Notes under the pieces: model-generated
The model's database searches: none
The model's input: the letters and a program-made list of their open reading frames with translations, nothing else
What the model was told of the DNA's origin: nothing
DNA from: Shigella phage KRT47
DNA: 64,000 nt
Strand: one strand, 5' to 3'
Sequence record: MN781580
Program-made: the position numbers and the translations under genes
In this document: positions 1 to 64,000 of the stretch, piece after piece
How the letters are laid out: the number at the start of each line of letters is the position of its first letter
How positions within the stretch are numbered: the stretch's first letter is position 1

Positions 1-1389
1 ATTGAAAATGCCGAAGCTGCTATGACAGCTGTTGACTTTCAAGCAAATCTCGAAAAATATGGAATTCCAGGAGTAGTAGCTCTTTATCCAGGCGAGTTGG
101 GCGATAAAATCGAAATTGAAATCGTATCTAAAGCTGACTACGCAAAAGGTGCTTCTGCATTACTCCCAATTTATCCAGGTGGCGGAACACGCGCATCTAC
201 TGCCAAAGCAGTGTTTGGATATGGACCACAAACTGATTCACAATACGCTATTATAGTTCGTCGCAATGATGCTATTGTTCAAAGCGTTGTTCTTTCAACG
301 AAGCGTGGTGAAAAAGATATTTACGATAGTAACATCTATATCGATGACTTTTTCGCAAAAGGTGGTTCAGAATATATTTTTGCAACTGCACAAAACTGGC
401 CAGAAGGCTTCTCTGGAATTTTAACTCTTTCTGGTGGATTATCATCAAATGCTGAAATAACAGCAGGAGATTTGATGGAAGCTTGGGACTTCTTTGCTGA
501 CCGTGAATCTGTAGATGTTCAACTGTTTATTGCGGGTTCTTGTGCCGGTGAATCTTTAGAAACAGCATCTACTGTCCAAAAACACGTCGTTTCAATTGGG
601 GATGCTCGTCAAGATTGCTTAGTATTGTGCTCACCACCACGTGAAACTGTAGTTGGAATTCCTGTAACTCGTGCAGTAGATAATTTAGTTAACTGGAGAA
701 CTGCAGCAGGTTCATACACTGATAATAACTTTAATATCAGTTCAACCTATGCAGCAATTGATGGTAACTATAAGTATCAGTATGACAAATATAATGATGT
801 GAATCGTTGGGTTCCATTAGCAGCTGATATTGCTGGTTTATGCGCAAGAACTGATAACGTATCTCAGACTTGGATGTCTCCAGCTGGTTATAATCGTGGC
901 CAAATTTTGAACGTTATTAAACTTGCTATTGAAACTCGCCAGGCTCAGCGCGACCGTTTATACCAAGAAGCTATCAACCCGGTAACTGGTACAGGTGGTG
1001 ATGGTTACGTATTGTATGGTGATAAAACAGCTACTTCTGTTCCTTCTCCATTTGATCGTATTAACGTTCGTCGTCTGTTTAATATGTTGAAAACGAACAT
1101 CGGACGTAGTTCAAAATATCGTTTGTTCGAATTAAACAACGCGTTTACTCGTTCATCATTCCGCACAGAAACTGCCCAGTACTTACAGGGAATTAAAGCT
1201 CTCGGTGGAATTTATGAATATCGTGTAGTTTGCGATACAACAAATAACACTCCGTCAGTAATTGATAGAAATGAGTTTGTTGCAACATTCTACATCCAAC
1301 CGGCGCGCAGTATAAATTATATTACTTTGAATTTCGTCGCAACTGCTACTGGTGCAGATTTCGATGAGTTAACTGGTCTTGCAGGTTAA
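1..1389 (+). CDS. 18: tail sheath protein gp18, C-terminal ~460 aa; 5' end lies upstream of window
   Basis: Frame open from base 1 (track ORF 22..1389); recognised as T4 gp18-like by recall; sits upstream of gene 19 as in T4. Confidence 0.9.
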   Translation: MENAEAAMTAVDFQANLEKYGIPGVVALYPGELGDKIEIEIVSKADYAKGASALLPIYPGGGTRASTAKAVFGYGPQTDSQYAIIVRRNDAIVQSVVLSTKRGEKDIYDSNIYIDDFFAKGGSEYIFATAQNWPEGFSGILTLSGGLSSNAEITAGDLMEAWDFFADRESVDVQLFIAGSCAGESLETASTVQKHVVSIGDARQDCLVLCSPPRETVVGIPVTRAVDNLVNWRTAAGSYTDNNFNISSTYAAIDGNYKYQYDKYNDVNRWVPLAADIAGLCARTDNVSQTWMSPAGYNRGQILNVIKLAIETRQAQRDRLYQEAINPVTGTGGDGYVLYGDKTATSVPSPFDRINVRRLFNMLKTNIGRSSKYRLFELNNAFTRSSFRTETAQYLQGIKALGGIYEYRVVCDTTNNTPSVIDRNEFVATFYIQPARSINYITLNFVATATGADFDELTGLAG

Positions 1390-1396
1390 TTGATAT

Positions 1397-1410
1397 GGGG
1401 CTTCGGCCCC
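1397..1410 (+). terminator. GC hairpin GGGGCTTCGGCCCC (UUCG loop) directly after gene 18 stop
   Basis: Perfect 5-bp GC stem with UUCG tetraloop 8 nt after TAA at 1387-1389; weak U tract, so may be a stability hairpin rather than a terminator. Confidence 0.45.
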
Positions 1411-1427
1411 TATTCTCGAGGAATCAA

Positions 1428-2045
1428 GTGATTATTTCTAAATTTATTAAAGTGAAAATTGTACCATCAAATTTTAAACATTATCAATCAAAGGGTTATA
1501 AATTAACACCTCTTGGAGCGGTTAAACATGGATTTAGGTATTATGAAATTGATGTTAAAGTTGAAGACATTAAAGGTAGTACCGCGTATGTAAAATGCCG
1601 TTGCGATAAATGTGGAATTGAATATAACCAACGCATTGGAAGAAACACTGATATTTGTCGTGATTGCCGTCATAAAGATAAAATGCGCAATAATTCATAT
1701 GGTTCCGCGAATAAAGGAAAAACAGTAGAATGTATGCATGGCGTAAATCATCCAAGATGGAACCCAAATAAATCTGAAATGCGTGAATATATTTCATTGG
1801 TATATAAAGAAACTCGTAAGCATAAGAAAATTTGGTCAAAATGGCCAAATGCTGATAAAATAGGAGTGTGTGGTACAAAAGGCGCTTACCAACTTGATCA
1901 TAAGGTATCTATCAAATACGGTTTTGATAATTTAATTCCTGCTAAAATAATTGGCGGTATTAATAATTTAGAAATAATCACTTGGGAATCTAACCGAGAA
2001 AAATCAAAAAGAAATAGTGTAGATCTTTGGGATTTACTAGAATGA
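1428..2045 (+). CDS. putative HNH-family homing endonuclease (free-standing)
   Basis: Track ORF 1395..2045; paired Cys knuckles CRCDKCG / CRDCRH and LDHK...N...NLEIITWESN motif; likely true start is in-frame GTG 1428 with GAGGA SD at 1418-1422, since ATG 1395 sits inside the hairpin. Confidence 0.5.
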   Translation: MIISKFIKVKIVPSNFKHYQSKGYKLTPLGAVKHGFRYYEIDVKVEDIKGSTAYVKCRCDKCGIEYNQRIGRNTDICRDCRHKDKMRNNSYGSANKGKTVECMHGVNHPRWNPNKSEMREYISLVYKETRKHKKIWSKWPNADKIGVCGTKGAYQLDHKVSIKYGFDNLIPAKIIGGINNLEIITWESNREKSKRNSVDLWDLLE

Positions 2046-2052
2046 TTCTAAA

Positions 2053-2070
2053 GGCCTGTTTCGGCAGGCC
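2053..2070 (+). terminator. GC hairpin with UUCG-type loop after the HNH ORF
   Basis: GGCCTG/CAGGCC stem around TTCG loop, 8 nt after stop at 2045. Confidence 0.4.
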
Positions 2071-2071
2071 A

Positions 2072-2079
2072 TATAAATA
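2072..2079 (+). promoter_or_regulatory. T4-type late promoter TATAAATA
   Basis: Exact TATAAATA upstream of gene 19. Confidence 0.5.
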
Positions 2080-2130
2080 CACTATATCCTTAATTCTTTA
2101 ATTCTATATGCCCTAGGTTAAACATAGGGA

Positions 2131-2138
2131 TATAAATA
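2131..2138 (+). promoter_or_regulatory. T4-type late promoter TATAAATA for gene 19
   Basis: Exact TATAAATA 15 nt upstream of gene 19 ATG; AGAGG SD at 2142-2146. Confidence 0.65.
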
Positions 2139-2152
2139 CTACAGAGGCTAAT

Positions 2153-2644
2153 ATGTTTGTAGATGATGTAACACGAGCGTTTGAATCTGGTGATTTTGCT
2201 CGACCTAACTTATTCCAAGTAGAAATTTCTTATCTTGGACAAAATTTTACGTTCCAATGTAAAGCCACTGCTTTACCAGCTGGTATTGTAGAAAAAATTC
2301 CAGTCGGATTTATGAACCGTAAAATTAACGTAGCAGGCGATCGTACATTCGATGACTGGACTGTTACAGTAATGAACGATGAAGCTCATGATGCTCGCCA
2401 GAAGTTCGTTGATTGGCAAAGCATTGCTGCGGGACAAGGAAACGAAATTACTGGTGGAAAACCTGCAGAGTATAAAAAGAGCGCTATCGTTCGTCAATAT
2501 GCTCGTGACGCTAAAACTGTAACAAAAGAAGTCGAAATTAAAGGCCTGTGGCCTACTAACGTGGGTGAACTTCAATTAGATTGGGATTCAAACAATGAAA
2601 TCCAAACCTTTGAAGTAACTCTTGCTCTCGATTATTGGGAATAA
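2153..2644 (+). CDS. 19: tail tube protein gp19
   Basis: 163 aa, same length as T4 gp19; recognised sequence; synteny 18-19-20. Confidence 0.93.
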   Translation: MFVDDVTRAFESGDFARPNLFQVEISYLGQNFTFQCKATALPAGIVEKIPVGFMNRKINVAGDRTFDDWTVTVMNDEAHDARQKFVDWQSIAAGQGNEITGGKPAEYKKSAIVRQYARDAKTVTKEVEIKGLWPTNVGELQLDWDSNNEIQTFEVTLALDYWE

Positions 2645-2651
2645 AATGAAT

Positions 2652-2665
2652 GGGGAGAAATCCCC
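2652..2665 (+). terminator. hairpin GGGGA-GAAA-TCCCC (GNRA loop) after gene 19
   Basis: 5-bp stem with GAAA tetraloop 8 nt after stop. Confidence 0.4.
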
Positions 2666-2676
2666 ATCCTGCTTAA

Positions 2677-4301
<1,625 letters not shown>

Positions 4302-4302
<1 letters not shown>

Positions 4303-4550
4303 TGGAAGGTTTAATTGAAGCTATTAAATCAAACGACCTCGTAGCCGCTCGTAAATTCTTTGCTGAAGCCATGGCTGCAAGAACGATTGATTTAATTAAA
4401 GAAGAAAAAATCGCTATCGCTCGTAATTTCTTAATCGAAGGTGAAGAACCTGATGATGAGGATGACGAAGACGAGGATGATGACGAAGATAGCGATGATA
4501 AAGACGACAAAAAAGACAAAGACTCTGACGAAGACGAGGATGATGAATAA
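4302..4550 (+). CDS. 67: prohead core protein gp67 with polyacidic C-terminal tail
   Basis: 82 aa; Asp/Glu-rich C-terminus; ATGA overlap with gene 20 stop; synteny. Confidence 0.85.
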
Positions 4551-4975
4551 TGCTTCTGATCCCTGAAACTCATGAATTAGTTCTCGAGAATGTCGAAGCA
4601 CTTATTCCTGAAGCACAGGGTCGCTTTGACGAATTGTCTTCTGCTTTAAATAAAGACGATATAAATACAATTATCGAGAATATGCTTGATGATGAAACTG
4701 ATTTAGCAATTGCATTAGCTTCTATTAATGAAGATATGCCGCTAAATGAATTCATCGTTAAACATGTTTCAGCTCGTGGTGAAATTACACGTACTAAAGA
4801 CCGCAAGACGCGTGAACGTAATGCATTTCAAACCACCGGGCTGTCTAAAGCAAAACGTAGACAAATTGCTCGCAAAGCTACCAAAACGAAGATTGCCAAT
4901 CCAGCAGGTCAATCTCGTGCTCAGCGTAAGCGTAAAAAAGCTCTTAAACGCCGTAAAGCATTAGGATTAAGCTAA
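4550..4975 (+). CDS. 68: prohead core protein gp68
   Basis: 141 aa as in T4; translationally coupled between 67 and 21. Confidence 0.85.
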
Positions 4976-5613
4976 TGAATGAACCCCAATTACTAATTGA
5001 AACTTGGGGTCAACCTGGCGAAATTATTGATGGTGTGCCAATGCTTGAATCCCACGATGGAAAAGACTTAGGTTTAAAACCTGGTTTATACATCGAAGGA
5101 ATATTCATGCAAGCGGAAGTCGTCAATAGAAATAAACGTCTTTATCCAAAACGCATATTAGAAAAAGCGGTAAAAGACTATATCAATGAGCAAGTTTTAA
5201 CTAAACAAGCTCTCGGAGAATTAAATCATCCTCCACGCGCTAATGTTGACCCGATGCAAGCCGCTATCATTATAGAAGATATGTGGTGGAAAGGAAATGA
5301 CGTATACGGACGAGCTCGTGTTATTGAAGGTGACCATGGTCCTGGAGATAAATTAGCAGCTAATATTCGTGCCGGATGGATTCCAGGAGTTTCTTCTCGT
5401 GGATTAGGTTCATTGACTGACACAAATAAAGGTTATCGTATCGTAAACGAAGGATTCAAATTAACTGTAGGTGTTGATGCAGTATGGGGTCCAAGTGCTC
5501 CAGATGCATGGGTAACTCCTAAGGAAATTACCGAATCACAGACGGCGGAAGCCGATACAAGTGCCGATGACGCCTATATGGCTCTCGCAGAGGCCATGAA
5601 AAAAGCGTTATAA
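4975..5613 (+). CDS. 21: prohead core scaffold protein and protease gp21
   Basis: 212 aa, T4 gp21 length; recognised sequence. Confidence 0.92.
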   Translation: MNEPQLLIETWGQPGEIIDGVPMLESHDGKDLGLKPGLYIEGIFMQAEVVNRNKRLYPKRILEKAVKDYINEQVLTKQALGELNHPPRANVDPMQAAIIIEDMWWKGNDVYGRARVIEGDHGPGDKLAANIRAGWIPGVSSRGLGSLTDTNKGYRIVNEGFKLTVGVDAVWGPSAPDAWVTPKEITESQTAEADTSADDAYMALAEAMKKAL

Positions 5614-5616
5614 ATA
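5609..5616 (+). promoter_or_regulatory. T4-type late promoter TATAAATA for gene 22
   Basis: Exact TATAAATA overlapping gene 21 stop, 28 nt upstream of gene 22 ATG. Confidence 0.6.
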
Positions 5617-5643
5617 TTATTATCTAAACAACAGGACTACAAA

Positions 5644-6453
5644 ATGCTTAAAGAACAACTGATTGCTGAAGCGCAAAAAATTGATGCTTCCGTTGCTCTT
5701 GATAGTATTTTCGAATCAGTTAATATTTCTCCGGAAGCAAAAGAAACTTTCGGCACTGTATTCGAAGCTACCGTCAAGCAGCACGCCGTTAAATTAGCTG
5801 AATCTCATATCGCTAAAATTGCTGAAAAAGCAGAAGAAGAAGTAGAAAAAAATAAAGAAGAAGCCGAAGAAAAAGCTGAGAAGAAAATCGCTGAGCAAGC
5901 TTCTAAATTCATCGACCATCTTGCAAAAGAATGGCTCGCTGAAAATAAATTAGCAGTTGATAAAGGCATCAAAGCCGAACTGTTTGAATCCATGCTTGGT
6001 GGATTAAAAGAGCTCTTTGTTGAACACAACGTTGTTGTTCCAGAAGAATCAGTTGATGTTGTAGCTGAAATGGAAGAAGAGCTGCAAGAACATAAAGAAG
6101 AATCAGCTCGTCTGTTCGAAGAACTCAATAAGCGTGACGCATATATCAATTATGTGCAGCGTGAAGTGGCATTGAGCGAAAGTACTAAAGATCTGACTGA
6201 GTCTCAAAAAGAAAAAGTCTCTGCTCTGGTCGAAGGTATGGATTATTCAGATGAATTCTCAAGTAAATTGAGTGCCATCGTAGAAATGGTGAAGAAGTCT
6301 AATAAAGATGAAAGCACTATTACTGAGGGTATAAATACTCCTGATACTGAAGCAGCCGGACTGAATTTCGTCACTGAAGCTGTAGAAGATAAAACTGCAC
6401 CTGGTGCAGAAGATATTGTAAGTGTATATGCGAAAGTCGCATCTCGTTTCTAA
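5644..6453 (+). CDS. 22: prohead core scaffold protein gp22
   Basis: 269 aa, Glu/Lys-rich coiled-coil-like; synteny. Confidence 0.9.
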   Translation: MLKEQLIAEAQKIDASVALDSIFESVNISPEAKETFGTVFEATVKQHAVKLAESHIAKIAEKAEEEVEKNKEEAEEKAEKKIAEQASKFIDHLAKEWLAENKLAVDKGIKAELFESMLGGLKELFVEHNVVVPEESVDVVAEMEEELQEHKEESARLFEELNKRDAYINYVQREVALSESTKDLTESQKEKVSALVEGMDYSDEFSSKLSAIVEMVKKSNKDESTITEGINTPDTEAAGLNFVTEAVEDKTAPGAEDIVSVYAKVASRF

Positions 6454-6471
6454 TTTTAAAGGTTAACACAA

Positions 6472-8037
6472 ATGACTATCAAAACTAAAGCTGAACTTTT
6501 GAACAAATGGAAGCCATTACTGGAAGGTGAAGGTTTACCGGAAATTGCTAATAGCAAACAAGCGATTATCGCTAAAATCTTTGAAAACCAGGAAAAAGAT
6601 TTCCAGACAGCTCCGGAATATAAAGACGAAAAAATTGCTCAGGCATTCGGTTCTTTCTTAACAGAAGCTGAAATTGGTGGTGACCACGGTTACAATGCTA
6701 CCAACATCGCTGCAGGTCAGACTTCTGGCGCAGTAACCCAGATTGGCCCGGCTGTTATGGGTATGGTACGTCGTGCTATTCCTAACCTGATTGCTTTCGA
6801 TATTTGCGGTGTTCAGCCGATGAACAGCCCAACCGGTCAGGTATTCGCACTCCGCGCGGTATATGGTAAAGATCCGATCGCTGCCGGTGCTAAAGAAGCA
6901 TTCCACCCAATGTATGGTCCAGATGCAATGTTCTCTGGTCAGGGTGCTGCTAAGAAATTCCCAGCTCTGGCTGCTAGCACAGAAACCACAGTAGGTGATA
7001 TCTATACTCACTTCTTCCAGGACACTGGTACTGTGTATCTGCAAGCTTCTGCTCAAGTAACAATTAGTGCAAGCGCAACTGATGTAGATAAATTAGATGC
7101 TGAAATTAAGAAACAAATGGAAGCTGGTGCACTGGTAGAAATCGCTGAAGGTATGGCTACTTCTATCGCTGAACTCCAGGAAGGTTTCAATGGTTCTACC
7201 GATAACCCATGGAATGAAATGGGCTTCCGTATCGATAAACAAGTTATCGAAGCTAAATCTCGTCAGCTGAAAGCTGCTTACTCTATCGAATTAGCACAGG
7301 ACCTCCGCGCTGTTCACGGTATGGATGCTGATGCTGAACTGTCTGGCATTCTGGCTACAGAAATTATGCTGGAAATCAACCGTGAAGTTGTTGATTGGAT
7401 TAACTACTCAGCTCAGGTTGGTAAATCTGGTATGACCCTGACTCCGGGTTCTAAAGCTGGTGTATTTGACTTCCAGGACCCAATCGATATTCGTGGTGCT
7501 CGCTGGGCAGGTGAATCCTTTAAAGCTCTGTTGTTCCAGATTGACAAAGAAGCAGTTGAAATTGCTCGTCAGACCGGTCGTGGTGAAGGTAACTTCATTA
7601 TCGCTTCCCGTAACGTAGTTAACGTTCTGGCTTCAGTTGATACCGGCATTTCTTATGCTGCACAGGGTCTGGCTACCGGCTTCAACACTGATACTACCAA
7701 GTCAGTATTTGCTGGTGTTCTGGGTGGTAAATACCGTGTATATATCGACCAGTATGCTAAACAGGATTATTTCACTGTAGGTTATAAAGGTCCGAACGAA
7801 ATGGATGCTGGTATTTACTATGCTCCATATGTAGCTCTGACTCCGCTGCGTGGTTCCGATCCGAAGAACTTCCAACCGGTAATGGGATTCAAAACTCGTT
7901 ACGGTATCGGTATCAACCCATTTGCAGAATCCGCTGCTCAGGCTCCGGCTTCTCGCATCCAGAGCGGTATGCCTTCTATTCTGAATAGCCTTGGTAAAAA
8001 CGCTTACTTCCGCCGTGTATATGTTAAAGGTATCTAA
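6472..8037 (+). CDS. 23: major capsid protein gp23
   Basis: 521 aa, T4 gp23 length; recognised N-terminal sequence. Confidence 0.97.
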   Translation: MTIKTKAELLNKWKPLLEGEGLPEIANSKQAIIAKIFENQEKDFQTAPEYKDEKIAQAFGSFLTEAEIGGDHGYNATNIAAGQTSGAVTQIGPAVMGMVRRAIPNLIAFDICGVQPMNSPTGQVFALRAVYGKDPIAAGAKEAFHPMYGPDAMFSGQGAAKKFPALAASTETTVGDIYTHFFQDTGTVYLQASAQVTISASATDVDKLDAEIKKQMEAGALVEIAEGMATSIAELQEGFNGSTDNPWNEMGFRIDKQVIEAKSRQLKAAYSIELAQDLRAVHGMDADAELSGILATEIMLEINREVVDWINYSAQVGKSGMTLTPGSKAGVFDFQDPIDIRGARWAGESFKALLFQIDKEAVEIARQTGRGEGNFIIASRNVVNVLASVDTGISYAAQGLATGFNTDTTKSVFAGVLGGKYRVYIDQYAKQDYFTVGYKGPNEMDAGIYYAPYVALTPLRGSDPKNFQPVMGFKTRYGIGINPFAESAAQAPASRIQSGMPSILNSLGKNAYFRRVYVKGI

Positions 8038-8052
8038 TCTTTGACGATTTAA

Positions 8053-8068
8053 GGGACCTTCGGGTCCC
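8053..8068 (+). terminator. intrinsic terminator-like hairpin GGGACC-TTCG-GGTCCC after gene 23
   Basis: 6-bp GC stem, UUCG loop, followed by T-rich run. Confidence 0.65.
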
Positions 8069-8085
8069 TTTAGTTGTTTTTATGG

Positions 8086-8093
8086 TATAAATA
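8086..8093 (+). promoter_or_regulatory. T4-type late promoter TATAAATA for gene 24
   Basis: Exact TATAAATA about 28 nt upstream of gene 24 ATG. Confidence 0.65.
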
Positions 8094-8120
8094 AATCATA
8101 TAAACCAAAAGGAAAGCGCA

Positions 8121-9404
8121 ATGGCTAAAATCAACGAACTTCTGCGCGAATCAACCACAACGAATAGCAACTCAATCGGTCGCCCAAATCTCGTTGCTTT
8201 GACTCGCGCTACCACTAAATTAATATATTCTGACATTGTAGCAACGCAAAGAACTAATCAACCTGTTGCTGCTTTTTATGGTATCAAATACCTTAACCCA
8301 GACAATGAATTTACATTTAAAACTGGTGCTACTTATGCTGGCGAAGCTGGATATGTAGACCGAGAACAAATCACAGAATTAACAGAAGAGTCTAAATTAA
8401 CTCTCAATAAAGGCGATTTATTCAAATATAATAATATCGTTTATAAAGTATTAGAAGATACACCATTTGCTGATATTGAAGAAAGCGATTTAGAATTGGC
8501 TCTTCAGATTGCAATTGTTCTTTTAAAGGTTCGTCTATTTTCTGACGCAGCGTCAACAAGCAAATTTGAAAGCTCTGATAGTGAAATTGCGGATGCTAGA
8601 TTCCAGATTAATAAATGGCAAACCGCAGTTAAATCTCGCAAACTTAAAACTGGTATCACAGTTGAATTAGCACAAGATTTAGAAGCAAATGGATTCGATG
8701 CTCCTAATTTCTTGGAAGATTTGCTTGCAACTGAAATGGCAGATGAAATCAATAAAGATATTCTGCAGTCTTTGATTACAGTATCAAAACGTTATAAAGT
8801 TACAGGAATTACTGATACTGGATTCATTGATTTGAGTTATGCATCTGCTCCTGAAGCAGGTCGTTCATTATACCGAATGGTATGTGAAATGGTTTCACAT
8901 ATCCAAAAAGAATCAACTTATACAGCAACGTTCTGTGTTGCTTCAGCTCGTGCTGCTGCGATTCTTGCTGCATCAGGTTGGTTAAAACATAAACCAGAAG
9001 ATGACAAATATCTTTCACAAAATGCCTATGGGTTTTTAGCTAATGGTTTACCACTTTATTGCGATACTAACAGCCCATTAGATTATGTAATCGTTGGCGT
9101 AGTAGAAAATATCGGTGAAAAAGAAATTGTTGGATCAATTTTCTATGCTCCGTATACAGAAGGTCTCGACTTAGATGACCCTGAACATGTAGGTGCATTT
9201 AAAGTTGTAGTCGATCCAGAAAGCTTGCAACCGTCTATCGGTTTATTAGTTAGATATGCTTTATCTGCAAATCCTTACACCGTAGCAAAAGATGAAAAAG
9301 AAGCAAGAGTAATTGATGGTGGAGACATGGATAAAATGGCGGGTCGTTCAGATTTGTCTGTTTTATTAGGTGTTAAGCTACCAAAAATTATCATTGATGA
9401 ATAA
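8121..9404 (+). CDS. 24: capsid vertex protein gp24
   Basis: 427 aa, T4 gp24 length; gp23 paralogue; synteny. Confidence 0.93.
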   Translation: MAKINELLRESTTTNSNSIGRPNLVALTRATTKLIYSDIVATQRTNQPVAAFYGIKYLNPDNEFTFKTGATYAGEAGYVDREQITELTEESKLTLNKGDLFKYNNIVYKVLEDTPFADIEESDLELALQIAIVLLKVRLFSDAASTSKFESSDSEIADARFQINKWQTAVKSRKLKTGITVELAQDLEANGFDAPNFLEDLLATEMADEINKDILQSLITVSKRYKVTGITDTGFIDLSYASAPEAGRSLYRMVCEMVSHIQKESTYTATFCVASARAAAILAASGWLKHKPEDDKYLSQNAYGFLANGLPLYCDTNSPLDYVIVGVVENIGEKEIVGSIFYAPYTEGLDLDDPEHVGAFKVVVDPESLQPSIGLLVRYALSANPYTVAKDEKEARVIDGGDMDKMAGRSDLSVLLGVKLPKIIIDE

Positions 9405-9410
9405 AACAAA

Positions 9411-9426
9411 GGGACCTTTCGGTCCC
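9411..9426. terminator. bidirectional terminator hairpin GGGACC-TTTC-GGTCCC between gene 24 and rnlB
   Basis: GC stem flanked by T run on + side and A run on - side, between convergent genes. Confidence 0.65.
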
Positions 9427-9433
9427 TTTTTAT

Positions 9434-10438
9434 TTAACTTACCAATTCAATCCAAGCCGGACGAAGTACATCTTGTACCATTTTAACTAATTCCTTTTTA
9501 ATCAAAGAAGGATTATCCGCTTGAGTTAGAGTAATACCTTCACGAGAAGTTTCTTCCAAAATATCTTGAACAGTTAGTCCCATCACCTTTCCAAAATCTT
9601 TTGGACCAATTTCGCCAATTTTAGAAATAACGTTATTTACTCGGTTTAGTGTAACGTAACAAGCTAAAATCCCCACCAATTTGTTATCAGCTTCTGACAG
9701 TTCAACTTTAGCTTTAATAGGCTTATCAGACTTTTTCTTTTCACTAAATTTAGAATTCTTGCATTTGATGGCTACACGATTGCGATTAGGCAGCCAAGAA
9801 GGATAACAAGGTTTCAATACATATCCTTCAGCGGTAAATACTTCGCCTTTGGCTTCAGCTTTCCAAACACATTTGTTAGCGTCAATTAAACCTGCATTAT
9901 CTACGGTAAAATTATAAGACGGAACAACAGAATCCAAATCATTTGGCAATTTAATAAGTTCTTCAAATTTACCACGACCCAAAAGTGGAGCGATTTTAAA
10001 CCCAAATGAATTACAAAACGATTCCATCATGTAATCATCAACATAAGTTACATCGCCACTTTCTGTAGTGACAATAATGTCAAATACATAAAAATCTTTA
10101 TCGCCATAATCAACATTCTTCTGAATGCCAGGTCCAGCGAATTCGCCAAAAACTTGATAAGTCACAACAGCTGAAGTTTCCATAATTTCTTGGACAGCTT
10201 TAATAGAATCTTCGTAATTCTTTAAAATAATTTCATAACCGAAGAAATCTTCAGCAGGAAGAATCGGTCCAGTACGTTTAGCGCAAGTTACTTTATCACG
10301 CTCAATAATCAATGAGAAATTTGTGCCGTGAATCTTTTCACGAGCTACCCATTCGCCGCCAGTCAATCCCAAGCTATAAAGTTTTTCAATAAATTTAGAG
10401 TTGTAATGATTTTCAAGACTGCTATACTTTTTAAACAT
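9434..10438 (-). CDS. rnlB: RNA ligase 2 (Rnl2)
   Basis: 334 aa; ligase motif I KIHGTN; recognised T4 Rnl2 sequence; GAGGA SD. Confidence 0.92.
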
Positions 10439-10447
10439 AATTAATCC

Positions 10448-10726
10448 TCAAAATGTAATTTCTAACCAATCACCATCACGCTGATCACTATTGACTTTAA
10501 AGCTGAATCCCTCTTTTCTCAGCCAATCACCAATTTCTTCAGTAATCAATTTATCGCGAGCAGTACAATAATAACTAAAATATGTTTTACCTTGTTCAGC
10601 TGCTTTATTAGCAAGTTCTGAAAAATCTTTAATAAAACACTCTAGCTTAAACTGTTTACTTTTTAATGCTTTTTCACGTAATTGATTAGCAAAAGATTCA
10701 TTTTCATAAAGATCATACTGTTCCAT
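10448..10726 (-). CDS. hypothetical protein (24.2-like position)
   Basis: 92 aa ORF with AAGGTG SD, tightly packed between rnlB and hoc block. Confidence 0.6.
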   Translation of the reverse strand: MEQYDLYENESFANQLREKALKSKQFKLECFIKDFSELANKAAEQGKTYFSYYCTARDKLITEEIGDWLRKEGFSFKVNSDQRDGDWLEITF

Positions 10727-10928
10727 TTTTCACCTTTTTATTGATATGTCTTTTTCTATAGACAACTTTTTCTCGAGTTTCAAATTTATTCTTAGCAGTC
10801 ATAGCTCGAGCCCATAATACAGCCACTTCTTTCGCCTGTAAGTTTAATTCACGAGCAATTTCAATGAATGACTTTCCAGACTCATGAAGAGTAAACACCA
10901 CAACCTCAGTTCTCATAATCAATCTCAT
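10713..10928 (-). CDS. hypothetical small protein with HTH-like segment (24.3-like position)
   Basis: 71 aa ORF overlapping the previous ORF start; SFIEIARELNLQAKEV resembles a helix-turn-helix; no clear SD. Confidence 0.45.
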   Translation of the reverse strand: MRLIMRTEVVVFTLHESGKSFIEIARELNLQAKEVAVLWARAMTAKNKFETREKVVYRKRHINKKVKNGTV

Positions 10929-10997
10929 GTTATCGAGTTGGTGCCATTATATACATCATTTTCTGAGTGTGTTTTGTGTGCTTTCAAAATGAAGAAA

Positions 10998-11011
10998 GGG
11001 GCCGAAGCCCC
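10998..11011 (-). terminator. hairpin GGGGCTTCGGCCCC (minus-strand sense) after hoc
   Basis: GC stem with UUCG loop just downstream of hoc stop on minus strand. Confidence 0.5.
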
Positions 11012-11017
11012 TTATGA

Positions 11018-12436
11018 TTATGGATAGGTATAGATGATACCAGTTTCTAAAGCAGTTTTATGAATGATGTATCCATTACGTGATTCTTGAACATCAACTT
11101 CTGGATAGTCTTTCATCATCTTCTGAAGGGTGTAACGATGCAGGTAGTATTTACTATCTGGATCTTCAGTTTTCCAATCTTTACCTTCTTCGGTCATTTT
11201 TTGGATTTCATCCATAACCCACCAACCGCACCAGATATAAGCCGAAGTACGATGTGGAAGAGGATGAACATAAGGCAATTCACCTTCTGGTTCTGGAGCA
11301 ACTTTATCAGTTACCTGAACTTGACCTTCTGCTGTGATAGTTTTGCTATCATAATCAGTAGCAGTAACAGTTGCAGTAACTTCAATAGTTTGACTTCCAA
11401 TAGATGATGTATCAACGGTGTATACATTAGTTGACCCTTCTACTGGAGAAGAATCTTTCTTCCATGAATATTCAATTTGAGCTTCTTCTGGAGCATCAGT
11501 GACATTAGCCGTAAATGTAGCCGAAGCATCTTGCTGAACGTTAATAGAAGGAGGAGTCAATGTAACCTGTGGATTCATTGTCTTCTTATTAACCGTTAAT
11601 GATACTTCATTAGAAGTAACTGTTTTTGGGTCATAATCTGTTGCTGTTACTTGGGCTACGCATTTAATTCTTTTTACTCCACTTGTAGTTGGAGTATAGC
11701 TAAATGTAGCAGAAGTTGCTTCACCAATTTGAGAATCATCTACATACCACTGATACGTAGCAGATGCTTCATCAGGTTGAGAAGCTAAGGCAGCAGTAAA
11801 TTGAACTGGGGTTCCGATAACTCCCGCTGGAGGACTATCAGGAGTTACTGCCAAAGTAGTTGTCTGCGTCTTTTTATTAACAGTCAGTGACACTTCATTA
11901 GAAGTAACTTCCTTTGCATCATAATCTGCCGCAGTTACTTGAGCTACACACTTAATTGTTTTAACTCCGCTTGTGTCAGGAGTGTAATTGAATGTAGCGT
12001 CAGTTGCTTCGCCCACAGGAGAACCGTCAACGTACCATTGATACGTAGCAGATGCGCTTGGTGGCTGTGAAGCTAAGGCAGCGGTAAATTCAATTGGAGT
12101 TCCAATCACTCCAGCATCAGGGCTACCAGGAGTTACTGCCAAAGTAGTTGTTTGTGTCTTATTTTGAACTGTGATAGTTGTACTAATTTCAGCTGTTTCG
12201 GGACTACTATCGGCAACTTGATTGGTTGCAACTACTTTAATAGTCTTTTGACCGGCAGGTCCTTTTAGTACATAACTAAAAGTTGCTTCAGCTCCATCTT
12301 GTGGAACATCGTCTACAGTCCAAGCATATGTAATAGGTCCATCTCCAGTTTGACCACTGGGTGTAGCAGTAAACTGCTGAGTCTGATCTATAACTCCAGT
12401 AGGTGTTTTAGGAGTTATATCAACTGTAAAAGCCAT
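11018..12436 (-). CDS. hoc: highly immunogenic outer capsid protein Hoc, 4 predicted Ig-like domains plus capsid-binding C-terminus
   Basis: 472 aa; C-terminal ~95 aa recognised as T4 Hoc capsid-binding region; N-terminal tandem Ig-like repeats. Confidence 0.9.
   Translation of the reverse strand: MAFTVDITPKTPTGVIDQTQQFTATPSGQTGDGPITYAWTVDDVPQDGAEATFSYVLKGPAGQKTIKVVATNQVADSSPETAEISTTITVQNKTQTTTLAVTPGSPDAGVIGTPIEFTAALASQPPSASATYQWYVDGSPVGEATDATFNYTPDTSGVKTIKCVAQVTAADYDAKEVTSNEVSLTVNKKTQTTTLAVTPDSPPAGVIGTPVQFTAALASQPDEASATYQWYVDDSQIGEATSATFSYTPTTSGVKRIKCVAQVTATDYDPKTVTSNEVSLTVNKKTMNPQVTLTPPSINVQQDASATFTANVTDAPEEAQIEYSWKKDSSPVEGSTNVYTVDTSSIGSQTIEVTATVTATDYDSKTITAEGQVQVTDKVAPEPEGELPYVHPLPHRTSAYIWCGWWVMDEIQKMTEEGKDWKTEDPDSKYYLHRYTLQKMMKDYPEVDVQESRNGYIIHKTALETGIIYTYP
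11585..12160 (-). repeat. tandem in-frame duplication (2 x 288 bp) inside hoc encoding two ~83% identical Ig-like domains
   Basis: Protein residues 93-188 and 189-284 align with 80 of 96 identities; DNA motif ACTTCATTAGAAGTAAC recurs at 11604 and 11892 (288-bp offset). Confidence 0.85.
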
Positions 12437-12445
12437 AAGTTATCC

Positions 12446-13126
12446 TTATTTTAATGTTACGAAAGAAGAATTACGTGTTTCACGAATTAGAACTGATCCG
12501 TCACGATTAATGTAGTAAATTAAGCTAAATAAAGTTTGGTGTGCCGACGCATGTTCAAAACTAGTTGGGTGAGATTTCCAATCAGGAGTTTCAGCAATCC
12601 ATTGATAAATCCACCAAGGAACAGTGCAGAATCCTGGATTTTTTCCAATCAGCTGAAGATTCGGACTAAAGTTTTCCGGAAGAGTAAATACAGACGGCTT
12701 TTCAGATTCAATAATCTCAGCTACAGCCTGTTCGAATTTTTCTTCAACAAAAGGAGTATCTTCAATTAAAACAGTGGTATTTTCAGGAATTTTATCCGTT
12801 TCTACTACTTCAATTTTAATGTCAGATTTAACCGGAGAATCAATCAGAAGTGCTGCCTCTGGATTGACTTCTTCATCGTCATATTTTAATCCGTCTGCAG
12901 CATCAGCAGCATCAATTAAGTCTTTAATAGATAACCCATCAGTCTCTGGCATAGGTTCACTAGCGAGCTTCTGGAGGGCTTCTTCAATATCAGCAACGAT
13001 ATTATCAAAAGATTTATTCTTTTTGACCTTTATACCAAACTGCTCAGCATATTCAGCTAATTTAGCTTTAGCTTCTTTGTTATCATCAAGAGCCTTCAGC
13101 TCTGCAATATAATCTTTATCTATCAT
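12446..13126 (-). CDS. inh: Inh, inhibitor of prohead protease gp21
   Basis: 226 aa, T4 Inh length and position between hoc and uvsW; GAGG SD. Confidence 0.8.
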   Translation of the reverse strand: MIDKDYIAELKALDDNKEAKAKLAEYAEQFGIKVKKNKSFDNIVADIEEALQKLASEPMPETDGLSIKDLIDAADAADGLKYDDEEVNPEAALLIDSPVKSDIKIEVVETDKIPENTTVLIEDTPFVEEKFEQAVAEIIESEKPSVFTLPENFSPNLQLIGKNPGFCTVPWWIYQWIAETPDWKSHPTSFEHASAHQTLFSLIYYINRDGSVLIRETRNSSFVTLK

Positions 13127-13139
13127 AATATTTCCTCAG

Positions 13140-13147
13140 TATAAATA
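13140..13147 (+). promoter_or_regulatory. T4-type late promoter TATAAATA upstream of uvsW
   Basis: Exact TATAAATA about 30 nt upstream of uvsW ATG. Confidence 0.55.
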
Positions 13148-13176
13148 TAGATATATTTATTACATGGTATTTAGAC

Positions 13177-14688
13177 ATGACTGACATTAAAGTACATTTT
13201 TATGATTTTAGTCACGTGAGAATTGATTGTGAAGAAAGTACATTTCATGAACTCCGTGATTTCTTTAGCTTTGAAGCTGATGGGTATCGTTTTAATCCGA
13301 AATACAAATATGGCCACTGGGATGGACGAATCCGTCTTTTAGATTATAATCGTCTTCTTCCATTCGGCTTAGTCGGGCAAATTAAAAAGTTCTGTGATAA
13401 CTTTGGCTATAAAGCCTGGATTGACCCACAAATTAACGAAAAAGAAGAATTATCAAGAAAAGATTTTGATGAATGGCTTTCTAAATTAGAAATCTATTCA
13501 GGAAATAAAAGAATTGAACCGCACTGGTATCAAAAAGATGCAGTGTTCGAAGGATTAGTTAATCGTCGTAGAATTCTTAATCTTCCAACATCCGCTGGTA
13601 AATCGTTAATTCAAGCTTTGCTTGCGCGATATTATTTGGAAAATTATGAAGGTAAAATTCTTATCATTGTTCCAACAACTGCTCTAACAACTCAGATGGC
13701 TGATGACTTCGTTGACTATCGTTTATTCAGTCATGCAATGATAAAGAAAATTGGTGGCGGAGCATCAAAAGATGATAAATATAAAAATGATGCACCAGTC
13801 GTTGTTGGTACATGGCAAACTGTAGTAAAACAACCGAAAGAATGGTTCTCACAGTTTGGAATGATGATGAATGATGAATGCCATCTTGCTACAGGAAAAA
13901 GTATTTCATCTATCATATCAGGTTTAAATAACTGCATGTTCAAATTTGGTCTATCTGGTTCATTACGTGATGGCAAAGCCAATATCATGCAGTATGTTGG
14001 AATGTTTGGTGAAATATTTAAGCCAGTAACGACTTCTAAGTTAATGGAAGATGGACAAGTAACTGAGCTAAAAATTAATAGTATTTTTCTTCGCTATCCC
14101 GATGAGTTCACTACTAAATTAAAGGGAAAAACTTATCAAGAAGAAATAAAAATTATTACGGGGCTTAGTAAAAGAAATAAATGGATCGCTAAATTAGCTA
14201 TTAAGCTTGCGCAAAAAGATGAAAACGCTTTTGTCATGTTTAAACATGTATCACATGGTAAAGCTATTTTCGATTTAATTAAAAATGAATACGATAAAGT
14301 TTATTACGTATCAGGGGAAGTTGATACCGAAACCCGCAATATAATGAAAACCTTAGCTGAAAATGGTAAAGGAATAATTATAGTAGCTAGTTATGGTGTA
14401 TTTTCTACTGGTATTTCAGTTAAAAATCTGCATCACGTTGTTTTAGCGCACGGTGTTAAATCAAAAATCATTGTATTACAAACAATCGGTCGTGTATTAC
14501 GTAAGCATGGTTCTAAGACAATAGCAACAGTCTGGGACCTCATAGATGATTGTGGTGTTAAGCCAAAATCTGCTAATACTAAAAAGAAATATGTTCATTT
14601 GAACTATCTTTTAAAACACGGCATTGATCGTATTCAGCGCTACGCAGATGAAAAATTTAATTACGTAATGAAAACAGTTAATTTATAA
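13177..14688 (+). CDS. uvsW: UvsW DNA/RNA helicase (SF2)
   Basis: 503 aa; Walker A PTSAGKS and DECH box; recognised T4 UvsW. Confidence 0.93.
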   Translation: MTDIKVHFYDFSHVRIDCEESTFHELRDFFSFEADGYRFNPKYKYGHWDGRIRLLDYNRLLPFGLVGQIKKFCDNFGYKAWIDPQINEKEELSRKDFDEWLSKLEIYSGNKRIEPHWYQKDAVFEGLVNRRRILNLPTSAGKSLIQALLARYYLENYEGKILIIVPTTALTTQMADDFVDYRLFSHAMIKKIGGGASKDDKYKNDAPVVVGTWQTVVKQPKEWFSQFGMMMNDECHLATGKSISSIISGLNNCMFKFGLSGSLRDGKANIMQYVGMFGEIFKPVTTSKLMEDGQVTELKINSIFLRYPDEFTTKLKGKTYQEEIKIITGLSKRNKWIAKLAIKLAQKDENAFVMFKHVSHGKAIFDLIKNEYDKVYYVSGEVDTETRNIMKTLAENGKGIIIVASYGVFSTGISVKNLHHVVLAHGVKSKIIVLQTIGRVLRKHGSKTIATVWDLIDDCGVKPKSANTKKKYVHLNYLLKHGIDRIQRYADEKFNYVMKTVNL

Positions 14689-14700
14689 GGGCTTCGGCCC
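14689..14700 (+). terminator. hairpin GGGC-TTCG-GCCC after uvsW
   Basis: UUCG-loop hairpin immediately after stop; overlaps uvsW.1 leader. Confidence 0.4.
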
Positions 14701-14713
14701 TTTGGAGAAAAAG

Positions 14714-14944
14714 ATGTTACTAGAATTTAAACAATTTCTTTATGAAGCTTCTATTGATGAATTTATGGGTAAAATTGCCTCTTGTCAAACATTAGAAGGT
14801 TTAGAAGAACTTGAAGCTTATTATAAGAAAAGAGTTAAAGAAACTGAATTAAAAGATACTGATGACATCTCTGTGAGAGATGCTTTGGCAGGAAAAAGAG
14901 CTGAATTAGAAGATTCAGACAATGAAGTAGAAGAAAGCTTTTAA
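14714..14944 (+). CDS. uvsW.1: UvsW.1 small protein
   Basis: Track ORF 14702..14944 starts at TTG; ATG 14714 with GGAG SD gives 76 aa as in T4 UvsW.1. Confidence 0.75.
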   Translation: MLLEFKQFLYEASIDEFMGKIASCQTLEGLEELEAYYKKRVKETELKDTDDISVRDALAGKRAELEDSDNEVEESF

Positions 14945-14953
14945 ATTAAAAAA

Positions 14954-14976
14954 GGCCCAACCAAAAAGGAAGGGCC
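14954..14976. terminator. hairpin GGCCC...GGGCC between convergent uvsW.1 and minus-strand small ORF
   Basis: 5-bp GC stem with 13-nt A-rich loop, A/T runs on both sides. Confidence 0.4.
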
Positions 14977-14999
14977 AAAACTATAGACTAAAGGTCACA

Positions 15000-15167
15000 C
15001 TATAGCAAAAGTTGTGTTTCATTTAATTGTTCTTCCGAACTTTCTGAAACTGGTAGTTCTTTAATGTAATTATAACAAGGCCCAGGATGTACAGGACCTT
15101 TGTCTGTTTCAACAACCAATGCAGAATCGATTGGAGTTTTACAGACAACACAAATCTTATCTGACAT
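15000..15167 (-). CDS. small Cys-containing protein (uvsY.-2-like position), 55 aa
   Basis: Hand-translated ORF absent from track: MSDKICVVCKTPIDS...GPCYNY...; ATG at 15165-15167, stop at 15000-15002; CxxC plus C. Confidence 0.5.
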   Translation of the reverse strand: MSDKICVVCKTPIDSALVVETDKGPVHPGPCYNYIKELPVSESSEEQLNETQLLL

Positions 15168-15195
15168 GATTGTCTCCTCTAAATTATATATCTAT

Positions 15196-15420
15196 TTATA
15201 TAACTCTCATATGCATATCAATGCCCATATCTTTAGAATAAAAATATTCATCAAGATATCCGGAAAATTTTCCTTTAACATAAAGTACATCTTCACCGCA
15301 TGGATGGTCGGCCAGGATACGAATATCCTGACGCTTGAGATTATACTTTTTCATTAAGAATTGAATTTCCGTTTCGAATTCTTCTTCATAATTAAAAGCA
15401 TCATCAATGCTATATCTCAT
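15196..15420 (-). CDS. hypothetical protein (uvsY.-1-like position)
   Basis: 74 aa ORF directly downstream of uvsY on minus strand. Confidence 0.6.
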   Translation of the reverse strand: MRYSIDDAFNYEEEFETEIQFLMKKYNLKRQDIRILADHPCGEDVLYVKGKFSGYLDEYFYSKDMGIDMHMRVI

Positions 15421-15833
15421 TATTTTCCAGCCTCAAATGCTCGCATGTCTTGAATATGCTTAATAGCAAATCCGCGTGATTTAATAGCATCAAGAGCTCC
15501 GCTACAGAAATCTAATAAAATTCCCCAATATTGTAATGAAGTATCAACTTTTAAAACATCCTTATCAGCTGATAGAACTGTCTTCATTTCTGATTTCTCA
15601 TAACGGTCCATACTAAATTCATCACCATCTCCTCGTCCCGAGTAGTAGTCTAATTTAGCTTTAAGAGCAACTTTTTTCTGTGCATCAATTCTAAGCATTT
15701 CCTTTTTAATACTTGAATGCTTATTAAGCCATTTACTATATAACATCACATTATTAGCTGCTTCATACTGTAATTTAGTCGAATCTATAAACACATCTTT
15801 CTTCAATTCTTCTTGAAGATCTTCTAATCTCAT
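15420..15833 (-). CDS. uvsY: UvsY recombination mediator protein
   Basis: 137 aa, T4 UvsY length; recognised sequence. Confidence 0.92.
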   Translation of the reverse strand: MRLEDLQEELKKDVFIDSTKLQYEAANNVMLYSKWLNKHSSIKKEMLRIDAQKKVALKAKLDYYSGRGDGDEFSMDRYEKSEMKTVLSADKDVLKVDTSLQYWGILLDFCSGALDAIKSRGFAIKHIQDMRAFEAGK

Positions 15834-15873
15834 ATTGTTCTCTATTCAATTGTTATTGGATGGACTTAGATTC

Positions 15874-15899
15874 ATTATACCACGTTTATACGTGAAGCA
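15874..15899 (-). promoter_or_regulatory. MotA-dependent middle promoter-like element upstream of uvsY
   Basis: Minus-strand sense aTGCTTCA (MotA box) then TATAAT 13 nt downstream; TGGTATAAT extended -10. Confidence 0.55.
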
Positions 15900-16298
15900 T
15901 TATACTCTGTTACTGGAAGCCAGTTGTAGTTTTATCTGTTCAATATCATCAGGGTTATCGATGACCGAAAAGCGTATTTCTACTATCAGAGTATAATCAT
16001 CATAAACCGGTATTACATTAACTGCTAATTTATCAATACGTGGCTCGTAGTTTCTTACTGCGCTTTCAATGTTACGCTCAACAGTATCAGCAGTAAGAGG
16101 AGTCATATTCTCAAAAAGCTGATCAGATAAATCGCATCCAAATTCTGGGTCAAATGGCCTTGACCCTTTCCTGGTTGTAATAATTCCCAAAAGGCTATTT
16201 TTAATTGACCTTAATCCAAGAGATCTGGAAACGTCTTTGTCCCAATCCATTTTCATTTCTGGGTCAATGTCAGAATAAAGCTTATTAATATTTGCCAT
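15900..16298 (-). CDS. 25: baseplate wedge protein gp25
   Basis: 132 aa, T4 gp25 length; recognised. Confidence 0.92.
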   Translation of the reverse strand: MANINKLYSDIDPEMKMDWDKDVSRSLGLRSIKNSLLGIITTRKGSRPFDPEFGCDLSDQLFENMTPLTADTVERNIESAVRNYEPRIDKLAVNVIPVYDDYTLIVEIRFSVIDNPDDIEQIKLQLASSNRV

Positions 16299-16924
16299 TA
16301 CAATAGCTCAAAGAATTCTTTGAGTCCTCTTATTACATGAGCGTGAGTTTTTCCACACTCTGGACATTTAATTGGAACAGCCAAATAAACAGTAGGCTTT
16401 AAAAGCATATCTTTTATAGCTACAATATCTGACTCTGTGATGATAGAATATAAATCTTCCAACTCTTTTTCATTTAAGTCTTCAATTGGAATGCTTTCAC
16501 CGTTAGCATGAATCGTTTCTATACATGATACTATCATGTGGGCTATATTTTTATCATCAAAAATTTTAGGGTAATGGAACTTAATTTTAATGTCACCCAG
16601 TGTATACCAGAGGTCTTCTGGTGCATCTATTTGTGTATGTAATAGATTTATATGGGTTGGTATTTCAGTTCCGCAGGTGCACTTCCAGGAGTTTTCGTGA
16701 TTAACTTCTCCAAGAGAATGTGCCCATAAATGAATCAATAGTAGTTCTGATTCTTGGCGGTTTAAATCTTTTGCATTTGTGCATTCTTTAATTAGCTTTT
16801 TAACGATCTCTTCTACTGAACCGTTCTTTTTAGCAGTAATAAGTTCTAGATATTCTTTAAGAGTAAATGCGCGACAGTTGATTATTTTAGAACCAACTCT
16901 CACATCAAATTTGTATTCATACAT
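16298..16924 (-). CDS. 26: baseplate hub protein gp26
   Basis: 208 aa; Cys-rich motifs; synteny 25-26-51. Confidence 0.9.
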
Positions 16925-16945
16925 ATTTAGCTCCTTTATTTATCA

Positions 16946-16957
16946 TATTTATAAATA
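16946..16957. promoter_or_regulatory. divergent overlapping late promoters (TATAAATA on both strands) between genes 26 and 51
   Basis: ATATTTATAAATAG gives TATAAATA on + (16950-16957) and on - (16946-16953) in the 50-bp gap. Confidence 0.6.
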
Positions 16958-16974
16958 GAATAAAAGGAGCATCT

Positions 16975-17724
16975 ATGGCAAACATTATTCGTTGTAAATT
17001 ACCAGATGGTGTTCATCGTTTTAAACCATTTACGGTAGAAGATTATCGAGATTTTTTGTTAGTTCGAAACGATATAGAACATCGGTCACCACAAGAACAA
17101 AAAGAAATAATTGCTGATTTAATTGCTGATTATTTTGGAGACTATCCGAAGACTTGGCAACCATTTATATTTTTGCAGGTATTTGTAGGGTCAATAGGTA
17201 AAACTAAAGTACCAGTCACATTTGTGTGTCCAAAATGTAAAAAAGAAAAGACAGTTCCATTTGAAATATATCAAAAAGAATTAAAGGAACCTGTTTTTGA
17301 TGTAGCTAATGTTAAAATTAAATTAAAGTTTCCTTCTGAGTTTTATGAAAATAAAGCAAAGATGATTACTGAAAATATTCATTCCGTTCAAGTAGATGAA
17401 ATGTGGTATGATTGGAAGGAAATTAGCGAATCGAGTCAAATAGAACTTGTTGATGCCATCGAGATAGAAACATTAGAAAAAATTCTCGATGCAATGAATC
17501 CTATTAATTTAACATTGCATATGTCGTGTTGTAATAAGTATGTAAAAAAATACACTGATATAGTAGATGTGTTTAAGCTATTAGTTAACCCAGATGAAAT
17601 ATTTACTTTTTATCAAATCAATCACACGCTCGTAAAAAGTAATTATAGCTTAAATTCAATAATGAAAATGATTCCTGCTGAGCGCGGATTCGTATTAAAA
17701 CTGATTGAGAAGGATAAACAATAA
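16975..17724 (+). CDS. 51: baseplate hub assembly catalyst gp51
   Basis: 249 aa, T4 gp51 length; synteny. Confidence 0.9.
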
Positions 17725-18899
17725 TGAGTATGTTGCAACGCCCCGGATATCCAAATCTCAGCGTTAAATTATTTGATAGCTACGACGCTTGGAGTAATAA
17801 TAGATTTGTTGAATTAGCTGCTACTATTACTACATTAACTATGCGGGATTCTCTTTATGGCCGAAATGAAGGAATGCTACAGTTTTATGATTCTAAAAAC
17901 ATCCATACAAAAATGGATGGAAATGAAATAATTCAGATTTCTGTAGCTAATGCAAACGATATTAATAATGTTAAAACACGAATTTATGGATGTAAGCATT
18001 TTTCCGTGTCAGTAGATTCAAAAGGCGATAACATCATTGCTATTGAATTGGGAACTATTCATTCTATAGAAAATCTTAAATTTGGTAGACCATTTTTCCC
18101 TGATGCAGGTGAATCTATAAAAGAAATGCTTGGTGTCATTTATCAAGATCGCACATTATTAACTCCAGCAATAAATGCTATAAATGCTTATGTTCCTGAT
18201 ATTCCATGGACTAGCACATTTGAAAACTATTTGTCATATGTAAGAGAAGTTGCTCTAGCTGTAGGAAGCGACAAATTTGTATTTGTATGGCAAGACATCA
18301 TGGGAGTTAACATGATGGACTATGATATGATGATAAATCAAGAACCATACCCAATGATTGTCGGTGAGCCATCTTTAATAGGTCAATTCATCCAAGAATT
18401 AAAATATCCATTAGCATATGATTTCGTTTGGTTGACTAAATCGAATCCTCACAAACGTGACCCAATGAAAAATGCTACTATCTATGCTCATTCATTTTTA
18501 GATTCTTCACTGCCAATGATTACTACAGGAAAGGGCGAAAACTCTATTGTGGTGTCAAGGTCAGGTGCTTATTCTGAAATGACTTATAGGAATGGATATG
18601 AAGAAGCTATTCGTCTTCAAACTATGGCACAATATGACGGCTATGCTAAATGTTCTACTGTCGGTAATTTTAACTTGACTCCTGGTGTTAAAATTATTTT
18701 TAATGATAGTAAAAACCAATTTAAAACAGAATTTTACGTTGATGAAGTTATCCATGAATTATCAAATAATAATTCAGTAACTCATCTATATATGTTCACT
18801 AATGCAACGAAACTGGAAACAATAGACCCAGTTAAGGTTAAAAATGAATTTAAATCTGATACTACCACTGAAGAAAGTAGTTCTTCCAATAAGCAATAA
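17724..18899 (+). CDS. 27: baseplate hub subunit gp27
   Basis: 391 aa, T4 gp27 length; ATGA coupling with gene 51. Confidence 0.92.
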
Positions 18900-19377
18900 A
18901 GAAGTTTCTATTCCTAAAATGGGTCTTAAACATTATAACATTTTAAAAGATGTTAAAGGTCCTGATGAAAATTTAAAACTTCTTATTGATTCTATTTGTC
19001 CGAATTTGTCACCAGCAGAAGTTGATTTCGTTTCTATTCATTTATTGGAATTTAATGGAAAGATTAAATCTCGTAAAGAAATAGATGGTTATACTTATGA
19101 CATTAATGATGTTTATGTATGCCAAAGATTAGAATTTCAATACCAAGGAAATACATTTTATTTTAGACCTCCTGGAAAATTTGAACAATTTTTAACGGTG
19201 AGCGATATGTTATCTAAATGCTTGCTTAAGGTCAACGATGAAGTTAAAGAAATTAATTTTCTTGAGATGCCAGCATTCGTTTTAAAATGGGCAAATGATA
19301 TTTTTACAACTTTAGCAATTCCTGGCCCTAATGGTCCAATAACTGGAATTGGCAATATTATTGGATTATTTGAATGA
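18844..19377 (+). CDS. 28: baseplate hub distal subunit gp28
   Basis: 177 aa; start overlaps 3' end of gene 27 in another frame. Confidence 0.85.
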
Positions 19378-21146
19378 AAAAGCCACAAGAAATGCAAACG
19401 ATGCGTAGAAAAGTTATTTCAGATAATAAACCAACACAGGAAGCGGCTAAATCCGCTTCCAACACTTTATCTGGACTTAATGATATATCTACGAAATTGG
19501 ATGATGCTCAAGCTGCTTCTGAATTAATAGCTCAAACTGTCGAAGAAAAATCGAATGAAATAGTTGGAGCAATTGGTAACGTAGAAAGCGCAGTGAGTGA
19601 TACTACTGCTGGTTCTGAGTTAATTGCTGAAACTGTCGAAATTGGCAACAATATTAATAAAGAAATCGGTGAATCACTCGGAAGCAAATTAGATAAATTA
19701 ACAAGTTTACTAGAGCAAAAAATCCAGACAGCTGGAATTCAACAAACAGGAACTAGTTTAGCTACGGTTGAAAGCGCTATTCCTGTTAAAGTTGTTGAGG
19801 ACGATACAGCTGAATCTGTGGGTCCTTTATTACCGGCTCCTGAAGCAGTTAATAATGATCCTGATGCTGATTTTTTCCCTACCCCTCAGCCAGTTGAACC
19901 TAAACAAGAATCGCCAGAAGAAAAACAGAAAAAAGACGCATTTAACTTAAAATTATCTCAAGCTTTAGATAAATTAACAAAGACTGTTGATTTCGGATTT
20001 AAGAAATCTATTTCAATTACTGATAAAATATCAAGCATGCTATTTAAGTATACAGTCAGTGCTGCTATTGAAGCTGCTAAAATGACTGCAATGATATTGG
20101 CTGTTGTTGTCGGAATAGACCTGCTGATGGTTCATTTCAAATATTGGTCAGATAAATTTTCACAGGCTTGGGATTTGTTTAGTACAGACTTTACTAAATT
20201 CTCTAGCGAAACCGGAACATGGGGCCCTTTATTACAGAGCATCTTTAGTTCTATTGATAAAATTAAGAAGCTGTGGGAAGCTGGAGATTGGGGCGGATTG
20301 ACAGCAGCTATTGTAGAAGGGCTTGGAAAGGTTCTTTTTAATTTAGGAGAGCTTATTCAACTTGGAATGGCTAAATTATCTGCTGCAATTCTTCGAGTCA
20401 TTCCTGGCATGAAAGACACTGCTGACGAAGTAGAAGGAAGAGCACTAGAAAATTTCCAAAACACTACAAATGCTTCTCTTAGCAAAGAAGACCAAGAAAA
20501 AGTTGCAAATTATCAATATAAAAGAATGAATGGCGATCTTGGTCCAATAGCAAAAGGACTAGACAAAATTGCGAACTGGAAAACTCGTGCATCTAACTGG
20601 ATTCGTGGTGTTGATAATAAAGAAGCACTAACGACTGATGAAGAGAGAGCAGAGGAAGAAGAAAAATTAAAGCAACTTTCTCCGGAGGAAGCTAAAATTG
20701 CTTTAATGAAAGCTAATGAAGCTCGCGCTGCTATGAATCGTTTTGATGAATATGCTAATTCAGCTGATATGAGTAAAGACTCAACGGTTAAATCAGTTGA
20801 AGCTGCCTATGAAGACCTTAAAAAACGGATGGATGACCCGGATTTAAATAATTCACCGGCAGTTAAAAAAGAACTTGCTGCTAGATTTTCTAAAATTGAT
20901 GCTACTTATCAAGAGCTCAAGAAAAATCAGCCTAATGCCAAACCTGAAACTTCTGCTAAATCACCAGAAGCAAAACAAGTCCAGGTAATAGAAAAGAACA
21001 AAGCACAACAAGCTCCTGTTCAACAGGCATCTCCTTCGATCAATAATACTAATAATGTTATTAAGAAAAATACTGTCGTTCATAATATGACACCTGTCAC
21101 AAGCACAACTGCTCCTGGTGTATTTGATGCGACTGGGGTTAATTAA
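19374..21146 (+). CDS. 29: baseplate hub subunit / tail length determinator gp29
   Basis: 590 aa, T4 gp29 length; coiled-coil-rich. Confidence 0.92.
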   Translation: MKKPQEMQTMRRKVISDNKPTQEAAKSASNTLSGLNDISTKLDDAQAASELIAQTVEEKSNEIVGAIGNVESAVSDTTAGSELIAETVEIGNNINKEIGESLGSKLDKLTSLLEQKIQTAGIQQTGTSLATVESAIPVKVVEDDTAESVGPLLPAPEAVNNDPDADFFPTPQPVEPKQESPEEKQKKDAFNLKLSQALDKLTKTVDFGFKKSISITDKISSMLFKYTVSAAIEAAKMTAMILAVVVGIDLLMVHFKYWSDKFSQAWDLFSTDFTKFSSETGTWGPLLQSIFSSIDKIKKLWEAGDWGGLTAAIVEGLGKVLFNLGELIQLGMAKLSAAILRVIPGMKDTADEVEGRALENFQNTTNASLSKEDQEKVANYQYKRMNGDLGPIAKGLDKIANWKTRASNWIRGVDNKEALTTDEERAEEEEKLKQLSPEEAKIALMKANEARAAMNRFDEYANSADMSKDSTVKSVEAAYEDLKKRMDDPDLNNSPAVKKELAARFSKIDATYQELKKNQPNAKPETSAKSPEAKQVQVIEKNKAQQAPVQQASPSINNTNNVIKKNTVVHNMTPVTSTTAPGVFDATGVN

Positions 21147-21154
21147 GGAATAAT

Positions 21155-22249
21155 ATGGCAATTGTTAAAGAAATAACTGCTGATTTAATTAAAAAGTCCG
21201 GTGAGAAAATTTCAGCCGGGCAGAGTACTAAATCAGAAGTAGGAACTAAAACATACACAGCCCAGTTTCCAACTGGGCGTGCTAGTGGTAATGACACTAC
21301 AGGGGACTTCCAGGTAACAGATCTATATAAGAATGGATTATTATTTACTGCATACAATATGTCATCTAGGGATTCTGGAAGTCTTAGATCGATGAGATCT
21401 AACTACTCTTCTTCATCTTCGAGTATTTTAAGTACAGCTAGAAACACTATTAGTAGTACAGTATCAAAACTATCAAATGGATTAATATCCAACAATAATT
21501 CAGGAACAATAAGTAAAGCTCCTGTCGCAAACATTCTTTTACCGAGATCTAAATCTGACGTTGATACGTCATCACACAGATTTAATGATGTTCAAGAAAG
21601 TCTTATCAGCAGAGGCGGAGGTACTGCTACTGGTGTGTTAAGTAATATTGCTTCAACTGCAGTATTTGGGGCACTGGAAAGTATAACACAAGGTATAATG
21701 GCTGATAATAATGAACAGATTTATACGACAGCTAGAAGTATGTATGGCGGTGCTGAGAATAGAACTAAAGTGTTTACATGGGATTTGACGCCACGTTCAA
21801 CAGAAGATTTAATGGCTATTATTAATATCTATCAGTATTTTAACTATTTTTCTTATGGTGAAACGGGTAAATCTCAATATGCTGCTGAAATAAAGGGGTA
21901 TTTAGATGATTGGTATCGTTCTACTTTAATTGAACCTTTATCTCCGGAAGACGCAGCTAAAAATAAAACACTATTTGAGAAAATGACATCGAGTTTAACT
22001 AACGTTCTAGTAGTTTCAAACCCGACAATTTGGATGGTGAAAAACTTTGGCGCAACATCTAAGTTTGATGGAAAAACGGAAATATTTGGCCCATGCCAAA
22101 TACAGAGCATCAGATTTGATAAAACACCTAATGGTAACTTTAACGGATTAGCTATTGCTCCAAACCTCCCTAGTACATTTACTCTTGAGATTACTATGAG
22201 AGAAATTATCACGTTAAACCGTGCTTCTTTATATGCGGGGACTTTTTAA
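21155..22249 (+). CDS. 48: baseplate tail tube cap gp48
   Basis: 364 aa, T4 gp48 length; synteny. Confidence 0.9.
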   Translation: MAIVKEITADLIKKSGEKISAGQSTKSEVGTKTYTAQFPTGRASGNDTTGDFQVTDLYKNGLLFTAYNMSSRDSGSLRSMRSNYSSSSSSILSTARNTISSTVSKLSNGLISNNNSGTISKAPVANILLPRSKSDVDTSSHRFNDVQESLISRGGGTATGVLSNIASTAVFGALESITQGIMADNNEQIYTTARSMYGGAENRTKVFTWDLTPRSTEDLMAIINIYQYFNYFSYGETGKSQYAAEIKGYLDDWYRSTLIEPLSPEDAAKNKTLFEKMTSSLTNVLVVSNPTIWMVKNFGATSKFDGKTEIFGPCQIQSIRFDKTPNGNFNGLAIAPNLPSTFTLEITMREIITLNRASLYAGTF

Positions 22250-23214
22250 TGTATTCTTTAGAGGAATTTAATAATCAAGCAATAAACGCAGATTTCCAAC
22301 GTAATAATATGTTTAGCTGCGTTTTTGCGACAACTCCATCAACTAAAAGCTCTTCGTTGATAAGTTCAATTAGCAACTTTTCTTATAATAACTTGGGTCT
22401 AAATTCAGACTGGTTAGGATTGTCTCAAGGCGATATTAATCAGGGAATTACTACGCTAATTACTGCTGGCACACAAAAACTGATAAGAAAATCAGGGGTT
22501 AGTAAATATCTTATTGGTGCCATGAGTCAACGTACAGTTCAAAGTTTATTAGGCTCATTTACAGTTGGTACATATTTAATTGACTTCTTTAACATGGCAT
22601 ATAACTCATCTGGATTGATGATATACTCTGTAAAAATGCCAGAGAATAGATTATCCTATGAAACTGACTGGAACTATAATTCTCCTAATATTCGTATAAC
22701 TGGGAGAGAATTAGACCCTTTGGTTATTTCATTTAGAATGGATTCAGAAGCTTGTAACTATCGTGCAATGCAAGACTGGGTTAACTCTGTTCAAGACCCA
22801 GTAACTGGACTGCGTGCTTTGCCGCAAGATGTCGAGGCAGATATTCAGGTTAATCTTCATTCTCGCAATGGATTGCCTCATACTGCGGTGATGTTCACCG
22901 GATGCATTCCAGTGTCAGTGAGCGCTCCTGAGTTATCATATGATGGAGATAACCAAATAACTACATTTGATGTTACTTTTGCGTATAGAGTCATGCAGGC
23001 TGGGTCGGTTGATAGACAAGCTGCGCTTGAATGGCTTGAATCTGCTGCCATAAACGGTATTCAAAGCGTTCTCGGAAATAGTGGAGGTGTTACTGGACTA
23101 TCTAATTCGCTTTCACGACTTAGTAGATTAGGAGGAACTGCTGGAAGCATTTCAAACATTAATACTATGACGGGAATTGTCAACTCGCAAAGTAAAATAT
23201 TAGGAGCAATATAA
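22249..23214 (+). CDS. 54: baseplate tail tube initiator gp54
   Basis: 321 aa; ATGA coupling with gene 48. Confidence 0.9.
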   Translation: MYSLEEFNNQAINADFQRNNMFSCVFATTPSTKSSSLISSISNFSYNNLGLNSDWLGLSQGDINQGITTLITAGTQKLIRKSGVSKYLIGAMSQRTVQSLLGSFTVGTYLIDFFNMAYNSSGLMIYSVKMPENRLSYETDWNYNSPNIRITGRELDPLVISFRMDSEACNYRAMQDWVNSVQDPVTGLRALPQDVEADIQVNLHSRNGLPHTAVMFTGCIPVSVSAPELSYDGDNQITTFDVTFAYRVMQAGSVDRQAALEWLESAAINGIQSVLGNSGGVTGLSNSLSRLSRLGGTAGSISNINTMTGIVNSQSKILGAI

Positions 23215-23218
23215 CAAT

Positions 23219-23236
23219 GGGGACCGAAAGGTCCCC
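23219..23236. terminator. bidirectional terminator hairpin GGGGACC-GAAA-GGTCCCC between gene 54 and minus-strand ORF
   Basis: 7-bp stem with GNRA loop, T run downstream on + strand, between convergent genes. Confidence 0.65.
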
Positions 23237-23242
23237 ATATTT

Positions 23243-23533
23243 TTATTTACGGAATGAAATAAAAGCAGCAACTGAAGCAACTAAACTGTCTTCAATATAA
23301 ACTTCAATTTTTACCGGAGCTTCTGACTCAAATTTACCTGTTACTACACCTTGGAAAATGCTTTCAGTCTGCTGTGGCTTTGAAAAATTTTCAGAAGGAA
23401 AAATTCCGAACTTTTTATCTGTTCCAAAAATTTTGATAAATTCATCATAAACTGCTTCATTAAAAGCATTATCAGCAGGAATAACGCCTTCAACTACAAG
23501 TTCTTGACCTAAAAAGCGCAAAGAAGATTTCAT
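23243..23533 (-). CDS. hypothetical protein (alt-distal small ORF)
   Basis: 96 aa ORF, ATG at 23531-23533 with GAGGA SD inside the 54-bp repeat. Confidence 0.6.
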   Translation of the reverse strand: MKSSLRFLGQELVVEGVIPADNAFNEAVYDEFIKIFGTDKKFGIFPSENFSKPQQTESIFQGVVTGKFESEAPVKIEVYIEDSLVASVAAFISFRK

Positions 23534-23540
23534 TTTGTGT

Positions 23541-23594
23541 TCCTCATGTTATGTCAGTAAGACTACTGTAACACAACACGAGGGACTTGTAAAC
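23541..23594 (-). repeat. 54-bp perfect direct repeat, copy A (early promoter plus translation-initiation cassette)
   Basis: Identical to 39407..39460; minus-strand sense GTTTAC-N18-TACAGT then GAGGA SD. Confidence 0.85.
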
Positions 23595-25651
23595 TACATC
23601 TTGAACTTTTTAGACATTCCGTTGATGTTAACCAAAGAAGCCAAGATTTGAGAAACTTCGTTTTCCTCTTCTTTTGATTCTTCTACAAGGAATTGATTAA
23701 ACCCAGCCATTGGACGAACTTCACCAGTTTCCATTAGATGATCGCCATCATATACCGATTCTTCTAATTGTTCAGAAGGAGGAACGATTGTGCCTTCGAT
23801 TAGATACTTATTATAAGCAGTTTCTTTCATCATGTACGTGCTAACTTTATTAATCTTCAGCAAAATTCCACGCGGTAGAATAACTTCAGCTTCTGATGGA
23901 AATCCTGATAAATGACCTGGAACGATAACTTTAATTCGCTCAGCTCCTTTTATTACCATACCTACGCTAGTTTCAGCATCTTCATTCGCATAAGCAGAAT
24001 GACTGCCCATATGCATTAAATCTTCAGCATCAACAGAACCTTCTCCTTCACCAGAAAATACTGCACCGGAATCATCTAGAGTCATATAGTTTTTACCATG
24101 CTCACCGAAGATATTTGGTTTAAGCGATGTTGATACGAAGTTCTTGAAATAAAACATTTTATTTTCAATATTATGACGTAAAGTTTTAAAGGTAACTTCT
24201 TGTCCACGATAAAGCGTAGTTCCTGGAGGAAGAACTGATCCTTTGGCAAAGGCAGAATCCAGCGTCTCGATGTGTTTAATAGCTCGTTCCATGTATTCTT
24301 CACGGGTAGAATCTGGTTTACCCAAGAGGAACGAGTTCATTTCAACATATGAATCTGCACAATAATCTTCAATTACATCAGACTCAGCCTGAGTTAATCC
24401 TTTTGGAGTTACTTCGGTGCTTGCATATTCATATGCCTGAGCAGCAGATTCATTAATCAATTTATAAATGCCATTCATGACAAATTGAATAATAGCTACC
24501 TTTTCGTCTGGCGTGGCTTTAGAACCTTTAACTAAATCATTGATAATTTTCTTAATAACATCAAAGCTATTAGAAATATTAATGTCAGCGAGATCGCTCA
24601 AAATTTTATCGGTTTTATAATCAAAGAATTCTTTATTCTTTAAATATTCTTGAGAACCTTGATATGTTATATCGCTCTGCAGCTTGATAGATGGATCACG
24701 TAAACGTGCATGGGCCAATGCAATATGATTTCGGAAGCTTTCTAGTTCATAATCGTTAGATTTAAAACGAGAAGCACTTCTCATACCACCGATAGCTCCT
24801 TTGCTGAAGTTTGAACCAATCTGGATAACGCCAGAGTTCATTGGTCCTTCTGCTTTATATACCGGAACTTTAGATTCAAACTCTTGATATTTCTTAGCGG
24901 CGAAGCTATCACCCTGAAGTGAAGCATCGACAGTAGAATATTGAGCTTGTGCTGCCAATCGACGACTAATTTTAGTTTTCTGAATAACAGCTTGATCCGT
25001 GCGCTTATCATTTTCTAGAGCAATAGAAGCGGCAACAGCAACAGCTTTAGGAACAGCATTACCTGTTTTAACGTCTACATAAACATCACCAACCTTTGAT
25101 TCAACTTTTGTGAATAACTCAGTTGAAATAGGAGGTACACCTGGAATGTCTTCTAAATTAGCATTTTTACGATAAACCATAATATATGCATACTTTTTAT
25201 CATAGTCCCAGATTTCCTTTAAAAGAACATATCGACCTGCTCCTTTAGTACGTACTAAACGGTCAGCAATAACTTGCATTTGACGAGCAGCGCCATTTGT
25301 TTTACTTTTTAGTACGCGGAATAGGCATGCGTCAATTTTATACTGTTTCATTGTTTGAAGAGCAGTATCAAAAACCGCATTAATGACACCAATTGGATTT
25401 CCACCCAAGTTTTTAAGTTTAACTAATGATAGTTTCTCATTAACACCTATCATTACGATATGCATCATTTTATCGCCTGGCTTAACGTTTTTATTTGTAT
25501 CACCGCCAGAGGTGTATGTACAAAATCTAAATCCAGGAAGCACACTTTCTTCACCGGCTTGAATAGCAAAAATTTGAGGTATTTTATGCTTAGGATTTAA
25601 GTTAACAACCGGCGCCGAAGCGCCGTCAAATAATTCTGTAATAAGTTCCAT
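23594..25651 (-). CDS. Alt-family ADP-ribosyltransferase paralogue
   Basis: 685 aa; N-terminus MELITELFD and C-terminal R / STS / ExE motifs (YRGQ, FVSTSL, EAEVILPRG) shared with the adjacent paralogue; middle region diverged. Confidence 0.8.
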   Translation of the reverse strand: MELITELFDGASAPVVNLNPKHKIPQIFAIQAGEESVLPGFRFCTYTSGGDTNKNVKPGDKMMHIVMIGVNEKLSLVKLKNLGGNPIGVINAVFDTALQTMKQYKIDACLFRVLKSKTNGAARQMQVIADRLVRTKGAGRYVLLKEIWDYDKKYAYIMVYRKNANLEDIPGVPPISTELFTKVESKVGDVYVDVKTGNAVPKAVAVAASIALENDKRTDQAVIQKTKISRRLAAQAQYSTVDASLQGDSFAAKKYQEFESKVPVYKAEGPMNSGVIQIGSNFSKGAIGGMRSASRFKSNDYELESFRNHIALAHARLRDPSIKLQSDITYQGSQEYLKNKEFFDYKTDKILSDLADINISNSFDVIKKIINDLVKGSKATPDEKVAIIQFVMNGIYKLINESAAQAYEYASTEVTPKGLTQAESDVIEDYCADSYVEMNSFLLGKPDSTREEYMERAIKHIETLDSAFAKGSVLPPGTTLYRGQEVTFKTLRHNIENKMFYFKNFVSTSLKPNIFGEHGKNYMTLDDSGAVFSGEGEGSVDAEDLMHMGSHSAYANEDAETSVGMVIKGAERIKVIVPGHLSGFPSEAEVILPRGILLKINKVSTYMMKETAYNKYLIEGTIVPPSEQLEESVYDGDHLMETGEVRPMAGFNQFLVEESKEEENEVSQILASLVNINGMSKKFKM

Positions 25652-25654
25652 GAT

Positions 25655-27751
25655 TTATCCTTGAACGAACTTGTAAGGCATGTTTGCAATATCTATGCAA
25701 GACGCAATAATTCCAAGAGATGATTCTACTTTTTGTTTAACATTTGATGAAACAAATGATGCAAAGTCAACTCTGTCTTCTATTTCAATATCACCTGTCA
25801 TTGCAACTACTTCACCAGTTTCCATTAGACGGTCACCGTCATAAATTACTGATTCGGTGAGTTCTTCCGTAGTCATAACTTCAGCTTGAATGAGTTTTGT
25901 ATTATTAGATGTTGTTCCGTCATTATTAGAAGCATCAGTTATTTTATTAACTTTGACCATCAATCCTCGTGGTAGAATAACTTCAGCTTCTGTTGCTATT
26001 CCGAGACTTCCTGGATATACAACATTAACTTTATGAGCTCCATCAATTGCCCATCCTATTTGAACTTTAACGTATTCAGGATTTTCTTTATACGCTCTTA
26101 TTTCGTTTGGATTAATAGTTATTCCTTCTTCATTTTTATCAACTGTCAATTCATTACGAGCTTCTGGTTCTAAAAGACCAATACCAGCATGTGTAATTCC
26201 AAAACGTCCAAAAATGATAGGAGTTAAAGAAGTAGATACAAAATTTCTGAAATAGAACACTTTATTTTTAACTAGTGCTTCGTATATAGGAGCAGTCATG
26301 CTTTGAGCACGATAAACTGTAATGCCTTCTGGTATACGGTCACCATTTTCAAAAGCTGAATCTAAGTTATTTATAGCAGATTCAATTTCTTTTTCACTCA
26401 TTACATCATATCGTTCTGGATTGTAACGACCCAAAAGAAGATTATTGATGTCAGTATATCCTGAACCACAATACTCTCTAATGCCGCGCTTTTGTGATGG
26501 AGTATATTTAGAACCATCACGGGCAATAGTAATATCAATCATTGGACCTGCACCAATTCCAGAAAAGCTGTAAATCATTCTTTTGAGGAATTTAGTTTTT
26601 GCTGCGTTCCAGGAATTTTTAGTCATTTCTTCCCAGACTTCATCTGGCTGTCCTTTACGGGTTTTATTATGTTTATCAAGCCAATTATCTTTATATTCTT
26701 CAAAGAATTGATTAACAGCTGCTGCGTATTTCTCTAAACATTTTATTGAAGTAGTTGGTTCATTTTTAATCGCATTAAGAATTACATCTTTAATTTTTTC
26801 AGAAACTTCATTAACCTCACTTTTTGAAAAGAATTTATAGTCATAATGAAGTTCATCTGCAGTTCCTTCAGCAATAATTTTTGCTGCTTTAGTTTTAGAA
26901 GCCAATGAATTAATTCCAAGTTTCATTTCTTCTGCTTCGGGAATTAAAGGAGCGGTAGCAGGTTTATTGAAATTAGCTGCGGTAGATTCATACTTCTGGA
27001 ATAATTCACTTTCAAATCTAGAAGATTCTAATGATTGACTTTGTGCAATTGCTCTACGGGAAATTTTAACTTTAACGATTACAGCTTGGTCAGAACGTTT
27101 ATCATTTTCTTGCGCAATAGATGCAGCAATTGCCTCATTTTTAGTTACTTGAGCTCCAGTATCTTTATTGATATAAACATCACCGACCTTCGATTCAACT
27201 TTAGTAAAGAGCTCGGTACTAATTTCCGGAACTCCTGGAATGTCTTCTAGTGATACATTTTTGCGATGTATAAGAATATATGCATACTTTTTATCGTAAT
27301 CCCAGAGTTCCTTAAGAAGGACGTATCTGCCACCTGAACGACTGCGGATAAGTCTATCAGCAATAAGTTGAATTTGACGAGCTTGACCAGCAGTTTTAGA
27401 CTTAAGAATACGGAGCATACAGGCATCAATTTTATACTGACGCATCGTTTGCATTGCAACAGTAAAAACTGAATTGATGTAATTAATTGGGCTTGGACCG
27501 AGACCTTTTAATTTAGCAATTGAACCTTTAGCAGTTAATGTAAAAGGAACAATATGCATCATTTTATCGCCCATCTTTAAATCGCGATTAGTATCACCTC
27601 CAGATGTATAAGTACATAAACGAAAACCTGGTTGTTCAATTGCGTCATCAACATGAACTGAAAAAATTTGCGGTATTTTCTTCTTTGGATTTAAGTTTGT
27701 AATCGGAAGAGTAGTATCTTCGTCAAATAATTCTGTAATGAGTTCCATCAT
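25655..27751 (-). CDS. alt: Alt ADP-ribosyltransferase (head-packaged, RNA polymerase-modifying)
   Basis: 698 aa; R / STS / ExE motifs (YRAQ, FVSTSL, EAEVILPRG); lies on the ligase side as T4 alt does; which copy is orthologous to T4 alt is not certain. Confidence 0.75.
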   Translation of the reverse strand: MMELITELFDEDTTLPITNLNPKKKIPQIFSVHVDDAIEQPGFRLCTYTSGGDTNRDLKMGDKMMHIVPFTLTAKGSIAKLKGLGPSPINYINSVFTVAMQTMRQYKIDACMLRILKSKTAGQARQIQLIADRLIRSRSGGRYVLLKELWDYDKKYAYILIHRKNVSLEDIPGVPEISTELFTKVESKVGDVYINKDTGAQVTKNEAIAASIAQENDKRSDQAVIVKVKISRRAIAQSQSLESSRFESELFQKYESTAANFNKPATAPLIPEAEEMKLGINSLASKTKAAKIIAEGTADELHYDYKFFSKSEVNEVSEKIKDVILNAIKNEPTTSIKCLEKYAAAVNQFFEEYKDNWLDKHNKTRKGQPDEVWEEMTKNSWNAAKTKFLKRMIYSFSGIGAGPMIDITIARDGSKYTPSQKRGIREYCGSGYTDINNLLLGRYNPERYDVMSEKEIESAINNLDSAFENGDRIPEGITVYRAQSMTAPIYEALVKNKVFYFRNFVSTSLTPIIFGRFGITHAGIGLLEPEARNELTVDKNEEGITINPNEIRAYKENPEYVKVQIGWAIDGAHKVNVVYPGSLGIATEAEVILPRGLMVKVNKITDASNNDGTTSNNTKLIQAEVMTTEELTESVIYDGDRLMETGEVVAMTGDIEIEDRVDFASFVSSNVKQKVESSLGIIASCIDIANMPYKFVQG

Positions 27752-27771
27752 ATCCTCTCTAGTGTTTATTC

Positions 27772-27779
27772 TATTTATA
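27772..27779 (-). promoter_or_regulatory. T4-type late promoter TATAAATA (minus strand) upstream of alt
   Basis: Reverse complement of TATTTATA, about 20 nt upstream of alt start. Confidence 0.55.
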
Positions 27780-27786
27780 AAATTAA

Positions 27787-27800
27787 AGGCCCGAAGGCCT
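27787..27800 (-). terminator. hairpin AGGCC-UUCG-GGCCU (minus-strand sense) upstream of alt late promoter
   Basis: GC stem with UUCG loop between small ORF stop and alt promoter. Confidence 0.45.
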
Positions 27801-27989
27801 TTAATAATCTATTGGTAAGAGAGTACGATATATTTCAAACTTTGGACCTTTTTCATAGGCATCAAATGTTTCTGTGAATTTATTATAAGCATATGCATCT
27901 ATAAATTCAATCATAATTTGTGATACAGAAGTAGAAACATCTCCACCTTCTTTTTGAGCAACGACAATTGTTTCTAAGTAAGCTTTCAT
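27801..27989 (-). CDS. hypothetical small protein between ligase and alt
   Basis: 62 aa ORF, start overlaps ligase stop. Confidence 0.5.
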   Translation of the reverse strand: MKAYLETIVVAQKEGGDVSTSVSQIMIEFIDAYAYNKFTETFDAYEKGPKFEIYRTLLPIDY

Positions 27990-29449
27990 AGACCAGTTAC
28001 CTCATGAAAATCACCAAATACATCCTCGAATGTATTAGCTTTAGTTTTATCTTCACGTAAACGAATCGCAATTGGAAGAAATAATTTTACGTAATCAGTG
28101 CGGCCATCAGATTTTAGCCAACCGTTGCATTCGCACTCTAGAATTTTTCCAATATAATAATTTTGGTTTTCCATAATGCGAGTACGGTCAAGTTCATGTG
28201 ATTTTACACCGGCTTTATCTTTTAAGCCTGAACCAGCATTTACTTTAATTTTTCCACACTCTGATTCAAGAATAAATCCACCTGCTTTAGTAGGGTCTTT
28301 ACGGTGAGGATAAATTCCTACAATTTTTAAATCAACATCAATTACTTCTTTAAATTTATAGAGATTTTTTGAACGAGCATTTTCCCACAATCCATCGGTA
28401 TTTTTGAGAATAATACCTTCAAGACCTTGGTCAATATACTTTTTATAAATTACCTTAGCTTCATCTAGGTTATTTACTACCTGGTTTTCAATTAAAATTA
28501 CTTTATCATATCCTGATGTCATTTGTTCTAGTTTAGAAAAACGTACATCATATTTTAAACGAAACGCCGGAAGACCGTATATTTCTACCAACGGGACATA
28601 ATCCCAGACCTGAAACTTCATGCATTTGGCTTCTTTTTCGGAAATGGTTCCTTTTAAGGATTTATTGGCGATTCCATTAGAAGCAGTACGAGATTCCGCT
28701 ACTTCGGCGAATTCTTTAGCTTTACTAATTTCAGGATAAGCATCAAAAAGAAAATCTAGGCCTTCTGGTTCCTTTTTAACTTGCTCATGGTATACCAATT
28801 CGCCATCAATTAACACACCTTCTGGATGAATCTGGCGGGCTTCAGCAGTCATTTTGATTAATTCTTCCTTAAGAAGATCTAATCCTAGATATTCATTACC
28901 AGCTCGTGATAAAAGACGAACATCATCTAATTCATCGCCTCGGACTTCAGCAAAACACCGGGCTCCATCTGCTTTTAACTGCGCAAAGGCTGGAAACTTG
29001 ATATTCTTACTAATGCCCTTTTCATCATAAGAACTTGCCAGCATTTGAGGTTGTTCAGGAATTAAACCTGGCCAAACTTTGTTTGCAATAGATACTGAAG
29101 CACCGCATTCAAGGTCTCGCATCATCACTCGACGCAAAACTTCAACATCATCCTTTTTACCATCAGTGATATATCCAGTTAATTCCTCAATTGCAGCATT
29201 TCCAGTCAATTTCCGAGTAGCTAACGTGAATTCAATGAAATCAAGCATATCGGTAATGGTCAGCATTCCAAAACTCTGGGTAGCAATACCAGGTTTAGGC
29301 CATTTCTTGATATAATACTGTAACCCACGAGAATAAGTCAGACGATATACTCGTTTAAGCAATTCATTATCTTTATTCTTTTCAAGAATTGCTTGCTTCT
29401 GCTTAGTTGATCCAATAGATGCTATTTCATTCAGAATTTTAAGAATCAT
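27986..29449 (-). CDS. 30: ATP-dependent DNA ligase gp30
   Basis: 487 aa; recognised as near-identical to T4 DNA ligase; adenylation motif KADGAR. Confidence 0.97.
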   Translation of the reverse strand: MILKILNEIASIGSTKQKQAILEKNKDNELLKRVYRLTYSRGLQYYIKKWPKPGIATQSFGMLTITDMLDFIEFTLATRKLTGNAAIEELTGYITDGKKDDVEVLRRVMMRDLECGASVSIANKVWPGLIPEQPQMLASSYDEKGISKNIKFPAFAQLKADGARCFAEVRGDELDDVRLLSRAGNEYLGLDLLKEELIKMTAEARQIHPEGVLIDGELVYHEQVKKEPEGLDFLFDAYPEISKAKEFAEVAESRTASNGIANKSLKGTISEKEAKCMKFQVWDYVPLVEIYGLPAFRLKYDVRFSKLEQMTSGYDKVILIENQVVNNLDEAKVIYKKYIDQGLEGIILKNTDGLWENARSKNLYKFKEVIDVDLKIVGIYPHRKDPTKAGGFILESECGKIKVNAGSGLKDKAGVKSHELDRTRIMENQNYYIGKILECECNGWLKSDGRTDYVKLFLPIAIRLREDKTKANTFEDVFGDFHEVTGL

Positions 29450-29715
29450 TGTTCATCCTTCAGAGTTTGATTTACAGCTCTATTATAAATCAATTCATCA
29501 TTAAGCTCAGTTAAAGACCTATGATATGTAGTTCTAACTTTATTTCCTTGCATCCAGTGCTTGATATAAATGAAACCTTGCTCTACACATTTTTTAAAAA
29601 TTCGTTCGTCTTTTTGAGCTCGGAATTCTGGATTGCATCTAAAGAATTGATTTACGTGACCGTAATCACGCGTAGTATTACCTTCATTTTCATAAATAGT
29701 GTGAACGACAAACAT
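29446..29715 (-). CDS. hypothetical protein (30.1-like position)
   Basis: 89 aa ORF, overlapping-stop coupling with neighbours. Confidence 0.55.
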   Translation of the reverse strand: MFVVHTIYENEGNTTRDYGHVNQFFRCNPEFRAQKDERIFKKCVEQGFIYIKHWMQGNKVRTTYHRSLTELNDELIYNRAVNQTLKDEQ

Positions 29716-30554
29716 TAGAATGCTCCTTGGAAAATATTATCACCACAAGTAGGTCTATTATACAAATACTCTATGCCACCAGGTTTAATATAGTTCCATG
29801 TCTGAAACGGATGTGTCTGATATGGATGATATAGATGATTATAAGGATTAAATCCAGGCGTTCTCCAGGTAGTGTTCCAACGAAAAGAATCGTTTTTAAC
29901 CATCTTCTCAATTAAATCTTTTATAGCTTTTTCACTATCAAAACTTTCTTTATTTTCCTTTGGTGAAAAAAGCTTATTTTCTACATCATTCCATGTATAA
30001 ACCCGCTGAGCAGTTTTTGGAATATTGTCACGCTCTCCTCGAGCCATCCAATAAACAGGAACATTTAATATTTCACTCGCATGATCGCAGTGGTGAGCAA
30101 GATCGTCAATATAACAAATTACGTTATATTTCTCTTTTGCCTTTTTGAATAACTCTTCTTTTGAAGAATCATGACCACACATCATTACTTCTGAGAAGGC
30201 ACCAGGAAAAAGAGCATTCAAATTAAATTGACGATTCAACAGAGCGTCAATAGAATCACCCAATGCTGTAACAGCTACAAAATTATAATCTTCTTTTAAT
30301 TTGTTAATTACACACAGGGCATCTTTATATGGAGACAAGTAACGAATAAAATCTGATCGATTGTATTTTTCAATTAGCTTGACACCGAGTTCTTCATCAC
30401 AATTAAAGAGTTTACCTGGAGAAATAAATTTCTCATCTTGGATCATTTTTAAAATATGTTCTAACGGAAGATTATATTTCTGAGCAAAATAAGGAAGACC
30501 TGATTGCCAGCTTAAACATACTCCATCAATATCAGTTAAAATAGTAGGCTTCAT
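29715..30554 (-). CDS. HAD-superfamily hydrolase-like protein (30.2-like position)
   Basis: 279 aa; N-terminal HAD motif I ILTDIDGV; later YIDDL. Confidence 0.55.
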   Translation of the reverse strand: MKPTILTDIDGVCLSWQSGLPYFAQKYNLPLEHILKMIQDEKFISPGKLFNCDEELGVKLIEKYNRSDFIRYLSPYKDALCVINKLKEDYNFVAVTALGDSIDALLNRQFNLNALFPGAFSEVMMCGHDSSKEELFKKAKEKYNVICYIDDLAHHCDHASEILNVPVYWMARGERDNIPKTAQRVYTWNDVENKLFSPKENKESFDSEKAIKDLIEKMVKNDSFRWNTTWRTPGFNPYNHLYHPYQTHPFQTWNYIKPGGIEYLYNRPTCGDNIFQGAF

Positions 30555-31015
30555 AGAGAGTCTCTTAATAGGTTTAACACATCAATAAATTCAGCTTCGG
30601 TTAGTATTGTATCATCTTTTGTTAGACCACTAGCCATGCTGTGCTTCAAAACTTTTCCTTTCGAGGCTTGTAATGCATCGCGAAAGCCCTTGTTTTGGAA
30701 CGCTGCTTCAAAATATGCATTTGTGTATAATTCTTTCCACGCTGGAGAGTATCTTGAAAACGGAACTCCAAGCCAGAAGAGGGTCCCACGGTCCTGAGCT
30801 CTAGCATAAGACCTTCCAGCTTGTTGGGCGGCAATCCCGGATAACCCAAATATACGTCTTTGCTGTTCAACATTTTTCACCTTACATCCTTGGAGGAATC
30901 CTTCGAGACCTCCAAATTGAATGCCATCCATAACGAAAGGCCATTGGGCGAAATTACTTAATGCACATGATGGCCATTTAAAATTGCTTCTTATCTCTAG
31001 TTCAGACATTTTCAA
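30551..31015 (-). CDS. NADAR / YbiA-like (DUF1768) domain protein (30.3-like position)
   Basis: 154 aa; LSNFAQWPFVMDG...LEGFLQGCK resembles the YbiA signature FSNFxxWP...DG...EHYFQxxK. Confidence 0.5.
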   Translation of the reverse strand: MKMSELEIRSNFKWPSCALSNFAQWPFVMDGIQFGGLEGFLQGCKVKNVEQQRRIFGLSGIAAQQAGRSYARAQDRGTLFWLGVPFSRYSPAWKELYTNAYFEAAFQNKGFRDALQASKGKVLKHSMASGLTKDDTILTEAEFIDVLNLLRDSL

Positions 31016-31208
31016 TACTTATAATTTCAACATCAGCCCAATGACCATAGCAAGGAAGACGAAATTCAACTGGCCAGTTAGGGTCCTTTTCTAATATAAT
31101 AGACTTAACTTGTGGTTCTTCATGTTCATCGGTATACGGACCTTTATACGTTACTTTATATGTGACTTTAATGTATTGAATTCCAAAAATCTTATTAATT
31201 ATATTCAT
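31002..31208 (-). CDS. hypothetical small protein
   Basis: 68 aa ORF in overlapping-gene array. Confidence 0.5.
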   Translation of the reverse strand: MNIINKIFGIQYIKVTYKVTYKGPYTDEHEEPQVKSIILEKDPNWPVEFRLPCYGHWADVEIISIENV

Positions 31209-31402
31209 ACTAATTCCTTTAATCCGTAAATAGGAGATAATTCATCGCCCATACGAAGGTCTTCATTTCCATCTACCCAGGAAACAATATAAGCCTCTTT
31301 TATTTGAATACCACTCCATTTAAATGGAGGTAGAACCTTAGAAATTAATCCAGGTATACCAACTCCCTTTAATTCAACAGTTTGACCTAAAAAGAATTTC
31401 AT
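31205..31402 (-). CDS. hypothetical small protein
   Basis: 65 aa ORF, ATGA-type coupling. Confidence 0.5.
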   Translation of the reverse strand: MKFFLGQTVELKGVGIPGLISKVLPPFKWSGIQIKEAYIVSWVDGNEDLRMGDELSPIYGLKELV

Positions 31403-31689
31403 TAGAACCTCATCTGAAAACCGTGCGATTTAACATTACCGCCGCCAATATCAGAAATATTAATTTCGCGCGCAATTGAAGGATCAATGTCAATTTCACG
31501 ATTGAGTTTAGTGATAGCTAAAGTATCGCGCCCATTTACAGTACGGAACTCTAAAGGACATACTACATTAACGTAGTTTTTAATCGATTCACTGGTAGGT
31601 TGCAAATGAACAGGAAGGTCTTTAGGCGCCTTAGAGAAAACCACTTCACAGAAATTTTTGCGGGTATCAAAATAAGTAGTCATAAACAT
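31402..31689 (-). CDS. hypothetical protein
   Basis: 95 aa ORF. Confidence 0.55.
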   Translation of the reverse strand: MFMTTYFDTRKNFCEVVFSKAPKDLPVHLQPTSESIKNYVNVVCPLEFRTVNGRDTLAITKLNREIDIDPSIAREINISDIGGGNVKSHGFQMRF

Positions 31690-31706
31690 AGTATTTTCCT
31701 CAGTAA

Positions 31707-31720
31707 GGGGCCGAAGCCCC
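31707..31720 (-). terminator. hairpin GGGGCUUCGGCCCC (minus-strand sense)
   Basis: GC stem with UUCG loop in intergenic gap. Confidence 0.45.
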
Positions 31721-31730
31721 TCATTTTATT

Positions 31731-32096
31731 TTAAATATCAAATTCGTTAAGAACTACATCAAAGATTGCTTCAAGATGCTCAGGTTTAGCTCTATTACTC
31801 AGAATATGACGAATCCAAGTTTTAACCAGAAGCTTGCGATTAACGCCATTCCAGCAAGGATGAGTCCCTAAATCGCGTTGACGAAAATCATCATCCAGAG
31901 CGATTTTAAAAGAAGAACCTTCCATTGTGATTGAAACCGTGATGCCATTTTCAAATCGCATATAAACGTAGTTAGGAGTCATATACTGTTCAATTTCGCA
32001 TACTGATCCATTTTGATGTTTCCAGAGGCAAATAGTATCAATAGAACCTGCAATACCATTAGAAACATATTTACGTTCAAAGTTAATGTAGTTCAT
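31731..32096 (-). CDS. hypothetical protein
   Basis: Track ORF 31731..32108 starts at TTG; ATG 32096 with GGAG SD gives 121 aa. Confidence 0.55.
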   Translation of the reverse strand: MNYINFERKYVSNGIAGSIDTICLWKHQNGSVCEIEQYMTPNYVYMRFENGITVSITMEGSSFKIALDDDFRQRDLGTHPCWNGVNRKLLVKTWIRHILSNRAKPEHLEAIFDVVLNEFDI

Positions 32097-32121
32097 TTTA
32101 TTCTCCAAGATGTTTAATTGC

Positions 32122-32161
32122 GGTACAGGTATATAATATCATATCCTGTACCAAAGTAAAC
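32122..32161 (-). promoter_or_regulatory. early promoter (GTTTAC-N17-TATTAT) overlapped by a 31-bp interrupted palindrome
   Basis: -35 at 32156-32161, -10 at 32133-32138 (minus sense); GGTACAGG 32122-32129 is reverse complement of CCTGTACC 32145-32152. Confidence 0.55.
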
Positions 32162-32163
32162 AA

Positions 32164-32496
32164 TTATTTTACTACTTTCCAATGCTGCATGTCAAGTTTA
32201 CCAACTTTTTTCATCTTCTCAATTAAGCGTTCGGCACGTTGGCGAGCTGTAACATAATACCATTCACCTAATTCATTTTGTTCAATTTTTCCAACGATTA
32301 CTGTATTCAATTCATAAATCCAACCAGTAAAGAAATTATGAACTTGAATTGTAAAGGTGAAATCTGTTCCCATACCTTCTGTTGTTTCTACTTCAATAAT
32401 ATCACCTTCAACTGCCATTAAGAACCACATAGTTTCATCATATTTACCGTTGAAGCATTTAGTTTTAACTGCAGCGTTCAGATTAATCGTTTTCAT
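32164..32496 (-). CDS. hypothetical protein
   Basis: 110 aa ORF with AAGGAG SD, bounded by hairpin+promoter cassette upstream and promoter downstream. Confidence 0.6.
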   Translation of the reverse strand: MKTINLNAAVKTKCFNGKYDETMWFLMAVEGDIIEVETTEGMGTDFTFTIQVHNFFTGWIYELNTVIVGKIEQNELGEWYYVTARQRAERLIEKMKKVGKLDMQHWKVVK

Positions 32497-32523
32497 TTTA
32501 TTCTCCTTTGTTTGTGTAAGATA

Positions 32524-32553
32524 ATACTATCACAAAGGAACCATACTGTAAAC
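32524..32553 (-). promoter_or_regulatory. T4-type early promoter (GTTTAC-N18-TAGTAT)
   Basis: Minus-strand sense -35 GTTTAC at 32548-32553, -10 TAGTAT at 32524-32529. Confidence 0.55.
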
Positions 32554-32583
32554 AACTTTGTGCAATCTTTGGAAAATAAAAAA

Positions 32584-32601
32584 GGACTCCCGAAGGAGTC
32601 C
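32584..32601 (-). terminator. hairpin GGACUCC-UUCG-GGAGUCC (minus-strand sense)
   Basis: 7-bp stem, UUCG loop, U-run after it in minus sense; forms a stem-loop plus promoter cassette with 32524-32553. Confidence 0.55.
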
Positions 32602-32606
32602 TCAAC

Positions 32607-32825
32607 TTATGCTTTCTGCTTACCAAAACGAGAAGCATCATCTCGAAGAACCGCACGTGCTCGGCGCATGATCTTCTCAACAGTTTGATTGATACGAGAG
32701 TTCGACCCACGCTTGTAACCAGCGCGTTTAGAATCACCAACTTTCTTTTCAACTGCTTTCTTTGCTTTAGCTTGTTTTGCCATTATAAATTCTCTTTTAA
32801 ATGAAAATGCAGGACTTATTGGCAT
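32607..32825 (-). CDS. small highly basic protein; start uncertain (ATG 32783 gives 58 aa)
   Basis: Lys/Arg-rich ORF MAKQAKAKKAVEKK...; ends just before the hairpin. Confidence 0.45.
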   Translation of the reverse strand: MPISPAFSFKREFIMAKQAKAKKAVEKKVGDSKRAGYKRGSNSRINQTVEKIMRRARAVLRDDASRFGKQKA

Positions 32826-33003
32826 TGCCTGCGCAAGCCCTCAAGGGGTACTTAGGTTTTGAATATTTACCGACAGGATAACCATAAACCTCGTCATCAT
32901 ACCACCAAGACTTACACAGATAACACTTTTCTGACGCATGATAGTAACATTCAAGAGGTACACCGTAAAACTGCCGGGGTCTTAAAACTATAATGATTCG
33001 CAA
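32797..33003 (-). CDS. doubtful Cys-rich small ORF
   Basis: 68 aa with 6 Cys; no convincing SD; region may be non-coding leader. Confidence 0.25.
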   Translation of the reverse strand: MRIIIVLRPRQFYGVPLECYYHASEKCYLCKSWWYDDEVYGYPVGKYSKPKYPLRACAGNANKSCIFI

Positions 33004-33071
33004 ATCATTAATCAGACAGTTCGATGGCTCCTCGATTTTAGCTCACACTAAGGCAGTGAATCTCCAATAAA

Positions 33072-33320
33072 TTACTTCAGTGTTACCACAAAGTGACGAA
33101 CTGCTTTTCGTGCAGCAGAAGCCAGAGGCTTAGCATATTTAAGTTCATCTTTTTCCTGAAGCTCAGCAGCTAATGCAGTTTGAGCAGGATTCAGATGTTT
33201 GAAATAACGCAGGATTTCAAGAGCTTCGGCTTCAACATCAATAGATGCGCCATAGTTTTCGTGACCATTATTCCATGCGTTTCGTTGCAGTTCAAGAGCG
33301 TGTTGTAATTGTTTAATCAT
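33072..33320 (-). CDS. rIII: rIII lysis-inhibition accessory protein
   Basis: 82 aa as in T4 rIII; position immediately map-upstream of gene 31. Confidence 0.75.
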   Translation of the reverse strand: MIKQLQHALELQRNAWNNGHENYGASIDVEAEALEILRYFKHLNPAQTALAAELQEKDELKYAKPLASAARKAVRHFVVTLK

Positions 33321-33467
33321 TTAAAAATTCTCGTTAGAGATTAAAACTCGGTAGTCACGTTCTTCTGAATTTCATCTTCTTTCGACAGATCTCTCAGTTG
33401 TAGACTACCACATAGAATTGTTCGGTTAACTTATTATTCCGACACCCAATTCATATTATTATTTATA

Positions 33468-33803
33468 TCACTTATAAAGACACGGAATAGCTTTATAGTG
33501 ACAAGTAACGAATTTTTGTTTAATTTCTTTTGGCTGCTTAAGACCCAGAGCTACAAAAGGATGCGGAACGTTTCGAATTTGACCAACTGGAAGAGAAGTC
33601 AAATCACCAACTTCGCAGAAACCTTCAGGAACATCAGGACCAACAGAGTGAACTACACACAGTTCAGGAACTTCACCTTGAACACGTTTACCGATAATAA
33701 GTCCTGATTCTGTAACTTCTTCATCACCGGCTTGTGCAGGTTCAGAAACTAAAATAACATATTCACCGACAGCACGAATTGGTAGCTGTTGTACTTCAGA
33801 CAT
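33468..33803 (-). CDS. 31: co-chaperonin gp31 (GroES analogue)
   Basis: 111 aa, T4 gp31 length; recognised sequence. Confidence 0.92.
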
Positions 33804-33833
33804 CGTTTTTCCTTTTTGTTAGCAGATGAATTA

Positions 33834-33858
33834 ATAATAACAAATAATTCTTAAAGCA
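33834..33858 (-). promoter_or_regulatory. MotA-dependent middle promoter-like element upstream of gene 31
   Basis: Minus sense aaTGCTTTAa (MotA box consensus) then TATTAT 12 nt downstream. Confidence 0.5.
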
Positions 33859-33859
33859 T

Positions 33860-34168
33860 TTATTTACCAATAAATTGAAGCAAATGCTCAACTTTCATAC
33901 CATTAACAGAAATCAATTTGTCAATAGAAAAACCTCGCCATGCACCAAGCTCAACATCAAATACTGGAATCATATCAGTAGATTCTTTCCGAGCAGATTC
34001 AGTCAATTTACCAGTTTGCATGGTTGGCATAAAGTCCGCATCACGAGTGCCTTTCATAGTACGAATAGTACCATCAGACTTTTCAAAAACCACGTTTGAA
34101 ATACCCATGGACAATTTAGTTTTCAAAATTTCACGAATTGCTACTTTCTGTTCAGTTGTCAGTTTCAT
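33860..34168 (-). CDS. hypothetical protein (31.1-like position)
   Basis: 102 aa ORF. Confidence 0.6.
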   Translation of the reverse strand: MKLTTEQKVAIREILKTKLSMGISNVVFEKSDGTIRTMKGTRDADFMPTMQTGKLTESARKESTDMIPVFDVELGAWRGFSIDKLISVNGMKVEHLLQFIGK

Positions 34169-34405
34169 TTATTTACCTATTACAGTTTTAATATGGGTTG
34201 TTCCACGCTCTTTAAGAGTGGAAAGCAATTTTTGGCATTTTTCTAAATCAGATTTCCAACTATACGGTCTATCAATACTAGTCCAATCAGTTTTATAATA
34301 CTGTTTCCATTTAGAGAAAAAATATTTCTTATACTCTACAGCAAATGAGATGTTCTCGTTAGAATAAGAACTAATTGCTGTGAGCTTTACCAAACGAAAT
34401 TTCAT
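34169..34405 (-). CDS. hypothetical protein (31.2-like position)
   Basis: 78 aa ORF, coupled to cd. Confidence 0.55.
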   Translation of the reverse strand: MKFRLVKLTAISSYSNENISFAVEYKKYFFSKWKQYYKTDWTSIDRPYSWKSDLEKCQKLLSTLKERGTTHIKTVIGK

Positions 34406-34986
34406 TATTCACCACAGAATTCGTTGATATTTTCCCAGTTTAACTTATTCAAGTTTTTCTTAGGAACATTAAACACTTCAATACCTGCATTTCGCAGAAT
34501 ATCATCCCAGCCAGGTTTATTTTTATCGTATGTTTCGCAATAAACCAGCTTTTTAATACCAGATTGAGCTATCGCTTTTGCACAATCTGGACAAGGAGAA
34601 AGTGTTACATACATAGTAGCACCTTCAATAGAAGAACCATTTCGTGCAGCAAACAAAATTGCATTTAGTTCAGCATGAATTTCATTTTTAGACGACCATT
34701 CAGAGTGAGCGCTACGGTGTTCTTTCGCCAAGACAAAGCGATCAGTTGAACCAAATGATACGCATTCAGGCTTATGGCCTTGGATGATAGTATGTTTAGG
34801 TTTATTCAGCAACCAACCTTGCTCAGCGGCATAATCACAACAGTTCACACCTCCTGCGGGTGAACCATTATACCCAGTAGAAATAATACGTCCATTCTTT
34901 TCAATTACTGCTCCTACCTTCCAGGAGCAACATTTTGATTCTTGTGATACTAAATATGCAATTTGAAGTACTGTACTCGCTTTCAT
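34405..34986 (-). CDS. cd: dCMP deaminase
   Basis: 193 aa; zinc-binding HAE...PCxxC deaminase motifs; T4 Cd length. Confidence 0.92.
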   Translation of the reverse strand: MKASTVLQIAYLVSQESKCCSWKVGAVIEKNGRIISTGYNGSPAGGVNCCDYAAEQGWLLNKPKHTIIQGHKPECVSFGSTDRFVLAKEHRSAHSEWSSKNEIHAELNAILFAARNGSSIEGATMYVTLSPCPDCAKAIAQSGIKKLVYCETYDKNKPGWDDILRNAGIEVFNVPKKNLNKLNWENINEFCGE

Positions 34987-35321
34987 TTCATAATCACCAG
35001 ATAAGCAGATTTAGCAGTTTCAACACGATAAATTTCATGACGAAGTTTAGTTATACTTTTAATAACAGAACTAATTATATTCTGTCCGTCTTTAAAGCGG
35101 TTTTTCTTATCAATAAAAATTGCGCCAACCATCTTTTTGTGAAGCTCAACTGGATACTTCGTCACAATAATAGCATCATATACAGAAGGATGAATACTAT
35201 TTACTAGAGTGTCATTCATTAAAGTTATTCTAATGAACTGTGCTGTTTCAGAGTCAAGCGCTCTATGATCGCCAGTATCATTTTCAAGACAATTATTAAT
35301 TATATCAGTTAAATTCATCAT
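34983..35321 (-). CDS. hypothetical protein (cd.x cluster)
   Basis: 112 aa ORF. Confidence 0.55.
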   Translation of the reverse strand: MMNLTDIINNCLENDTGDHRALDSETAQFIRITLMNDTLVNSIHPSVYDAIIVTKYPVELHKKMVGAIFIDKKNRFKDGQNIISSVIKSITKLRHEIYRVETAKSAYLVIMK

Positions 35322-35554
35322 AGTACGCCATACACCCTTTGTGCTTCAACTAATCCATCAAAATCCAATTTAAGATGTGTTATTTGATCACCATCACCTG
35401 GATTCACAATTACTAATACTGAACGAGGAGTTTCGGTAATAACACGAACCGATGTTTCAGGAAATCGTTCAGAAACCTTATTTACCAATTCCTGTGCAAA
35501 TAGCTTAACTTTTTCTTGGAATTCTTTAACAGTAATCGGTTTTTCACTTAGCAT
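35318..35554 (-). CDS. hypothetical protein (cd.x cluster)
   Basis: 78 aa ORF. Confidence 0.55.
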   Translation of the reverse strand: MLSEKPITVKEFQEKVKLFAQELVNKVSERFPETSVRVITETPRSVLVIVNPGDGDQITHLKLDFDGLVEAQRVYGVL

Positions 35555-36090
35555 GTTGATCCCAGCTCCTTACTTTCAACGTTTTTAACTAATTTGATAG
35601 AAACTAATTCAGCATCTTGAGTAATCATTACCGGGCCTTCTTCATACTCTTCAAGATATTCTAGAGCTTTCTTTTTAGCTTCTTCCTTCGTATCAGTTTG
35701 AGCATAGATATAAAACATACAACCAGTAATACCTACTACTTTCCATTTAATTTCTTTATCAGTTTTAATTTCAAATTTACTGACAGAATCATCTTTTTGA
35801 ACTTCTTCGAAAAAAGAATATTCTAACATATAAGCAATTGAAAATAACGGGCTAACTTTATAGGATTCGCCCATTACATCAACAGCTTTATACCAGCAGT
35901 CATCAATTTCGCGTTTAATGCTAATAACATTTTTCGCAGGATCTATTTTTACTTTAAATGAATTTTCCCCAATAAACTGAGCAATTCGTTTATTAGCCCC
36001 GCAAGTTTCATTAAAAATATCTTTATATCCAGCTTTAAAGCGATAAACCTTATCTTCTTCAAACCATTCGCTCATTTTCAATTTCCTCAT
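35548..36090 (-). CDS. hypothetical protein (cd.x cluster); likely start at ATG 36075
   Basis: 180 aa track ORF; GAGGA SD favours internal Met (MSEWFEED...). Confidence 0.55.
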   Translation of the reverse strand: MRKLKMSEWFEEDKVYRFKAGYKDIFNETCGANKRIAQFIGENSFKVKIDPAKNVISIKREIDDCWYKAVDVMGESYKVSPLFSIAYMLEYSFFEEVQKDDSVSKFEIKTDKEIKWKVVGITGCMFYIYAQTDTKEEAKKKALEYLEEYEEGPVMITQDAELVSIKLVKNVESKELGSTC

Positions 36091-36105
36091 TTGTTTGGTA
36101 GAGCC

Positions 36106-36135
36106 ATAATATCACAACTCTACCGTAAAGTAAAC
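36106..36135 (-). promoter_or_regulatory. T4-type early promoter (GTTTAC-N18-TATTAT) preceded by an 11-bp stem-loop
   Basis: -35 at 36130-36135, -10 at 36106-36111 (minus sense); inverted repeat TCGCTTTGAAT 36143-36153 / ATTCAAAGCGA 36167-36177. Confidence 0.55.
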
Positions 36136-36137
36136 TA

Positions 36138-36413
36138 TTAAATCGCTTTGAATTCCGCAGTTTGAGATTCAAAGCGAATGTCGCCTTTGATAACTAACTC
36201 AGCATCAAGACCGAATACGACAATGATATGCGCGGAACCTGGATACAGCGTAATGGCAACAGAATCCACCTGGTCTGGAAGCAAAGTGTTTAATACATGA
36301 GTCACTTGAGCATGGATTCGAAGTTCGGCTGCGTTATCAAGCTTTTCAAACATATTATTAGCGATAATTTGACTAAACACTACTTCTACGATTTTAGAAT
36401 AAGTCGGAAACAT
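36138..36413 (-). CDS. hypothetical protein (cd.x cluster)
   Basis: 91 aa ORF. Confidence 0.55.
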   Translation of the reverse strand: MFPTYSKIVEVVFSQIIANNMFEKLDNAAELRIHAQVTHVLNTLLPDQVDSVAITLYPGSAHIIVVFGLDAELVIKGDIRFESQTAEFKAI

Positions 36414-36415
36414 AT

Positions 36416-36616
36416 TTACCTCACATAATTTTCTTCAAGCCAATCAATAACATCCAAAGCGTTATCAAAAGTTGAACCATCTACTTTGTCTTCTGTTTCA
36501 TAATCAAGAACATCTAAGCCTACTCTTCCGTCAACAATAGGCCATAAACAAAATAGATATTTCTTTTCTTTTTCAATTTTATCACAAAGACGATAAATCT
36601 TTTCTATGTTATTCAT
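36416..36616 (-). CDS. hypothetical small protein (cd.x cluster)
   Basis: 66 aa ORF. Confidence 0.5.
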   Translation of the reverse strand: MNNIEKIYRLCDKIEKEKKYLFCLWPIVDGRVGLDVLDYETEDKVDGSTFDNALDVIDWLEENYVR

Positions 36617-36805
36617 AAGTTTTCCATGGTAAAGGCAGTTTAGTTTTCTTTACTGTTAGTTCAACATCAGGATTCTTTTCTCTCAATTTAAGACATTCCT
36701 CCCAAGCTCTGATTTCACTAGTGAATACACAAAATTGCCCATTACTAGTACCGACTAAACCACTATTTACAATAATAATAGCCCAAGTTTCATGATGCCA
36801 CGCCA

Positions 36806-36806
<1 letters not shown>
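36609..36806 (-). CDS. hypothetical small protein
   Basis: 65 aa ORF overlapping neighbours. Confidence 0.45.
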
Positions 36807-38031
<1,225 letters not shown>

Positions 38032-38034
38032 TTA

Positions 38035-38265
38035 TTATTTCTCAACCAATGATTGAATATAATCATGCAGGTCTTTAGATGCTTTACCCCACTTATTTTG
38101 GTATTCATTTTTAAGATTAGCCCGAGATTGAGCTAATAAAACATCATTAGTTGGAGGTAAAGATTCTAACCGTTGAATCTGGCGTCCATAAATCATTGCA
38201 GCCATCTCGGATTCATAAATCAATCCTTTGAGATGTTCAAATTGATGCCATGAAATCATTTGCAT
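38035..38265 (-). CDS. hypothetical protein (pseT.x cluster)
   Basis: 76 aa ORF. Confidence 0.5.
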   Translation of the reverse strand: MQMISWHQFEHLKGLIYESEMAAMIYGRQIQRLESLPPTNDVLLAQSRANLKNEYQNKWGKASKDLHDYIQSLVEK

Positions 38266-38555
38266 TTATCCTCTTTTAACTCTTGGCGATAATAACATAT
38301 CATAGTTTTCTGATCATGTATATATCGTTTTACATCATTAAGCCAAATACGAAATTCCTGAGAATCTTCAAATGGCATACCGACCCAAGCTTTACCATCA
38401 ATAACTTTAACTTGCCAGGATAGTTTAGCTTCATCATATGACTTTATTTGTACTGGCCAATTAGGATGAACTGTTTCTTTCTTTACTTCTAGAGGCTTTG
38501 TCGAACAACCAACTAGAAGACCAATAGATAATATTACTGCTGATAGTTTAATCAT
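38256..38555 (-). CDS. o-spanin (outer-membrane lipoprotein lysis component)
   Basis: 99 aa; signal peptide with lipobox LVGC|S; overlaps i-spanin 3' end; matches T4 pseT.2 position. Confidence 0.7.
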   Translation of the reverse strand: MIKLSAVILSIGLLVGCSTKPLEVKKETVHPNWPVQIKSYDEAKLSWQVKVIDGKAWVGMPFEDSQEFRIWLNDVKRYIHDQKTMICYYRQELKEDKCK

Positions 38556-38905
38556 TTAGAAAGGTCCTGGATGTCTTCTGCGAACTTGTTGAAGGAGTTG
38601 TTGATTTGTTTTTCAACCAATCCTGGCTTATGAGCCACCACATCCGCCTTCTTTGCGTCTTTGCGCAGTTTTTCATTTTCACGCTCAATAGCAGCAATTG
38701 CCTCACGATTTTTATTATTCATCGCATCAATATAATTATACTGAATTCGCAAATTATTTAATGCTAAAGCGTTTTCATTGGCCGTTTTTGTAATTTCTAC
38801 GACAGACGTTTCTAATCTTTCAATTTTATTTTTTAAAATTAAAGAAGTTCCGCCCAATGCAATTACAATTAATAGCAAGCCTGCTGTCGTATTACTTAAT
38901 TGCAT
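38552..38905 (-). CDS. i-spanin (inner-membrane lysis component)
   Basis: 117 aa; N-terminal TM helix GLLLIVIALGG then coiled-coil-like region; matches T4 pseT.3 position. Confidence 0.7.
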   Translation of the reverse strand: MQLSNTTAGLLLIVIALGGTSLILKNKIERLETSVVEITKTANENALALNNLRIQYNYIDAMNNKNREAIAAIERENEKLRKDAKKADVVAHKPGLVEKQINNSFNKFAEDIQDLSK

Positions 38906-39402
38906 AAAGTTTTAATAACCTCTATAATATCGTCTTGAGAAAGACCGTTAATTAAAATATGATGTTCAGCCGGAGATTTAGAAATTTTAAAGCATGCCTC
39001 AACATCTTCTGCCATATCCGATGCGCTACGATTTGGATTACTAATTCCAAGACGATGTTTTCCCGTTAAAGGATTAACGATGATATAGCATTTACAGTTG
39101 TTAATATGAACATTAGGTTGAGTCTGATTAATGAACACATCACAATCATATTTCGCAAGCTGATTTTCTAAAAAGACTTTCATCTCCTCAACCGCATCAG
39201 GAAGCATATCACGGGCTTGCTCAAGACGACGATTTCGATATTCTTTAATGGTCGTTTTCCGCTTGACTTGCTTAGCTAAATCTTTCTTAAGATCGGTGAT
39301 ATATCCAACTCGACGATTTCCTTTAAATACAGAAATCCCATCTGTAGTATCACCGTATGCTTCAACGACCATTTCAGTAGTAATAAGCTGTAAATCCATC
39401 AT
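38896..39402 (-). CDS. alc: Alc (inhibitor of host transcription)
   Basis: 168 aa (T4 Alc about 167 aa); position between spanins and rnlA. Confidence 0.7.
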   Translation of the reverse strand: MMDLQLITTEMVVEAYGDTTDGISVFKGNRRVGYITDLKKDLAKQVKRKTTIKEYRNRRLEQARDMLPDAVEEMKVFLENQLAKYDCDVFINQTQPNVHINNCKCYIIVNPLTGKHRLGISNPNRSASDMAEDVEACFKISKSPAEHHILINGLSQDDIIEVIKTLCN

Positions 39403-39406
39403 AAAG

Positions 39407-39460
39407 TCCTCATGTTATGTCAGTAAGACTACTGTAACACAACACGAGGGACTTGTAAAC
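39407..39460 (-). repeat. 54-bp perfect direct repeat, copy B (early promoter plus translation-initiation cassette)
   Basis: Identical to 23541..23594; lies between rnlA stop and alc start. Confidence 0.85.
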
Positions 39461-39463
39461 AGC

Positions 39464-41051
<1,588 letters not shown>

Positions 41052-41059
41052 AATAAAAT

Positions 41060-41073
41060 GGGCCTTGCGGCCC
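41060..41073 (-). terminator. hairpin GGGCC-GCAA-GGCCC (minus-strand sense) between nrdB stop and denA start
   Basis: 5-bp GC stem with GNRA-type loop 8 nt upstream of denA ATG. Confidence 0.4.
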
Positions 41074-41078
41074 ACTCC

Positions 41079-42248
41079 TTAAAAATATTTTTTAAAACTC
41101 ATCATAACTTTATCATCAACATCATTATCAATCTGTGCTACAAGGTAAGATGACAGTTCTACTTCTTGCGGCGCGGATTGAACATTATCAGAATTAAGGT
41201 ATTCACGAATCCAAGGATATGGATGTTTAACCGGAGCATCGGTAATTGGACATGGAAGACCACACTGTTTCATACGAGATACAGTTAAGTAATCAATAAA
41301 GCTCCACATGCTATTTGTATTTAATCCAGGAACATCGCCATCTTTAAATAAATGAACTGCCCAATCTTTTTCTTGGCGGTTAACTTCCATGAAAATATCA
41401 ACTGCTTCTTGTTCACACTCTTGAGCAATTTTAACCCATTCATCGCCATCAGTACCGGATTGAAGTTGACGAATAATATATTGGGTGCCTTTAAGGTGAA
41501 GCTGCTCATCACGTGCAATGAACTTCATAATCTTGGCATTACCTTCCATGATTTCCATGTTCTTATGGAAGTTAAAGGTACATGCGAAAGATACATAAAA
41601 ACGAATAGCTTCCAATGCGTTGATTACATGCAGGCAGAGGTAAAGAGATTTCATTAGTGCTCGTTTAGTACATTCAACAACTTTGCCTAACTCTTCTTTA
41701 CGAAATCCTTCTGATAAAATTCCTTCATAATCTTCAACCGCATTCTGATATTCACGAGTCTTAACTAGAACGTCATCATAATAACGACCAATAGATTCAG
41801 CGCGTTTCATGATAGCTTTATCTAATACAATCTCATCAAATACCTTTGATGGATCAGTATAAAGATTTCGCATAATATGAGTATATGAACGGCTGTGAAT
41901 AGTTTCGCTAAAAGTCCATGTAGCAACCCATGTATCAAGACTTGGGTCTGAAATTAACGACATAAGTACAGCAGACGGCGCACGACCCTGAATGCTATCC
42001 AAAAGTGATTGATACTTCAGGTTATTAGTAAAAATATCTTGCTGATATTGAGGAAGCTTGTTAAATTGTGCAGCATCCATCATCAAGTTTACTTCTTCAG
42101 GACGCCAGAAAAATGACAACTGTTTTTCGGTTAAATCTTCAAAAACTTTATGGCGTTGAATATCATAACGCGCAATACCAAGACCTGAACCGAAGAACAT
42201 AGGTTCTTTTAAAACATCAACTGGATTTGTATTAAAAACTGTGCTCAT
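41079..42248 (-). CDS. nrdB: ribonucleotide reductase small subunit, uninterrupted (no intron)
   Basis: 389 aa continuous ORF; recognised NrdB family. Confidence 0.93.
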   Translation of the reverse strand: MSTVFNTNPVDVLKEPMFFGSGLGIARYDIQRHKVFEDLTEKQLSFFWRPEEVNLMMDAAQFNKLPQYQQDIFTNNLKYQSLLDSIQGRAPSAVLMSLISDPSLDTWVATWTFSETIHSRSYTHIMRNLYTDPSKVFDEIVLDKAIMKRAESIGRYYDDVLVKTREYQNAVEDYEGILSEGFRKEELGKVVECTKRALMKSLYLCLHVINALEAIRFYVSFACTFNFHKNMEIMEGNAKIMKFIARDEQLHLKGTQYIIRQLQSGTDGDEWVKIAQECEQEAVDIFMEVNRQEKDWAVHLFKDGDVPGLNTNSMWSFIDYLTVSRMKQCGLPCPITDAPVKHPYPWIREYLNSDNVQSAPQEVELSSYLVAQIDNDVDDKVMMSFKKYF

Positions 42249-42299
42249 AAATTTTCCGCTTAGTTAATAGATAGTGACTCGTCCGTGAGTCAAATTATA

Positions 42300-44564
42300 T
42301 CATAATTTACAGGATGAACAATCTTCAGCTTTTGGAGTTTCTATTTCATAATCATCAGTACCAGAACCGTCACGGGTATTATGATAATAGAAATTTTTTC
42401 CGCCAAAATACCAAAAATACAAAAGGTCATCAATCATTATTGACATTGGAACCTTTCCTTTTGGAAAAATCTGCGGGTCATAATATGTATTTGCTGAAGC
42501 TGATTGACACACCCATTTAAGCATAATAGCTACTTGCGTAAGATAAGGTTTATTGCCTTTCTTAGCTAATTTCCACGTATAATCATAGAGGTCTATGTTA
42601 TGCTCAATATTGGGCACGACTTGATTAAAGGAACCCTCTTTTGATTCTTTAACAGAGACTGGTCCACGTGGAGGCTCGATACCGTTTGTACTGTTAGAAA
42701 CTTGGGAAGATGACTCACATGGCATAAGTGCTGATAATGTGCTATTACGGATGCCAAAGAGCTTAAGGTCTTCCCGCAGCGACGACCAGTCACAAACGTA
42801 TTTTGGAGCTGCGATTTGGTCAATCTTTTTATTGTACCAGTCGATAGGTAATTCGCCTCGAGACCAACGAGTGTCTGAATAATATTCGCAAGGTCCTTTT
42901 TCTTTGGCGAGCTTAATGGATGCTTTAATGAGTCCATACTGTAATCTCTCAAATAGTTCATGTGTTAAATCGTTAGCATCTTCATAAGAAGCAAAATTAC
43001 TTGCCAGCCAAGCTGCATAGTTAGTAACACCTACACCAAGATTTCGACGCTTTTTAGCTTTTTCTGCTTCAGGAACTGGATATCCTTGGTAATCCAAAAG
43101 ATTATCAAGAGCACGAACTTGGACTTCTGCCAATTCATTAATTTTATCTTGGTCTTGCCAATCAAAGTTATCTAACACAAATGCAGATAACGTACACAAT
43201 CCAATTTCAGCATCAGGACTATTCACATCATTTGTTGGAATAGCAATTTCACAGCACAAGTTGCTCTGACGAATAGGTGCCTTTTCACGAATAAACGGAG
43301 TATAGTTATTCGTATTATCTATGAACTGTACATAAATCCTTGCTGTTCCTGAGCGTTCAGTCATGAGCAATTCAAACAGTTCACGGGCTTTAATGCGCTT
43401 TTTACGAATATTAGGGTCTTTTTCTGCGGCTTCGTATAATTCACGGAAACGGTCTTGGTCTTTAAAATAAGAATAATAAAGTTCGCCACCCATTTCATGC
43501 GGACTGAACAAAGTAATGTAATCATTCTTTCCGAATCGTTCCATCATTAGGTCATTCAGTTGAACGCCATAATCCATATGACGGATACGGTTTTCTTCTA
43601 CACCTTTGTTATTTTTCAAAACGAGAAGATTTTCAACTTCCAAATGCCAAATAGGATAATAAGCAGTAGCAGCGCCGCCACGAATTCCACCCTGTGAACA
43701 TGATTTAACAGCAGTCTGAAAATGTTTCCAAAAAGGAATAACACCAGTATGGCGTACTTCACCTGTGCCAATCTTAGAACCTTCGGCACGAATCATACCA
43801 ACGTTAATACCAATTCCAGCGCGTTTGGAGATATATTCAACAATTGAAGCGGAAGCCTTATTGATAGACTTCAGCGAATCACCTGCCTCAATAACAACGC
43901 ATGAACTAAACTGTCGAGTCGGAGTACGACAGCCAGCCATAATAGGAGTTGGCAATGAAATCTGTCGAGTAGATACTGCTTCATAAAAACGAATAACATG
44001 TTTTAATCTATCAACAGGTTCATCTTGATGCAATGCCATTCCAATAGTCATAAATGCAAACTGCGGAGTTTCATAAATTTGACCAGTGGTTTTATCTTTA
44101 ACGAGATATTTTTCTTTTAATTGCATCGCCCCGGAATAAGTAAATTCCATATCCCGCTCGTGCTTAATTTTTGATTCTAAAAATGTAATTTCTTCTGCTG
44201 AATATTTTGACAGCAGTTCAGGGTCATATTTACCTTCATTTACACAGTAAGAAATATGGTCAATAAATGAACGTGGTTCATATTGTCCGTAAACATGCTT
44301 ACGAAGAGCAAACATTAAACAGCGAGCGGCTACGTATTGATAATCAGGCTCTTCAACTGAAATAGAATTCGCAGCAGCCTTAATTACAATGGTTTGAATG
44401 TCATCAGTGGTCATTCCATCACGGAGATATGATTTAATATTTTCATATAATTCATAAGGATCTACAGATGTTCCTTCAGCTGCCCAGGATAAAACTTTAA
44501 TAATTTTTTGCGGGTCAAAGCTCTGAGAAACACCACTACTTTTGATAACATTAATTAATTGCAT
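42300..44564 (-). CDS. nrdA: ribonucleotide reductase large subunit
   Basis: 754 aa, T4 NrdA length; recognised. Confidence 0.95.
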   Translation of the reverse strand: MQLINVIKSSGVSQSFDPQKIIKVLSWAAEGTSVDPYELYENIKSYLRDGMTTDDIQTIVIKAAANSISVEEPDYQYVAARCLMFALRKHVYGQYEPRSFIDHISYCVNEGKYDPELLSKYSAEEITFLESKIKHERDMEFTYSGAMQLKEKYLVKDKTTGQIYETPQFAFMTIGMALHQDEPVDRLKHVIRFYEAVSTRQISLPTPIMAGCRTPTRQFSSCVVIEAGDSLKSINKASASIVEYISKRAGIGINVGMIRAEGSKIGTGEVRHTGVIPFWKHFQTAVKSCSQGGIRGGAATAYYPIWHLEVENLLVLKNNKGVEENRIRHMDYGVQLNDLMMERFGKNDYITLFSPHEMGGELYYSYFKDQDRFRELYEAAEKDPNIRKKRIKARELFELLMTERSGTARIYVQFIDNTNNYTPFIREKAPIRQSNLCCEIAIPTNDVNSPDAEIGLCTLSAFVLDNFDWQDQDKINELAEVQVRALDNLLDYQGYPVPEAEKAKKRRNLGVGVTNYAAWLASNFASYEDANDLTHELFERLQYGLIKASIKLAKEKGPCEYYSDTRWSRGELPIDWYNKKIDQIAAPKYVCDWSSLREDLKLFGIRNSTLSALMPCESSSQVSNSTNGIEPPRGPVSVKESKEGSFNQVVPNIEHNIDLYDYTWKLAKKGNKPYLTQVAIMLKWVCQSASANTYYDPQIFPKGKVPMSIMIDDLLYFWYFGGKNFYYHNTRDGSGTDDYEIETPKAEDCSSCKL

Positions 44565-44881
44565 AAGTCCTCAACTTGAAAATCGTCTTTAAACAATCGG
44601 TTAACTATATGAGCTATTATATCACCATGACACGGCTTTGGTTTACATGTGCATCCTAGCCTCATTCCACGTAAAGGCTCTAAATGTGCTTTAGTTATTT
44701 CTCCGGATTTAATTCGACGTATAAAATCTTTTTTGAATAATTCAATGGCAGCCTCCCGGCTGCCAGCATCTTTACCGACGTAATTTCCCCAAAATGTACC
44801 ACGGTGAATATTAACATCAAAGTCGGATTTATATTTATTCACTACCCGGCATAGACGGCCCGCGTGGTAATAATTCGTCAT
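44555..44881 (-). CDS. hypothetical protein (nrdA.1-like position)
   Basis: 108 aa ORF overlapping nrdA start; [11 protein letters not shown] motif. Confidence 0.55.
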
Positions 44882-45098
44882 ATTGTTTTTCCGTTAAAAC
44901 AGTAATATCATAATAACAATCAGAAGAAGTTTTAACTGTAGAAATTTTATTATCAAAATACTCACGAGTCATTTTATGAGTATAATATTTTTTGCCATAA
45001 ATGATAATAGGCTGTTCTGGTCCTGGAACTTCTAACTCGCTTGGATTAGGAAGTGTAAAAAGAACGACACCAGAAGTATCCTTAAATCGTAAAATCAT
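44835..45098 (-). CDS. hypothetical protein (nrdA.2-like position)
   Basis: 87 aa ORF. Confidence 0.5.
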
Positions 45099-45955
45099 AT
45101 TGCCATTTTCCCTTTAATTGCTGGATGCGATTCATAATTTTCAAGGATAAAATCTTTCGGTTTCATGTATTCAGTTAACCAGTAAAGCTGTGTTTCGGTG
45201 TCACAATTTCCAAACTCTATAGGCCAATCAATTTTAAGTTCACACAGTTCTTTAGGCTCACGACGTAAAATTTCTTTACATTGCGCAGTATGATTCATAT
45301 AGATGTGAGTATTACCACCAGAAAATATCAAATCTCCTGGGATAAGATTACACATCTTAGCCACAATATGCGTCAAGGCAGCGTACGAGGCAATGTTGAA
45401 TGGCAAGCCCAAGAAAACATCTACACTTCTTTGGTACCATTGTAAATCAAGATAACCATTACGCACATTAAACTGATAGAACATATGACAGGGCGGTAAT
45501 GCCATTTGATTGATTTCAGCTGGATTCCATGCTGAAACGATTTGACGTCGATCAGTTGGTAATTTTTTAATACGATCAATAGTTTCAACTAATTGATCCA
45601 CACCACCGAAATCACGCCATTGTTTACCATATATAGGACCAAGTTCACCACTATGATATCCTAGGTCTTTAGCTTGGTTTTCATAATTGTCATCCCAGAT
45701 AGTTTTACCTTGAATAAGACTACCGTGAGTAAGAAGACGTAAATCATTAACATTGGTAGAACCGGAAATAAACCATAAAAGCTCAGCAATGCATGCATTC
45801 CAGGCGAGCTTCTTAGTTGTTACTGCAGGAAAACCTTTAGTTAAATCCCAGCGTAATTTAGTACCGAACAGAGCAATTGTTCCTATGCCTGTTCGGTCAT
45901 CGGTTTCATAGCCATTTTCAAAAATGTCTTTAATTAAATCTTGGTATTGTTTCAT
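45095..45955 (-). CDS. td: thymidylate synthase, uninterrupted (no group I intron)
   Basis: 286 aa continuous ORF with TS active-site region PPCHMFYQF; T4 Td length. Confidence 0.95.
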
Positions 45956-46000
45956 TTAGTACCTTATATAAATTATAATACATTTTATGAAGCTGAATAA

Positions 46001-46360
46001 TCAATACGGTTTAGCATCAAATTTTCTTTCGATTTCAGGAGTGAAATATAATTCTTTACCACGTTTGGAAAAACGACCAATAATATGATAATTATTCTCA
46101 TCAAACGTGATATTACCAATATCCATAGCTTTCAACCAAATATCGATATTTCTATCTAGTTTTATATCAAAATTCCAATACGGAGAACTATTACCAAAAA
46201 TACTACAAGCGGATTCAGTGAAACAACTGCTATAAATCTTGTCTTTAGGAACTACTAATTGATAGACGCCTTTAATAAACTGAGGACCCTGCCATTTTGG
46301 TTGTTTCGCGTCTTTTTCTAATAGAATAGGGTAATAATTAAAATTCATATTTTCCGCCAC
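46001..46360 (-). CDS. hypothetical protein between td and frd
   Basis: 119 aa ORF. Confidence 0.55.
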   Translation of the reverse strand: MAENMNFNYYPILLEKDAKQPKWQGPQFIKGVYQLVVPKDKIYSSCFTESACSIFGNSSPYWNFDIKLDRNIDIWLKAMDIGNITFDENNYHIIGRFSKRGKELYFTPEIERKFDAKPY

Positions 46361-46368
46361 GTGTTATT

Positions 46369-47198
<830 letters not shown>

Positions 47199-47209
47199 AT
47201 TATCTCCTA

Positions 47210-47542
47210 TTAAAAAGGATCAGGAACATATCCACTAGCTTTAATCATTTTAACTAATGTTACCATTCCTTTGTTAACTGCTTGTGAGATTTCATCAAAA
47301 ACTTCATCATTAAAAAGTTCTAGCACACCCTTCTGAACTTTTAATTTACAGCCAACAATTTCGTCATCGCCTATAGTAAATTCATTACCGCCAATTCCAC
47401 CGAAAAACTTAATTATCCCAGTTAACTGTCTTCCACGAGAATATGGGTCATGTGATAAAGTAATATGAGTCACCCCAGGTACAGTTTTAAATTGACAGCG
47501 AATGTTTACTTGAGAAATTCCAGTTACATGAATGTCAGACAT
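47210..47542 (-). CDS. hypothetical protein (frd.x cluster)
   Basis: 110 aa ORF. Confidence 0.55.
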   Translation of the reverse strand: MSDIHVTGISQVNIRCQFKTVPGVTHITLSHDPYSRGRQLTGIIKFFGGIGGNEFTIGDDEIVGCKLKVQKGVLELFNDEVFDEISQAVNKGMVTLVKMIKASGYVPDPF

Positions 47543-47552
47543 AATATTTTCC

Positions 47553-47795
47553 TCAAACAGACTTTTTCACAGTTTTCCAATCAGCTTTAAACTGATCAAC
47601 ATCAGAATGGTAAATCCAAAACCCTGCGCTTTCTCCATCTTCATAAAGAGGACATCCATCGCATTCATCTTCCCATCCCATATCACGCAAAAGACGTTCA
47701 GCTTTTTCAACAAGTTCAGAATCTTTACCGATGATATTAAAATACCATTTACCCCTAACTTCTGAATCTTTAATGCTCTGACGTTGTAATCTCAT
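47553..47795 (-). CDS. hypothetical protein (frd.x cluster)
   Basis: 80 aa ORF with AAGGAG SD, downstream of early promoter. Confidence 0.6.
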   Translation of the reverse strand: MRLQRQSIKDSEVRGKWYFNIIGKDSELVEKAERLLRDMGWEDECDGCPLYEDGESAGFWIYHSDVDQFKADWKTVKKSV

Positions 47796-47820
47796 TTTAT
47801 TCTCCTTAGTTGATAGGGTA

Positions 47821-47850
47821 ATAGTATCACACTACTACCCTACTGTAAAC
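47821..47850 (-). promoter_or_regulatory. T4-type early promoter (GTTTAC-N18-TACTAT)
   Basis: Minus sense -35 at 47845-47850, -10 at 47821-47826; overlaps stop of upstream ORF. Confidence 0.55.
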
Positions 47851-48230
47851 TACTTTTTGAAAGTTTTTCGCAAAAGTTCAATGATTTCGTCTACATTATT
47901 TTCGTCAACAATGCAGTGAATTTTTGTTACGCCAGAAACCTTGTCTTCGACTTCATCTTCTTCGGAAGTCGATTCTTTATACTCACGAAAACAATGAAAT
48001 TCATCTTCACAAATTTCTAAAAGTCTATCTTTGAGATAAAAATGCTTTCCATTTGCGCATTCAATGTGTTTTACTGCTTTGTATCCATTGGCGACGGAAA
48101 CTTCTTTAACTTCAAACCATCCGCCATTATCTCGAATAGCTTTAACTATTGATGAATTGGAACGTGGGCTATAATTAATAAATGTATCAATAAGTCTTGG
48201 AACAAGTTCATATTTTCTACCAGTATACAT
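47850..48230 (-). CDS. hypothetical protein (uncharacterised ORF between frd cluster and gene 32)
   Basis: 126 aa ORF bounded by hairpin 48251-48268 and promoter 47821-47850. Confidence 0.55.
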   Translation of the reverse strand: MYTGRKYELVPRLIDTFINYSPRSNSSIVKAIRDNGGWFEVKEVSVANGYKAVKHIECANGKHFYLKDRLLEICEDEFHCFREYKESTSEEDEVEDKVSGVTKIHCIVDENNVDEIIELLRKTFKK

Positions 48231-48250
48231 TGCATTTTCCTCATTTTAAT

Positions 48251-48268
48251 GGGGGCTTGATAGCCCCC
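48251..48268 (-). terminator. hairpin GGGGGCT-loop-AGCCCCC between two small ORFs
   Basis: 7-bp GC stem; no U run, so probably an RNA stability or processing hairpin. Confidence 0.4.
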
Positions 48269-48275
48269 TTGATAA

Positions 48276-48503
48276 TTATTGTTCAATCAGTCCCATGTAA
48301 AATTCTGCGTCTTCAGAATCCATGCCATCACAATATTCATTAGCCATAAAGCGGGTGAGGTCTTCAAGAGGACCTTCAATAACGATTTGAATACTCCAAA
48401 ACTTAGAATCTTGCACGCTTGTGATACTAAGTTCAGGATAACGATTACGAATAATTTCTTCAATATATTCAAAATCAACGATGTCAATATCAACTTTAGC
48501 CAT
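48276..48503 (-). CDS. hypothetical acidic small protein (uncharacterised ORF adjacent to gene 32)
   Basis: Track ORF 48276..48524; ATG 48503 (MAKVDID...) with AGAGGA SD gives 75 aa. Confidence 0.55.
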
Positions 48504-48546
48504 ATTATTTTCCTCTTTAATCATCAGCAGTATTGCTGATAGTTGT

Positions 48547-48576
48547 ATAGTACCACAGTCCTTGTGGTATGTAAAC
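48547..48576 (-). promoter_or_regulatory. T4-type early promoter (GTTTAC-N18-TACTAT)
   Basis: Minus sense -35 at 48571-48576, -10 at 48547-48552; about 30 nt downstream of gene 32 terminator. Confidence 0.55.
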
Positions 48577-48600
48577 CGTTTTGTGAAAAAATTTTGAAAT

Positions 48601-48626
48601 AAAAAAAGGGGACCTCTAGGGTCCCC
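48601..48626 (-). terminator. intrinsic terminator after gene 32 (minus strand)
   Basis: Minus sense GGGGACC-loop-GGUCCCC followed by seven U. Confidence 0.75.
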
Positions 48627-48648
48627 AATTAATTAGTAATATAATCTA

Positions 48649-49557
48649 TTAAAGGTCATTCAAAAGGTCATCCAGGTCCGTGTCATCAGCACTAGATGAA
48701 CTGCCAGAGCTTGAGCTCATAAAATCATCTTCAGTTTTTGTTTTGAAGTCATCAACATTGAATGCATCCAAATCATCAGCAACTTTATCAGCTTTCTTAG
48801 CGGCAGTTGCTGCGGCACCACCCATAGCAGCAGTTCCCATAACTTGACCGAATTTAGTATTCAGTTCTTCAAACGATTTGAATTTATCTTTAGAAGTCAT
48901 TTCAGAAAGGTCAACCATTTGTTCGAACAGTTCTTTCTGGAAAGATTCATCGTCAATGTTTGGAATCGCAGATTGATTCAGGAATTTAGATTCGTCGTAG
49001 TTACTAAATCCAGAAACTTGTTTAACTTTCAGTACAAAGTTAGCACCTTCCCACGGACAAGTTACATCAACCGGAGTTTCACCCATTTCAACATCAACTG
49101 CAATCATTGCGTTGATTTTATCCCAGATTTTCTTACCGAAACGGTATTTAAATACTTTACCTTCATTTTCTGGAGCAGCTGGGTCTTTTACTACAAGAAT
49201 GTTAGCCCAGTAAGAAGTTTTACGTTTAACAAGACTGTACTCTTTATTGTCAGTGTTGTACAAATCATTTTTACTAATGTACTGACATACTGGACAAGAA
49301 TCGTAATCACCGTGGGTAGATGAGCAATTTTCGATATACCATTTACCGTTTTTCTTGAAACCGTGATTTACAAGAATTGCGAATGGTGCTTGTTCATCAT
49401 TTTTAGACGGAAGAAAACGAATTACTGCTTGACCGTTACCCGCATTGTCGAGTTTCAGTTTCCACTCGCCTTTATCTTCAGAAGAAAAACCACCTTTATT
49501 TCCAGCCAATTTAGCCATTTGTGCAGCGAGTTCAGCAGTAGATTTACGTTTAAACAT
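48649..49557 (-). CDS. 32: single-stranded DNA-binding protein gp32
   Basis: 302 aa; recognised T4 gp32 including acidic C-terminal tail. Confidence 0.97.
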
Positions 49558-49656
49558 TTTTATTTCCTTTTTAATTTAATTAACAGTTGGTGCTATGACG
49601 ATGTATGACCTCATAGCTGGTCAGTGAGATAATTATAATCTATTTATAATAAGCAA

Positions 49657-50310
49657 TTAATACTTACAAGATTTCACAGTTTCAATAAAAACTTTTTTAG
49701 CTTCCTGTGAATCAATATTTAAAATTTTTCTATAAGCCTTTAATTTTATAGAATAATTATTCCAGACTAAATTATCAGTCTGTTCATCATGTTTATCAAT
49801 TATATTTAAAAACGAATCAAGCAAGATAAACGTCTCAAACGAAATTATATTTGATTGAAGTAGTTTAAAAATATAACTTGATTGAACTTTTGGATTATAC
49901 TCAAAAATTTCTTTAAAAGCAGAAACTTCAACTTTTTTACTAAAATAATAAATGTTGCGAATATCTTCTTCAAACTTAAATTTAATTTGCTTTAAGCGTC
50001 CGATATATTCACGATAAAACACAAGTGCATCAGCGTCAGAGATGTCACCAATCCAAGCATCTTGGTTAGCAACCAGATTGCTTATAAAGATTAAAGCAAG
50101 TTCCTTTAATTTATATTTTTCTGATAACTTCTGGAAAAAATACTTATCCCTTCGCTTTTGATAAGCGGCATCAGACACCCGCATGCACCAATTATACTTA
50201 ATTACATCATACTTTCCATTCATATGTTGTTTTATCATTAAGTATAATTTATAAACTGATTTACCATCAATATATCTTTCACCACCAGCAGGCATGCGGA
50301 GTTTAATCAT
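49657..50310 (-). CDS. 59: helicase loader gp59
   Basis: 217 aa, T4 gp59 length; recognised. Confidence 0.92.
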   Translation of the reverse strand: MIKLRMPAGGERYIDGKSVYKLYLMIKQHMNGKYDVIKYNWCMRVSDAAYQKRRDKYFFQKLSEKYKLKELALIFISNLVANQDAWIGDISDADALVFYREYIGRLKQIKFKFEEDIRNIYYFSKKVEVSAFKEIFEYNPKVQSSYIFKLLQSNIISFETFILLDSFLNIIDKHDEQTDNLVWNNYSIKLKAYRKILNIDSQEAKKVFIETVKSCKY

Positions 50311-50645
50311 AGCAGAAAATCTAATGTATTAGTTTTTTCACAACGAACAACAGAAGGACGTAAAAGATTTTCGTCAATAGCTTCTGACTGAATTTTTTCA
50401 ATTATACCCGAAGGAATAAATTTAGCAAATTGAGTTTCAGGAATAGAGTTTTCTTCTAAGAATGCTGTCGTAGCTTCAAGATAACTCATTCCAAACTCTT
50501 CTACCATTTTTTCAATAATAAATCCATTTTCTTGACGATCAAGAAGCTTTGCTATTTCATCCTTTTCTTTCTTGATTGAAAGTTCTTTTTCTGAAAGACC
50601 GGTCTCATCGACCGGACGAATATCATTTAGAGAAAACTGTGTCAT
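50307..50645 (-). CDS. 33: late-transcription accessory protein gp33
   Basis: Track ORF extends to 50654; ATG 50645 (MTQFSLND...) gives 112 aa as T4 gp33. Confidence 0.88.
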   Translation of the reverse strand: MTQFSLNDIRPVDETGLSEKELSIKKEKDEIAKLLDRQENGFIIEKMVEEFGMSYLEATTAFLEENSIPETQFAKFIPSGIIEKIQSEAIDENLLRPSVVRCEKTNTLDFLL

Positions 50646-50892
50646 AAAGTTCAACTACCTCTTCAGTTTCAGCTTCAAACACATCACGGTTATCTTTATG
50701 ATACAAAGCTAACAGACGATTAAACATCTTACCATCAACGCCAAGTTCATCTTTAGCACGAATTCGAATATCTTTAATCAGTTCATTATAACCGGAAATT
50801 TTCAGTTTATGATCAGATGCTTCTTTAATAAATTTAGCCAAGTCTTCGCCATGGATAGCTTCATCAAATTCAACCATTTCTTTTTTAGCCAT
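50623..50892 (-). CDS. dsbA: double-stranded DNA-binding protein DsbA
   Basis: 89 aa, T4 DsbA length; position between 33 and rnh. Confidence 0.8.
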   Translation of the reverse strand: MAKKEMVEFDEAIHGEDLAKFIKEASDHKLKISGYNELIKDIRIRAKDELGVDGKMFNRLLALYHKDNRDVFEAETEEVVELYDTVFSK

Positions 50893-50900
50893 TATTCACC

Positions 50901-51818
50901 TCAAAATTCATTAATGCTATTAGTTAATTTAGAAAGACCCGCTTTTACAAAATATGAATAAATTTTGCCACGCGGTGGTAATTTATATGAATTATAGTAA
51001 TTCACAATGTTTGAAGCAATATTATCAGGAATATAATCAAAATCAATTAGAACTAAATTTTCTTTATAACGATTATATTCAGATTCTGTGAGAAGCACCT
51101 TAGCTTGCTCACGGTCATTAGCAATAGCTTCAACGATTGAAGTTTTCATTGAAGGAGTTCGTTCACCTTCAACTTTGGTAAACCAAAAGTCAGATCGTAC
51201 TTTAACTGAAGCAACGTTATCCTTTTTGTCACCTTTAAGGATTTTAGTCATACAGTCAATTTCAGCAGAACCGCTTTTAATTTTAACCCATTTCTTGTGC
51301 ATCGGTGACCATTGCTTAACATTTGGATATTTGTGAAGCTGTGTAAAGTCACCATCCGACGAAATGATTAAAATCTTGTGTCCTTCTAAAGAGAACTTTT
51401 TAACCAAAACAGCAATATGGTCATCTGCTTCATACTTATCAATATCCATAACGATGTATGGCATATAAGCTTTCAATTCATCTATAACTTTATGACTGGA
51501 TTCAAAATAACCTTCCCAGTCCCAAGTAGATTCTTCTCGTGCTTTTCCACGGTTTTTCTTATAATAATAAGCAAAATCACGACGCCAGTATCCAGATTTC
51601 GCGTTATCAATACACAATACAATTTTAGTGTATCCAAGAGCTTTTGCTTTTTTGACATTAAACTTAATTGAGTTCAATATCAAATGACGAACCATTGATA
51701 AATTAATTTTTTCTTTATCTGGAAAATTTACTAAAGCCGTAGAAAGTGCAATCTGACTAAAGTCAATAAAGCAAATTCCTTCTTTGTAATCTTCATCCAG
51801 CATCATTTCTAAATCCAT
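50901..51818 (-). CDS. rnh: RNase H (5'-3' exonuclease / flap endonuclease)
   Basis: Track ORF extends to 51833; ATG 51818 (MDLEMML...) with GAGG SD gives 305 aa as T4 RNase H. Confidence 0.92.
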   Translation of the reverse strand: MDLEMMLDEDYKEGICFIDFSQIALSTALVNFPDKEKINLSMVRHLILNSIKFNVKKAKALGYTKIVLCIDNAKSGYWRRDFAYYYKKNRGKAREESTWDWEGYFESSHKVIDELKAYMPYIVMDIDKYEADDHIAVLVKKFSLEGHKILIISSDGDFTQLHKYPNVKQWSPMHKKWVKIKSGSAEIDCMTKILKGDKKDNVASVKVRSDFWFTKVEGERTPSMKTSIVEAIANDREQAKVLLTESEYNRYKENLVLIDFDYIPDNIASNIVNYYNSYKLPPRGKIYSYFVKAGLSKLTNSINEF

Positions 51819-51879
51819 ATGAACCTCGTTCAATTAGTGAGAATTTTATTATAACATCTTAAATCTTAAAGTAAATAAG

Positions 51880-51887
51880 TATAAATA
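51880..51887 (+). promoter_or_regulatory. T4-type late promoter TATAAATA for gene 34
   Basis: Exact TATAAATA about 35 nt upstream of gene 34 ATG. Confidence 0.65.
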
Positions 51888-51921
51888 CTTATTATTGAAA
51901 ACACAATAGGAGCCCGGGAGA

Positions 51922-54900
51922 ATGGCCGAGATTAAAAGAAAGTTCAGAGCAGAAGATGGTCTGGACGCAGGTGGTGATAAGATTATTAATGTCGCGTTAG
52001 CTGATCGTACCGTAGGAACTGACGGTGTAAACGTTGACTACTTAATCCAAGAAAACACAGTTCAACAATATGATCCAACTCGTGGATATTTAAAAGATTT
52101 CGTAATCATTTATGATAACCGTTTTTGGGCTGCTATAAATGATATTCCAAAACCGGCAGGAGCTTTTAATAGCGGACGCTGGAGAGCATTACGTACCGAT
52201 GCTAACTGGATTACAGTCTCATCTGGTTCATATCAATTAAAATCAGGTGAAGCTATTTCGGTTAACACTGCAGCTGGTAATGATATTACATTTACTTTAC
52301 CATCTACTCCAATTGACGGTGATACTATCATTCTCCAAGATATTGGAGGAAAACCTGGAGTTAACCAAGTTTTAATTGTAGCTCCAGTGCAAAGTATTGT
52401 AAACTTCAGAGGCGAGCAAGTACGTTCAGTACTAATGACTCATCCAAAGTCACAGTTAGTTTTAATTTTTAGTAATCGTCTGTGGCAAATGTATGTAGCT
52501 GATTATAGTAGAGAAGCTGTAGTTGTAACACCAGCGAATACTTATCAAGCACAATCCAACGATTTTATCGTACGTAGATTTACTTCTGCTGCACCGATAA
52601 ATATTAAACTTCCGAGATTTGCTAATCACGGCGATATTATTAATTTCGTCGATTTGGATAAATTAAACCCTCTTTATCATACAATTGTTACGACATATGA
52701 TGAAACAACATCAGTACAAGAAGATGGAACTCATTCCATTGAAGGCCGTACATCGATTGACGGTTTCTTGATGTTTGATGATAATGAGAAATTATGGAGA
52801 TTGTTTGACGGGGACAGTAAAGCACGTTTACGTATCATAACGACTAATTCAAATATTCGTCCAAACGAAGAAGTTATGGTATTTGGTGCAAATAACGGAA
52901 CAACTCAAACGATTGAGCTTCAGCTTCCAACTAATATTTCTGTTGGTGATACTGTTAAAATTTCCATGAATTACATGAGAAAAGGACAAACAGTTAAAAT
53001 CAAAGCTGCAGGTGAAGATAAAATTGCTTCTTCAGTTCAATTGCTGCAATTCCCAAAACGTTCAGAATATCCGCCTGAAGCTGAATGGGTGACTGTTCAA
53101 GAATTGGTTTTTAATGGCGAAACTAATTATGTTCCAGTTTTACAACTTGCTTATATAGAAGATTCTGACGGAAAATACTGGGTTGTACAACAAAACGTTC
53201 CAACCGTAGAAAGAGTTGATTCTTTAAACGATTCTACTAGAGCAAGATTAGGCGTGATTGCTTTAGCTACACAAGCGCAAGCTAATGTCGATTTAGAAAA
53301 TTCTCCACAAAAAGAATTAGCAATTACTCCAGAAACATTAGCTAACCGTACTGCTACAGAAACTCGTAGAGGTATCGCGAGAATAGCAACCACTGCTCAA
53401 GTAAATCAGAACACCACATTCTCTTTTGCTGATGATATTATCATTACTCCTAAAAAGCTGAATGAAAGAACTGCTACAGAAACTCGTAGAGGTGTCGCTG
53501 AAATTGCTACACAACAGGAAACTAATGCAGGTACTGATGATACTACAATCATCACTCCTAAAAAGCTTCAAGCTCGACAAGGTTCTGAATCATTATCTGG
53601 TATTGTAACCTTTGTATCTACCGCAGGAGCTACTCCAGCTTCTAGTCGTGAATTAAATGGTACAAACGTTTATAATAAAAACACTAATAATTTAGTTGTT
53701 TCGCCTAAAGCTCTGGATCAGTATAAAGCTACTCCAACACAACAAGGTGCAGTAATTTTAGCAGTTGAAAGTGAAGTAATTGCTGGACAAAGCCAAGAAG
53801 GATGGGCAAATGCGGTTGTAACGCCAGAAACGTTACATAAAAAGACATCAACTGATGGAAGAATTGGTTTAATTGAAATTGCTACGCAAAGTGAAGTTAA
53901 TACAGGAACTGATTATACTCGTGCAGTCACTCCTAAAACTTTAAATGACCGTAAAGCAACTGAAAGTTTAAGTGGTATAGCTGAACTTGCTACGCAAGTT
54001 GAATTCGACGCAGGCGTCGACGATACTCGTATCTCTACACCATTAAAAATTAAAACCAGATTTAATAGTACTGATCGTACTTCTGTTGTTGCTCTATCTG
54101 GATTAGTTGAATCAGGAACTCTCTGGGACCATTATACCCTTAATATTCTTGAAGCAAATGAGACACAGCGTGGTACACTTCGTGTAGCTACACAAGTTGA
54201 AGCTGCTGCAGGAACATTAGATAATGTTTTAATAACTCCTAAAAAGCTTTTAGGTACTAAATCTACTGAAGCACAGGAAGGTGTTATTAAAGTTGCAACT
54301 CAGTCTGAAACTGTGGCTGGAACGTCAGCAAATACTGCTGTATCTCCAAAAAATTTAAAATGGATTGTGCAGAGTGAACCTACTTGGGCAGCTACTACTG
54401 CGATAAGAGGCTTTGTTAAAACTTCATCTGGTTCAATTACATTCGTTGGTAACGATACAGTTGGTTCAACACAGTCGTTAGAATTATACGAGAAAAATAG
54501 CTATGCAGTATCACCATATGAATTAAACCGTGTATTAGCAAATTATTTGCCATTAAAAGCAAAAGCTGCTGATACAAATTTATTGGATGGTCTAGATTCA
54601 TCTCAATTCATTCGTAGGGATATTGCACAGACAGTTAATGGTTCACTAACCTTAACTCAACAAACGAATCTGAGTGCCCCTCTTGTATCATCTAGTACTG
54701 CTACGTTTGGCGGATCAGTTTCGGCAAACAGCACATTAACTATTTCTAATACTGGAACGGCAACTCGTCTGATTTTTGAGAAAGGACCTCAAACTGGAAC
54801 TAACCCAGTACAGACGATGACTATCAGAGTTTGGGGAAATCAGTTTGGTGGCGGTTCAGATACAACACGTTCTACTGTATTTGAAGTTGGTGATGAAACG

Positions 54901-55791
54901 TCTAATCACTTTTATTCTCAACGTAATAAAGCTGGGAATATAACGTTTAGTATCAATGGTACTGTAATGCCAATAAATGTTAATGCTTCGGGTTCTTTGA
55001 ATGCGAACGGCGTTGCAACATTTGGTAGTTCAGTTACAGCCAATGGCGAATTCATCAGCAAGTCTGCAAATGCTTTCAGAGCAATAAATGGCGACTATGG
55101 ATTCTTTATTCGCAATGATGCTGCTAACACCTATTTTATGCTTACTGCATCGGGTGATCAGACTGGCGGATTTAATGGATTACGTCCTTTAGCTATTAAC
55201 AATACATCTGGCCAAGTAACGATTGGTGAAAGCTTAATCATTGCCAAAGGTGCTACTATAAATTCAGGTGGTTTAACTGTTAACTCGAGAATTCGTTCTC
55301 AGGGCACTAAAACATCTGACTTATATACCCGTGCGCCAACATCTGATACTGTAGGATTCTGGTCAATCGATATTAATGATTCAGCTACTTATAACCAGTT
55401 CCCAGGTTATTTTAAAATGGTTGAAAAAACTAATGAAGTGACTGGGCTTCCGTACTTAGAACGTGGCGAAGAAGTTAAATCTCCTGGTACATTGACTCAG
55501 TTTGGTAACACACTTGATTCGCTTTACCAAGATTGGATTACTTATCCAACGACTCCAGAAGCACGTACCACTCGCTGGACACGTACATGGCAGAAAACCA
55601 AAAACTCTTGGTCAAGTTTTGTTCAGGTATTTGATGGAGGTAACCCTCCTCAGCCGTCTGATATCGGTGCTTTACCATCTGATAATGCTACAATGGGGAA
55701 TCTTACTATTCGTGATTTCTTACGAATTGGTAATGTTCGCATTATTCCTGACCCAGTGAATAAAACGGTTAAATTTGAATGGGTTGAATAA
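51922..55791 (+). CDS. 34: long tail fibre proximal subunit gp34
   Basis: 1289 aa, T4 gp34 length; recurring ITPKKL...TETRRG...IATQ repeat motifs. Confidence 0.95.
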   Translation: MAEIKRKFRAEDGLDAGGDKIINVALADRTVGTDGVNVDYLIQENTVQQYDPTRGYLKDFVIIYDNRFWAAINDIPKPAGAFNSGRWRALRTDANWITVSSGSYQLKSGEAISVNTAAGNDITFTLPSTPIDGDTIILQDIGGKPGVNQVLIVAPVQSIVNFRGEQVRSVLMTHPKSQLVLIFSNRLWQMYVADYSREAVVVTPANTYQAQSNDFIVRRFTSAAPINIKLPRFANHGDIINFVDLDKLNPLYHTIVTTYDETTSVQEDGTHSIEGRTSIDGFLMFDDNEKLWRLFDGDSKARLRIITTNSNIRPNEEVMVFGANNGTTQTIELQLPTNISVGDTVKISMNYMRKGQTVKIKAAGEDKIASSVQLLQFPKRSEYPPEAEWVTVQELVFNGETNYVPVLQLAYIEDSDGKYWVVQQNVPTVERVDSLNDSTRARLGVIALATQAQANVDLENSPQKELAITPETLANRTATETRRGIARIATTAQVNQNTTFSFADDIIITPKKLNERTATETRRGVAEIATQQETNAGTDDTTIITPKKLQARQGSESLSGIVTFVSTAGATPASSRELNGTNVYNKNTNNLVVSPKALDQYKATPTQQGAVILAVESEVIAGQSQEGWANAVVTPETLHKKTSTDGRIGLIEIATQSEVNTGTDYTRAVTPKTLNDRKATESLSGIAELATQVEFDAGVDDTRISTPLKIKTRFNSTDRTSVVALSGLVESGTLWDHYTLNILEANETQRGTLRVATQVEAAAGTLDNVLITPKKLLGTKSTEAQEGVIKVATQSETVAGTSANTAVSPKNLKWIVQSEPTWAATTAIRGFVKTSSGSITFVGNDTVGSTQSLELYEKNSYAVSPYELNRVLANYLPLKAKAADTNLLDGLDSSQFIRRDIAQTVNGSLTLTQQTNLSAPLVSSSTATFGGSVSANSTLTISNTGTATRLIFEKGPQTGTNPVQTMTIRVWGNQFGGGSDTTRSTVFEVGDETSNHFYSQRNKAGNITFSINGTVMPINVNASGSLNANGVATFGSSVTANGEFISKSANAFRAINGDYGFFIRNDAANTYFMLTASGDQTGGFNGLRPLAINNTSGQVTIGESLIIAKGATINSGGLTVNSRIRSQGTKTSDLYTRAPTSDTVGFWSIDINDSATYNQFPGYFKMVEKTNEVTGLPYLERGEEVKSPGTLTQFGNTLDSLYQDWITYPTTPEARTTRWTRTWQKTKNSWSSFVQVFDGGNPPQPSDIGALPSDNATMGNLTIRDFLRIGNVRIIPDPVNKTVKFEWVE

Positions 55792-55799
55792 GAGGTATT

Positions 55800-56915
55800 A
55801 TGGAAAAATTTATGGCAGAGTTTGGACAAGGATATGTCCAAACGCCATTTTTATCGGAAAGTAATTCAGTAAGATATAAAATAAGTATAGCGGGTTCTTG
55901 CCCGCTTTCTACGGCAGGACCATACGTTAAATTTCAAGATAATCCTGTTGGAAGTCAAACATTTAGCGCAGGTCTTCATCTAAGAGTTTTTGACCCTTCC
56001 ACCGGAGCATTAGTTGATAGTAAGTCATATGCTTTTTCTACTTCAAATGATACTACATCAGCTGCTTTTGTTAGTTTCATGAATTCTTTGACGAATAACA
56101 GACTTGTTGCTATATTAACTAGCGGAAAGGTTAATTTTCCTCCTGAAGTAGTATCTTGGCTAAGAGCCGCAGGAACGTCTGCTTTTCCATCTGATTCTTT
56201 ATTGTCAAGATTTGACGTATCATATGCTGCTTTTTACACTTCTTCTAAAAGAGCTATTGCATTGGAGCATGTTAAACTAAGTAATAGAAAAAGCACAGAT
56301 GACTATCAAACTATTTTAGATGTTGTATTTGACAGTTTAGAAGACGTTGGAGCTACGGGATTTCCTAAAAGAACATATGAAAGCGTTGAGCAATTTATGT
56401 CAGCGGTTGGTGGAACTAATAACGAAATTGCACGTCTACCAACTTCAGCTGCGATAAGTAAATTATCTGACTATAATTTAATCCCTGGTGATGTTCTTTA
56501 TCTTAAAGCACAGTTATATGCTGATGCCGATTTACTTGCTCTTGGAACTACAAATATATCCATCCGTTTTTATAACGCATCTAATGGATATATTTCCTCG
56601 ACACAAGCTGAGTTTACCGGGCAAGCTGGGTCTTGGGAATTAAAGGAAGATTATGTGGTTGTTCCAGAAAACGCTGTTGGATTTACGATATATGCACAAA
56701 GAACAGCACAAGCTGGTCAAGGTGGTATGAGAAGTTTAAGCTTTTCTGAAGTGTCAAGAAATGGAGGTATTTCGAAACCTGCTGAATTTGGCGTCAATGG
56801 TATTCGTGTTAATTATATCTGTGAATCTGCTTCACCTCCGGATATAATGGTACTTCCTACGCAAGCATCGTCTAAAACTGGTAAAGTGTTTGGGCAAGAA
56901 TTTAGAGAAGTATAA
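55800..56915 (+). CDS. 35: long tail fibre hinge connector gp35
   Basis: 371 aa; synteny 34-35-36-37. Confidence 0.92.
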   Translation: MEKFMAEFGQGYVQTPFLSESNSVRYKISIAGSCPLSTAGPYVKFQDNPVGSQTFSAGLHLRVFDPSTGALVDSKSYAFSTSNDTTSAAFVSFMNSLTNNRLVAILTSGKVNFPPEVVSWLRAAGTSAFPSDSLLSRFDVSYAAFYTSSKRAIALEHVKLSNRKSTDDYQTILDVVFDSLEDVGATGFPKRTYESVEQFMSAVGGTNNEIARLPTSAAISKLSDYNLIPGDVLYLKAQLYADADLLALGTTNISIRFYNASNGYISSTQAEFTGQAGSWELKEDYVVVPENAVGFTIYAQRTAQAGQGGMRSLSFSEVSRNGGISKPAEFGVNGIRVNYICESASPPDIMVLPTQASSKTGKVFGQEFREV

Positions 56916-56920
56916 ATTGA

Positions 56921-56938
56921 GGGAGCCTTCGGGTTCCC
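56921..56938 (+). terminator. terminator-like hairpin GGGAGCC-UUCG-GGUUCCC after gene 35
   Basis: 7-bp stem (one G-U), UUCG loop, followed by TTTTTCTTT. Confidence 0.65.
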
Positions 56939-56946
56939 TTTTTCTT

Positions 56947-56954
56947 TATAAATA
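56947..56954 (+). promoter_or_regulatory. T4-type late promoter TATAAATA for gene 36
   Basis: Exact TATAAATA 24 nt upstream of gene 36 ATG. Confidence 0.65.
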
Positions 56955-56977
56955 CTATTAAAATAAAGGGGCATACA

Positions 56978-57643
56978 ATGGCTGATTTAAAAGTAGGTTC
57001 AACAACTGGAGGCTCTGTCATTTGGCATCAAGGAAATTTTCCATTGAATCCAGCCGGTGACGATGTACTCTATAAATCATTTAAAATATATTCAGAATAC
57101 AATAAACCACAAGCTGCGGATAACGATTTCGTTTCTAAAGCTAATGGTGGTACTTTTGCATCAAAGGTAACATTTAATGCTGGTGTTCAAGTACCATATG
57201 CTGTAAACAATACAAACCCGTGCGGTATTTATCCAGGTAATGGCGATGCAGCTACTTTTGCTACAGCAAATATTGATATTGTTTCGTGGTATGGTATTGG
57301 TTTTAAATCATCACAGGGTTCAGCAGCCCGAACTGTGGTAATTAACACACGTAATGGTGATATTAGCACAAAAGGTGTTGTGTCGGCGACTGGTCAAGTA
57401 AGAAGTGATGCGGCCGCTCCTATAGCAGCGAATGACCTTACTAGAAAGGACTATGTTGATGGAGCAATAAATACTGTTACGGCAAATGCGGATTCTAGAG
57501 TTTTCCGTAAAGGAGACACTATGACTGGAAACTTAACCGCACCAAACTTTTTCTCACAGAATCCTGCATCTCAACCTTCACATGTTCCACGATTTGACCA
57601 AATCGTAATTAAGGATTCTGTTCAAGATTTCGGCTATTATTAA
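56978..57643 (+). CDS. 36: long tail fibre distal subunit connector gp36
   Basis: 221 aa, T4 gp36 length. Confidence 0.92.
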
Positions 57644-57651
57644 GAGGACTT

Positions 57652-60600
57652 ATGGCTACTTTAAAACAAATACAATTTAAAAGAAGCAAAACCGCAGGTG
57701 CACGTCCTGCTGCTTCAGTATTAGCCGAAGGTGAATTGGCTATAAACTTAAAAGATAGAACAATTTTTACTAAAGATGATTCAGGAAATATCATTGATCT
57801 AGGTATTGCTAAAGGCGGTCAAATTGATGGAAATGTGACTATTGATGGAACTTTACGCGTCAATGGACCAATAAACAACTTTGGAAATTTTTCTACAAGT
57901 GGTACTATTACGGCAAGTAATATTGTTTCTGCTACAGTATTCAGATCAACATCCGGTTCATTTTATACAAGAGCAGTAAATGATACATCAAATGCCCATC
58001 TTTGGTTTGAAAATACAAATGGATCGGAGAGAGGTGTTTTATATTCAAAACCACAGTCTGAAAATGAAGGCGTAATCACAATGCGTGTTCGTCAAGGAAC
58101 CGCAGCAGGGGCTCAAAATTCAGAATTTCATTTCATTTCTACTGATGGTGGTATTTTCCAGGCACGTAAATTAACTGCTTTAACTTCTATTAGTACACCA
58201 ACTATTAGTGTTAATTTAATTAATCATGATTCTAAAGCCTTTGGGCAATACGATTCACAATCGTTGGTTCAGTATGTTTATCCTGGAACCGGTGAAACTA
58301 ACGGAGTAAACTATCTTCGTAAAGTTCGTGCTAAATCTGGCGGCACTATGTGGCATGAAATCTGTACAGCTCAGACTGGACAAGCTGATGAAATGTCATG
58401 GTGGACTGGTAATACTCCTCAATCTAAACAGTATGGTATTCGTAATGATGGCCGAATAGCTGGCCGTAATAGCCTTGCATTAGGTACATTCACTACGGGT
58501 TTCCCGTCTAGTGATTATGGAAATACTGGGGTAATGGGTGATAAGTATCTTGTTCTCGGTGACACTGTAACTGGTCTGAAATATATTAAACAAGGTGTTT
58601 ATGATTTAGTTGGTGGAGGTTATTCCGTTGCATCTATTACGCCTGATAGTTTCCGTAGTACTCGTAAAGGTATATTTGGTCGCTCAGAAGATCAAGGTAC
58701 AACATGGACTATGCCTGGAACGAATGTTGCATTTTTATCAGTTCAAACACAGGCTGATGAAAACGCTGCTGGAGACGGCCAGACACATATTGGCTATAAC
58801 TCAGGCGGAAAAATGAACCACTATTTCCGTGGTAAAGGCAAAACTAATATTAATACTCAAGAAGGCATGGAAGTTAACCCGGGTATTCTTAAAATAGTAA
58901 CCGGTGCAAATAATGTAATGTTTTATGCTGATGGCGGTATTACATCCACTAAGCAGCTTTCAATATATAATGGTGTATATTTAGCAGCTAATAATTCTAC
59001 TGCTGGGCTAACATTCGCTCCAACTACTACAGTTGACGGCACTAAGCAAATTTTGTGGGAAGGTGGTAAGCGTGCTGGACAGAATAAAAGCTATGTAACT
59101 GTTAAAGCGTGGGGTAATTCATTTAACGCATCTGGCGATCGTAATCGTGAAACGGTTTTTGAAGTAGCTGACGGACAAGGTTATTATTTTTATGCGCAGC
59201 GTGTAGCTCCTGCATCAGGTTCAACAACTGGAGTAATTCAATTTAGAATTGCTGGAGCATTATTAACCGGTGGGGGTATTACATCATCAGGTTCTATTGT
59301 TACTGAGTCAAGTTTAGTTGCAAATAATGGATTGTCTGTAAATGGACAAGCTAAATTTGGTGGAACAGCAGATGCATTAAGAATTTGGAATGCTGAATAC
59401 GGTGCTATTTTCCGCCGTTCGGAAACTAACTTTTATATTATTCCAACTTTACAAAATGCTGGAGAATCGGGCGGTATAAGTAATTTACGCCCATTTACCA
59501 TCAATCTCGCAAATGGTAGTGTTATGATGGGCAATCATACACAAGCCGGAAAAAATTTGCTTACTATTGATAACGTATCAAAATTCGTTCAAACCGATGT
59601 TAGACTTCGAGTTAATATGGATTCTGACGCTATTGTGGTAAATGCTTCATCTCAAGCTGCATCTAACTTTATTCAAGGACGTAAGGCTGATGTTACAAAA
59701 TGGTATTTAGGTATTGGCGATGGCGGAAACGTCGTTCGTATGCATAATTACACCTACTCTCACGGTATTGCATTAAACTCTGATACTGTCGATATTACTA
59801 AGCCTCTTAAAATTAATGATATTCGAATTGGTACTGATGGCAACATCACAGGCGGTACTGGTAATTTTGCCAACTTAAATACAACGTTAAATCGTAAAAC
59901 CAGCGTGGGCGGTTGGGCTGGTAGTTCTGTTGACGGATGGTATAAATTTGCTACGGTAACAATTCCTCAGGGTACTGGTACAGTGACTTTTAAGATTTCC
60001 GGCGGCGCTGGTTTTAATTTTAAAAGCTATAGCCAAGCTTCTGTTGCAGAAATAGTTCTTCGCACGGGTAATAATAATCCTAAAGGCATAAACGCTGTAC
60101 TGTGGAATAGGTCAGACCTGAGTTTTAATCAGATAGCTACTATGAATACATCTGGCGATACTTATGATGTATACGTGTTCTGTGCCGGTTATACAAATGC
60201 ATTAGTGGTTGAATATTCCTGTAGTGAAAACTCTTCGGTAACCGTAGTCGGTCTTAACGGAGGCATTCAGCCAGTTGTTGATGCATTGCCTGATGGACAT
60301 GTTGTAGGTAAAACAGTTCGTCTGTTAAATAATATTGGCGGAACTTTCGCAGCTGGAGAATCTAGCATTGTTACTCGCGGTGAATACGTTACTGATAATC
60401 AAAGAGGCATGCGTATTAAATCTAACGGTAATAATATCGGTTCTAACGCAGCTTTAATTAGAAATGATGGCGGAAGTTTTTATATTTTAGCTACAGATAA
60501 AAATACGGAAGAAAAACCCGATGCAGCTAATGGTGATTGGAATGGCTTAAGACCTTTCTCTATTAATATGGCTGATGGTCGCGTTGGTATGAACCACGGG

Positions 60601-61482
60601 TTGAATATTACTGGTGGTGGATTAAACGTTACTGGTGGTAATACTAACTTAGGTAATATTAGCTCAAGACTAGTTTCATACGCCCGCGCGCCATCTGGAT
60701 GGGGAGATACCTCAGATGCCATGAAATCTAAAATCACCTTTATGGCAGATCATGGTGATTTATCTAATTCAGGTAGTTATTATCCTATTGTCGGTGCATG
60801 GAGTAACTATGGTTCAGCGGGTTATCGTCAAACCTTTGAGTTCGGATGGGTCGGTTCCGGCACTACAGCTGGTTGGCGCGATGGTATTATTCGTATTCGC
60901 GGAGATAATGCTAATGGCCAGCAAGCAAGATGGCGCTTTACAATGGACGGTACTTTAGATTGCCCTGGTAAAGTACTGCTACCACAAACAGGTGCCTTTG
61001 GTGTCAATACATCAAATGGTCTCGGTGGAAATAGTATAACATTTGGTGATAATGATACTGGTATTAAGCAAAATGGTGATGGATTATTAGACATATATGC
61101 GAACAGCGTACAAGTATTCCGTTTCCAAAACGGTGATTTGTACTCATACAAAAATATAAATGCTCCAAACGTTTATATTCGTTCTGATATTCGTTTAAAA
61201 TCCAACTTCAAACCTATCGAAAATGCGCTTGATAAAGTTGAAAAACTTAACGGTGTCATTTACGATAAAGCTGAATACATCGGTGGAGAGGCAATTGAAA
61301 CTGAAGCGGGTATTGTGGCTCAAACGTTACAAGACGTTTTACCAGAAGCTGTCCGTGAAACAGAAGACAGTAAGGGTAATAAAATACTCACTGTTTCTTC
61401 TCAAGCCCAGATTGCTCTTCTAGTTGAAGCTGTGAAAACACTTTCTGCTCGTGTAAAAGAACTTGAATCTAAACTTATGTAA
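57652..61482 (+). CDS. 37: long tail fibre distal subunit gp37 with C-terminal intramolecular-chaperone-like domain
   Basis: 1276 aa; C-terminal SDIRLK motif and coiled-coil end typical of auto-cleaving chaperone domains. Confidence 0.92.
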
Positions 61483-61484
61483 AA

Positions 61485-61500
61485 GAGGGCTTCGGCCCTC
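61485..61500 (+). terminator. hairpin GAGGGC-TTCG-GCCCTC after gene 37
   Basis: 6-bp GC stem with UUCG loop between genes 37 and 38. Confidence 0.45.
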
Positions 61501-61512
61501 TAAGGATTTTTA

Positions 61513-62307
61513 ATGGCAATTGTAGGTGTTCCTGGCTGGATTGGTGAATCTGCCGTGAATGAAACTGGACAACGTTGGATGGATGCTGCGATGAAAGCTG
61601 TTCGTGTTTCAGTTCCTGGTTGGATGAGCTCAATGGCTGGACAATCTAAAGAAGTATATTACAGTATTGGTGCTAGCAATTCTTATAATAAAGACACACT
61701 AATAAATTATCTCAAATCTCAAGGTAGTACTCCTGTTGTTGTTACTATTACTGGTAACCTAGTTTCTTCATCTGCAGGGCAACCTTGCTTAGATTTTCCT
61801 AGCTCATTAACTAATGCTTATGTAACGCTTATTATAAATGGCGGTGTAACAGTATATGGTCGCGGAGGACGCGGCGCGCAAGCGGGAAACCAGGCGGGTG
61901 AAGCTGGTGGTACTGCAATTAACAATGGTATAGGTACTCGTCTACGAATCACTAACAATGGAGCAATCGCTGGCGGCGGTGGTGGTGGTGGCGCCCAATC
62001 AACTGATAATGGATGGGGAGGTAAATATGTTTCTGGCGGCGGCGGCGGACGTCCTTTCGGAGCTGGTGGTAATAATGGAGCAAAAGCTCCGGGTGCATCA
62101 GCATCTTTAACATCTCCAGGCGCAGGCGGAAAAATGTATTCCGGCGTTGGATACTATGGTGGTGACGGTGGTAATGTTGGTGAACGAGGTAAGGATGCGG
62201 TTAGATTGAACGGCTATTCGAACTCACCTGGCGCAGCTGGTAAAGCTGTTACTGGAAACGCTCCAACTTGGACTAAAGTTGGTACAATATATGGTGCAAG
62301 AGTATAA
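61513..62307 (+). CDS. 38: tail fibre tip adhesin gp38 (T2-type, glycine-rich motifs)
   Basis: 264 aa; conserved N-terminus and poly-Gly motifs (GGGGGGG, GGGGG) separated by variable segments. Confidence 0.88.
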   Translation: MAIVGVPGWIGESAVNETGQRWMDAAMKAVRVSVPGWMSSMAGQSKEVYYSIGASNSYNKDTLINYLKSQGSTPVVVTITGNLVSSSAGQPCLDFPSSLTNAYVTLIINGGVTVYGRGGRGAQAGNQAGEAGGTAINNGIGTRLRITNNGAIAGGGGGGGAQSTDNGWGGKYVSGGGGGRPFGAGGNNGAKAPGASASLTSPGAGGKMYSGVGYYGGDGGNVGERGKDAVRLNGYSNSPGAAGKAVTGNAPTWTKVGTIYGARV

Positions 62308-62338
62308 TTTTGAATAAATATCCTTAAAAGGAGGGTCT

Positions 62339-62995
62339 ATGGCAGCACCTAGAATATCATTTTCGCCCTCTGATATTCTATTTGGTGTTCTAGATCGCTT
62401 GTTCAAAGATAACGCTACCGGGAAAGTTCTTGCTTCCCGGGTAGCTGTCGTAATTCTTTTATTTATGATGGCGATTGTTTGGTATAGGGGAGATAGTTTC
62501 TTTGAGTACTATAAGCAATCAAAGTATGAAACATACAGTGAAATTATTGAAAAGGAAAGAAATGCACGCTTTGAATCTGTCGCCCTGGAACAACTCCAGA
62601 TAGTTCATATATCATCTGAGGCAGACTTTAGTGCGGTGTATTCTTTCCGCCCTAAAAACTTAAACTATTTTGTTGATATTATAGCATACGAAGGAAGATT
62701 ACCTTCAACAATAACTGAAAAATCACTTGGAGGATATCCTGTTGATAAAACTATGGATGAATATATAGTTCATTTAAATGGACGTCATTATTATTCTGAC
62801 TCAAAATTTGCTTTTTTACCAACTAAAAAGCCTACTCCCGAAATAAACTACATGTACAGTTGTCCATATTTTAATTTGGATAATATCTATGCTGGAACGA
62901 TAACCATGTACTGGTATAGAAATGATCATATAAGTAATGACCGCCTTGAATCAATATGCGCTCAGGCGGCCAGAATATTAGGAAGGGCTAAATAA
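62339..62995 (+). CDS. t: holin T
   Basis: 218 aa, T4 holin length; single N-proximal TM segment VAVVILLFMMAIVWY; AGGAGGG SD. Confidence 0.93.
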   Translation: MAAPRISFSPSDILFGVLDRLFKDNATGKVLASRVAVVILLFMMAIVWYRGDSFFEYYKQSKYETYSEIIEKERNARFESVALEQLQIVHISSEADFSAVYSFRPKNLNYFVDIIAYEGRLPSTITEKSLGGYPVDKTMDEYIVHLNGRHYYSDSKFAFLPTKKPTPEINYMYSCPYFNLDNIYAGTITMYWYRNDHISNDRLESICAQAARILGRAK

Positions 62996-63268
62996 TTATT
63001 TGTTCGTATACATCTCTAGATATCGATATACACCCTCAAAACCCTCGTTGAATTCGTCGATGAGGGTTTTCTTATCTTCTTGAGTTAATTCAGAAACAAT
63101 TTTACGGAATGAATTCTGATTTAATTTTCTACCTTCATGCGTTACTCCAATCTCATTCAAAAATGCAATAAAATTAGCACGATTTTCAACAATATCTTCT
63201 CTGGAAAATTTAATCAAAATAGACGCAACAGTAATAATTTCACGAACTGTATCAATGTTTTTATTCAT
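62996..63268 (-). CDS. asiA: anti-sigma70 factor AsiA
   Basis: 90 aa, T4 AsiA length; recognised sequence. Confidence 0.9.
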   Translation of the reverse strand: MNKNIDTVREIITVASILIKFSREDIVENRANFIAFLNEIGVTHEGRKLNQNSFRKIVSELTQEDKKTLIDEFNEGFEGVYRYLEMYTNK

Positions 63269-63280
63269 TAACTATACCAC

Positions 63281-63433
63281 TCAATTAGTTGACTTTGTTA
63301 TAATATCATCAGACGCTTGATTTGTAAACTGGTCTGTGTTATTTTCTTCAAAAATTTTTTCTACGAATTCCTTGAACGACTTACGTTCCTGAGCTACATT
63401 ATGCTCGATTACTTTTTCAAGATTATAACTCAT
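63281..63433 (-). CDS. small hypothetical ORF between asiA and arn-like gene
   Basis: 50 aa hand-translated ORF (MSYNLEKVIEHNVAQERK...), ATGA overlap with upstream gene stop; not in track. Confidence 0.35.
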   Translation of the reverse strand: MSYNLEKVIEHNVAQERKSFKEFVEKIFEENNTDQFTNQASDDIITKSTN

Positions 63434-63708
63434 TCGAAATAATCTTCAATTTCATAATCATGGACATAAATCATTATAGTTTTTAATACATCATCAATAC
63501 TTTTTCCTGGAGCTGGAATTACGTAAAAATATCCTGATTTTGAGAGGTCTTTATAAGTTCCAATCAAGAAATCATTATTCTCGAGATGTAGTTCTTCAAC
63601 TAATTCATTAACAATTGAGTGGTATAAATTTGGTAAAAACTTATATAGCTTTTCTAGAATATCAATTTTGATTGTGTATTGAACCACAGACTGAGAATCA
63701 ATAATCAT
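63430..63708 (-). CDS. acidic small protein, possibly Arn-like (anti-restriction)
   Basis: 92 aa (T4 Arn is 92 aa and lies map-adjacent to asiA); assignment by size and synteny only. Confidence 0.45.
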   Translation of the reverse strand: MIIDSQSVVQYTIKIDILEKLYKFLPNLYHSIVNELVEELHLENNDFLIGTYKDLSKSGYFYVIPAPGKSIDDVLKTIMIYVHDYEIEDYFE

Positions 63709-63791
63709 AGACCTTCCCCTTATGTTTCTGTTTGCGATTAGATTCTTTAAACGCTTTCTTCTTATCCTTATGAACAGAAGCTTTATTAAAA

Positions 63792-64000
63792 TTATGTTTT
63801 GCGACTAAATTGTTCATAGTGCTGAATTACCTCTCTCAAACATTTGCATGTGAATGAAAACTTTTTAGCTACACCACATTCAAATATGTGTTCTCTTAAA
63901 TCACGTGTATCAATATATCCCATCTCAACAATAAAATGCCGTATTAGATTTTTATCTTTATCATTGAGAGAATTAAAATAGTCAGATTTTGAATTAATTT
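63792..64000 (-). CDS. hypothetical protein, C-terminal 69 codons; 5' end beyond window
   Basis: Minus-strand frame open from window end to TAA at 63792-63794; ends ...HIFECGVAKKFSFTCKCLREVIQHYEQFSRKT. Confidence 0.4.
   Translation of the reverse strand, partial: INSKSDYFNSLNDKDKNLIRHFIVEMGYIDTRDLREHIFECGVAKKFSFTCKCLREVIQHYEQFSRKT

Follow-up and report, generated by a model that had tools for sequence, protein, structure and literature searches.

The hoc gene of Shigella phage KRT47 (sequence record MN781580) raises the question of whether an in-frame tandem repeat has added an Ig-like domain to the Hoc protein known from T4 and, if so, how such an array came about. We examined this question in a stretch of 64,000 nucleotides of this genome, hereafter the window, for which an earlier note had claimed a Hoc of 472 aa as compared with 376 aa in T4. 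The list of open reading frames places the hoc CDS on the minus strand at 11018..12436, encoding 472 aa plus the stop codon, and comparison with the T4 chains (PDB 5vf3_Z and 8t1x) upheld the difference in length. This ORF encodes Hoc, the highly immunogenic outer capsid protein, in the four-Ig, or five-domain, class of alleles described below.

The window belongs to a Tequatrovirus (T4-like phage), and the 11-kb stretch around hoc shares 97–98% identity with Shigella phage A2, Kelasse and Yersinia phage phiD1. In a phmmer search, the window protein matched the T4 Hoc chains with E=1e-223, and it is identical to GenBank QHB43205.1, annotated as 'head outer capsid protein [Shigella phage KRT47]'. 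The gene lies downstream of inh (12446-13126) and upstream of 24.3, 24.2 and rnlB (9434-10438), close to the divergently transcribed uvsW (13177-14688); comparison of the window ORFs indicated that this order, rnlB-24.2-24.3-hoc-inh-uvsW, matches the annotation of T4 and RB27. Hoc is an acidic protein with a pI of about 4–5 (PMC10385173), and the computed pI was 4.39 for the window protein and 4.74 for that of T4, with masses of 50.8 kDa and 40.4 kDa, respectively. Together with the string of Ig-like domains at its N-terminal side (see below), the window protein showed every defining feature of Hoc that was testable.

Tandem Repeats Finder identified, between positions 11580 and 12160, a tandem repeat with a period of 288 bp and 2.0 copies (79% matches, 1% indels, score 731), and a repeat search yielded two direct-repeat families with a spacing of 288 nt, whose labels D1 and D2 do not refer to the domains of the protein. 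We delimited repeat unit A at 11870..12157 (minus strand, aa 94–189), of type D2a and, by comparison with T4, the 'extra' Ig/PKD-like domain, and repeat unit B at 11582..11869 (minus strand, aa 190–285), of type D2b and the counterpart of T4 domain 2. The two units are identical at 225 of 288 nt (78%) and at 80 of 96 aa (83%), in codon register. These results agree with the earlier note, which had described two consecutive 96-aa units with 83% identity, encoded by directly repeated 288-bp units, and had placed them at 11585-12160, within 3–5 nt of the true boundaries. Likewise, the self-comparison that it had proposed as a check produced a single strong offset, at 96 aa, with 80/96 matches as compared with at most 27/96 for any other offset in the protein self-scan, indicating that the similarity between A and B is far above the background paralogy between Ig domains of Hoc. 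Since T4 Hoc aligns to residues 1–122 of the window protein (T4 residues 1–122) and again to residues 189–472 (T4 residues 93–376), the window protein contains exactly one additional block of the size of D2. Each unit corresponds to one structural domain, with 288 nt encoding, in frame, the 96 aa of one Ig domain. Between the two copies we estimated, by the Nei-Gojobori method, a dS of 0.92 and a dN of 0.125 (dN/dS of 0.135), which argues that the duplication is old and that both copies are constrained.

One domain precedes the repeat and two follow it, and each part of the protein was compared with T4. Ig-like domain 1, at the distal tip of the fibre, is encoded at 12158..12436 (minus strand, aa 1–93) and is identical to T4 D1 at 77 of 93 aa (83%); unit A is identical to T4 D2 at 78 of 96 aa, and unit B at 85 of 96 aa (89%). 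Ig-like domain 3 (11309..11581, minus strand, aa 286–376) contains Pfam matches to Ig_3 and I-set at aa 289–373, and the block of aa 286–381 is identical to T4 at 83 of 96 aa (86%). The domain at the C-terminus that binds the capsid (11021..11308, minus strand, aa 377–472), assigned by homology to T4, is identical at 93 of 96 aa (97%) to T4 Hoc 281–376, so that the claim of a capsid-binding region close to that of T4 was substantiated. The window protein therefore resembles T4 Hoc in its locus (inh-hoc-24.3) and in all its T4-type domains, and differs by the addition of D2a between D1 and D2b.

The fold of the Ig part was examined by prediction. Pfam matches in the window Hoc were of the PKD, Ig_3, I-set and Ig_2 types, with the PKD match located in unit B (aa 195–253). 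AlphaFold2, run with an alignment of 31 four-Ig alleles, predicted four successive all-beta (beta-sandwich) domains over residues 1–378, mostly with block pLDDT values of 85–95 (85–94 for the strands of domain 1), in a model whose inter-domain geometry is unreliable. Foldseek ranked fragments with four Ig domains (Dscam1, ICAM-5 D1-D4) highest among its PDB matches and also recovered the crystal structure of RB49 Hoc (3shs). Pfam, AlphaFold2 and Foldseek thus agree on an N-terminal string of Ig-like domains of the PKD/I-set type, and the claim of four such domains stands in the prediction. Conversely, the C-terminal domain was poorly modelled (pLDDT <50), because the alignment of 31 sequences is shallow, and its assignment is based on the solved domain of T4, to which it is 97% identical, instead of on AlphaFold2. 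Altogether, the tandem repeat is real and an architecture of D1-D2a-D2b-D3-Cterm is supported.

Cryo-EM structures of the C-terminal domain of T4 Hoc have been solved, and its contacts with the capsid comprise Y293, H295, R300, W309, W310, D313 and the loop E355-S-R-N-G359 (Fokine et al. 2023, PMC10385173). The 31 four-Ig alleles show no variation at Y389, H391, R396, W405, W406, D409, E451, S452, R453 and G455, and almost none at N454, in the E451-G455 loop. The anchor is essentially that of T4, and the window Hoc should therefore sit at the centres of gp23 hexamers as T4 Hoc does, presumably as a monomer, at no more than 155 copies per capsid, and be dispensable.

We then compared Hoc lengths across relatives, as the earlier note had recommended, and found that 472 aa is one of several discrete classes, of 281/283, 376, 472, 568(/570) and 664 aa. 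Of 60 records taken at even intervals from the 658 that match hoc, 16 (about 27%) contained a gene of 1419/1420 bp, among them RB27, PhiZZ30 and PYps14T, and 35 contained the T4 form of roughly 1131 bp (T4, T2, T6, RB51 and others); these counts were made by record spans, because joined search matches let a three-Ig gene also cover the query (for example, in H35). Phage phiD1 also carries a hoc of 1419 bp. The best 120 protein clusters included 79 with a length of 376 aa and 29 with 472 aa, besides a single cluster at 468 aa and eight at 568/570 aa; with clustering at 90% identity, the four-Ig class thus accounted for no fewer than 30 of them. At the extremes, slur03 has a Hoc of 664 aa with four D2 units, whereas that of vB_Eco_EH2 has only 281 aa and starts with a D1/D2 hybrid domain joined at the common TY.W.VD motif, and that of PNJ-9, with 283 aa, lacks D3. 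The latter, with two Ig domains, has been characterised as a 'variant Hoc' (PMC11853027). Natural isolates therefore carry from one to four D2 units, and several records contain a frameshifted or split hoc, such as the T6 record and FriedrichMiescher ('part 1/part 2').

These results indicate that the four-Ig hoc is a common and ancient class of alleles, not peculiar to the window genome. GenBank has contained four-Ig alleles from RB27 onwards, if not earlier, and the window gene was already deposited and annotated as Hoc, so the feature was already known. The four-Ig Hocs of RB27 (KM607000), phiD1, ESh33, A2 and WFbE185 are identical to that of the window in architecture and length, and other four-Ig alleles differ from it only by allelic mosaicism in D1, D2a and D2b. 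PNJ-9, EH2, UGKSEcP1/2 (568 aa) and slur03 share with the window a string of Ig domains on a conserved C-terminal anchor, but differ in copy number and in the domain gained or lost, with the window being the member with two D2 units. Homologues of Hoc were reported to contain from 1 to 10 Ig-like domains, the latter number in the distant homologue of Serratia phage Muldoon (PMC10385173). The window itself consequently offers nothing new in this respect. In the literature that we searched, we found no explicit description of the D2 duplication, of a four-Ig T4-type Hoc or of the series from two to six Ig domains, any of which may nonetheless have been published, and we regard the accordion-like evolution of the Hoc array as a modest, under-described side result.

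To which event the tandem owes its origin can be approached through the relationships among D2 units, which at the nucleotide level form two clades, with identities of 83–94% within and 75–80% between them. Unit A showed a mean nucleotide identity of 88.9% to other first-position units as compared with 78.6% to D2b units, being 93% identical to unit 1 of ESh33, and unit B was 94–95% identical to unit 2 of KMB23 and ESh33. We typed the units, in about 20 genes out of the 658 matching records, by 13 diagnostic sites at which first units and later units have no base in common; unit A was of type a at 13/13 sites and unit B of type b at 13/13, like T4. The order was the same, with type a in the first unit and type b in later units, in all eight multi-unit arrays for which DNA was analysed (the window, KMB23, ESh33, RB27, A2, slur03, the Mosigvirus WFbE185 and the IMG/VR locus L010). 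These comparisons indicate that D2a and D2b are old paralogs, present in many genomes of Tequatrovirus and in some of Mosigvirus, and hoc alleles cross the boundary between both genera. Protein-level clustering of 148 D2 units had suggested a free shuffling of cassettes, which we rejected because nucleotide typing gave the stricter a-then-b order; the protein-level clustering was noisier, did not separate a and b cleanly, and used an anchor pattern that missed 19 of 122 proteins.

Three-Ig alleles were of three kinds: T4 and locus L011 are pure b, locus L012 is pure a, and the others are a-to-b chimeras, with the switch at nt 140–146 of the unit in phiC600P9 and slur07 and at nt 101–139 in KMB38. 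The population thus contains products of gain and of loss as well as chimeric units, as would be expected from recombination within the array, with allelic recombination as an alternative source of the chimeras. Because some three-Ig alleles are D2a/D2b chimeras, they may be contractions of the four-Ig form; recombination between a-only and b-only alleles could also generate them, and only two independent breakpoints were found, so contraction is just one possible source. Consequently, of the earlier claim that a duplication 'adds' a domain to a T4-type Hoc, the architecture holds, and the direction may have been the reverse, as chimeric three-Ig alleles may derive from longer ones. In our searches, no outgroup with a recognisable unit of the D2a/D2b type was found to root the D2 tree, the D2 of the Klebsiella-phage lineage being too divergent.

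The junction between the units carries a further trace of recombination. A nucleotide-level comparison of junctions showed that the A/B linker (11843..11896, minus strand, aa 181–198) is chimeric, its left half corresponding to the B/D3 junction (EVSLTVNKK) and its right half to the D1/A junction (TQTTTLAVT), and that a microhomology, AAT-AAG-AC, is common to the three linkers (D1/A, A/B and B/D3). T4-type phages are highly recombinogenic, and unequal crossing-over in such phages should yield a chimeric linker together with a, b and chimeric alleles. We therefore consider it very likely that the window hoc is a common five-domain allele, with an old D2a-D2b tandem that belongs to a copy-number series shaped by unequal recombination. 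Unequal homologous recombination would produce a series with two, three, four, five or six Ig domains, with crossovers at the linkers between domains, which are short and conserved (TV-N-K-K-T), or within the units, which are 75–80% identical; it would both expand and contract the array and, in doing so, yield chimeric units.

How the founding tandem was assembled admits more than one route. It is possible, although we would not favour it, that D2a and D2b diverged in separate three-Ig lineages and were joined in tandem later, and we give the same tentative standing to the route by which this could have occurred, a single unequal crossover during co-infection between the D2/D3 linker of one genome and the D1/D2 linker of another. 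The existence of both pure-a and pure-b three-Ig alleles is consistent with such a fusion, as are the chimeric A/B linker with its microhomology and the exchange of hoc between Tequatrovirus and Mosigvirus, which shows that exchange is frequent. Yet an old intragenic duplication followed by losses fits the same data, and the constant a-then-b order (8/8) points to a single founding event under either origin.

An extension of the unequal-recombination reading, which we put forward only tentatively, is that the Ig part of Hoc behaves as an actively recombining 'accordion' with a D2a-D2b tandem as its ancestral core, that the three-Ig form of T4 results from the loss of D2a, that repeated gain, loss and shuffling of units gave two to six Ig domains in a single genus, and that selection maintains the polymorphism. 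Such selection would act on the length of the fibre, its charge and its glycan-binding valency across environments.

We evaluated selection on the separate domains among five four-Ig alleles. Mean pairwise dN/dS values were 0.31 for D1, 0.35 for D2a, 0.23 for D2b, 0.08 for D3 and 0.01 for the C-terminal domain, dropping from the tip of the fibre to the anchor, with a value of 0.06 for the neighbouring inh; these estimates indicate that both D2 copies are under purifying selection. They also bear on whether the extra domain could be a neutral passenger, tolerated because Hoc is dispensable and without functional consequence. Hoc is indeed non-essential (PMC3012670), frameshifted or split genes occur in the records, and lengths of two to six Ig domains all persist in isolates. 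Nevertheless, we consider a neutral passenger unlikely, given the low dN/dS both between the paralogs and among the orthologs of each unit, the frequency of the four-Ig class, with about 27% of the sampled records and no fewer than 30 clusters, and the coincidence of unit boundaries with domain boundaries.

Divergence was unevenly distributed along the gene. In comparisons with the closest relatives, the flanks and the 3' half of hoc were 97–100% identical, whereas the part encoding D1, D2a and D2b was only 75–91% identical, and the closest relative differed from segment to segment of hoc. Because of this mosaicism of the Ig part, the best record in the phage collection reached only 94.4% nucleotide identity over hoc. 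That value, as compared with about 97–98% in the flanks, is what might suggest a recent duplication private to the window lineage, by which a Hoc of the T4 type had newly gained a fourth domain, as is implicit in the earlier note. We regard this as highly improbable, because the dS between A and B greatly exceeds the divergence among these genomes, the units group by position across eight phages, with A and B only 78% identical, and the exact protein was already deposited, the lower identity over hoc reflecting the mosaicism of the Ig part. Lastly, tandem repeats can in principle be mis-assembled, a possibility raised in the earlier note, but the probability that one D2 unit was artificially expanded from a true 376-aa gene of the T4 form is negligible, since 63 of the 288 nt differ between A and B and their longest exact match is 25 nt, so that reads of ordinary length place uniquely, since the 1419-bp architecture recurs in many independently sequenced phages and in the IMG/VR contig L010, and since both copies are in frame and constrained.

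Klebsiella T4-like phages provided a second lineage for comparison. Their Hoc proteins also fall into classes of 282, about 375 and 471–472 aa, the shortest of them lacking D2, and also attain four Ig domains through the in-frame tandem duplication of a unit the size of one domain, although their C-terminal half is only about 65–69% identical to that of the window. In the 471-aa Hoc of Klebsiella phage Marfa (MN044033), the doubled unit is of the D3 type, with a period of 94 aa and 72 of 90 residues identical. Since this unit is of the D3 and not of the D2 type, the duplication was an independent event, and the occurrence of matching length classes in a second lineage indicates that gain and loss of Hoc domains is recurrent. 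On the 'accordion' reading, the D3 duplication would be convergent evidence for selection on the number of Ig domains.

The additional unit has predictable consequences for the fibre. T4 Hoc, with its four domains, is about 180 A long (PMC10385173). As the earlier note had anticipated, a further rigid domain, of about 96 aa, would make the fibre longer, projecting further from the capsid, and the lower computed pI implies a fibre more negatively charged than that of T4. A charge-dependent role of Hoc in the dispersion and clustering of virions was proposed by Fokine et al. 2023 (PMC10385173), and both the raised mass and the lowered pI of the window Hoc bear on it. In the Hoc of PNJ-9, the D2 residues S183-L184-T185 were reported as a MUC2/fucose contact (PMC11853027). 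A sequence-level check revealed the S-L-T motif twice in the window Hoc, at aa 183–185 and 279–281, so the glycan-binding valency may be doubled; with its D2 surface doubled, the window Hoc may mediate mucin/glycan adhesion of the BAM type.

Surface display and vaccine work with T4 use Hoc as their main platform, and the 'bacteriophage adherence to mucus' model is based on this protein. That about a quarter of the sequenced relatives have the four-Ig form suggests that longer fibres probably still assemble. The natural series of two to six Ig domains could therefore be useful for probing the effects of fibre length and valency on mucus binding and virion dispersion, and these discrete natural lengths provide a background for phage therapy and display engineering.

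With regard to the expression of the gene, no T4 late promoter (TATAAATA) was found immediately upstream of inh-hoc in a search of the minus strand, and a scan for sigma-70 promoters gave a signal at or below chance. An ORF of 106 aa with a TTG start, located inside hoc on the opposite strand (11087-11407, plus strand), was unsupported and was taken as a chance ORF. A terminator scan identified a strong hairpin resembling an intrinsic terminator at 10996..11013 (minus strand), consisting of AAGGGGCTTCGGCCCCTT followed by a T-rich tail. This hairpin begins 5 nt past the stop codon of hoc, and terminators are annotated at the corresponding place in the related records WFbE185 and G50.

The hoc gene of Escherichia phage slur03 (LN881728; locus L002, 931-2925) encodes a 664-aa protein, which contains four tandem D2-type units and six Ig-like domains in total. 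Typing at the diagnostic sites assigned its first unit to type a and the second and third to type b, with the fourth being an a/b mosaic. The 281-aa Hoc of Escherichia phage vB_Eco_EH2 (OZ034684; locus L001, 1501-2346) has a hybrid first domain, corresponding to D1 through 'ITYAW' and to D2 starting at 'YVDDSQ'; this suggests that the two paralogous domains crossed over, with the loss of one domain length. The same region of hoc also slips on a smaller scale, as in Escherichia phage vB_EcoM_G50 (MK327942; locus L034, 601-1761), whose 386-aa Hoc contains a 10-aa tandem micro-duplication within D2 (NEKEVTSNED-NEKEVTSNE). Additionally, several records split hoc into two annotated ORFs (labelled 'part 1/part 2', or given as a pair of overlapping CDS) and have a gene span that is off by 1 nt: a T6 record (AP018814; locus L031, 301-1432), FriedrichMiescher (MZ501066; matched record H15) and the matched records H19 and H100. 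The gene is dispensable, and these annotations reflect either frameshifts in it or errors in sequencing.

Among genomes classified as Mosigvirus, the T4-type hoc allele is of the 4-Ig class in WFbE185 (L033), of the 3-Ig class, as an a/b chimera, in KMB38 (L032), and of the 2-Ig class in PNJ-9 (L007), indicating that hoc alleles, including the D2a-D2b tandem, cross genus boundaries. A T4-type 4-Ig hoc, 93.6% identical to that of the window, was also found in MG010123 (H10/P0134), a 32-kb record labelled 'Staphylococcus phage SAJK-IND'. Because its Hoc protein carries the NCBI flag UNVERIFIED_ORG, this label is probably due to contamination or misassignment.

The Hoc length classes of Klebsiella-type T4-like phages (282, ~375 and 471-472 aa), represented by Klebsiella phage Marfa (L016) and two IMG/VR contigs (L013 and L015), arose independently. 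In the 4-Ig Hoc of this lineage the duplicated unit is of the D3 type, with a 94-aa period and 72/90 identical residues in Marfa, and an older repeat with 43/90 identical residues in L013; the Hoc from L015 lacks D2.

A second local dip in identity spans approximately 9690-10340 of the window, within rnlB (RNA ligase 2; 9434-10438, minus strand). Identity here was 81-92% with KMB23, ESh33 and RB27, as compared with 97-100% with Shigella phage A2, indicating a mosaic recombination patch. No record in the 'phages' collection was more than 97.8% identical to window positions 9000-20000; nonetheless, NCBI contains an identical Hoc protein, under Shigella phage KRT47. The collection seems not to include the source genome itself.

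The window contains 17 copies of the T4 late-promoter motif TATAAATA, as compared with 8.9 expected, and none of 100 shuffles reached this number. No minus-strand copy immediately precedes inh-hoc; one copy is found at 13140-13147 (plus strand), where it precedes the start of uvsW by around 30 nt.

Follow-up and report, generated by a model that had tools for sequence, protein, structure and literature searches.

We examined the alt locus in a window of 64,000 nucleotides, the whole stretch of Shigella phage KRT47 DNA (record MN781580) that was analysed. A preliminary description of this DNA had reported two adjacent ORFs of 685 aa and 698 aa, and both exist as described, as alt copy A (altA) and alt copy B (altB), on the minus strand with a 3-nt spacer between them (Table 1). 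With gene 30/alt.1 on one side and alt.-3/gene 54 on the other, on the late strand downstream of a late promoter, they occupy the position characteristic of the family. Read from its first ATG, the copy A ORF covers 25655-27751 (-) and encodes 698 aa. The second ATG at 27748, giving 697 aa, is the likelier start, because it is the one used in T4, T2, T6 and Shigella phage A2, and because its distance to a GAGG Shine-Dalgarno is 5 nt, compared to only 2 nt for the first ATG. The tandem pair is not new: it is annotated in T2 (LC348380), T6 (MH550421) and about 400 other phage records, including Shigella phage A2, Shfl2, ime09, JS98 and VR5, and the duplication of alt has been discussed in papers from 2006 (PMC1524935), 2014 (PMC4177764) and 2026 (PMC13600099). 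These annotated pairs have the same two genes in the same order with the same 3-nt spacing, with nothing essential different, and the KRT47 pair, as a further member of the group, is 96-98.6% identical in DNA to the Tequatrovirus tandem pairs.

Table 1. Features of the alt locus of phage KRT47 (positions in the window) and layout of the two proteins (in residues).
Feature	Position	Strand	Remarks
GC-rich hairpin aaaggccttcgggccttt, then aatttt	27785..27802	-	read from the sequence; not listed by the simple terminator scan
T4-type late promoter box TATAAATA	27772..27779	-	upstream of copy A; sequence read directly and pattern search
alt copy A	25655..27748	-	697 aa; positional counterpart of T4 alt
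Copy A catalytic Arg480 (YRAQ)	26309..26311	-	aligns with CDTa YR; invariant column
Copy A S505-T-S507	26228..26236	-	motif search and alignment
Copy A E587-A-E589 (ExE)	25982..25990	-	second Glu corresponds to T4 Alt E577
altA/altB junction	25652..25663	-	reads ...caAGGAtaaATCatg
alt copy B	23594..25651	-	685 aa; full-length form of T4 alt.-1 + alt.-2
Upstream 9-bp repeat CTAAAAAGT	25304..25312	-	left end of the segment missing in T4
Copy B catalytic Arg482 (YRGQ)	24206..24208	-	invariant column
Copy B S507-T-S509	24125..24133	-	motif search and alignment
Copy B E587-A-E589 (ExE)	23885..23893	-	motif search and alignment
Downstream 9-bp repeat CTAAAAAGT	23605..23613	-	in the final codons of copy B; right end of the segment missing in T4
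alt.-3 homologue (DUF5498)	23243..23533	-	last gene of the cluster on the minus strand
Bidirectional hairpin terminator	23217..23238	.	between gene 54 (plus) and alt.-3 (minus); terminator scan
Layout of copy A			N-propeptide 1-6 (ITE-6 site); N domain ~7-232; helical middle 233-421 (A type); ART domain 422-632; LTE-632 cleavage motif; C-propeptide 633-697
Layout of copy B			N-propeptide 1-6; N domain ~7-231; helical middle 232-425 (B type); ART domain 426-631; LEE-631 cleavage motif; C-propeptide 632-685

The late promoter said to precede only the upstream copy was confirmed as TATAAATA on the minus strand, and no separate promoter was seen between the genes for copy B. A pattern search found 17 TATAAATA sites in the window, compared to 8.9 expected by chance. 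One of them lies inside copy A, at 26375-26368 and 717 nt upstream of copy B, where it is encoded by the codons Ala-Ile-Asn-Asn. It could serve as copy B's own promoter but, since about half of the sites in the window are expected by chance, it is probably a chance occurrence. At the junction, an AAGGA Shine-Dalgarno overlaps the last codons and the TAA stop of copy A and is followed, after the 3 nt, by the ATG of copy B, and the terminator scan predicted no terminator between the two copies or anywhere before 23217-23238. The position of this Shine-Dalgarno within the end of copy A, together with the 3-nt spacer, suggests that altA and altB are co-transcribed and translationally coupled. The hairpin at 23217-23238 is the likely end of the alt transcription unit. 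On the other side, the hairpin aaaggccttcgggccttt overlaps with the alt.1 homologue at its stop codon and is placed a short way upstream of the late promoter, which is why it looks like a candidate terminator of the gene 30/alt.1 transcript.

Catalytic residues, processing motifs and family relations

T4 Alt (gpAlt) is an NAD-arginine ADP-ribosyltransferase; each head contains about 40 copies of it, which are injected together with the DNA. Both KRT47 proteins match PF03496 ADPrib_exo_Tox (copy A, E 1.9e-37; copy B, E 3e-20) and, over their entire length, PHROG 802 'Alt-like RNA polymerase ADP-ribosyltransferase' (copy A residues 1-697, E 4.6e-273; copy B residues 1-685, E 1e-255), while PF26846 Tevenvirinae_ADPRT is precomputed for the clusters P0001 (99%-identical) and P0120. 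The R / STS / ExE triad, which the preliminary description had seen in both proteins, is intact in copy A and copy B on alignment and forms invariant columns in the family alignments of both. T4 Alt is inactivated by the E577A substitution (PMC11404850), and its gp21 cleavage sites are ITE-6 and LTE-619 (PMC5694885). Motifs for gp21 cleavage are found at the equivalent positions, ITE-6 and LTE-632 in copy A and ITE-6 and LEE-631 in copy B, in each case as a sequence motif only. The N-terminal domain of about 230 residues, which had been taken for the head-packaging region, is at most a candidate for this role; published work attributes capsid targeting to short propeptides, of which T4 Alt sheds 6 N-terminal and 63 C-terminal residues (PMC5694885, PMC9026906).

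The AlphaFold2 models (mean pLDDT 73 and 76) have an identical domain order in the two proteins, with the ART fold of copy B predicted with good confidence. A sequence search of solved structures, among which no Alt structure is deposited, gave no match for copy B and only weak CDTa and Iota Ia matches for copy A. Sequence identity of the Alt copies to Vis, C3bot, VIP2, Iota Ia, CDTa, CPILE-a and Certhrax is 16-22%. Unlike the C3-like and binary toxins, Alt has no secretion or pore-binding domain; it has a phage-specific N domain and is delivered by DNA ejection. Neither copy has the binary-toxin arrangement, in which two ART-fold domains stand in tandem and the N-terminal one docks to a pore-forming B component. 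ModA and ModB of T4 are early enzymes of about 200 residues that are not packaged and lack the N domain, the middle region and the propeptides. Both ORFs of the pair, in contrast, have 685-697 aa with N and middle domains and stand behind a late promoter, and by length, domains and promoter they are set apart from ModA and ModB, neither of which is in the window. Like Alt, ModA and ModB are R-S-E enzymes of the Alt/VIP2 clade (PMC5512222).

A profile of the Alt N domain retrieves Alt-like proteins only, in 73 clusters among 1.84 billion representatives. We considered the N domain as a general carrier of non-ART effectors, which it mostly is not, as all 65 full-length representatives have the N + middle + ART layout. 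As a separate observation, a few distant, shorter or longer relatives have no Pfam ART match, and some of these carry degenerate ART motifs on inspection.

Among close relatives, dN/dS is 0.04-0.10 for the two genes and 0.05-0.08 for copy B, indicating purifying selection, and copy B is intact, with 685 aa and at least 95% identity, in about 396 phage records. Because of these values and this conservation, both copies are, judged from their sequences, functional genes. Copy B might instead be a paralogue that is inactive or in decay, or have a purely structural role in the head core, given that it has decayed in T4, PD112 and FL44 and that many records label it only 'hypothetical protein'. The intact ORF in so many records, the low dN/dS, the invariance of R, STS and ExE across the aligned family and the confidently predicted ART fold make this very improbable. 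In the searched literature, we found no experiment on copy B and no virion proteomics for a phage with both copies.

Divergence of the two copies and age of the A/B split

Copy A and copy B are 40% identical overall (E 3e-157, pairwise BLASTP), and the identity differs strongly between domains. The N-termini, which had been called almost identical, are identical only in MELITELFD, with residues 1-232 sharing 68% identity in protein and 67% in DNA. A recent gene conversion between the N domains is ruled out by this DNA identity, by third codon positions that are 54% identical and by a longest exact run of 21 nt; any homogenisation must be old, because the third positions agree so little. Between the middle regions, neither sequence nor profile comparison detects any similarity (hhalign probability 0.5% for shallow and 6% for deeper profiles). 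The claim of unrelated central regions is thus upheld as to the lack of similarity, but the stretch concerned measures only about 150-190 residues (roughly 270-420) and not about 250. As both middles are predicted to be helical and are of similar length, they could still have arisen by extreme divergence from one ancestor; the agreement of secondary structure in the AlphaFold models, 63% in register compared to 51-71% when shifted, is uninformative on homology. The ART domains are 36% identical, i.e., the catalytic domain has strongly diverged too.

Comparison with other T-even genomes, which the preliminary description had proposed, gave the same layout in T2, T6, JS98 and VR5, with the same A-then-B order at the same genomic position in the two Dhakavirus genomes (JS98 and VR5). 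In the middle, catalytic and tail regions, copies at the same position in different genera resemble each other more closely than A and B of one genome do; for the ART domain, identity across genera is 55-82% for A-A and 55% for B-B, and only 32-39% for A-B. At the level of these identities, the comparison shows that the A/B split is ancient, older than the Tequatrovirus-Dhakavirus divergence. The N domain gives the opposite picture, with 65-68% identity between A and B within one genome and 42-46% between same-position copies across genera. Taken by domain, these values show that the N domain tracks the phage lineage, whereas the middle+ART body tracks the type, A or B, and moves between phages. 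The N-domain pattern may have more than one cause, with gene conversion, N-domain replacement and parallel co-evolution with a lineage-specific partner all possible.

Among 65 diverse family members, of which 33 could be classified, the middle type matched the ART type in 32 (A-type 13/13, B-type 19/20), and neither mixed combination, A-type middle with B-type ART domain or B-type middle with A-type ART domain, was seen. Since the middle type goes with the catalytic-domain type, what differs between the types is the entire body beyond residue ~235. The preliminary description had proposed a duplicated injected effector with a swapped middle. The duplicated pair for an ADP-ribosyltransferase that is presumably head-packaged and injected stands, with the catalytic residues kept in both copies, but the middle as an independently swapped module does not, given its linkage to the ART type and the low ART identity. 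A recent duplication, in which only the central target-recognition module was replaced and the catalytic domain was left shared, would account for central regions without detectable similarity, for the lack of any blastn match across the copy A middle even to T4 alt and for chimeras that show recombination within alt genes. We nevertheless regard it as improbable, since it leaves unexplained the ART domains that are only 36% identical, the linked middle and ART types without a mixed protein, and the same A and B types at the same positions in another genus; a common ancestor of the two helical middles would also speak against it.

Copy A resembles T4 Alt in place, late promoter, R/STS/ExE residues and ITE-6 and LTE motifs, and is mosaic relative to it, with 99% identity in the N domain, 32% in the middle, 64% in the ART domain and 95% in the C-terminal tail. 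The ART domain of T4 Alt shares 81% identity with that of copy A from Dhakavirus VR5, compared to the 64% for the copy A studied here, which is a different allele whose type is nearer to JS98 copy A than that of T4 Alt. Copy B has the domain order and motifs of T4 Alt, but is 40-42% identical to it overall, with a middle that cannot be aligned. Natural single-gene chimeras, with an A-type N domain and a B-type body, stand alone between alt.1 and alt.-3; they come from short-read metagenome assemblies and may be assembly artefacts.

Loss of copy B in T4 and the proposed role of the pair

A segment of 1,699 bp, lying between the two 9-bp direct repeats CTAAAAAGT, is absent from T4, where alt.-1 and alt.-2 represent only the first ~115 codons of copy B after this deletion and a 1-nt frameshift. 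The sequences at the junction show that T4 lost altB by a microhomology-mediated 1.7-kb deletion. The T6 record describes copy B as an 'apparent insertion in alt.-2', a reading that we reject, as the junction analysis instead shows a deletion in T4. T4 is unusual among T-even phages in having deleted its second alt copy, and the window holds the normal, complete alt locus. Copy B is also decayed or absent in PD112 and FL44. As the T4 alt gene itself is non-essential and T4 grows without copy B, any benefit of copy B must be conditional.

We consider it probable that this is a complete T-even alt locus encoding two injected ADP-ribosyltransferases of old, separate lineages. The two late genes would be transcribed together from the TATAAATA promoter at 27779-27772 and, with a 3-nt spacer and a Shine-Dalgarno inside the altA end, would probably be translationally coupled. 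Each product is predicted to have a 6-residue propeptide ending in ITE, an alpha/beta N domain of ~225 residues, an all-helical middle of ~190 residues, a C3/VIP2-like R-S-ExE ART domain, an L-x-E motif and a C-terminal propeptide of 54-65 residues. By analogy to T4 Alt, both proteins would become part of the prohead core, lose their two ends to the gp21 protease and be injected together with the DNA; at the very start of infection, they would then modify arginines of host proteins by ADP-ribosylation. Most likely, altA and altB modify different, perhaps overlapping, sets of host proteins, because their middle and catalytic regions form two old, separately conserved lineages. The two copies may alternatively be redundant, sharing substrates such as Arg265 of RNA polymerase alpha, with the second gene providing dose or backup. 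The common architecture, ExE (arginine-type) motif, promoter and processing motifs are consistent with this, as is the survival of T4, PD112 and FL44 without copy B. However, each type is kept distinct across genera under strong purifying selection, A and B differ at 64% of the ART-domain positions and entirely in the adjacent helical region, and a second gene that served dose alone should have been homogenised or lost, not kept in about 400 genomes, so that redundancy seems unlikely.

It is about evenly balanced whether, beyond this, copy B is a functionally separate injected effector with host targets of its own, in an alt locus resembling those of polymorphic toxins, where a lineage-bound delivery domain (the N domain and the propeptides) would be combined with A or B middle+ART bodies that are exchangeable between phage genera. 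If this were true, what has been learned from T4 about ADP-ribosylation at injection would cover half of the natural T-even repertoire, as T4 deleted copy B. T4 lacks an enzyme gene that T2, T6 and most wild relatives carry, and the list of T4 Alt targets may therefore understate how the host is modified within the first seconds of infection. The two cryptic ORFs of T4, alt.-1 and alt.-2, are explained as the deletion remnant of copy B and not as an insertion site. The alt locus also provides a clean natural experiment on the diversification of an injected enzyme, with conserved delivery parts and with catalytic bodies that vary and pass from phage to phage.

The alt locus of KRT47

The window comes from a Tequatrovirus (T4-like) genome, whose alt locus is 98.6% identical to that of Shigella phage A2 and ~96% identical to those of T2 and T6. 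The plus strand carries genes 29, 48 and 54, and a convergent minus-strand cluster runs from gene 30 through the alt.1 homologue, copy A (the upstream alt gene, counterpart of T4 alt by position) and copy B (the downstream one) to the alt.-3 homologue. The two Alt proteins share 40% identity (BLASTP, E 3e-157). Both match PF03496 (E 1.9e-37 for copy A and 3e-20 for copy B) and are covered end to end by the Alt PHROG, which confirms the tandem pair of full-length Alt-family ORFs proposed in the preliminary description. The catalytic triad that it assigned to both is also intact, with R480, STS505-507 and E587-A-E589 in copy A and R482, STS507-509 and E587-A-E589 in copy B; these R / STS / ExE columns do not vary among 15 diverse members of the family. 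The second Glu of ExE corresponds to T4 Alt E577, whose change to Ala abolishes activity (PMC11404850). Comparison with close relatives gave dN/dS values of 0.04-0.10 (copy A) and 0.05-0.08 (copy B), and ~396 records contain copy B with an identity of 95% or higher; copy B is a maintained gene and is not decaying.

Features of the alt locus and its flanks in the KRT47 window
Feature	Position	Strand	Remarks
Gene 30 (DNA ligase)	27986-29449	minus	
alt.1 homologue	27801-27989	minus	62 aa; between ligase gene and alt; Pfam PF24647 'Phage_blade', E 7.5e-29
T4-type late promoter box, TATAAATA	27779-27772	minus	just downstream of a GC-rich hairpin
alt copy A	25655-27751 or 25655-27748	minus	end depends on start codon
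Second TATAAATA	26375-26368	minus	inside copy A, codons Ala-Ile-Asn-Asn; 717 nt upstream of copy B
alt copy B	23594-25651	minus	685 aa
9-bp direct repeat, CTAAAAAGT	25312-25304 and 23613-23605		T4 junction falls here
Early-like promoter	23565-23593	minus	
alt.-3 homologue	23243-23533	minus	
Predicted bidirectional hairpin terminator	23217-23238		perfect 9-bp stem, T-runs on both sides; between convergent gene 54 and alt.-3

The placement of a GAGG Shine-Dalgarno motif favours the second ATG (27748) as the start of copy A, giving 697 aa as in T4, T2, T6 and A2. The hairpin immediately ahead of the late promoter of alt overlaps the stop codon of the alt.1 homologue. Only 3 nt separate the copy A TAA from the copy B ATG, with an AAGGA inside the end of copy A, and no terminator was predicted from the alt genes down to the hairpin between alt.-3 and gene 54. 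In the simplest reading, one late transcript would carry both copies, which would be translationally coupled. The second TATAAATA could be an internal late promoter but is probably a chance match; the window holds 17 such sites, compared to 8.9 expected. Directly 3′ of the copy B stop and upstream of the alt.-3 homologue, there is a sigma-70 / T4-early-like promoter (GTTTACA, 17-nt spacer, TG-extended TACAGT/TATAGT), so that alt.-3 may be transcribed early from a promoter of its own as well as by late read-through.

The unit that differs between the copies

A sliding-window comparison, together with a table of identities by domain, set the domain limits (copy B numbering). Identity between the copies is 68% in the N domain (residues 1-232), 17%, which is noise level, in the middle (~240-415), 36% in the ADP-ribosyltransferase (ART) domain (420-625) and 42% in the C-terminal tail (628-end). 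The AlphaFold2 models of the two copies (mean pLDDT 73.4 and 76.3) have a common layout of alpha/beta N domain, all-helical middle, ART domain and low-confidence tail.

The middles had been described as unrelated and as a separately swapped module. Profile-profile comparison gave a probability of 0.5% with shallow profiles and of 6% (E 0.006, C-terminal half only) with deeper ones, for which 13 and 20 diverse representatives were used. Likeness and matching secondary structure persist to residue ~265-285, so that the truly non-alignable stretch is only ~130-150 residues. Both middles are ~72-75% helical and of similar length, and the match of their helix patterns in the models was not above shifted controls, thus supporting neither a common fold nor a replacement of the middle. 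B-type middles are linked to the majority of the other family members, Alts of other genera among them (P0013 and P0014, one of the two named for Salmonella phage KM16, as well as P0017), whereas the A-type middle, that of T4 Alt included, forms a narrower, separate group. Among 65 full-length representatives, an A-type middle goes with an A-like ART domain in 13 of 13 cases and a B-type middle with a B-like one in 19 of 20. Since middle type tracks ART type, the middle is not an independent module, and the unit that differs is the entire body after the N domain.

Three distant relatives have the Alt N domain and different downstream regions: P0183 (541 aa), which has no Pfam ART match, and P0185 (786 aa) have an extra ~200-residue region after it in common, and the far longer P0182 (1142 aa) has only degenerate ART-like motifs.

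In T4 Alt, gp21 protease cleavage at ITE-6 and LTE-619 removes 6 and 63 residues (PMC5694885; PMC9026906). Such motifs occur at both ends of copy A (ITE-6, LTE-632) and copy B (ITE-6, LEE-631), placing both propeptides among the best-conserved segments of the pair, and would fit the incorporation of both copies into the prohead and their processing.

Age of the pair and mosaicism

The same A-then-B order is found at the same genomic position in Dhakavirus JS98 and VR5. Across genera, ART identity is 55-82% for A to A and 55% for B to B, with 42-46% in the N domain for both, compared to 32-39% (ART) and 65-68% (N domain) for A to B within one genome; the middle and tail follow the ART pattern. 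The N domain thus tracks phage lineage and the body tracks A/B type, the bodies recording an old duplication. The N-domain pattern could come from old homogenisation, from replacement of the N domain or from co-evolution with a lineage-specific partner; a recent origin is excluded by the third codon positions, of which only 54% are identical between the two N domains. The preliminary description was wrong to imply a recent event.

Within the genus, copy A too is a mosaic: it is 99% identical to T4 Alt in the N domain and 95% in the tail but 32% in the middle and 64% in the ART domain. The T4 Alt ART domain shares 81% identity with the one in VR5 copy A. At the DNA level, the window aligns with T4 at 95.5% identity as far as 26942; alignment is then lost until 26512, beyond which identity is 80%. 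Every combination of A allele and B state is found: window-type A with full B (this window, A2, T2, T6), T4-type A with full B (Shigella phage sb2), T4-type A with a B remnant (T4, PD112) and window-type A with a B remnant (FL44). Single chimeric alt genes (P0005 and P0007) occur on two metagenome contigs (L011 4001-6055 and L010 4001-6061), with an A-type N domain, reaching residue ~195 on one contig and ~225 on the second, joined to a B-type body; on L011, no alt gene other than the chimera lies between alt.1 and alt.-3. Unequal recombination between the paralogues would give such an arrangement, provided that the assemblies are sound and the chimeras are not artefacts.

Deletion of copy B in T4 and earlier descriptions

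T4 alt.-1 (61 aa) and alt.-2 (67 aa) correspond to copy B codons 1-55 and 62-115 (~97% DNA identity), and the remainder of copy B is missing from T4. The junction falls at the copies of CTAAAAAGT, which makes the deletion 1,699 bp, and a 1-nt loss in an A-run divides the remnant into two ORFs; FL44 shares the deletion but not the frameshift and retains a 128-aa ORF. Full-length copy B is present in the classical phages T6 (L009 6302-8359, MH550421) and T2 (L008 5747-7804, LC348380), where its only label is 'hypothetical protein'. In the T6 entry it is called an 'apparent insertion in alt.-2', a reading contradicted by the repeat-flanked junction, which points to deletion in T4. T4 is the exception, having lost most of copy B.

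The tandem alt pair is already known and annotated. T4 alt.-1 and alt.-2 were recognised as paralogous duplications of alt, and a full-length duplicate was reported in phage 44RR (Nolan et al. 2006, PMC1524935); alt duplications were listed for Ac42, JS98 and Bp7 (Jin et al. 2014, PMC4177764); a 2026 paper on a Tequatrovirus described two Alt paralogues with 43% identity and speculated that they had diverged in function (PMC13600099). The annotation 'Alt-like ... (x2)' or alt_1/alt_2 appears in hundreds of GenBank records, and no experiments on copy B were found in the literature searched. Added here are the junction of the T4 deletion, the contrast between an N domain that follows lineage and a body that follows type, and the way in which middle and ART types vary together; these are refinements rather than a new kind of system. 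In summary, the proposed duplicated injected effector with diverged target-facing parts is retained, without the separately swapped middle or the recent event, and it is reasonable to infer that the copy A and copy B enzymes would have separate substrates.

Follow-up and report, generated by a model that had tools for sequence, protein, structure and literature searches.

A repeated 54-bp early-promoter cassette upstream of alc and alt.-3 in a T4-like phage carries an anti-SD sequence in its promoter spacer

A 64-kb window of Shigella phage KRT47 (the whole stretch of 64 000 nt analyzed here; record MN781580) carries two exact copies of a 54-bp cassette, one upstream of alt.-3 and one upstream of alc. 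The source phage is a T4-like Tequatrovirus, and the cassette is of an ordinary, already described kind that fits the class of promoter-early stem-loops (PeSLs). The repeat represents an old, conserved pair of such known elements, in a phage group that is among the most thoroughly studied. Its under-appreciated element is an anti-SD sequence within the promoter spacer: judging from the modeled folds, RNA that reads through from an upstream gene should have its SD hidden. We consider it rather probable that the cassette as a whole works as an insulator, with RNA from its own promoter translated, read-through RNA SD-sequestered and the alc copy being the ancestral one.

RESULTS

Two copies of the cassette at two gene junctions

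By an exact-match search of the window we found the 54-mer TCCTCATGTTATGTCAGTAAGACTACTGTAACACAACACGAGGGACTTGTAAAC twice on the + strand (23541-23594 and 39407-39460), with a spacing of 15.9 kb, while no third copy with up to 3 mismatches was present in the window (0 expected by chance). On either side the bases next to the two copies differ, and the exact repeat therefore does not extend beyond 54 bp. A sequence-only reading of the window had proposed this perfect direct repeat, and both coordinate pairs are confirmed. Its statement that the repeat ends 4–8 nt from a start codon of two unrelated genes holds as well: the distance is 7 nt for the 96-aa ORF (alt.-3) and 4 nt for alc, BLASTP gives no alignment between the two products and Pfam assigns them to DUF5498 and ALC, respectively. 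Copy 1 fills the gap from the TAG stop of the second alt-type gene (23594-23596), which overlaps the first G of GTTTAC (cassette position 1), to a point 7 nt short of the ATG of alt.-3. Copy 2 is located between the rnlA stop TAA (39464-39466), 3 nt upstream, and the first ATG of alc (39402); its site is annotated as 'predicted early promoter' in Yersinia phage fPS-65. With these stop and ATG distances both copies show the compact intergenic placement of a PeSL. The features of both loci are listed in Table 1.

Table 1. Positions of the cassette elements and of the surrounding genes in the window
Feature	Position	Strand	Basis
Cassette copy 1, PeSL upstream of alt.-3	23541..23594	-	exact repeat; cassette also at this site in T4 and in further Tequatrovirus genomes
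Cassette copy 2, PeSL upstream of alc	39407..39460	-	exact repeat; homologous site in T4
-35 hexamer TTTACA	23588..23593 (copy 1), 39454-39459 (copy 2)	-	promoter scan; 17-nt spacer; TG present
-10 hexamer TACAGT, preceded by TGn	23565..23570 (copy 1), 39431-39436 (copy 2)	-	promoter scan
Predicted transcription start, an A, 7 nt past the -10	23558 (copy 1), 39424 (copy 2)	-	inferred from sigma-70 spacing
SD GAGGA	23541-23545 (copy 1), 39407-39411 (copy 2)	-	sequence
Hairpin 5' arm, cassette positions 12-31	23564..23583 (copy 1), 39430-39449 (copy 2)	-	MFE and centroid structures
Hairpin 3' arm, cassette positions 36-53	23542..23559 (copy 1), 39408-39425 (copy 2)	-	MFE and centroid structures
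alt.-3 homolog, 96 aa, DUF5498, served by copy 1	23243..23533	-	Pfam; T4 map
alc, inhibitor of host transcription, served by copy 2	38896..39402	-	Pfam
Two tandem Alt-type ADP-ribosyltransferase genes	23594-25651, 25655-27751	-	Pfam
Late-promoter consensus TATAAATA, immediately 5' of the first alt gene	27772..27779	-	motif match alone
Bidirectional intrinsic terminator between alt.-3 and gene 54	23217..23238	.	terminator scan
rnlA (gene 63), transcripts read into copy 2	39464..40624	-	position directly upstream of copy 2

Copy 1 adjoins the variable alt region, in which a full second alt gene is present here and in T2, DalCa and EP01, and an alt.-1/alt.-2 remnant in T4. With two copies per genome and this variable neighborhood, we judge the pair to be a repeated motif near variable regions or indels of the kind reported for PeSLs. 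The interval between the copies holds a DNA ligase gene (487-aa ORF, 27986-29449) and, on the T4 map, genes 30, 31 and cd, which we take to be essential, and because of this content mini-circle or deletion shuffling between the copies is unlikely to be viable. Judging by its sequence, the late-promoter motif ahead of the first alt gene probably gives rise to the late RNA that reads through into copy 1; a motif scan found no such motif in or near either cassette. The first terminator-like site after the alt genes is the bidirectional terminator downstream of alt.-3, and the annotation of phage DalCa has a terminator on both strands at the matching place. Transcripts of alt must therefore cross copy 1 and alt.-3.

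An early promoter and a ribosome-binding site ahead of both genes, as claimed from the sequence, were recovered in our analysis in the form of sigma-70-type early elements and the SD GAGGA. The gene-sense reading GTTTAC-N18-TACAGT followed by GAGGA is equivalent to TTTACA-N17-TACAGT with a TG at the extended -10 in the promoter scan, and we judge the resulting TTTACA-N17-TGn-TACAGT to correspond to the sigma-70 early promoter TTTACW-N17-TAYWAT of PeSLs. The -35 agrees with the TTTACW given for PST/T4 PeSLs (PMC4122927), and TACAGT fits TAYWAT at five of six positions, with G and not A at position 5; the -10 reads TATAGT in T4 and most relatives and TATAAT in some alt.-3 copies. The SD makes up the final 5 nt of the cassette, placing SD and start codon at the 3' extremity as in PeSLs. 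The start position in Table 1 is predicted, and for any start within ±3 nt of it the whole 5' arm of the hairpin stays excluded from the transcript. A middle (MotA) promoter was rejected, as the TGCTT box is absent from the cassette by eye and the RNA goes up in motA-amber infections. We also rejected the alc/alt.-3 cassette as a RegB target, its SD being GAGGA with no GGAG or GGAU. RegB is still relevant to other SD-masking PeSLs, of which those of regB, denV, nrdC.8, 30.8 and ndd.4 contain GGAG.

A predicted hairpin that pairs the SD with the promoter spacer

Folding of both leaders, which had been suggested as a check, gave a significant hairpin in each, with the SD paired in MFE and centroid structures. 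The hairpin comprises 18 bp with a 2-nt bulge (dG -24.3 and -25.7 kcal/mol, z -4.8 and -5.3 for the two copies) and still forms when each copy is folded in its 141-nt context. Its 5' arm derives from the spacer of the promoter together with the -10 and has the anti-SD CCUC as first bases, and its 3' arm consists of the leader and GAGG of the SD; as in PeSLs, a stable stem-loop thus covers the region between -35 and -10 and the -10 itself. The pairing of CCUCGUG with CAUGAGG, noticed earlier as a possible means of hiding the SD in the mRNA, is part of the fold, but only as one piece of the larger bulged hairpin spanning spacer, -10 and leader. The masking itself was predicted for RNA reading through from the upstream gene and not for the mRNA of the cassette's own promoter. 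Since the -10 sits inside the 5' arm, any sigma-70 start would land in the loop or in the 3' arm; the 5' arm is upstream of any plausible own start, so the hairpin could hide the SD only in read-through RNA. For GAGG we computed a probability of being unpaired of 0.001-0.003 when the RNA reads through from upstream, compared with 0.13-0.56 for own-promoter RNA, for which starts were set at cassette positions 34, 37 and 40 and which folds weakly (about 0 to -2 kcal/mol).

Over 19 distinct Tequatrovirus copies 98% of the stem cells are paired. Pairs 15-50 and 27-40 run through the series C-G/U.G/U-A and pair 16-49 alternates between G.U and A-U. Of the roughly 12 distinct substitutions in the stem, 4 disrupt the pairing. 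Within Tequatrovirus alone the covariation is not significant, the observed value being reached by 93 of 500 shuffles. At the rnlA-alc junction of the six other sampled genera or lineages (Karamvirus, Dhakavirus, Kagamiyamavirus, Roskildevirus and two Klebsiella phage lineages) we observed the same design with other arm sequences, i.e. TTTACA, an arm with the anti-SD that is encoded in the spacer, the -10 at the top and a 3' arm that includes the SD. In the cross-genus alignment 10 of 13 pairs show compensatory double changes, the covariation score is reached by none of 500 shuffles, and pairing amounts to 84.6% versus 36-51% in slid controls; this alignment was anchored on the anti-SD/SD core, since the arms do not keep a fixed distance from the -35, and the anchoring biases the counts of pairs toward structure. 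An SD-masking hairpin at alc is absent in two Mosigvirus phages, in Acinetobacter phage Ac42 and, in this form, in Aeromonas phage 31. As it is missing in these genomes, the hairpin is dispensable.

Distribution and history of the pair

Using blastn with word size 11 we found both copies at the same junctions in essentially every Tequatrovirus record, T4 included (997 places in 499 records), and the T4 copies are identical to the repeat at 53 of 54 positions. Megablast of the 54-mer gave 150 records, mostly with one copy, which is an artefact of its 28-nt word: one central mismatch (TATAGT versus TACAGT) splits the query, hence the undercount. IMG/VR scans contained few true Tequatrovirus contigs, and most of the 73 metagenome loci from a single metagenome scan were rejected as chance matches to an over-degenerate pattern. 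Because the cassette is found at both sites in 499 independent records of phage genomes, an assembly artefact, one of the conditions under which the repeat was to be given up, is ruled out. The recent copying of a regulatory cassette that the exact identity had suggested is not borne out by the records with both copies, the T4 identity and the site-specific variants; judging by these sequences, the duplication is old and genus-wide.

A weaker form of recent copying, by gene conversion or recombination between the cassettes or with another phage, would concern only the exact identity seen here, and we regard it as unlikely. Both window copies have TACAGT, a variant common at the alc site and rare at the alt.-3 site, and exact 54/54 identity with TACAGT at both sites is uncommon (two megablast places in at most 8 of 499 records); phage GBLB0003 likewise has TACAGT at both sites, and PeSLs are reported as recombination substrates (PMC2839356; PMC4122927). 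Both sites share one consensus, though, so that the identity requires a single common substitution, and concerted evolution of the copies is not supported (distance between paralogs within a genome 2.67 versus 3.03 between genomes, permutation p = 0.09). Variants confined to one site also persist across genomes: among the Tequatrovirus copies compared, the AGAC loop occurs only at the alc site and TATAATAATC and TTCCTTATG only at the alt.-3 site. According to these variants the two copies appear to evolve mostly as orthologous lineages. Purifying selection acting on promoter, hairpin and SD best accounts for their similarity, and the exact 54/54 identity may stem from an occasional conversion or recombination event. 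At the alt-alt.-3 junction of Dhakavirus, Mosigvirus and Kanagawavirus an early promoter lies at the equivalent position with no alc-type hairpin. From these three genera we infer a copying direction from alc to alt.-3, in which the alc copy would be ancestral and an alc-type cassette would have replaced the interior of an earlier promoter before alt.-3 in the Tequatrovirus ancestor.

Expression of alc and alt.-3 in T4

In published T4 RNA-seq data at 5 min the reads per nt go up 1.6-3.4x from alt.-2 to alt.-3 in 6 of 6 conditions, the alc/rnlA density ratio spans 0.61 to 6.5, and in motA-amber infections rnlA goes down while alc and alt.-3 go up (PMC6024815 Table S1). These data support MotA-independent early promoters directly upstream of alc and alt.-3. 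T4 alc and alt.-3 are classified as early RNA/early protein (PMC9697503 supplement), alt as late and rnlA as early RNA/late protein (PMC9697503). The alc transcript was also among those picked for qPCR confirmation of NAD captureSeq enrichment (bioRxiv 10.1101/2024.04.04.588121).

Other early promoters in T4 and in the window

A significant hairpin was found at 17 of 33 T4 early-type promoters, near-identical pairs occur among other T4 early promoters too, and in at least 8 of the 33 (motB.2, nrdC.8, regB, denV, 30.8, ndd.4, alc and alt.-3) the spacer pairs with the entire SD. Anti-SD tetramers are present in 9 of 33 T4 early-promoter spacers versus 1.85 expected (P = 6e-5). We therefore put forward, tentatively and as a possibility, that a spacer anti-SD marks a PeSL subclass acting as a genome-wide conserved 'promoter-of-origin' translational insulator in Tevenvirinae. 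If true, a quarter of the early-promoter-proximal genes (alc, regB, denV, motB.2 and ndd.4 among them) would be early-only despite middle and late transcripts across them, and it would be explained why GGAG SD sites are cut by RegB in early RNA and resistant in middle and late RNA.

DISCUSSION

A proposed mechanism and its alternatives

In the mechanism that we favor, the 5' arm of the hairpin, beginning with the anti-SD CCUC, would be written into the spacer between -35 and -10, the one promoter segment whose sequence is unconstrained. Host RNA polymerase at the cassette's own promoter would start in or after the loop and make an mRNA with the 3' arm only, which would be unstructured and translated. 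RNA entering from the upstream gene, i.e. late alt mRNA at copy 1 and MotA-dependent rnlA mRNA at copy 2, would contain both arms, form the 18-bp hairpin and have its SD sequestered; part of it may also end or decay at the stem-loop. With the SD sequestered on read-through RNA, alc and alt.-3 would be insulated from upstream transcription and expressed only early, from their own promoters. If this is true, one 54-bp unit combines promoter, leader, ribosome-binding site and a switch that silences the gene on RNA of other origin. Confirmation would extend the PeSL concept to the level of translation, give a simple account of how early genes stay early inside middle and late transcription units, and supply synthetic biology with an insulator of very small size.

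The same stem-loop could instead be a pure PeSL terminator or attenuator (together with a recombination module) that stops upstream transcription, with an incidental SD overlap due to the very short leader, in which the SD is the only G-rich stretch for a stable stem. This is the published interpretation of PeSLs, and one RB49 stem-loop had terminator-like activity and reduced downstream lacZ like rrnB T1 (PMC2839356; PMC4122927). In T4 wild-type infections rnlA has a higher read density (21-29 reads/nt) than alc (13-21 reads/nt) (PMC6024815 Table S1), as expected if part of the upstream RNA stops; the difference fits attenuation or decay at the stem-loop, either alongside translational masking or replacing it. 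Many hairpins at T4 early promoters, like those at 47849, 36134 and 32160 in the window, do not touch the SD and point to a stem-loop function independent of SD masking. However, no U-tract follows either hairpin (the downstream sequence is AACACAAAAUG for copy 1 and CUUUAUGAUG for copy 2), so neither shows the G+C-rich hairpin and U-run of an intrinsic (Rho-independent) terminator, and the scan that detects the true bidirectional terminator at 23217-23238 calls neither copy terminator-like. SD-avoiding hairpins are evidently possible in the same genome, yet the 3' arm at alc ends on the SD in seven genera and does so despite complete turnover of the arm sequences, and anti-SD tetramers are 5-fold enriched in early-promoter spacers. 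Termination and SD masking are not mutually exclusive, and we consider termination as the sole function somewhat unlikely.

Two further explanations appear far less plausible. Translation of alc and alt.-3 on polycistronic RNA might be coupled to ribosomes that finish the upstream ORF and melt the stem, and the upstream stops indeed lie directly before the cassette (the TAG overlapping position 1 of copy 1, the TAA 3 nt upstream of copy 2). However, the stem begins 11-17 nt past the stop, and by our own estimate from ribosome geometry a terminating ribosome would touch only its base and not the anti-SD/SD pairs; moreover, alt is late in T4 whereas Alt.-3 is an early protein (PMC9697503), which speaks against coupling. 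Still less credible is an element acting at the DNA level, whether as the operator of a dimeric DNA-binding protein that regulates early promoters or as a cruciform with an influence on promoter opening. The inverted repeat is centered near -10/+1, and the shut-off of early promoters is 'not completely understood' (PMC3014915), but the three G.U pairs of the consensus stem are mismatches in DNA and C.A on the opposite strand, the hairpin has a bulge, and in Tequatrovirus the sense RNA is more stable than the antisense RNA by 4-9 kcal/mol. Between genera and between T4 promoters only the complementarity is conserved while the arm sequences vary; an operator bound by a protein would show the reverse.

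Comparison with known systems

The PeSLs described from T4-like phages (Arbiol et al. 2010, PMC2839356; Comeau et al. 2014, PMC4122927) share with our cassette a strong sigma-70-type early promoter (PST/T4 consensus TTTACW-N17-TAYWAT, PMC4122927), a stem-loop in the spacer or across the -10, an SD and start codon at the 3' end, and repetition in the genome next to variable genes. The authors describe the stem-loop as a transcription terminator or attenuator and see in the element a substrate for recombination. In the available PeSL text, figures aside, they do not bring up sequestration of the SD; in that of the 2010 paper the words 'ribosome' and 'translation' do not occur (PMC2839356). The cassette differs in that the 3' arm at alc and alt.-3 consists of leader and SD, and in that its pairing with the anti-SD in the spacer is kept by covariation. 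The promoter resembles the T4 early 'uber' UP/-35/TGn/-10 promoters in its strong sigma-70 elements, the GTTTAC -35 and the GT-rich extended -10 (TGTGTTA...), and differs from them in its -10, which is TACAGT (TATAGT in T4) and not TAYWAT; spacer structure is not discussed in that work (Hinton 2010, PMC2988021).

The leaders of T4 e, soc, 49 and I-TevI form hairpins that sequester the ribosome-binding site (Uzan and Miller 2010, PMC3014915); alc and alt.-3 are not among the examples of that review, in which 'alc' occurs 0 times. As computed for our cassette, the SD and/or AUG lie in a helix on long transcripts from upstream promoters, and a promoter in or near the helix makes translatable RNA lacking the 5' arm, which is likewise predicted for alc and alt.-3. 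In e, soc, 49 and I-TevI, however, the internal promoter is a late one (gp55, TATAAATA) and translation is delayed until late, whereas the internal promoter of alc and alt.-3 is early sigma-70 and the predicted effect is the opposite, i.e. translation confined to early own-promoter RNA. Because of this inverted timing and its early instead of late promoter, we do not file the cassette in that family. In the fold-back inhibition of the IS10 and IS50 transposase genes, another genetic system with no sequence relation to the cassette, read-through transcripts reportedly carry a stretch complementary to the ribosome-binding site and fold back onto this site (work of the Kleckner and Reznikoff laboratories), while transcripts from the own promoter are said to start inside the pairing and to be translatable, the function being insulation from external transcription.

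Two copies of an early-promoter cassette precede alc and alt.-3

We searched the window for exact matches to the 54-mer and found exactly two (see table); on the minus strand, the gene sense, it reads GTTTACAAGTCCCTCGTGTTGTGTTACAGTAGTCTTACTGACATAACATGAGGA. No third copy occurs in the window at up to three mismatches, and by chance none is expected. The identity extends over no more than these 54 bp, as the bases next to them differ between the copies at either end, and the direct repeat described by the sequence-only reading is thus borne out. The window is assigned to Tequatrovirus, with 98–99.7% identity to many T4-like phages. The first base of copy 1 is also the last of the 685-aa ORF's stop codon, and 7 nt separate its end from the ATG of the 96-aa ORF; copy 2 begins 3 nt past the stop of the 386-aa ORF, with 4 nt between its end and the ATG of the 168-aa ORF. 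Both distances agree with the proposed 4–8 nt. At both copies the promoter TTTACA-N17-TACAGT was scored, with TG at the extended -10 position, and the two proteins encoded downstream, Alc and Alt.-3, are unrelated, so that a promoter and Shine–Dalgarno sequence (SD) do precede two unrelated minus-strand genes as claimed. The earlier observation is thus confirmed and its interpretation partly right.

Two full tandem alt-type ADP-ribosyltransferase genes are found in the window and likewise in T2, DalCa and EP01, and T4 has a single alt with an alt.-1/alt.-2 remnant. Since the last residues of the second alt gene (...KKFKM-stop) are kept in this remnant, T4 has lost an internal part of the second alt paralog by deletion, beside the cassette.

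Features of the window and of related genomes
Feature	Position	Strand	Remark
Copy 1	23541-23594	minus	upstream: 685-aa second Alt-type ADP-ribosyltransferase, directly after alt proper (698 aa); downstream: 96-aa T4 Alt.-3 homolog, Pfam DUF5498
Copy 2	39407-39460	minus	upstream: 386-aa RnlA (gp63); downstream: 168-aa Alc
Bidirectional terminator	23217-23238		called by scan
Tandem alt-type genes	23594-27751
Late-promoter consensus TATAAATA	27772-27779		motif match just upstream of first alt gene
gp30.8 cassette	32497-32553	minus	GTTTACA-N17-TAGTAT, upstream of 110-aa ORF 32164-32496
Four more hairpin promoters	-35 at 48575, 47849, 36134, 32160	minus	dG -15 to -19 kcal/mol, z -3.2 to -5.0
Early-type promoters, hairpin absent	-35 at 63328, 51875	minus
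In-spacer hairpins	window 48575; T4 2457, 50972, 167085		also Dhakavirus alt.-3, Mosigvirus alc
T4 alt region	123065-125502
T4 rnlA	136340-137464
T4 cassettes with GGAG	62796, 65412, 53942, 130309, 166806		regB, denV, nrdC.8, 30.8, ndd.4

Predicted fold of the cassette RNA

In gene sense the cassette RNA is predicted to form an 18-bp hairpin with a 2-nt bulge, CCUCGUGUUGUGU-UA-CAGUA [GUCU] UACUG-ACAUAACAUGAGG, with energies of -24.3 and -25.7 kcal/mol (z -4.8 and -5.3 against dinucleotide shuffles), which is retained when each copy is folded in its 141-nt context. Spacer and -10 of the promoter make up the 5' arm, leader and SD the 3' arm. With sigma-70 initiation about 7 nt past the -10, transcription is predicted to begin just beyond the loop, at the very beginning of the 3' arm; RNA started at the cassette promoter (own-promoter RNA) would therefore be made without the 5' arm and fold at only ~0 to -2 kcal/mol, and RNA entering from the upstream gene (read-through RNA) holds both arms. 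The predicted probability that GAGG is unpaired is 0.001–0.003 in read-through RNA, and over three assumed start positions it is 0.13–0.19 (alt.-3) and 0.42–0.56 (alc) in own-promoter RNA. The pairing of CCUCGUG with CAUGAGG, earlier proposed to hide the SD, is thus found within the predicted hairpin, although it would apply to read-through RNA only. No U-run follows the hairpin at either copy, and neither was called terminator-like by the scan that detected the bidirectional terminator.

Conservation of the pairing

Across 19 distinct Tequatrovirus copies 98% of the stem cells are paired, with changes from C-G to U.G to U-A at pairs 15-50 and 27-40 (counted from the first G of the cassette) and from G.U to A-U at 16-49. 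Covariation within Tequatrovirus is not significant (93 of 500 shuffles), the variation being too low, and the evidence from other genera is stronger. The rnlA-alc intergenic spacer measures 55–65 bp in the Tevenvirinae genera sampled, and the alc design is shared by Karamvirus, Dhakavirus, Kagamiyamavirus, Roskildevirus and two Klebsiella phage lineages. In all six the junction has a (G)TTTACA -35, a spacer 5' arm starting with CCUC or CUCC, the -10 at the hairpin top and a 3' arm ending on the SD, with stems of 9–15 bp whose sequences differ between genera. In the cross-genus alignment, whose anchoring on the core of SD and complementary spacer segment (anti-SD) favours structure, 10 of 13 pairs show compensatory double changes and 0 of 500 shuffles reach the observed score; sliding the partner lowers pairing in this alignment from 84.6% to 36–51%. 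Two Mosigvirus phages lack the hairpin at alc and carry one within the spacer instead; it is also missing from Acinetobacter phage Ac42, where alc follows pseT.2 with no promoter between. In Aeromonas phage 31 the partner of the alc SD is not the spacer but sequence located at the -10 or behind it.

Age of the duplication

The cassette occurs at 997 places in 499 phage records, that is two per genome (blastn, word size 11); a first megablast search gave a misleading picture because of its 28-nt word. T4 has both copies, identical to each other in 53 of 54 positions and both with TATAGT, compared to TACAGT in the window. In 12 genomes from which both copies were recovered, the consensus is identical at the alc and alt.-3 sites and each site has its own recurrent variants, an AGAC loop at alc only and TATAATAATC and TTCCTTATG at alt.-3 only. 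The mean copy-copy distance was not significantly lower within (2.67) than between genomes (3.03, p = 0.09). With two site-specific copies throughout the genus and no significantly lower distance within genomes, the duplication is therefore old and genus-wide, and the recent copying suggested by the sequence-only reading was not borne out. The similarity of the cassettes is probably kept mainly by selection; occasional conversion may be the reason for the rarer TACAGT at both sites in this phage, and that the exact identity stems from a recent conversion is an unlikely, secondary explanation.

At the alt-alt.-3 junction of Dhakavirus, Mosigvirus and Kanagawavirus we observed an early promoter at the corresponding position, likewise with TAG and GTTTAC overlapping, and no alc-type hairpin. 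In the simplest history the alc cassette is ancestral, and in the ancestor of Tequatrovirus its interior took the place of the alt.-3 promoter's own; the exchanged part would be bounded by the -35 and SD consensus elements common to both, which would also account for the exact ends of the repeat.

Other early-promoter hairpins

Seven of the nine early-type promoters directly before genes in the window carry a significant hairpin with a spacer-encoded 5' arm, so that a hairpin over the promoter is a general design in this genome. Three are predicted to mask the SD, namely both 54-mer copies and the promoter at ~32552 of a gp30.8 homolog (Pfam Phage_30_8). In the latter the spacer UUCCUUUGU is predicted to pair with ACAAAGGAG (dG -12 kcal/mol, z -2.1); its arms are unrelated in sequence to the 54-mer, and the design is also found in T4. 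In the other four the 5' arm lies in the spacer and the 3' arm over -10/+1, with the SD outside.

In the early regions of T4, 17 of 33 early-type promoters reach z <= -2, and the SD is fully paired with the spacer in at least 8 (motB.2, nrdC.8, regB, denV, 30.8, ndd.4, alc and alt.-3). Anti-SD tetramers are present in 9 of the 33 spacers compared to 1.85 expected (P = 6e-5), and SD-sense tetramers are not significantly enriched in them. The 54-bp repeat is the best-conserved among several T4-type early-promoter pairs. In T4 (NC_000866) the first 39 nt, spacer included, do not differ between the promoters at 55383 and 146874, and those at 20611 (dmd) and 57989 (mobD.2) have a common 15-bp hairpin whose differences are compensatory (C-G to U-A twice and a wobble to Watson–Crick change). 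A small hairpin wholly within the spacer, CCACAAGGAYGUGG and variants, recurs across loci and genera and seems to represent a second family of early-promoter spacers. The SD is GGAG, the RegB cleavage motif, in five of the eight SD-masking T4 cassettes; judged from these sequences, masking in read-through RNA could contribute to the discrimination of early from later RNA by RegB.

Expression in published T4 data

Time-resolved T4 omics assign early RNA and early protein to alc and alt.-3, late expression to alt, and early RNA with late protein to rnlA (PMC9697503). In T4 RNA-seq at 5 min (PMC6024815, Table S1) reads/nt rise 1.6–3.4-fold from alt.-2 to alt.-3 in all six conditions, and alc (12.9–25.6 reads/nt) is uncoupled from rnlA (3.9–28.7), the ratio ranging from 0.61 to 6.5. 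In motA-amber infections rnlA goes down while alc and alt.-3 go up (PMC6024815), as MotA-independent early promoters directly upstream of both genes would give. The decrease of rnlA in three host backgrounds (21 to 16, 14 to 3.9 and 29 to 10 reads/nt; PMC6024815, Table S1) indicates that gene 63 transcription has a substantial MotA-dependent (middle) share, which is not followed by the downstream alc. In wild-type infections the read density of alc is below that of rnlA (PMC6024815), in line with some upstream RNA stopping, or being less stable, past the stem-loop. As the first terminator downstream of the late promoter motif lies beyond alt.-3, late alt RNA must cross copy 1.

Interpretation and comparison with known systems

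We favour the reading that the cassette, a promoter-early stem-loop (PeSL), probably acts as an insulator: own-promoter RNA would be open and translated early, read-through RNA would be folded with its SD masked, and the stem may be the end point for some of this RNA. The main rival, that the stem-loop is only a terminator or attenuator and the SD pairing incidental, appears possible but doubtful: termination and masking can coexist, and a merely incidental pairing is at odds with its retention across genera at alc and with the anti-SD enrichment in spacers. The sense RNA of Tequatrovirus is 4–9 kcal/mol more stable than the antisense because of G.U pairs, which argues for selection on the sense transcript and not on a DNA palindrome; action as a DNA operator or cruciform seems extremely improbable. 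Translational coupling we also regard as very unlikely.

The cassette belongs to a known kind of element in a heavily studied phage. PeSLs were discovered in RB49/phi1 and subsequently also seen in PST/T4, with the consensus TTTACW-N17-TAYWAT, and in nt-1/KVP40 (PMC2839356, PMC4122927), and the cassette has every sequence-level feature of the class. In the accessible text their authors take the stem-loop to be a terminator/attenuator, as was shown for one stem-loop of RB49, see in the element a substrate for recombinational shuffling, and do not discuss SD sequestration (PMC2839356, PMC4122927); the words 'ribosome' and 'translation' do not occur in the accessible text of the 2010 paper (PMC2839356). 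The remaining interest lies in the predicted control of translation by promoter of origin, which we did not find in the accessible parts of the PeSL papers or of the reviews on T4. This prediction can be tested directly, and a quarter of the early promoters of T4 may share such control. In mechanism the RBS-masking leaders of T4 e, soc, 49 and I-TevI come closest; in them a late promoter within the helix gives translatable RNA (PMC3014915). The internal promoter of the 54-bp cassette, however, is early and not late, so the timing logic is inverted and we do not file the cassette with these leaders. The same insulation logic is known from the 'fold-back inhibition' of read-through transcripts in IS10 and IS50.

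Follow-up and report, generated by a model that had tools for sequence, protein, structure and literature searches.

We found that the window, a 64,000-nucleotide stretch of Shigella phage KRT47 DNA (sequence record MN781580), carries on its minus strand an orthologue of bacteriophage T4 gene 30.3 (adfN), whose product is very probably a minimal, core-only NADAR N-glycosidase that reverses DarT1 guanine ADP-ribosylation in phage DNA. Orthology, synteny, the NADAR fold, the conserved residues E36, K43 and H123 and an intact C-terminal helix are established for this allele. Its enzymatic activity and anti-DarTG1 phenotype are presumed by analogy with the 97%-identical T4 protein, for which experiments have been published, and we infer from the sequence that the window allele would behave like T4 AdfN. 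Since all conserved residues are present, the helix is intact and the substitutions relative to T4 lie outside conserved columns, the gene was assigned by orthology as a functional adfN; an intact allele predicts that the window phage resists DarTG1. Counted against this reading were the four substitutions relative to T4, the lack of a direct match of the protein to the NADAR profile PF08719 or, by phmmer, to PDB sequences, the inactivity of T4 AdfN against DarT1 outside infection, and a published T4 construct whose stated length does not suit a 152-aa protein.

Gene 30.3 in a T4-like early region

The initial annotation had described a 154-aa product from an open reading frame at 30,551–31,015 (minus strand). 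The frame itself was confirmed, and its translation holds both of the strings quoted from it (LSNFAQWPFVMDG and LEGFLQGCK), but the length applies only if the frame is read from the TTG at 31,015. We corrected the start to the ATG at 31,009, that of the T4-annotated counterpart, which lies two codons (six bases) inside the TTG frame. The resulting gene, 30.3/adfN, occupies 30,551–31,009 on the minus strand (stop codon at 30,551–30,553 included) and encodes 152 aa, with E36 and K43 numbered as in T4, where gene 30.3 is annotated as 459 nt. The ATG at 31,009 overlaps the stop codon of 30.4 (ATGTCTGA), and the 30.3 stop codon overlaps the start of 30.2 (ATGA). Genes 30.4, 30.3, 30.2, 30.1 and 30 (ligase) make up an overlap-joined run (29,446–31,208, minus strand; junctions ATGTCTGA, ATGA, TAATG and ATGA), and these overlapping stop and start codons suggest that 30.4 through ligase form one translationally coupled early unit.

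Compared with T4 gp30.3 (NP_049816), the window product is identical at 148 of 152 residues (97%) over the full 152/152 residues, with four conservative substitutions (K11R, I59L, F104I and M125I, window to T4), none of them in conserved columns; the window phage is not T4 itself. The order of the surrounding open reading frames, namely an Alt ADP-ribosyltransferase, alt.1, DNA ligase, 30.1 (DUF3045), 30.2 (a 279-aa frame), 30.3, 30.4–30.8, rIII, gp31 and dCMP deaminase, is that of the T4 map, and gene 30.3 has the same neighbours as in T4, 30.4 upstream and 30.2 downstream, and shares overlapping start and stop codons with each. DNA of 1.9 kb spanning the gene has matches in 673 phage records, almost all from T4-like phages of Escherichia and Shigella, and the window is therefore taken as a Tequatrovirus genome. 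Of these records, those of Hafnia phage IsaacDaniel and Shigella phages ESh16 and ESh34 come closest, at 98.1% DNA identity. Together with a Pfam family match (PF08010), 111 homologues and the identity to T4, these 673 records support 30.3 as a real gene.

A 75-aa frame within 30.3, in the +1 frame at 30,646–30,873 (minus strand), is the counterpart of the T4-annotated 30.3'. Thirteen of 14 relatives, reaching down to 85% identity, keep it open. Under a codon-shuffle null that keeps the same protein, however, the frame stays open in 8–29% of cases, and within it synonymous change is reduced only a little, so that 30.3' is not convincing as a constrained overlapping gene.

The 30.3 protein belongs to the NADAR superfamily

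In a Pfam profile search the window protein matched Phage_30_3 (PF08010; E = 2.6e-69, 231.8 bits against a cut-off of 36). It did not match NADAR (PF08719) directly at E ≤ 1, had no match among NCBIfam profiles, and returned nothing meaningful in a phmmer search against PDB sequences; family profiles and structure were therefore needed to make the link to NADAR proteins. PHROG 652, which holds 30.3, is labelled 'unknown function', as is the PHROG for 30.2. All 111 homologues recovered by database search carry PF08010, and several bear the JGI label 'YbiA (DUF1768 family)'. The profile evidence proposed in the initial annotation is present at the level of the family and missing for the window protein by itself: 16 of the 40 members of the 30.3 family alignment match PF08719 individually (best E = 1.5e-7). 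The 30.3 family profile also matched Escherichia coli YbiA (2b3w), at E = 0.003 by hmmsearch and with 94.6% probability (E = 6.4e-8) by hhalign, and among solved structures only one was a better structural match than YbiA.

The residues expected of a NADAR enzyme are retained. S18-N19-F20, invariant in the 30.3 family, aligns with YbiA S30-N31-F32, and is followed by the glutamate and lysine of the motif E-x-x-x-Q-x-x-K. The catalytic glutamate E36 (codon GAA, 30,902–30,904, minus strand) is invariant in alignments of 41 and 40 sequences and aligns with YbiA E48; K43 (codon AAG, 30,881–30,883, minus strand), a catalytic or ADP-ribose-contacting lysine, is at least 90% conserved and aligns with YbiA K55. 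Each of the changes E36A and K43A abolishes T4 AdfN function (PMC11257639). With the catalytic residues aligned, the family profile matching YbiA and the protein in the PF08010 clade, the NADAR/YbiA-like identity put forward in the initial annotation holds.

H123 (codon CAC, 30,641–30,643, minus strand) is invariant, follows directly on the last strand of the structure model (residues 120–122) and lies opposite YbiA E125 by ungapped extension of the hhalign alignment. This position distinguishes NADAR clades, being Glu in YbiA-type and Asp in DarG1-type proteins, and published accounts of phage NADARs include T4 gp30.3, in which His replaces the clade-defining acidic residue (PMC11125620, PMC11543638). 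The PF08010 match and a His in place of the last-strand Glu/Asp place the window protein in the gp30.3-type phage NADAR clade, within the superfamily of the YbiA fold. That AdfN could have the housekeeping role of a YbiA-type N-glycosidase, with intermediates of the riboflavin pathway as substrates, is extremely improbable, even though YbiA is its best relative at the sequence level as well as a close structural match: identity is only ~21–24%, the Glu that defines the YbiA clade has become the invariant H123, the gp30.3 clade has been placed nearest the DarG1 NADARs (Johannesman et al.), and the phenotype in a T4 screen is specific to defence, unlike the housekeeping, riboflavin-related role of YbiA. 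AdfN also differs from DarG1, the antitoxin of DarTG1 (e.g. the Geobacter lovleyi NADAR, 8bat), which has an N-terminal extension that AdfN lacks, a catalytic Asp where AdfN has His, and a gene beside the DarT toxin; T4-type AdfN cannot stand in for DarG1 in uninfected cells.

The last 15 codons (30,554–30,598, minus strand; residues 138–152) encode an intact C-terminal helix, which spans residues 138–151 in the structure model, and the C-terminus is identical to that of T4. The RB69 allele is non-functional because a frameshift takes off its last 15 residues and with them this helix (PMC11257639). Such natural dead alleles, and the truncated or fused gene fragments among database homologues (P0007, P0013–P0018), raise the question of whether the window copy is likewise inactive and decaying. 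We regard this as highly improbable, given that the protein is full length at 152 aa, keeps the helix and all invariant residues, and is nearly identical to the functional T4 protein, with which it shares E36, K43 and H123. By 30.3 orthology, synteny and full length including the C-terminal helix, the window protein is assigned as a T-even AdfN.

T4 AdfN as an anti-DarTG1 DNA ADP-ribosylglycohydrolase and the predicted role of the window allele

T4 gp30.3 was named AdfN (anti-DarT factor NADAR) by Johannesman et al. (Nat Commun 2025; PMC11825919; preprint PMC11257639), who mapped the DarTG1 resistance of T-even phages to 30.3, found adfN necessary and sufficient against DarTG1, and reported that purified T4 AdfN strips ADP-ribose from DarT1-modified DNA; as full activity of the T4-type enzyme was seen only during T-even infection, a phage co-factor is suspected. 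In vitro, T4 gp30.3 hydrolyses guanosine-ADP-ribose and not thymidine-ADP-ribose (PMC11125620), and hydrolysis of G-ADPr by the T4 enzyme was confirmed in a 2026 study, whose summary table names no phage NADAR as reversing cytidine-ADPr (PMC12945103). In a transposon screen of T4, insertions in 30.3/adfN were lost specifically on DarTG1 hosts, and 30.3 is the sole conditionally essential gene on DarTG1 named in the text (bioRxiv 10.1101/2025.11.20.689424). The anti-DarT function anticipated in the initial annotation is thus already published and experimentally characterised in T4.

For the window allele, the proposed mechanism would begin when the host DarT1 toxin attaches ADP-ribose to N2 of guanine in phage DNA under replication. 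AdfN would then hydrolyse the guanine–ribose bond and release ADP-ribose, and the restored, unmodified DNA would allow replication to go on in DarTG1-carrying hosts. Its target would be the DNA modification and not the DarT toxin, and thymidine ADP-ribosylation by DarT2 would not be reversed. As with the T4-type enzyme, full activity would be expected only in T-even infection, which points to a phage co-factor. As a distinctly unlikely extension, AdfN might also remove other, as yet undescribed ADP-ribose marks that host defences place on guanine in DNA or RNA.

In cells free of phage, T4 AdfN fails to counter DarT1 (PMC11125620; Johannesman et al.), so that the account of what it acts on, or with, in vivo is incomplete. 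This failure to rescue DarT1 toxicity could also be read as a sign that AdfN mainly hydrolyses soluble ADP-ribose derivatives (immune signals, NAD+ salvage intermediates or RNA-repair by-products) in place of DNA adducts, a role that Iyer et al. (2022, PMC9503650) put forward for phage NADARs on the basis of genomic context, ahead of the experiments, and that would suit an enzyme reduced to its catalytic core and lacking the DarG1 DNA-channel extension (PMC12945103). We consider it unlikely, as purified T4 AdfN acts on DNA ADP-ribose, the deletion phenotype is DarTG1-specific, and NAD-salvage genes are not recurrent beside gp30.3 homologues in 63 distant loci. Related cases are AdfN(Bas32) from a T5-like phage and AdfN(Bas60) from a member of Vequintavirinae, phage NADARs that likewise act against DarTG1, with specificity for guanine adducts; these differ from the T-even protein in belonging to other, independently acquired NADAR clades and in being active without T-even infection (Johannesman et al.).

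AdfN was reported as the first antitoxin-like enzyme of a lytic phage that undoes the DNA modification of a defence system. The window adds another near-identical allele to the hundreds already in public records. The closest public records that were checked, including the T4 RefSeq entry, call the gene 'hypothetical protein', and it can be named adfN (anti-DarTG1 DNA ADP-ribosylglycohydrolase). The methods of one in vitro study (Toxins 2024, PMC11125620) give the T4 construct as 'gp30.3; residues 1-208', a mismatch with the 152-aa T4 protein that could reflect a misprint, a count that takes in a tag, or the use of another homologue.

Alt-family genes near 30.3

Two tandem full-length Alt-family ADP-ribosyltransferase genes (both PF03496, minus strand; 40% identical to each other) lie in the same early region, one of 698 aa at 25,655–27,751, 2.8 kb from 30.3, and one of 685 aa at 23,594–25,651; their location a few kilobases away had been noted correctly. 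Alt-type enzymes modify protein arginines (as T4 Alt does, and as noted in the T4 annotation), which counts against AdfN reversing or tuning ADP-ribosylation by the phage's own Alt, ModA and ModB transferases. This alternative draws on the distance of 2.8–7 kb to the two genes and on the co-expression of NADARs with ADP-ribosyltransferases in T4-like phages (Iyer et al., PMC9503650), yet we find it very unlikely: NADARs cleave base N-glycosidic ADP-ribose (PMC11125620, PMC11543638), and the published AdfN phenotypes depend on DarTG1. Neighbourhood conservation argues in the same direction. A survey covered 63 loci whose gp30.3 homologues are distant (<60% identity). Alt-like sequence was present in only two of them (L015 and L018), so that, T-even relatives apart, these two are the only loci with Alt near gp30.3. 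The proximity of Alt to 30.3 is therefore best seen as inherited synteny, and the suggestion that AdfN tunes the phage's own ADP-ribosylation was not upheld. In the same survey 30.2 was present in 8 of 63 loci, always beside the ligase gene, and no other neighbour family recurred in more than 8 of the 63; a functional operon link of 30.3 with gp30.2 or Alt was rejected on this basis.

The first ~116 residues of the 685-aa Alt protein are 95–98% identical to the small T4 frames alt.-1 and alt.-2, which therefore look, from sequence comparison, like the remnant of an intact second Alt paralogue. Between Alt and ligase, the 62-aa alt.1 (27,801–27,989, minus strand) has a match in 'Phage blade protein' (PF24647, E = 7.5e-29), a new addition to Pfam.

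The HAD-fold neighbour gp30.2

Gene 30.2 (29,715–30,554, minus strand) encodes a 279-aa protein, 97% identical to T4 gp30.2, with a HAD-superfamily hydrolase domain (residues ~1–195) and a poorly ordered C-terminal tail. The HAD motif ILTDIDGV pointed out in the initial annotation proved to be one of four conserved motifs (DxD nucleophile, Ser/Thr, Lys and acidic pair): across 35 homologues D8, D10, K132, D150 and D151 are invariant and T96 is at least 90% conserved. Profile searches, suggested in the initial annotation as a check for the HAD family, gave no match in Pfam or NCBIfam. In the AF2 model, residues 1–190 have pLDDT above 90 and form a Rossmannoid core with a cap, and Foldseek returned 85 PDB matches at E ≤ 0.001 (best 8.8e-8); each of the best 50 of these 85 is either a HAD-fold protein or an enzyme engineered on a HAD scaffold, with 5'(3')-deoxyribonucleotidases among them. 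Sequence motifs and model together identify gp30.2 as a HAD-fold putative hydrolase.

If the T-even co-factor of AdfN were encoded in the same overlapping early cluster, the coupled gp30.2 would be the obvious candidate, and it might act on the (phospho)ribosyl product, whether released or residual, or bring AdfN to the DNA. We judge this distinctly unlikely, since the evidence leans against it: in related loci gp30.2 travels with the ligase gene and not with 30.3, and the text of the T4 screen names only 30.3.

The C-terminal ~80 residues of gp30.2 (29,715–29,950, minus strand) form a tail that is of low confidence in the AF2 model and variable in length in the alignment. A short conserved peptide towards its end, G-I-E-Y-L-x-x-x-P-T, recurs in many homologues and might be a docking motif.

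Follow-up and report, generated by a model that had tools for sequence, protein, structure and literature searches.

Long-tail-fibre tip of Shigella phage KRT47: a T2-type gp37-gp38 module with an Sf22-type adhesin and OmpC as its most likely receptor

The self-cleaving chaperone of gp37, the capping gp38 and the Gly-rich/hypervariable design of the latter are known from descriptions going back to the 1980s, and tip structures were reportedly solved for S16 in 2018 and for PP01 in 2026. The S16 tip (PDB 6F45) comprises a trimeric gp37 end, an autocleaved chaperone and a monomeric gp38. Previous studies placed autocleavage at DLNVS^SDRRIKK in S16 and at DVYIR^SDGRLKI in fPS, and found that the S16 chaperone has to be removed before the surface on which gp38 docks is exposed (PMC7917993). 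The docking role of the gp37 tip is known from relatives (PMC7917993; PMC6851490), in which N-terminal tryptophans of gp38 dock into gp37 (PMC6851490), and C-terminal processing has been reported for gp37 of the T2 type (PMC3157838). With regard to receptors, the RBD of PP01 gp38 (PDB 9V85) binds OmpC; its loop-B is essential for adsorption, residue A228 matters and specificity is governed by loop-E (PMC12892980). Sf22 has a broad Shigella host range and depends on OmpC for infection, according to two papers that cite the evidence (PMC12892980; PMC11654681). In general, gp38 similarity predicts the receptor (PMC12032242), and yet one loop substitution, Q206L in RB68, switches the receptor from OmpF to OmpW (bioRxiv 10.64898/2026.04.02.716166).

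The window analysed here is a stretch of 64,000 nucleotides of KRT47 (record MN781580), in which genes 37 and 38 form a T2-type long-tail-fibre tip module of a Tequatrovirus, i.e., a T4-like phage. A preliminary description made from the sequence alone had recognised the module correctly; its biology is already known, ordinary and a matter of textbooks. Gene 37 (57652..61482, + strand, as are all its domains) encodes the precursor of the distal long-tail-fibre subunit (1276 aa, 135.9 kDa) and gene 38 (61513..62307, likewise + with all its segments) a T2-type tail-fibre tip adhesin of 264 aa, coordinates and lengths of both being exactly as first described. The order of the ORFs, 34-35-36-37-38-t-asiA, is the canonical Tequatrovirus arrangement, with the T holin downstream of gene 38 identified by Pfam; gene 38 is likewise flanked by gene 37 and the t holin gene in T2, T6, PP01, S16 and Sf22. 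Upstream of gene 36 there is an exact match to the T4-type late promoter motif, TATAAATA (56947..56954, + strand), just preceded by a terminator-like UUCG hairpin (56919-56940). From what is known of T4, this motif is presumably a promoter and probably drives a 36-37-38 late transcript. Between genes 37 and 38, a C(UUCG)G hairpin (AGAGGGC-TTCG-GCCCTCT, 61484..61501, + strand) is followed by an AAGGA ribosome-binding site (61502-61506) ahead of gene 38. An identical hairpin is found in T2, where record X04442 labels it 'stem-loop, potential terminator', and hairpins with other stem sequences occupy the equivalent position in PP01, T6 and S16.

Three Pfam domains were located in gp37: Gp34_trimer (aa 492-617), gp37_trimer (aa 661-734) and Peptidase_S74 (aa 1178-1235). 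As judged from sequence comparison, the protein is a mosaic, being 96.7% identical to gp37 of ime09 and T2-like in its distal third. Its first 50 aa are identical to those of T2, whereas several mid-shaft blocks diverge to 16-50% identity; over aa 751-1276 identity to T2 is 78-100% per 50-residue block, and the T2 protein is longer (1341 aa). Among the phages with an Sf22-type adhesin that were compared, only ime09 has a closely related shaft. The gp37 of Sf22 and ECP2301 are 62.9% and 56.7% identical to that of KRT47 overall, both with indels, and the tip and chaperone of the Sf22 group are the same as in KRT47.

The last 99 residues, aa 1178-1276 (61183..61479, 10.8 kDa), correspond to an intramolecular chaperone of the Peptidase S74 type. 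PF13884 matched aa 1178-1235 over the full model (1-58/58) with 56.5 bits (E 3.5e-15), the curated cut-off being 22 bits. The motif SDIRLK, with which gp37 had been said to end, is present once (aa 1178-1183, nt 61183-61200), and no other stretch of gp37 fits S[DE]xxxK; it is not at the very end but opens the C-terminal domain with a putative catalytic dyad, Ser1178/Lys1183, five residues apart. The conserved Ser/Lys pair to which the preliminary description had tied its reading is there: none of 20 gp37 homologues departs from S1178, D1179 and K1183, and the same three residues are kept in the alignment with T2, T6, PP01, S16, Ox2 and M1. Compared with T2 gp37, the chaperone tail agrees at 99 of 99 positions and the last 200 aa at 199. 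In the structure model, which shows a single chain of a trimeric domain and is unreliable in its first 26 residues, the S74 domain has a pLDDT of 84-95 and ends in a helix at aa 1250-1275 (block-mean pLDDT 91-95 over aa 1250-1276). Foldseek matched the model to the MyRF ICA (7dc3, E 6e-6), the endosialidase chaperone (3gw6, 1e-3) and the GA-1 chaperone (3gud). Family match, predicted helix and modelled fold are all consistent with the auto-cleaving type of C terminus that had been proposed, for which structure prediction had been suggested as a check. With endoNF of K1F (3GW6), GA-1 (3GUD) and the MyRF ICA (7DC3), gp37 has in common the Pfam family, the S-x4-K dyad, the predicted fold and the C-terminal position on a trimeric fibre. 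However, sequence identity to the solved S74 domains is 17-26%, and the S74 domain of KRT47 has a T-even distal fibre as its cargo instead of a tailspike or a transcription factor. The chaperone of S16 is also longer (113 aa), and the tip and chaperone of PP01 are of a different type, with block-wise identities of 27-38% across the final 126 aa.

The predicted autocleavage site, between R1177 and S1178 (61180..61185), aligns with the S16 and fPS sites. The chaperone would nucleate trimerisation of the fibre shaft and then excise itself by means of the Ser1178/Lys1183 dyad, leaving a mature gp37 of 1177 residues and 125 kDa with NVYIR strands as the fibre end. By analogy with these relatives, we infer that the chaperone is released autoproteolytically. 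The distal tip, aa about 1122-1177 (61015..61182), ends in the NVYIR strand, has beta strands in the model, could be aligned with S16, T2, T6 and PP01, and matched the S16 tip 6f45_A in phmmer (aa 1122-1274, 9.5e-11); gp38 is predicted to dock on it once cleavage has occurred. Since cleavage in KRT47 is read from relatives, the S74-like tail could instead persist as a coiled-coil cap with a structural role in the virion, with gp38 bound elsewhere. This is considered highly improbable, because neither residue of the catalytic Ser/Lys pair is altered or varies among homologues, T2 gp37, which has the identical tail, is reported to be processed (PMC3157838), and the docking surface for gp38 in S16 is exposed only after chaperone removal (PMC7917993).

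Turning to the partner that would occupy this surface, gp38 is covered in full by two adhesin families, PF21721 Gp38_N (aa 1-42, 64.7 bits, model 1-40/40) and PF05268 GP38 (aa 47-264, 245.3 bits, 8.3e-73, model 1-218/218), and matches the two solved adhesins, PP01 gp38 (9v85) and S16 gp38 (6f45_D), both in sequence and in fold. The model of gp38 (pLDDT 90.4) superposes on 9v85 with E 1e-25, rmsd 1.1 Å and a target TM of 0.95, and on 6f45_D with E 2e-22 and TM 0.81-0.86, supporting a beta-helix with a polyglycine-II sandwich. An N-terminal attachment domain, aa 1-46 (61513..61650), is formed by three short helices (10-18, 23-29 and 38-41 in the model) with W9, W22 and W37, which are invariant in an alignment of eight references including T2, T6, Ox2, M1, PP01, S16 and Sf22. 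The beta-helix body, aa 47-114 (61651..61854), consists of model strands with pLDDT about 97 and superposes on 9v85 and 6f45_D, and the conserved C-terminus, aa 241-264 (62233..62304, mean entropy 0.87), has modelled strands at 246-260 and would close the beta-helix. Identity over aa 1-114 is 75% with T2 vs 40-47% with PP01, T6 and Ox2. S16 gp38 likewise has three docking tryptophans, the beta-helix and the polyglycine-II sandwich, features that in KRT47 are known from sequence and models; S16 is a Salmonella phage of another genus (Gelderlandvirus), and its gp38 is 47% identical overall and 12% in the loops. In the proposed assembly, one copy of gp38 would cap the end of gp37, with W9, W22 and W37 entering three equivalent gp37 pockets, so that a gp37:gp38 stoichiometry of 3:1 may be expected. 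By analogy with T2, S16, PP01 and gp38 swaps in relatives, gp38 would be located at the fibre tip of the virion and set the receptor.

Several database records label homologues of gp38 as 'distal long tail fiber assembly catalyst', in line with a role mainly as assembly factor of gp37 as in T4, where gp37 itself would recognise the receptor. These labels are carry-over of the T4 annotation, and such a role is very hard to reconcile with the present results. BLASTP revealed no similarity between gp38 and the 183-aa T4 gp38 chaperone (best E 0.81, 5 residues), and no chaperone family was found on gp38 in the Pfam scan; together with the full-length matches to adhesin families and to both solved adhesin structures, this speaks strongly against a T4-type assembly-chaperone identity and agrees with the T2/T6-type architecture described at the outset. 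Moreover, gp37 is without the T4-type C-terminal receptor-binding extension and ends in the T2-identical, presumably self-cleaving chaperone.

The receptor-facing half of gp38 has the organisation outlined in earlier work (PMC3157838), with poly-Gly motifs separated by variable segments as the preliminary description had claimed. Glycine makes up 34% of aa 116-246 vs 10% of aa 1-115, with runs of G7 at aa 154-160 and G5 at aa 175-179. Column entropy over 113 homologues rises and falls along this half: Gly-rich blocks are conserved (mean H 0.35-0.9 in four; the short GAGG block at 203-206 reaches 1.59) and alternate with variable ones (mean H about 1.86-2.71). Five variable segments were delimited in this entropy profile, and the loops of PP01 were mapped onto them. 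Segment 1, aa 122-131 (61876..61905, mean entropy 1.86), includes the equivalent of PP01 loop-A and is followed by glycine-rich motif 2, aa 132-160 with the G7 run (61906..61992, 0.59). Segment 2, aa 161-174 (61993..62034, 2.71), includes the loop-B equivalent and precedes glycine-rich motif 3, aa 175-186, GGGGGRPFGAGG (62035..62070, 0.48). Segments 3, aa 187-202 (62071..62118, 1.98), and 4, aa 207-216 (62131..62160, 2.50), include the equivalents of loop-C and loop-D, and segment 5, aa 227-240 (62191..62232, 2.30), includes the loop-E equivalent with Y235. Their span, 61876-62232, falls inside the region of about 61860-62250 delimited beforehand. These five hypervariable loops would project from the polyglycine-II sandwich borne by the beta-helix and contact the bacterial receptor.

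The architecture of gp38 is thus T2-type as first described, but its specificity loops are neither T2- nor T6-like; they are of the Sf22 type and related to those of PP01. Identity to KRT47 gp38 is 98.1-100% in the Sf22-group adhesins of ECP2301, ime09, CrRp10, ESh26, SA21RB and SP21535 (100% in ECP2301) and 98.9% in Sf22, the three substitutions relative to Sf22 (K28R, G89R and A262S) all lying outside the loops. KRT47 and Sf22 agree at each of the 64 hypervariable positions, whereas identity at these positions is 47% in PP01, 23% in T2, 18% in M1, 14% in Ox2 and 12% in both T6 and S16. PP01 gp38 is the best solved match to the KRT47 protein (sequence 1.9e-55), with 54% identity overall and 40% in the N-terminal half. 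The two have in common W-x-GKYV of loop-B (segment 2), NNGA of loop-C (segment 3, 75% identical) and Y214 and Y235; K171, Y172, Y214 and Y235 correspond to PP01 K168, Y169, Y209 and Y230, and PP01 A228 and Y159 are replaced by N233 and Q162. Loops A, D and E are unlike in the two proteins, with loop-D two residues longer in KRT47, and therefore the binding mode of PP01 is not simply transferable.

Because the loops are identical to those of Sf22, which requires OmpC according to the citing papers, and PP01 gp38 binds OmpC, the primary receptor of KRT47 is most likely the porin OmpC rather than the receptors of T2 or T6, a prediction added by the present analysis. The T2 receptors (FadL/OmpF) are not expected, since only 23% of the loop positions are identical to T2. 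Like cleavage, the receptor is deduced from relatives, and a T2-type tip could be directed at FadL/OmpF (as in T2), Tsx, OmpA or LPS, the OmpC dependence of Sf22 arising from another step or in Shigella only. In favour of this, gp37 and the N-terminal half of gp38 are T2-like, loop point mutations can alter the receptor (bioRxiv 10.64898/2026.04.02.716166), and the evidence for Sf22, as given in the citing papers, is a requirement for OmpC in infection and not direct gp38-OmpC binding. We nevertheless regard it as unlikely: identity in the loops that choose the receptor is 100% with Sf22 as against 12-23% with T2, T6, Ox2 and M1, PP01, an OmpC binder, has the closest of the characterised adhesins beyond the Sf22 group in both sequence and structure, and gp38 similarity predicts the receptor (PMC12032242). 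Taken together, a self-cleaving gp37 and a capping gp38 adhesin with OmpC as the most likely receptor is given a probability of roughly 0.85.

The claim that gp38 would set the host range can be kept for the primary receptor, but not for the host range as a whole, which depends on factors outside the module. These further determinants are the short tail fibres together with LPS, O-antigen and intracellular defence. Phages isolated on Escherichia, on each of the four Shigella species and on Citrobacter rodentium bear near-identical adhesins, with gp37 shafts that differ considerably. It is tempting, though somewhat more doubtful than probable, to regard the Sf22-type adhesin as a second, structurally distinct polyglycine-sandwich grip on OmpC, with loops B and C as in PP01 and loops A, D and E different, which might tolerate the OmpC variation across these hosts.

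The value of these results is practical, lying in the prediction of receptor and host range, and no new insight into T-even tail fibres is gained. For the retargeting of KRT47, the residues to alter or swap would be the 64 in the five loops (nt 61876-62232), with ompC or its regulators as the predicted main route to resistance. If a second OmpC grip does exist, host-range engineering could draw on the Sf22-type adhesin as an OmpC 'cassette' that is broad by nature and portable.

The genes of the tail-fibre region lie in the canonical T-even order, 34 (51922-55791), 35 (55800-56915), 36 (56978-57643), 37 (57652-61482, plus strand), 38 (61513-62307, plus strand), the holin gene t (62339-62995; Pfam Phage_holin_T, 5e-116) and asiA (62996-63268, minus strand, convergent with and directly after t), and the window is from a Tequatrovirus. 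The two open reading frames of the preliminary description, encoding the distal long-tail-fibre subunit precursor gp37 (1276 aa) and the tip adhesin gp38 (264 aa), were recovered with exactly the same coordinates. Over the 17.6 kb located 5' of gene 37, many T4-like phages of E. coli and Shigella were 95-97% identical to the window, and the gene 37-38 stretch matched phage ime09 at 96.6% identity. Our results support a well-described system, in which gp37 is of the T2 type and bears an intramolecular chaperone of the Peptidase S74 kind, and the gp38 adhesin contains a polyglycine-II sandwich.

The C-terminus of gp37 had been described as auto-chaperone-like, and several kinds of evidence agree with this. 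The complete Pfam model Peptidase_S74 ('chaperone of endosialidase') was matched at aa 1178-1235 (56.5 bits, cut-off 22), and the last 99 residues were identical to those of T2 gp37 (99/99; 199 of the last 200). The motif SDIRLK, which had been said to end the protein, occurs only once (aa 1178-1183) and opens this 99-residue tail instead of standing at the literal end. Both members of the Ser/Lys dyad on which the proposal had been made to depend, S1178 and K1183, were invariant, together with D1179, across 20 aligned homologues that carry the Peptidase_S74 domain. When gp37 was aligned with its counterparts from T2, T6, PP01, Ox2, M1 and S16, SDIRLK fell on the cleavage sites of Salmonella phage S16 (DLNVS^SDRRIKK) and the Yersinia fPS phages (DVYIR^SDGRLKI), and the cut is therefore predicted between R1177 and S1178, which would yield a mature chain of 125.1 kDa and a released chaperone of 10.8 kDa. 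In S16, the last 113 residues of gp37 are reported to be autocleaved after trimerisation, exposing the docking surface of gp38 (PMC7917993). The AlphaFold2 model of aa 1100-1276 had a mean pLDDT of 76.7 (84-95 in the chaperone part, <50 in the first 26 residues) with a terminal helix at aa 1250-1275; its alignment was shallow (20 sequences) because most matches of the 177-aa query were short fragments or parts of prophage tail fibres. Foldseek searches against the PDB with this model found the auto-processing intramolecular chaperone domain of MyRF (7dc3, E 6e-6), the endosialidase chaperone (3gw6, 1e-3), the GA-1 chaperone (3gud) and the gp37 tip of S16 (6f45).

As had been proposed, gp38 has the architecture of the T2/T6-type adhesins and not that of the T4 chaperone. 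Pfam families PF21721 (Gp38_N) and PF05268 (GP38 adhesin) covered aa 1-42 and aa 47-264, respectively, the latter over 218/218 model positions (8e-73). The alternative, a T4-type assembly chaperone, is ruled out by the comparison with T4 gp38 (183 aa), which showed no similarity to the window protein (best E 0.81 over five residues). Sequence searches retrieved the solved adhesins of PP01 (9v85, 1.9e-55) and S16 (6f45_D, 7e-46), and a structure model built from 96 homologues (pLDDT 90.4) could be superposed with an rmsd of 1.1 Å and a target TM of 0.95 on 9v85, and with a TM of 0.81-0.86 on 6f45_D. Residues W9, W22 and W37 were invariant in all references; the three equivalent tryptophans of S16 gp38 fit into three symmetrically arranged pockets on the gp37 trimer (PMC6851490). 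Many public records, among them those of ime09 (JN202312), T6 (MH550421), SA21RB and teqsoen, give T2-type gp38 the label 'distal long tail fiber assembly catalyst'. This is the function of T4 gp38, and the label is an annotation error propagated via the gene name.

Column entropy, calculated on the residues of the window gp38 in an alignment of 113 adhesins, revealed an alternation of conserved glycine-rich blocks (aa 115-121, 132-160, 175-186, and 217-226; mean H 0.35-0.9) and variable blocks (aa 122-131, 161-174, 187-202, 207-216, and 227-240; mean H 1.9-2.7), with a short, less conserved GAGG block at aa 203-206 (mean H 1.59). The variable blocks correspond to nt 61876-62232, within the span of 61860-62250 to which the variable segments had been assigned, and contain the stretches aligned to loops A-E, the receptor-recognition loops of the PP01 crystal structure. 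Trojet et al. described four hypervariable segments and five glycine-rich motifs in gp38 (PMC3157838); the additional fifth loop found here is one recognised in the structures of S16 and PP01.

The receptor had been left open in the preliminary description. Overall, gp38 was identical to that of ECP2301 (100%), 99.2-99.6% identical to those of ime09, CrRp10 and ESh26, and 98.9% identical to that of Shigella phage Sf22, from which it differed only outside the hypervariable segments (K28R, G89R, and A262S). Identity at the hypervariable positions was 100% to Sf22 (64/64), 47% to PP01, an OmpC phage, 23% to T2, 18% to M1, 14% to Ox2, and 12% to both T6 and S16; gene 38 of phage K3 was left out of the comparison, accession X05675 being Ox2. 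A tblastn search with M1 gp38 added little, its low-complexity filter breaking matches at the glycine runs. T2 uses FadL/OmpF, M1 and Ox2 use OmpA, T6 uses Tsx, and S16 uses OmpC. With identities of 23% and 12%, receptor specificity of the T2 or T6 kind was rejected for the loops, and the earlier designation of the module as T2/T6-type holds for its architecture but not for its specificity loops. Four of the residues implicated in PP01 adsorption, K168, Y169, Y209 and Y230, are present as K171, Y172, Y214 and Y235; PP01 Y159 and A228 are replaced by Q162 and N233, and there are differences in loops A, D and E. For Sf22, two later reports describe ompC mutants as resistant and a strong reliance on OmpC (PMC12892980, PMC11654681). 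It was also reported that the receptor can be predicted from gp38 similarity (PMC12032242, where ime09, CrRp10, Sf22 and ECP2301 are not mentioned) and that porin specificity switches when the distal half of gp38 is swapped (bioRxiv 10.64898/2026.04.02.716166). Based on the Sf22-identical loops, the conserved PP01 residues and this literature, OmpC is probably the primary receptor, with a chance of roughly three in four; the remaining probability is spread over other porins.

The module is mosaic. Compared with ime09, gp37 was 96.7% identical and departed in a replaced patch (aa 51-110) and by an indel of six residues following aa 995. In the patch (57802-57981), identity to ime09 was 58% in the block of aa 51-100 and 92% in the next, that to Sf22 was 96-100%, and the rest of gp37 was otherwise 98-100% identical to ime09; the patch resembles a short recombination tract close to the gp36-proximal end of gp37. 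Against T2, aa 751-1276 were 78-100% identical per 50-residue block, and the middle of gp37 is a patchwork. The same adhesin is also found on Sf22 and ECP2301, where the gp37 shafts are clearly different (62.9% and 56.7% overall identity) and the last ~126 residues of gp37 are in common. The N-terminal half of gp38 is T2-like (75%) and the C-terminal half is nearest to PP01 (63%). Among metagenomic gp38 relatives, P0002 had 18 of its 22 differences in the hypervariable segments, P0008 was 98% identical in the N-terminal half and differed at 50/64 hypervariable positions, and P0025 had a different N-terminal half and an 80% identical C-terminal half; the three reveal the exchange units. Modular behaviour of the tip locus was already known (PMC3157838). 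The region directly 5' of the chaperone domain (60949-61182, gp37 aa 1100-1177) resembled many 'phage tail protein' fragments in E. coli, Shigella and Salmonella genomes, at 54-77% identity across 30-50% of the 177-aa query, and some of these proteins have the tail-fibre domains PF03406 and PF12571. This fits a scenario in which fibre-tip segments are exchanged horizontally between T-even phages and prophages. The mid-shaft of gp37 (58930-59628, aa 427-659) matched the C-terminal trimerisation region of gp34 (Pfam Gp34_trimer; PDB 4uxe, 5nxf and 9x3r, E ~3e-15), indicating that shaft modules are shared or duplicated between the proximal and distal half-fibres. The hinge protein gp35 (55800-56915) matched the Pfam family ILEI at aa 58-123 (E 4.8e-8, 33.8 bits, cut-off 27), an interleukin-like EMT inducer/FAM3-type domain; a family of this name was not expected in a phage hinge connector.

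T4-type late promoter motifs (TATAAATA) were located on the plus strand at 51880, 5' of gene 34, and at 56947, 5' of gene 36; a scan for sigma-70 promoters gave 24 matches with 21.8 expected by chance, i.e., no excess. Terminator-like C(UUCG)G hairpins occupy the intercistronic regions after gene 35 (56919-56940) and after gene 37 (61484-61501), the latter directly 5' of the gene 38 ribosome-binding site AAGGA. Its position is kept in T2, PP01, T6 and S16 with varying stems (AGAGGGC/GCCCTCT, GAGGGGC/GCCCCTT, and AGAGCC/GGCTCT), and it is annotated as a potential terminator in T2 record X04442. This conservation of position with differing stem sequences suggests a conserved RNA role, e.g., as terminator, attenuator or mRNA stabiliser, and it is the stronger argument since the folding energy of the region was unexceptional compared with shuffles (z = -1.0). 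Genes t and asiA abut with zero intergenic space, and any terminator of a late 36-37-38-t transcript would therefore have to lie within asiA; a 14-pair terminator-like hairpin was seen on the plus strand at 63038-63070, within the asiA coding sequence.

The same or near-identical proteins are already present in public phage genomes. What is added here for this phage is the exact predicted cleavage site of gp37, the coordinates of the five gp38 loops, and a specific receptor prediction, OmpC as for an adhesin of the Sf22 type.
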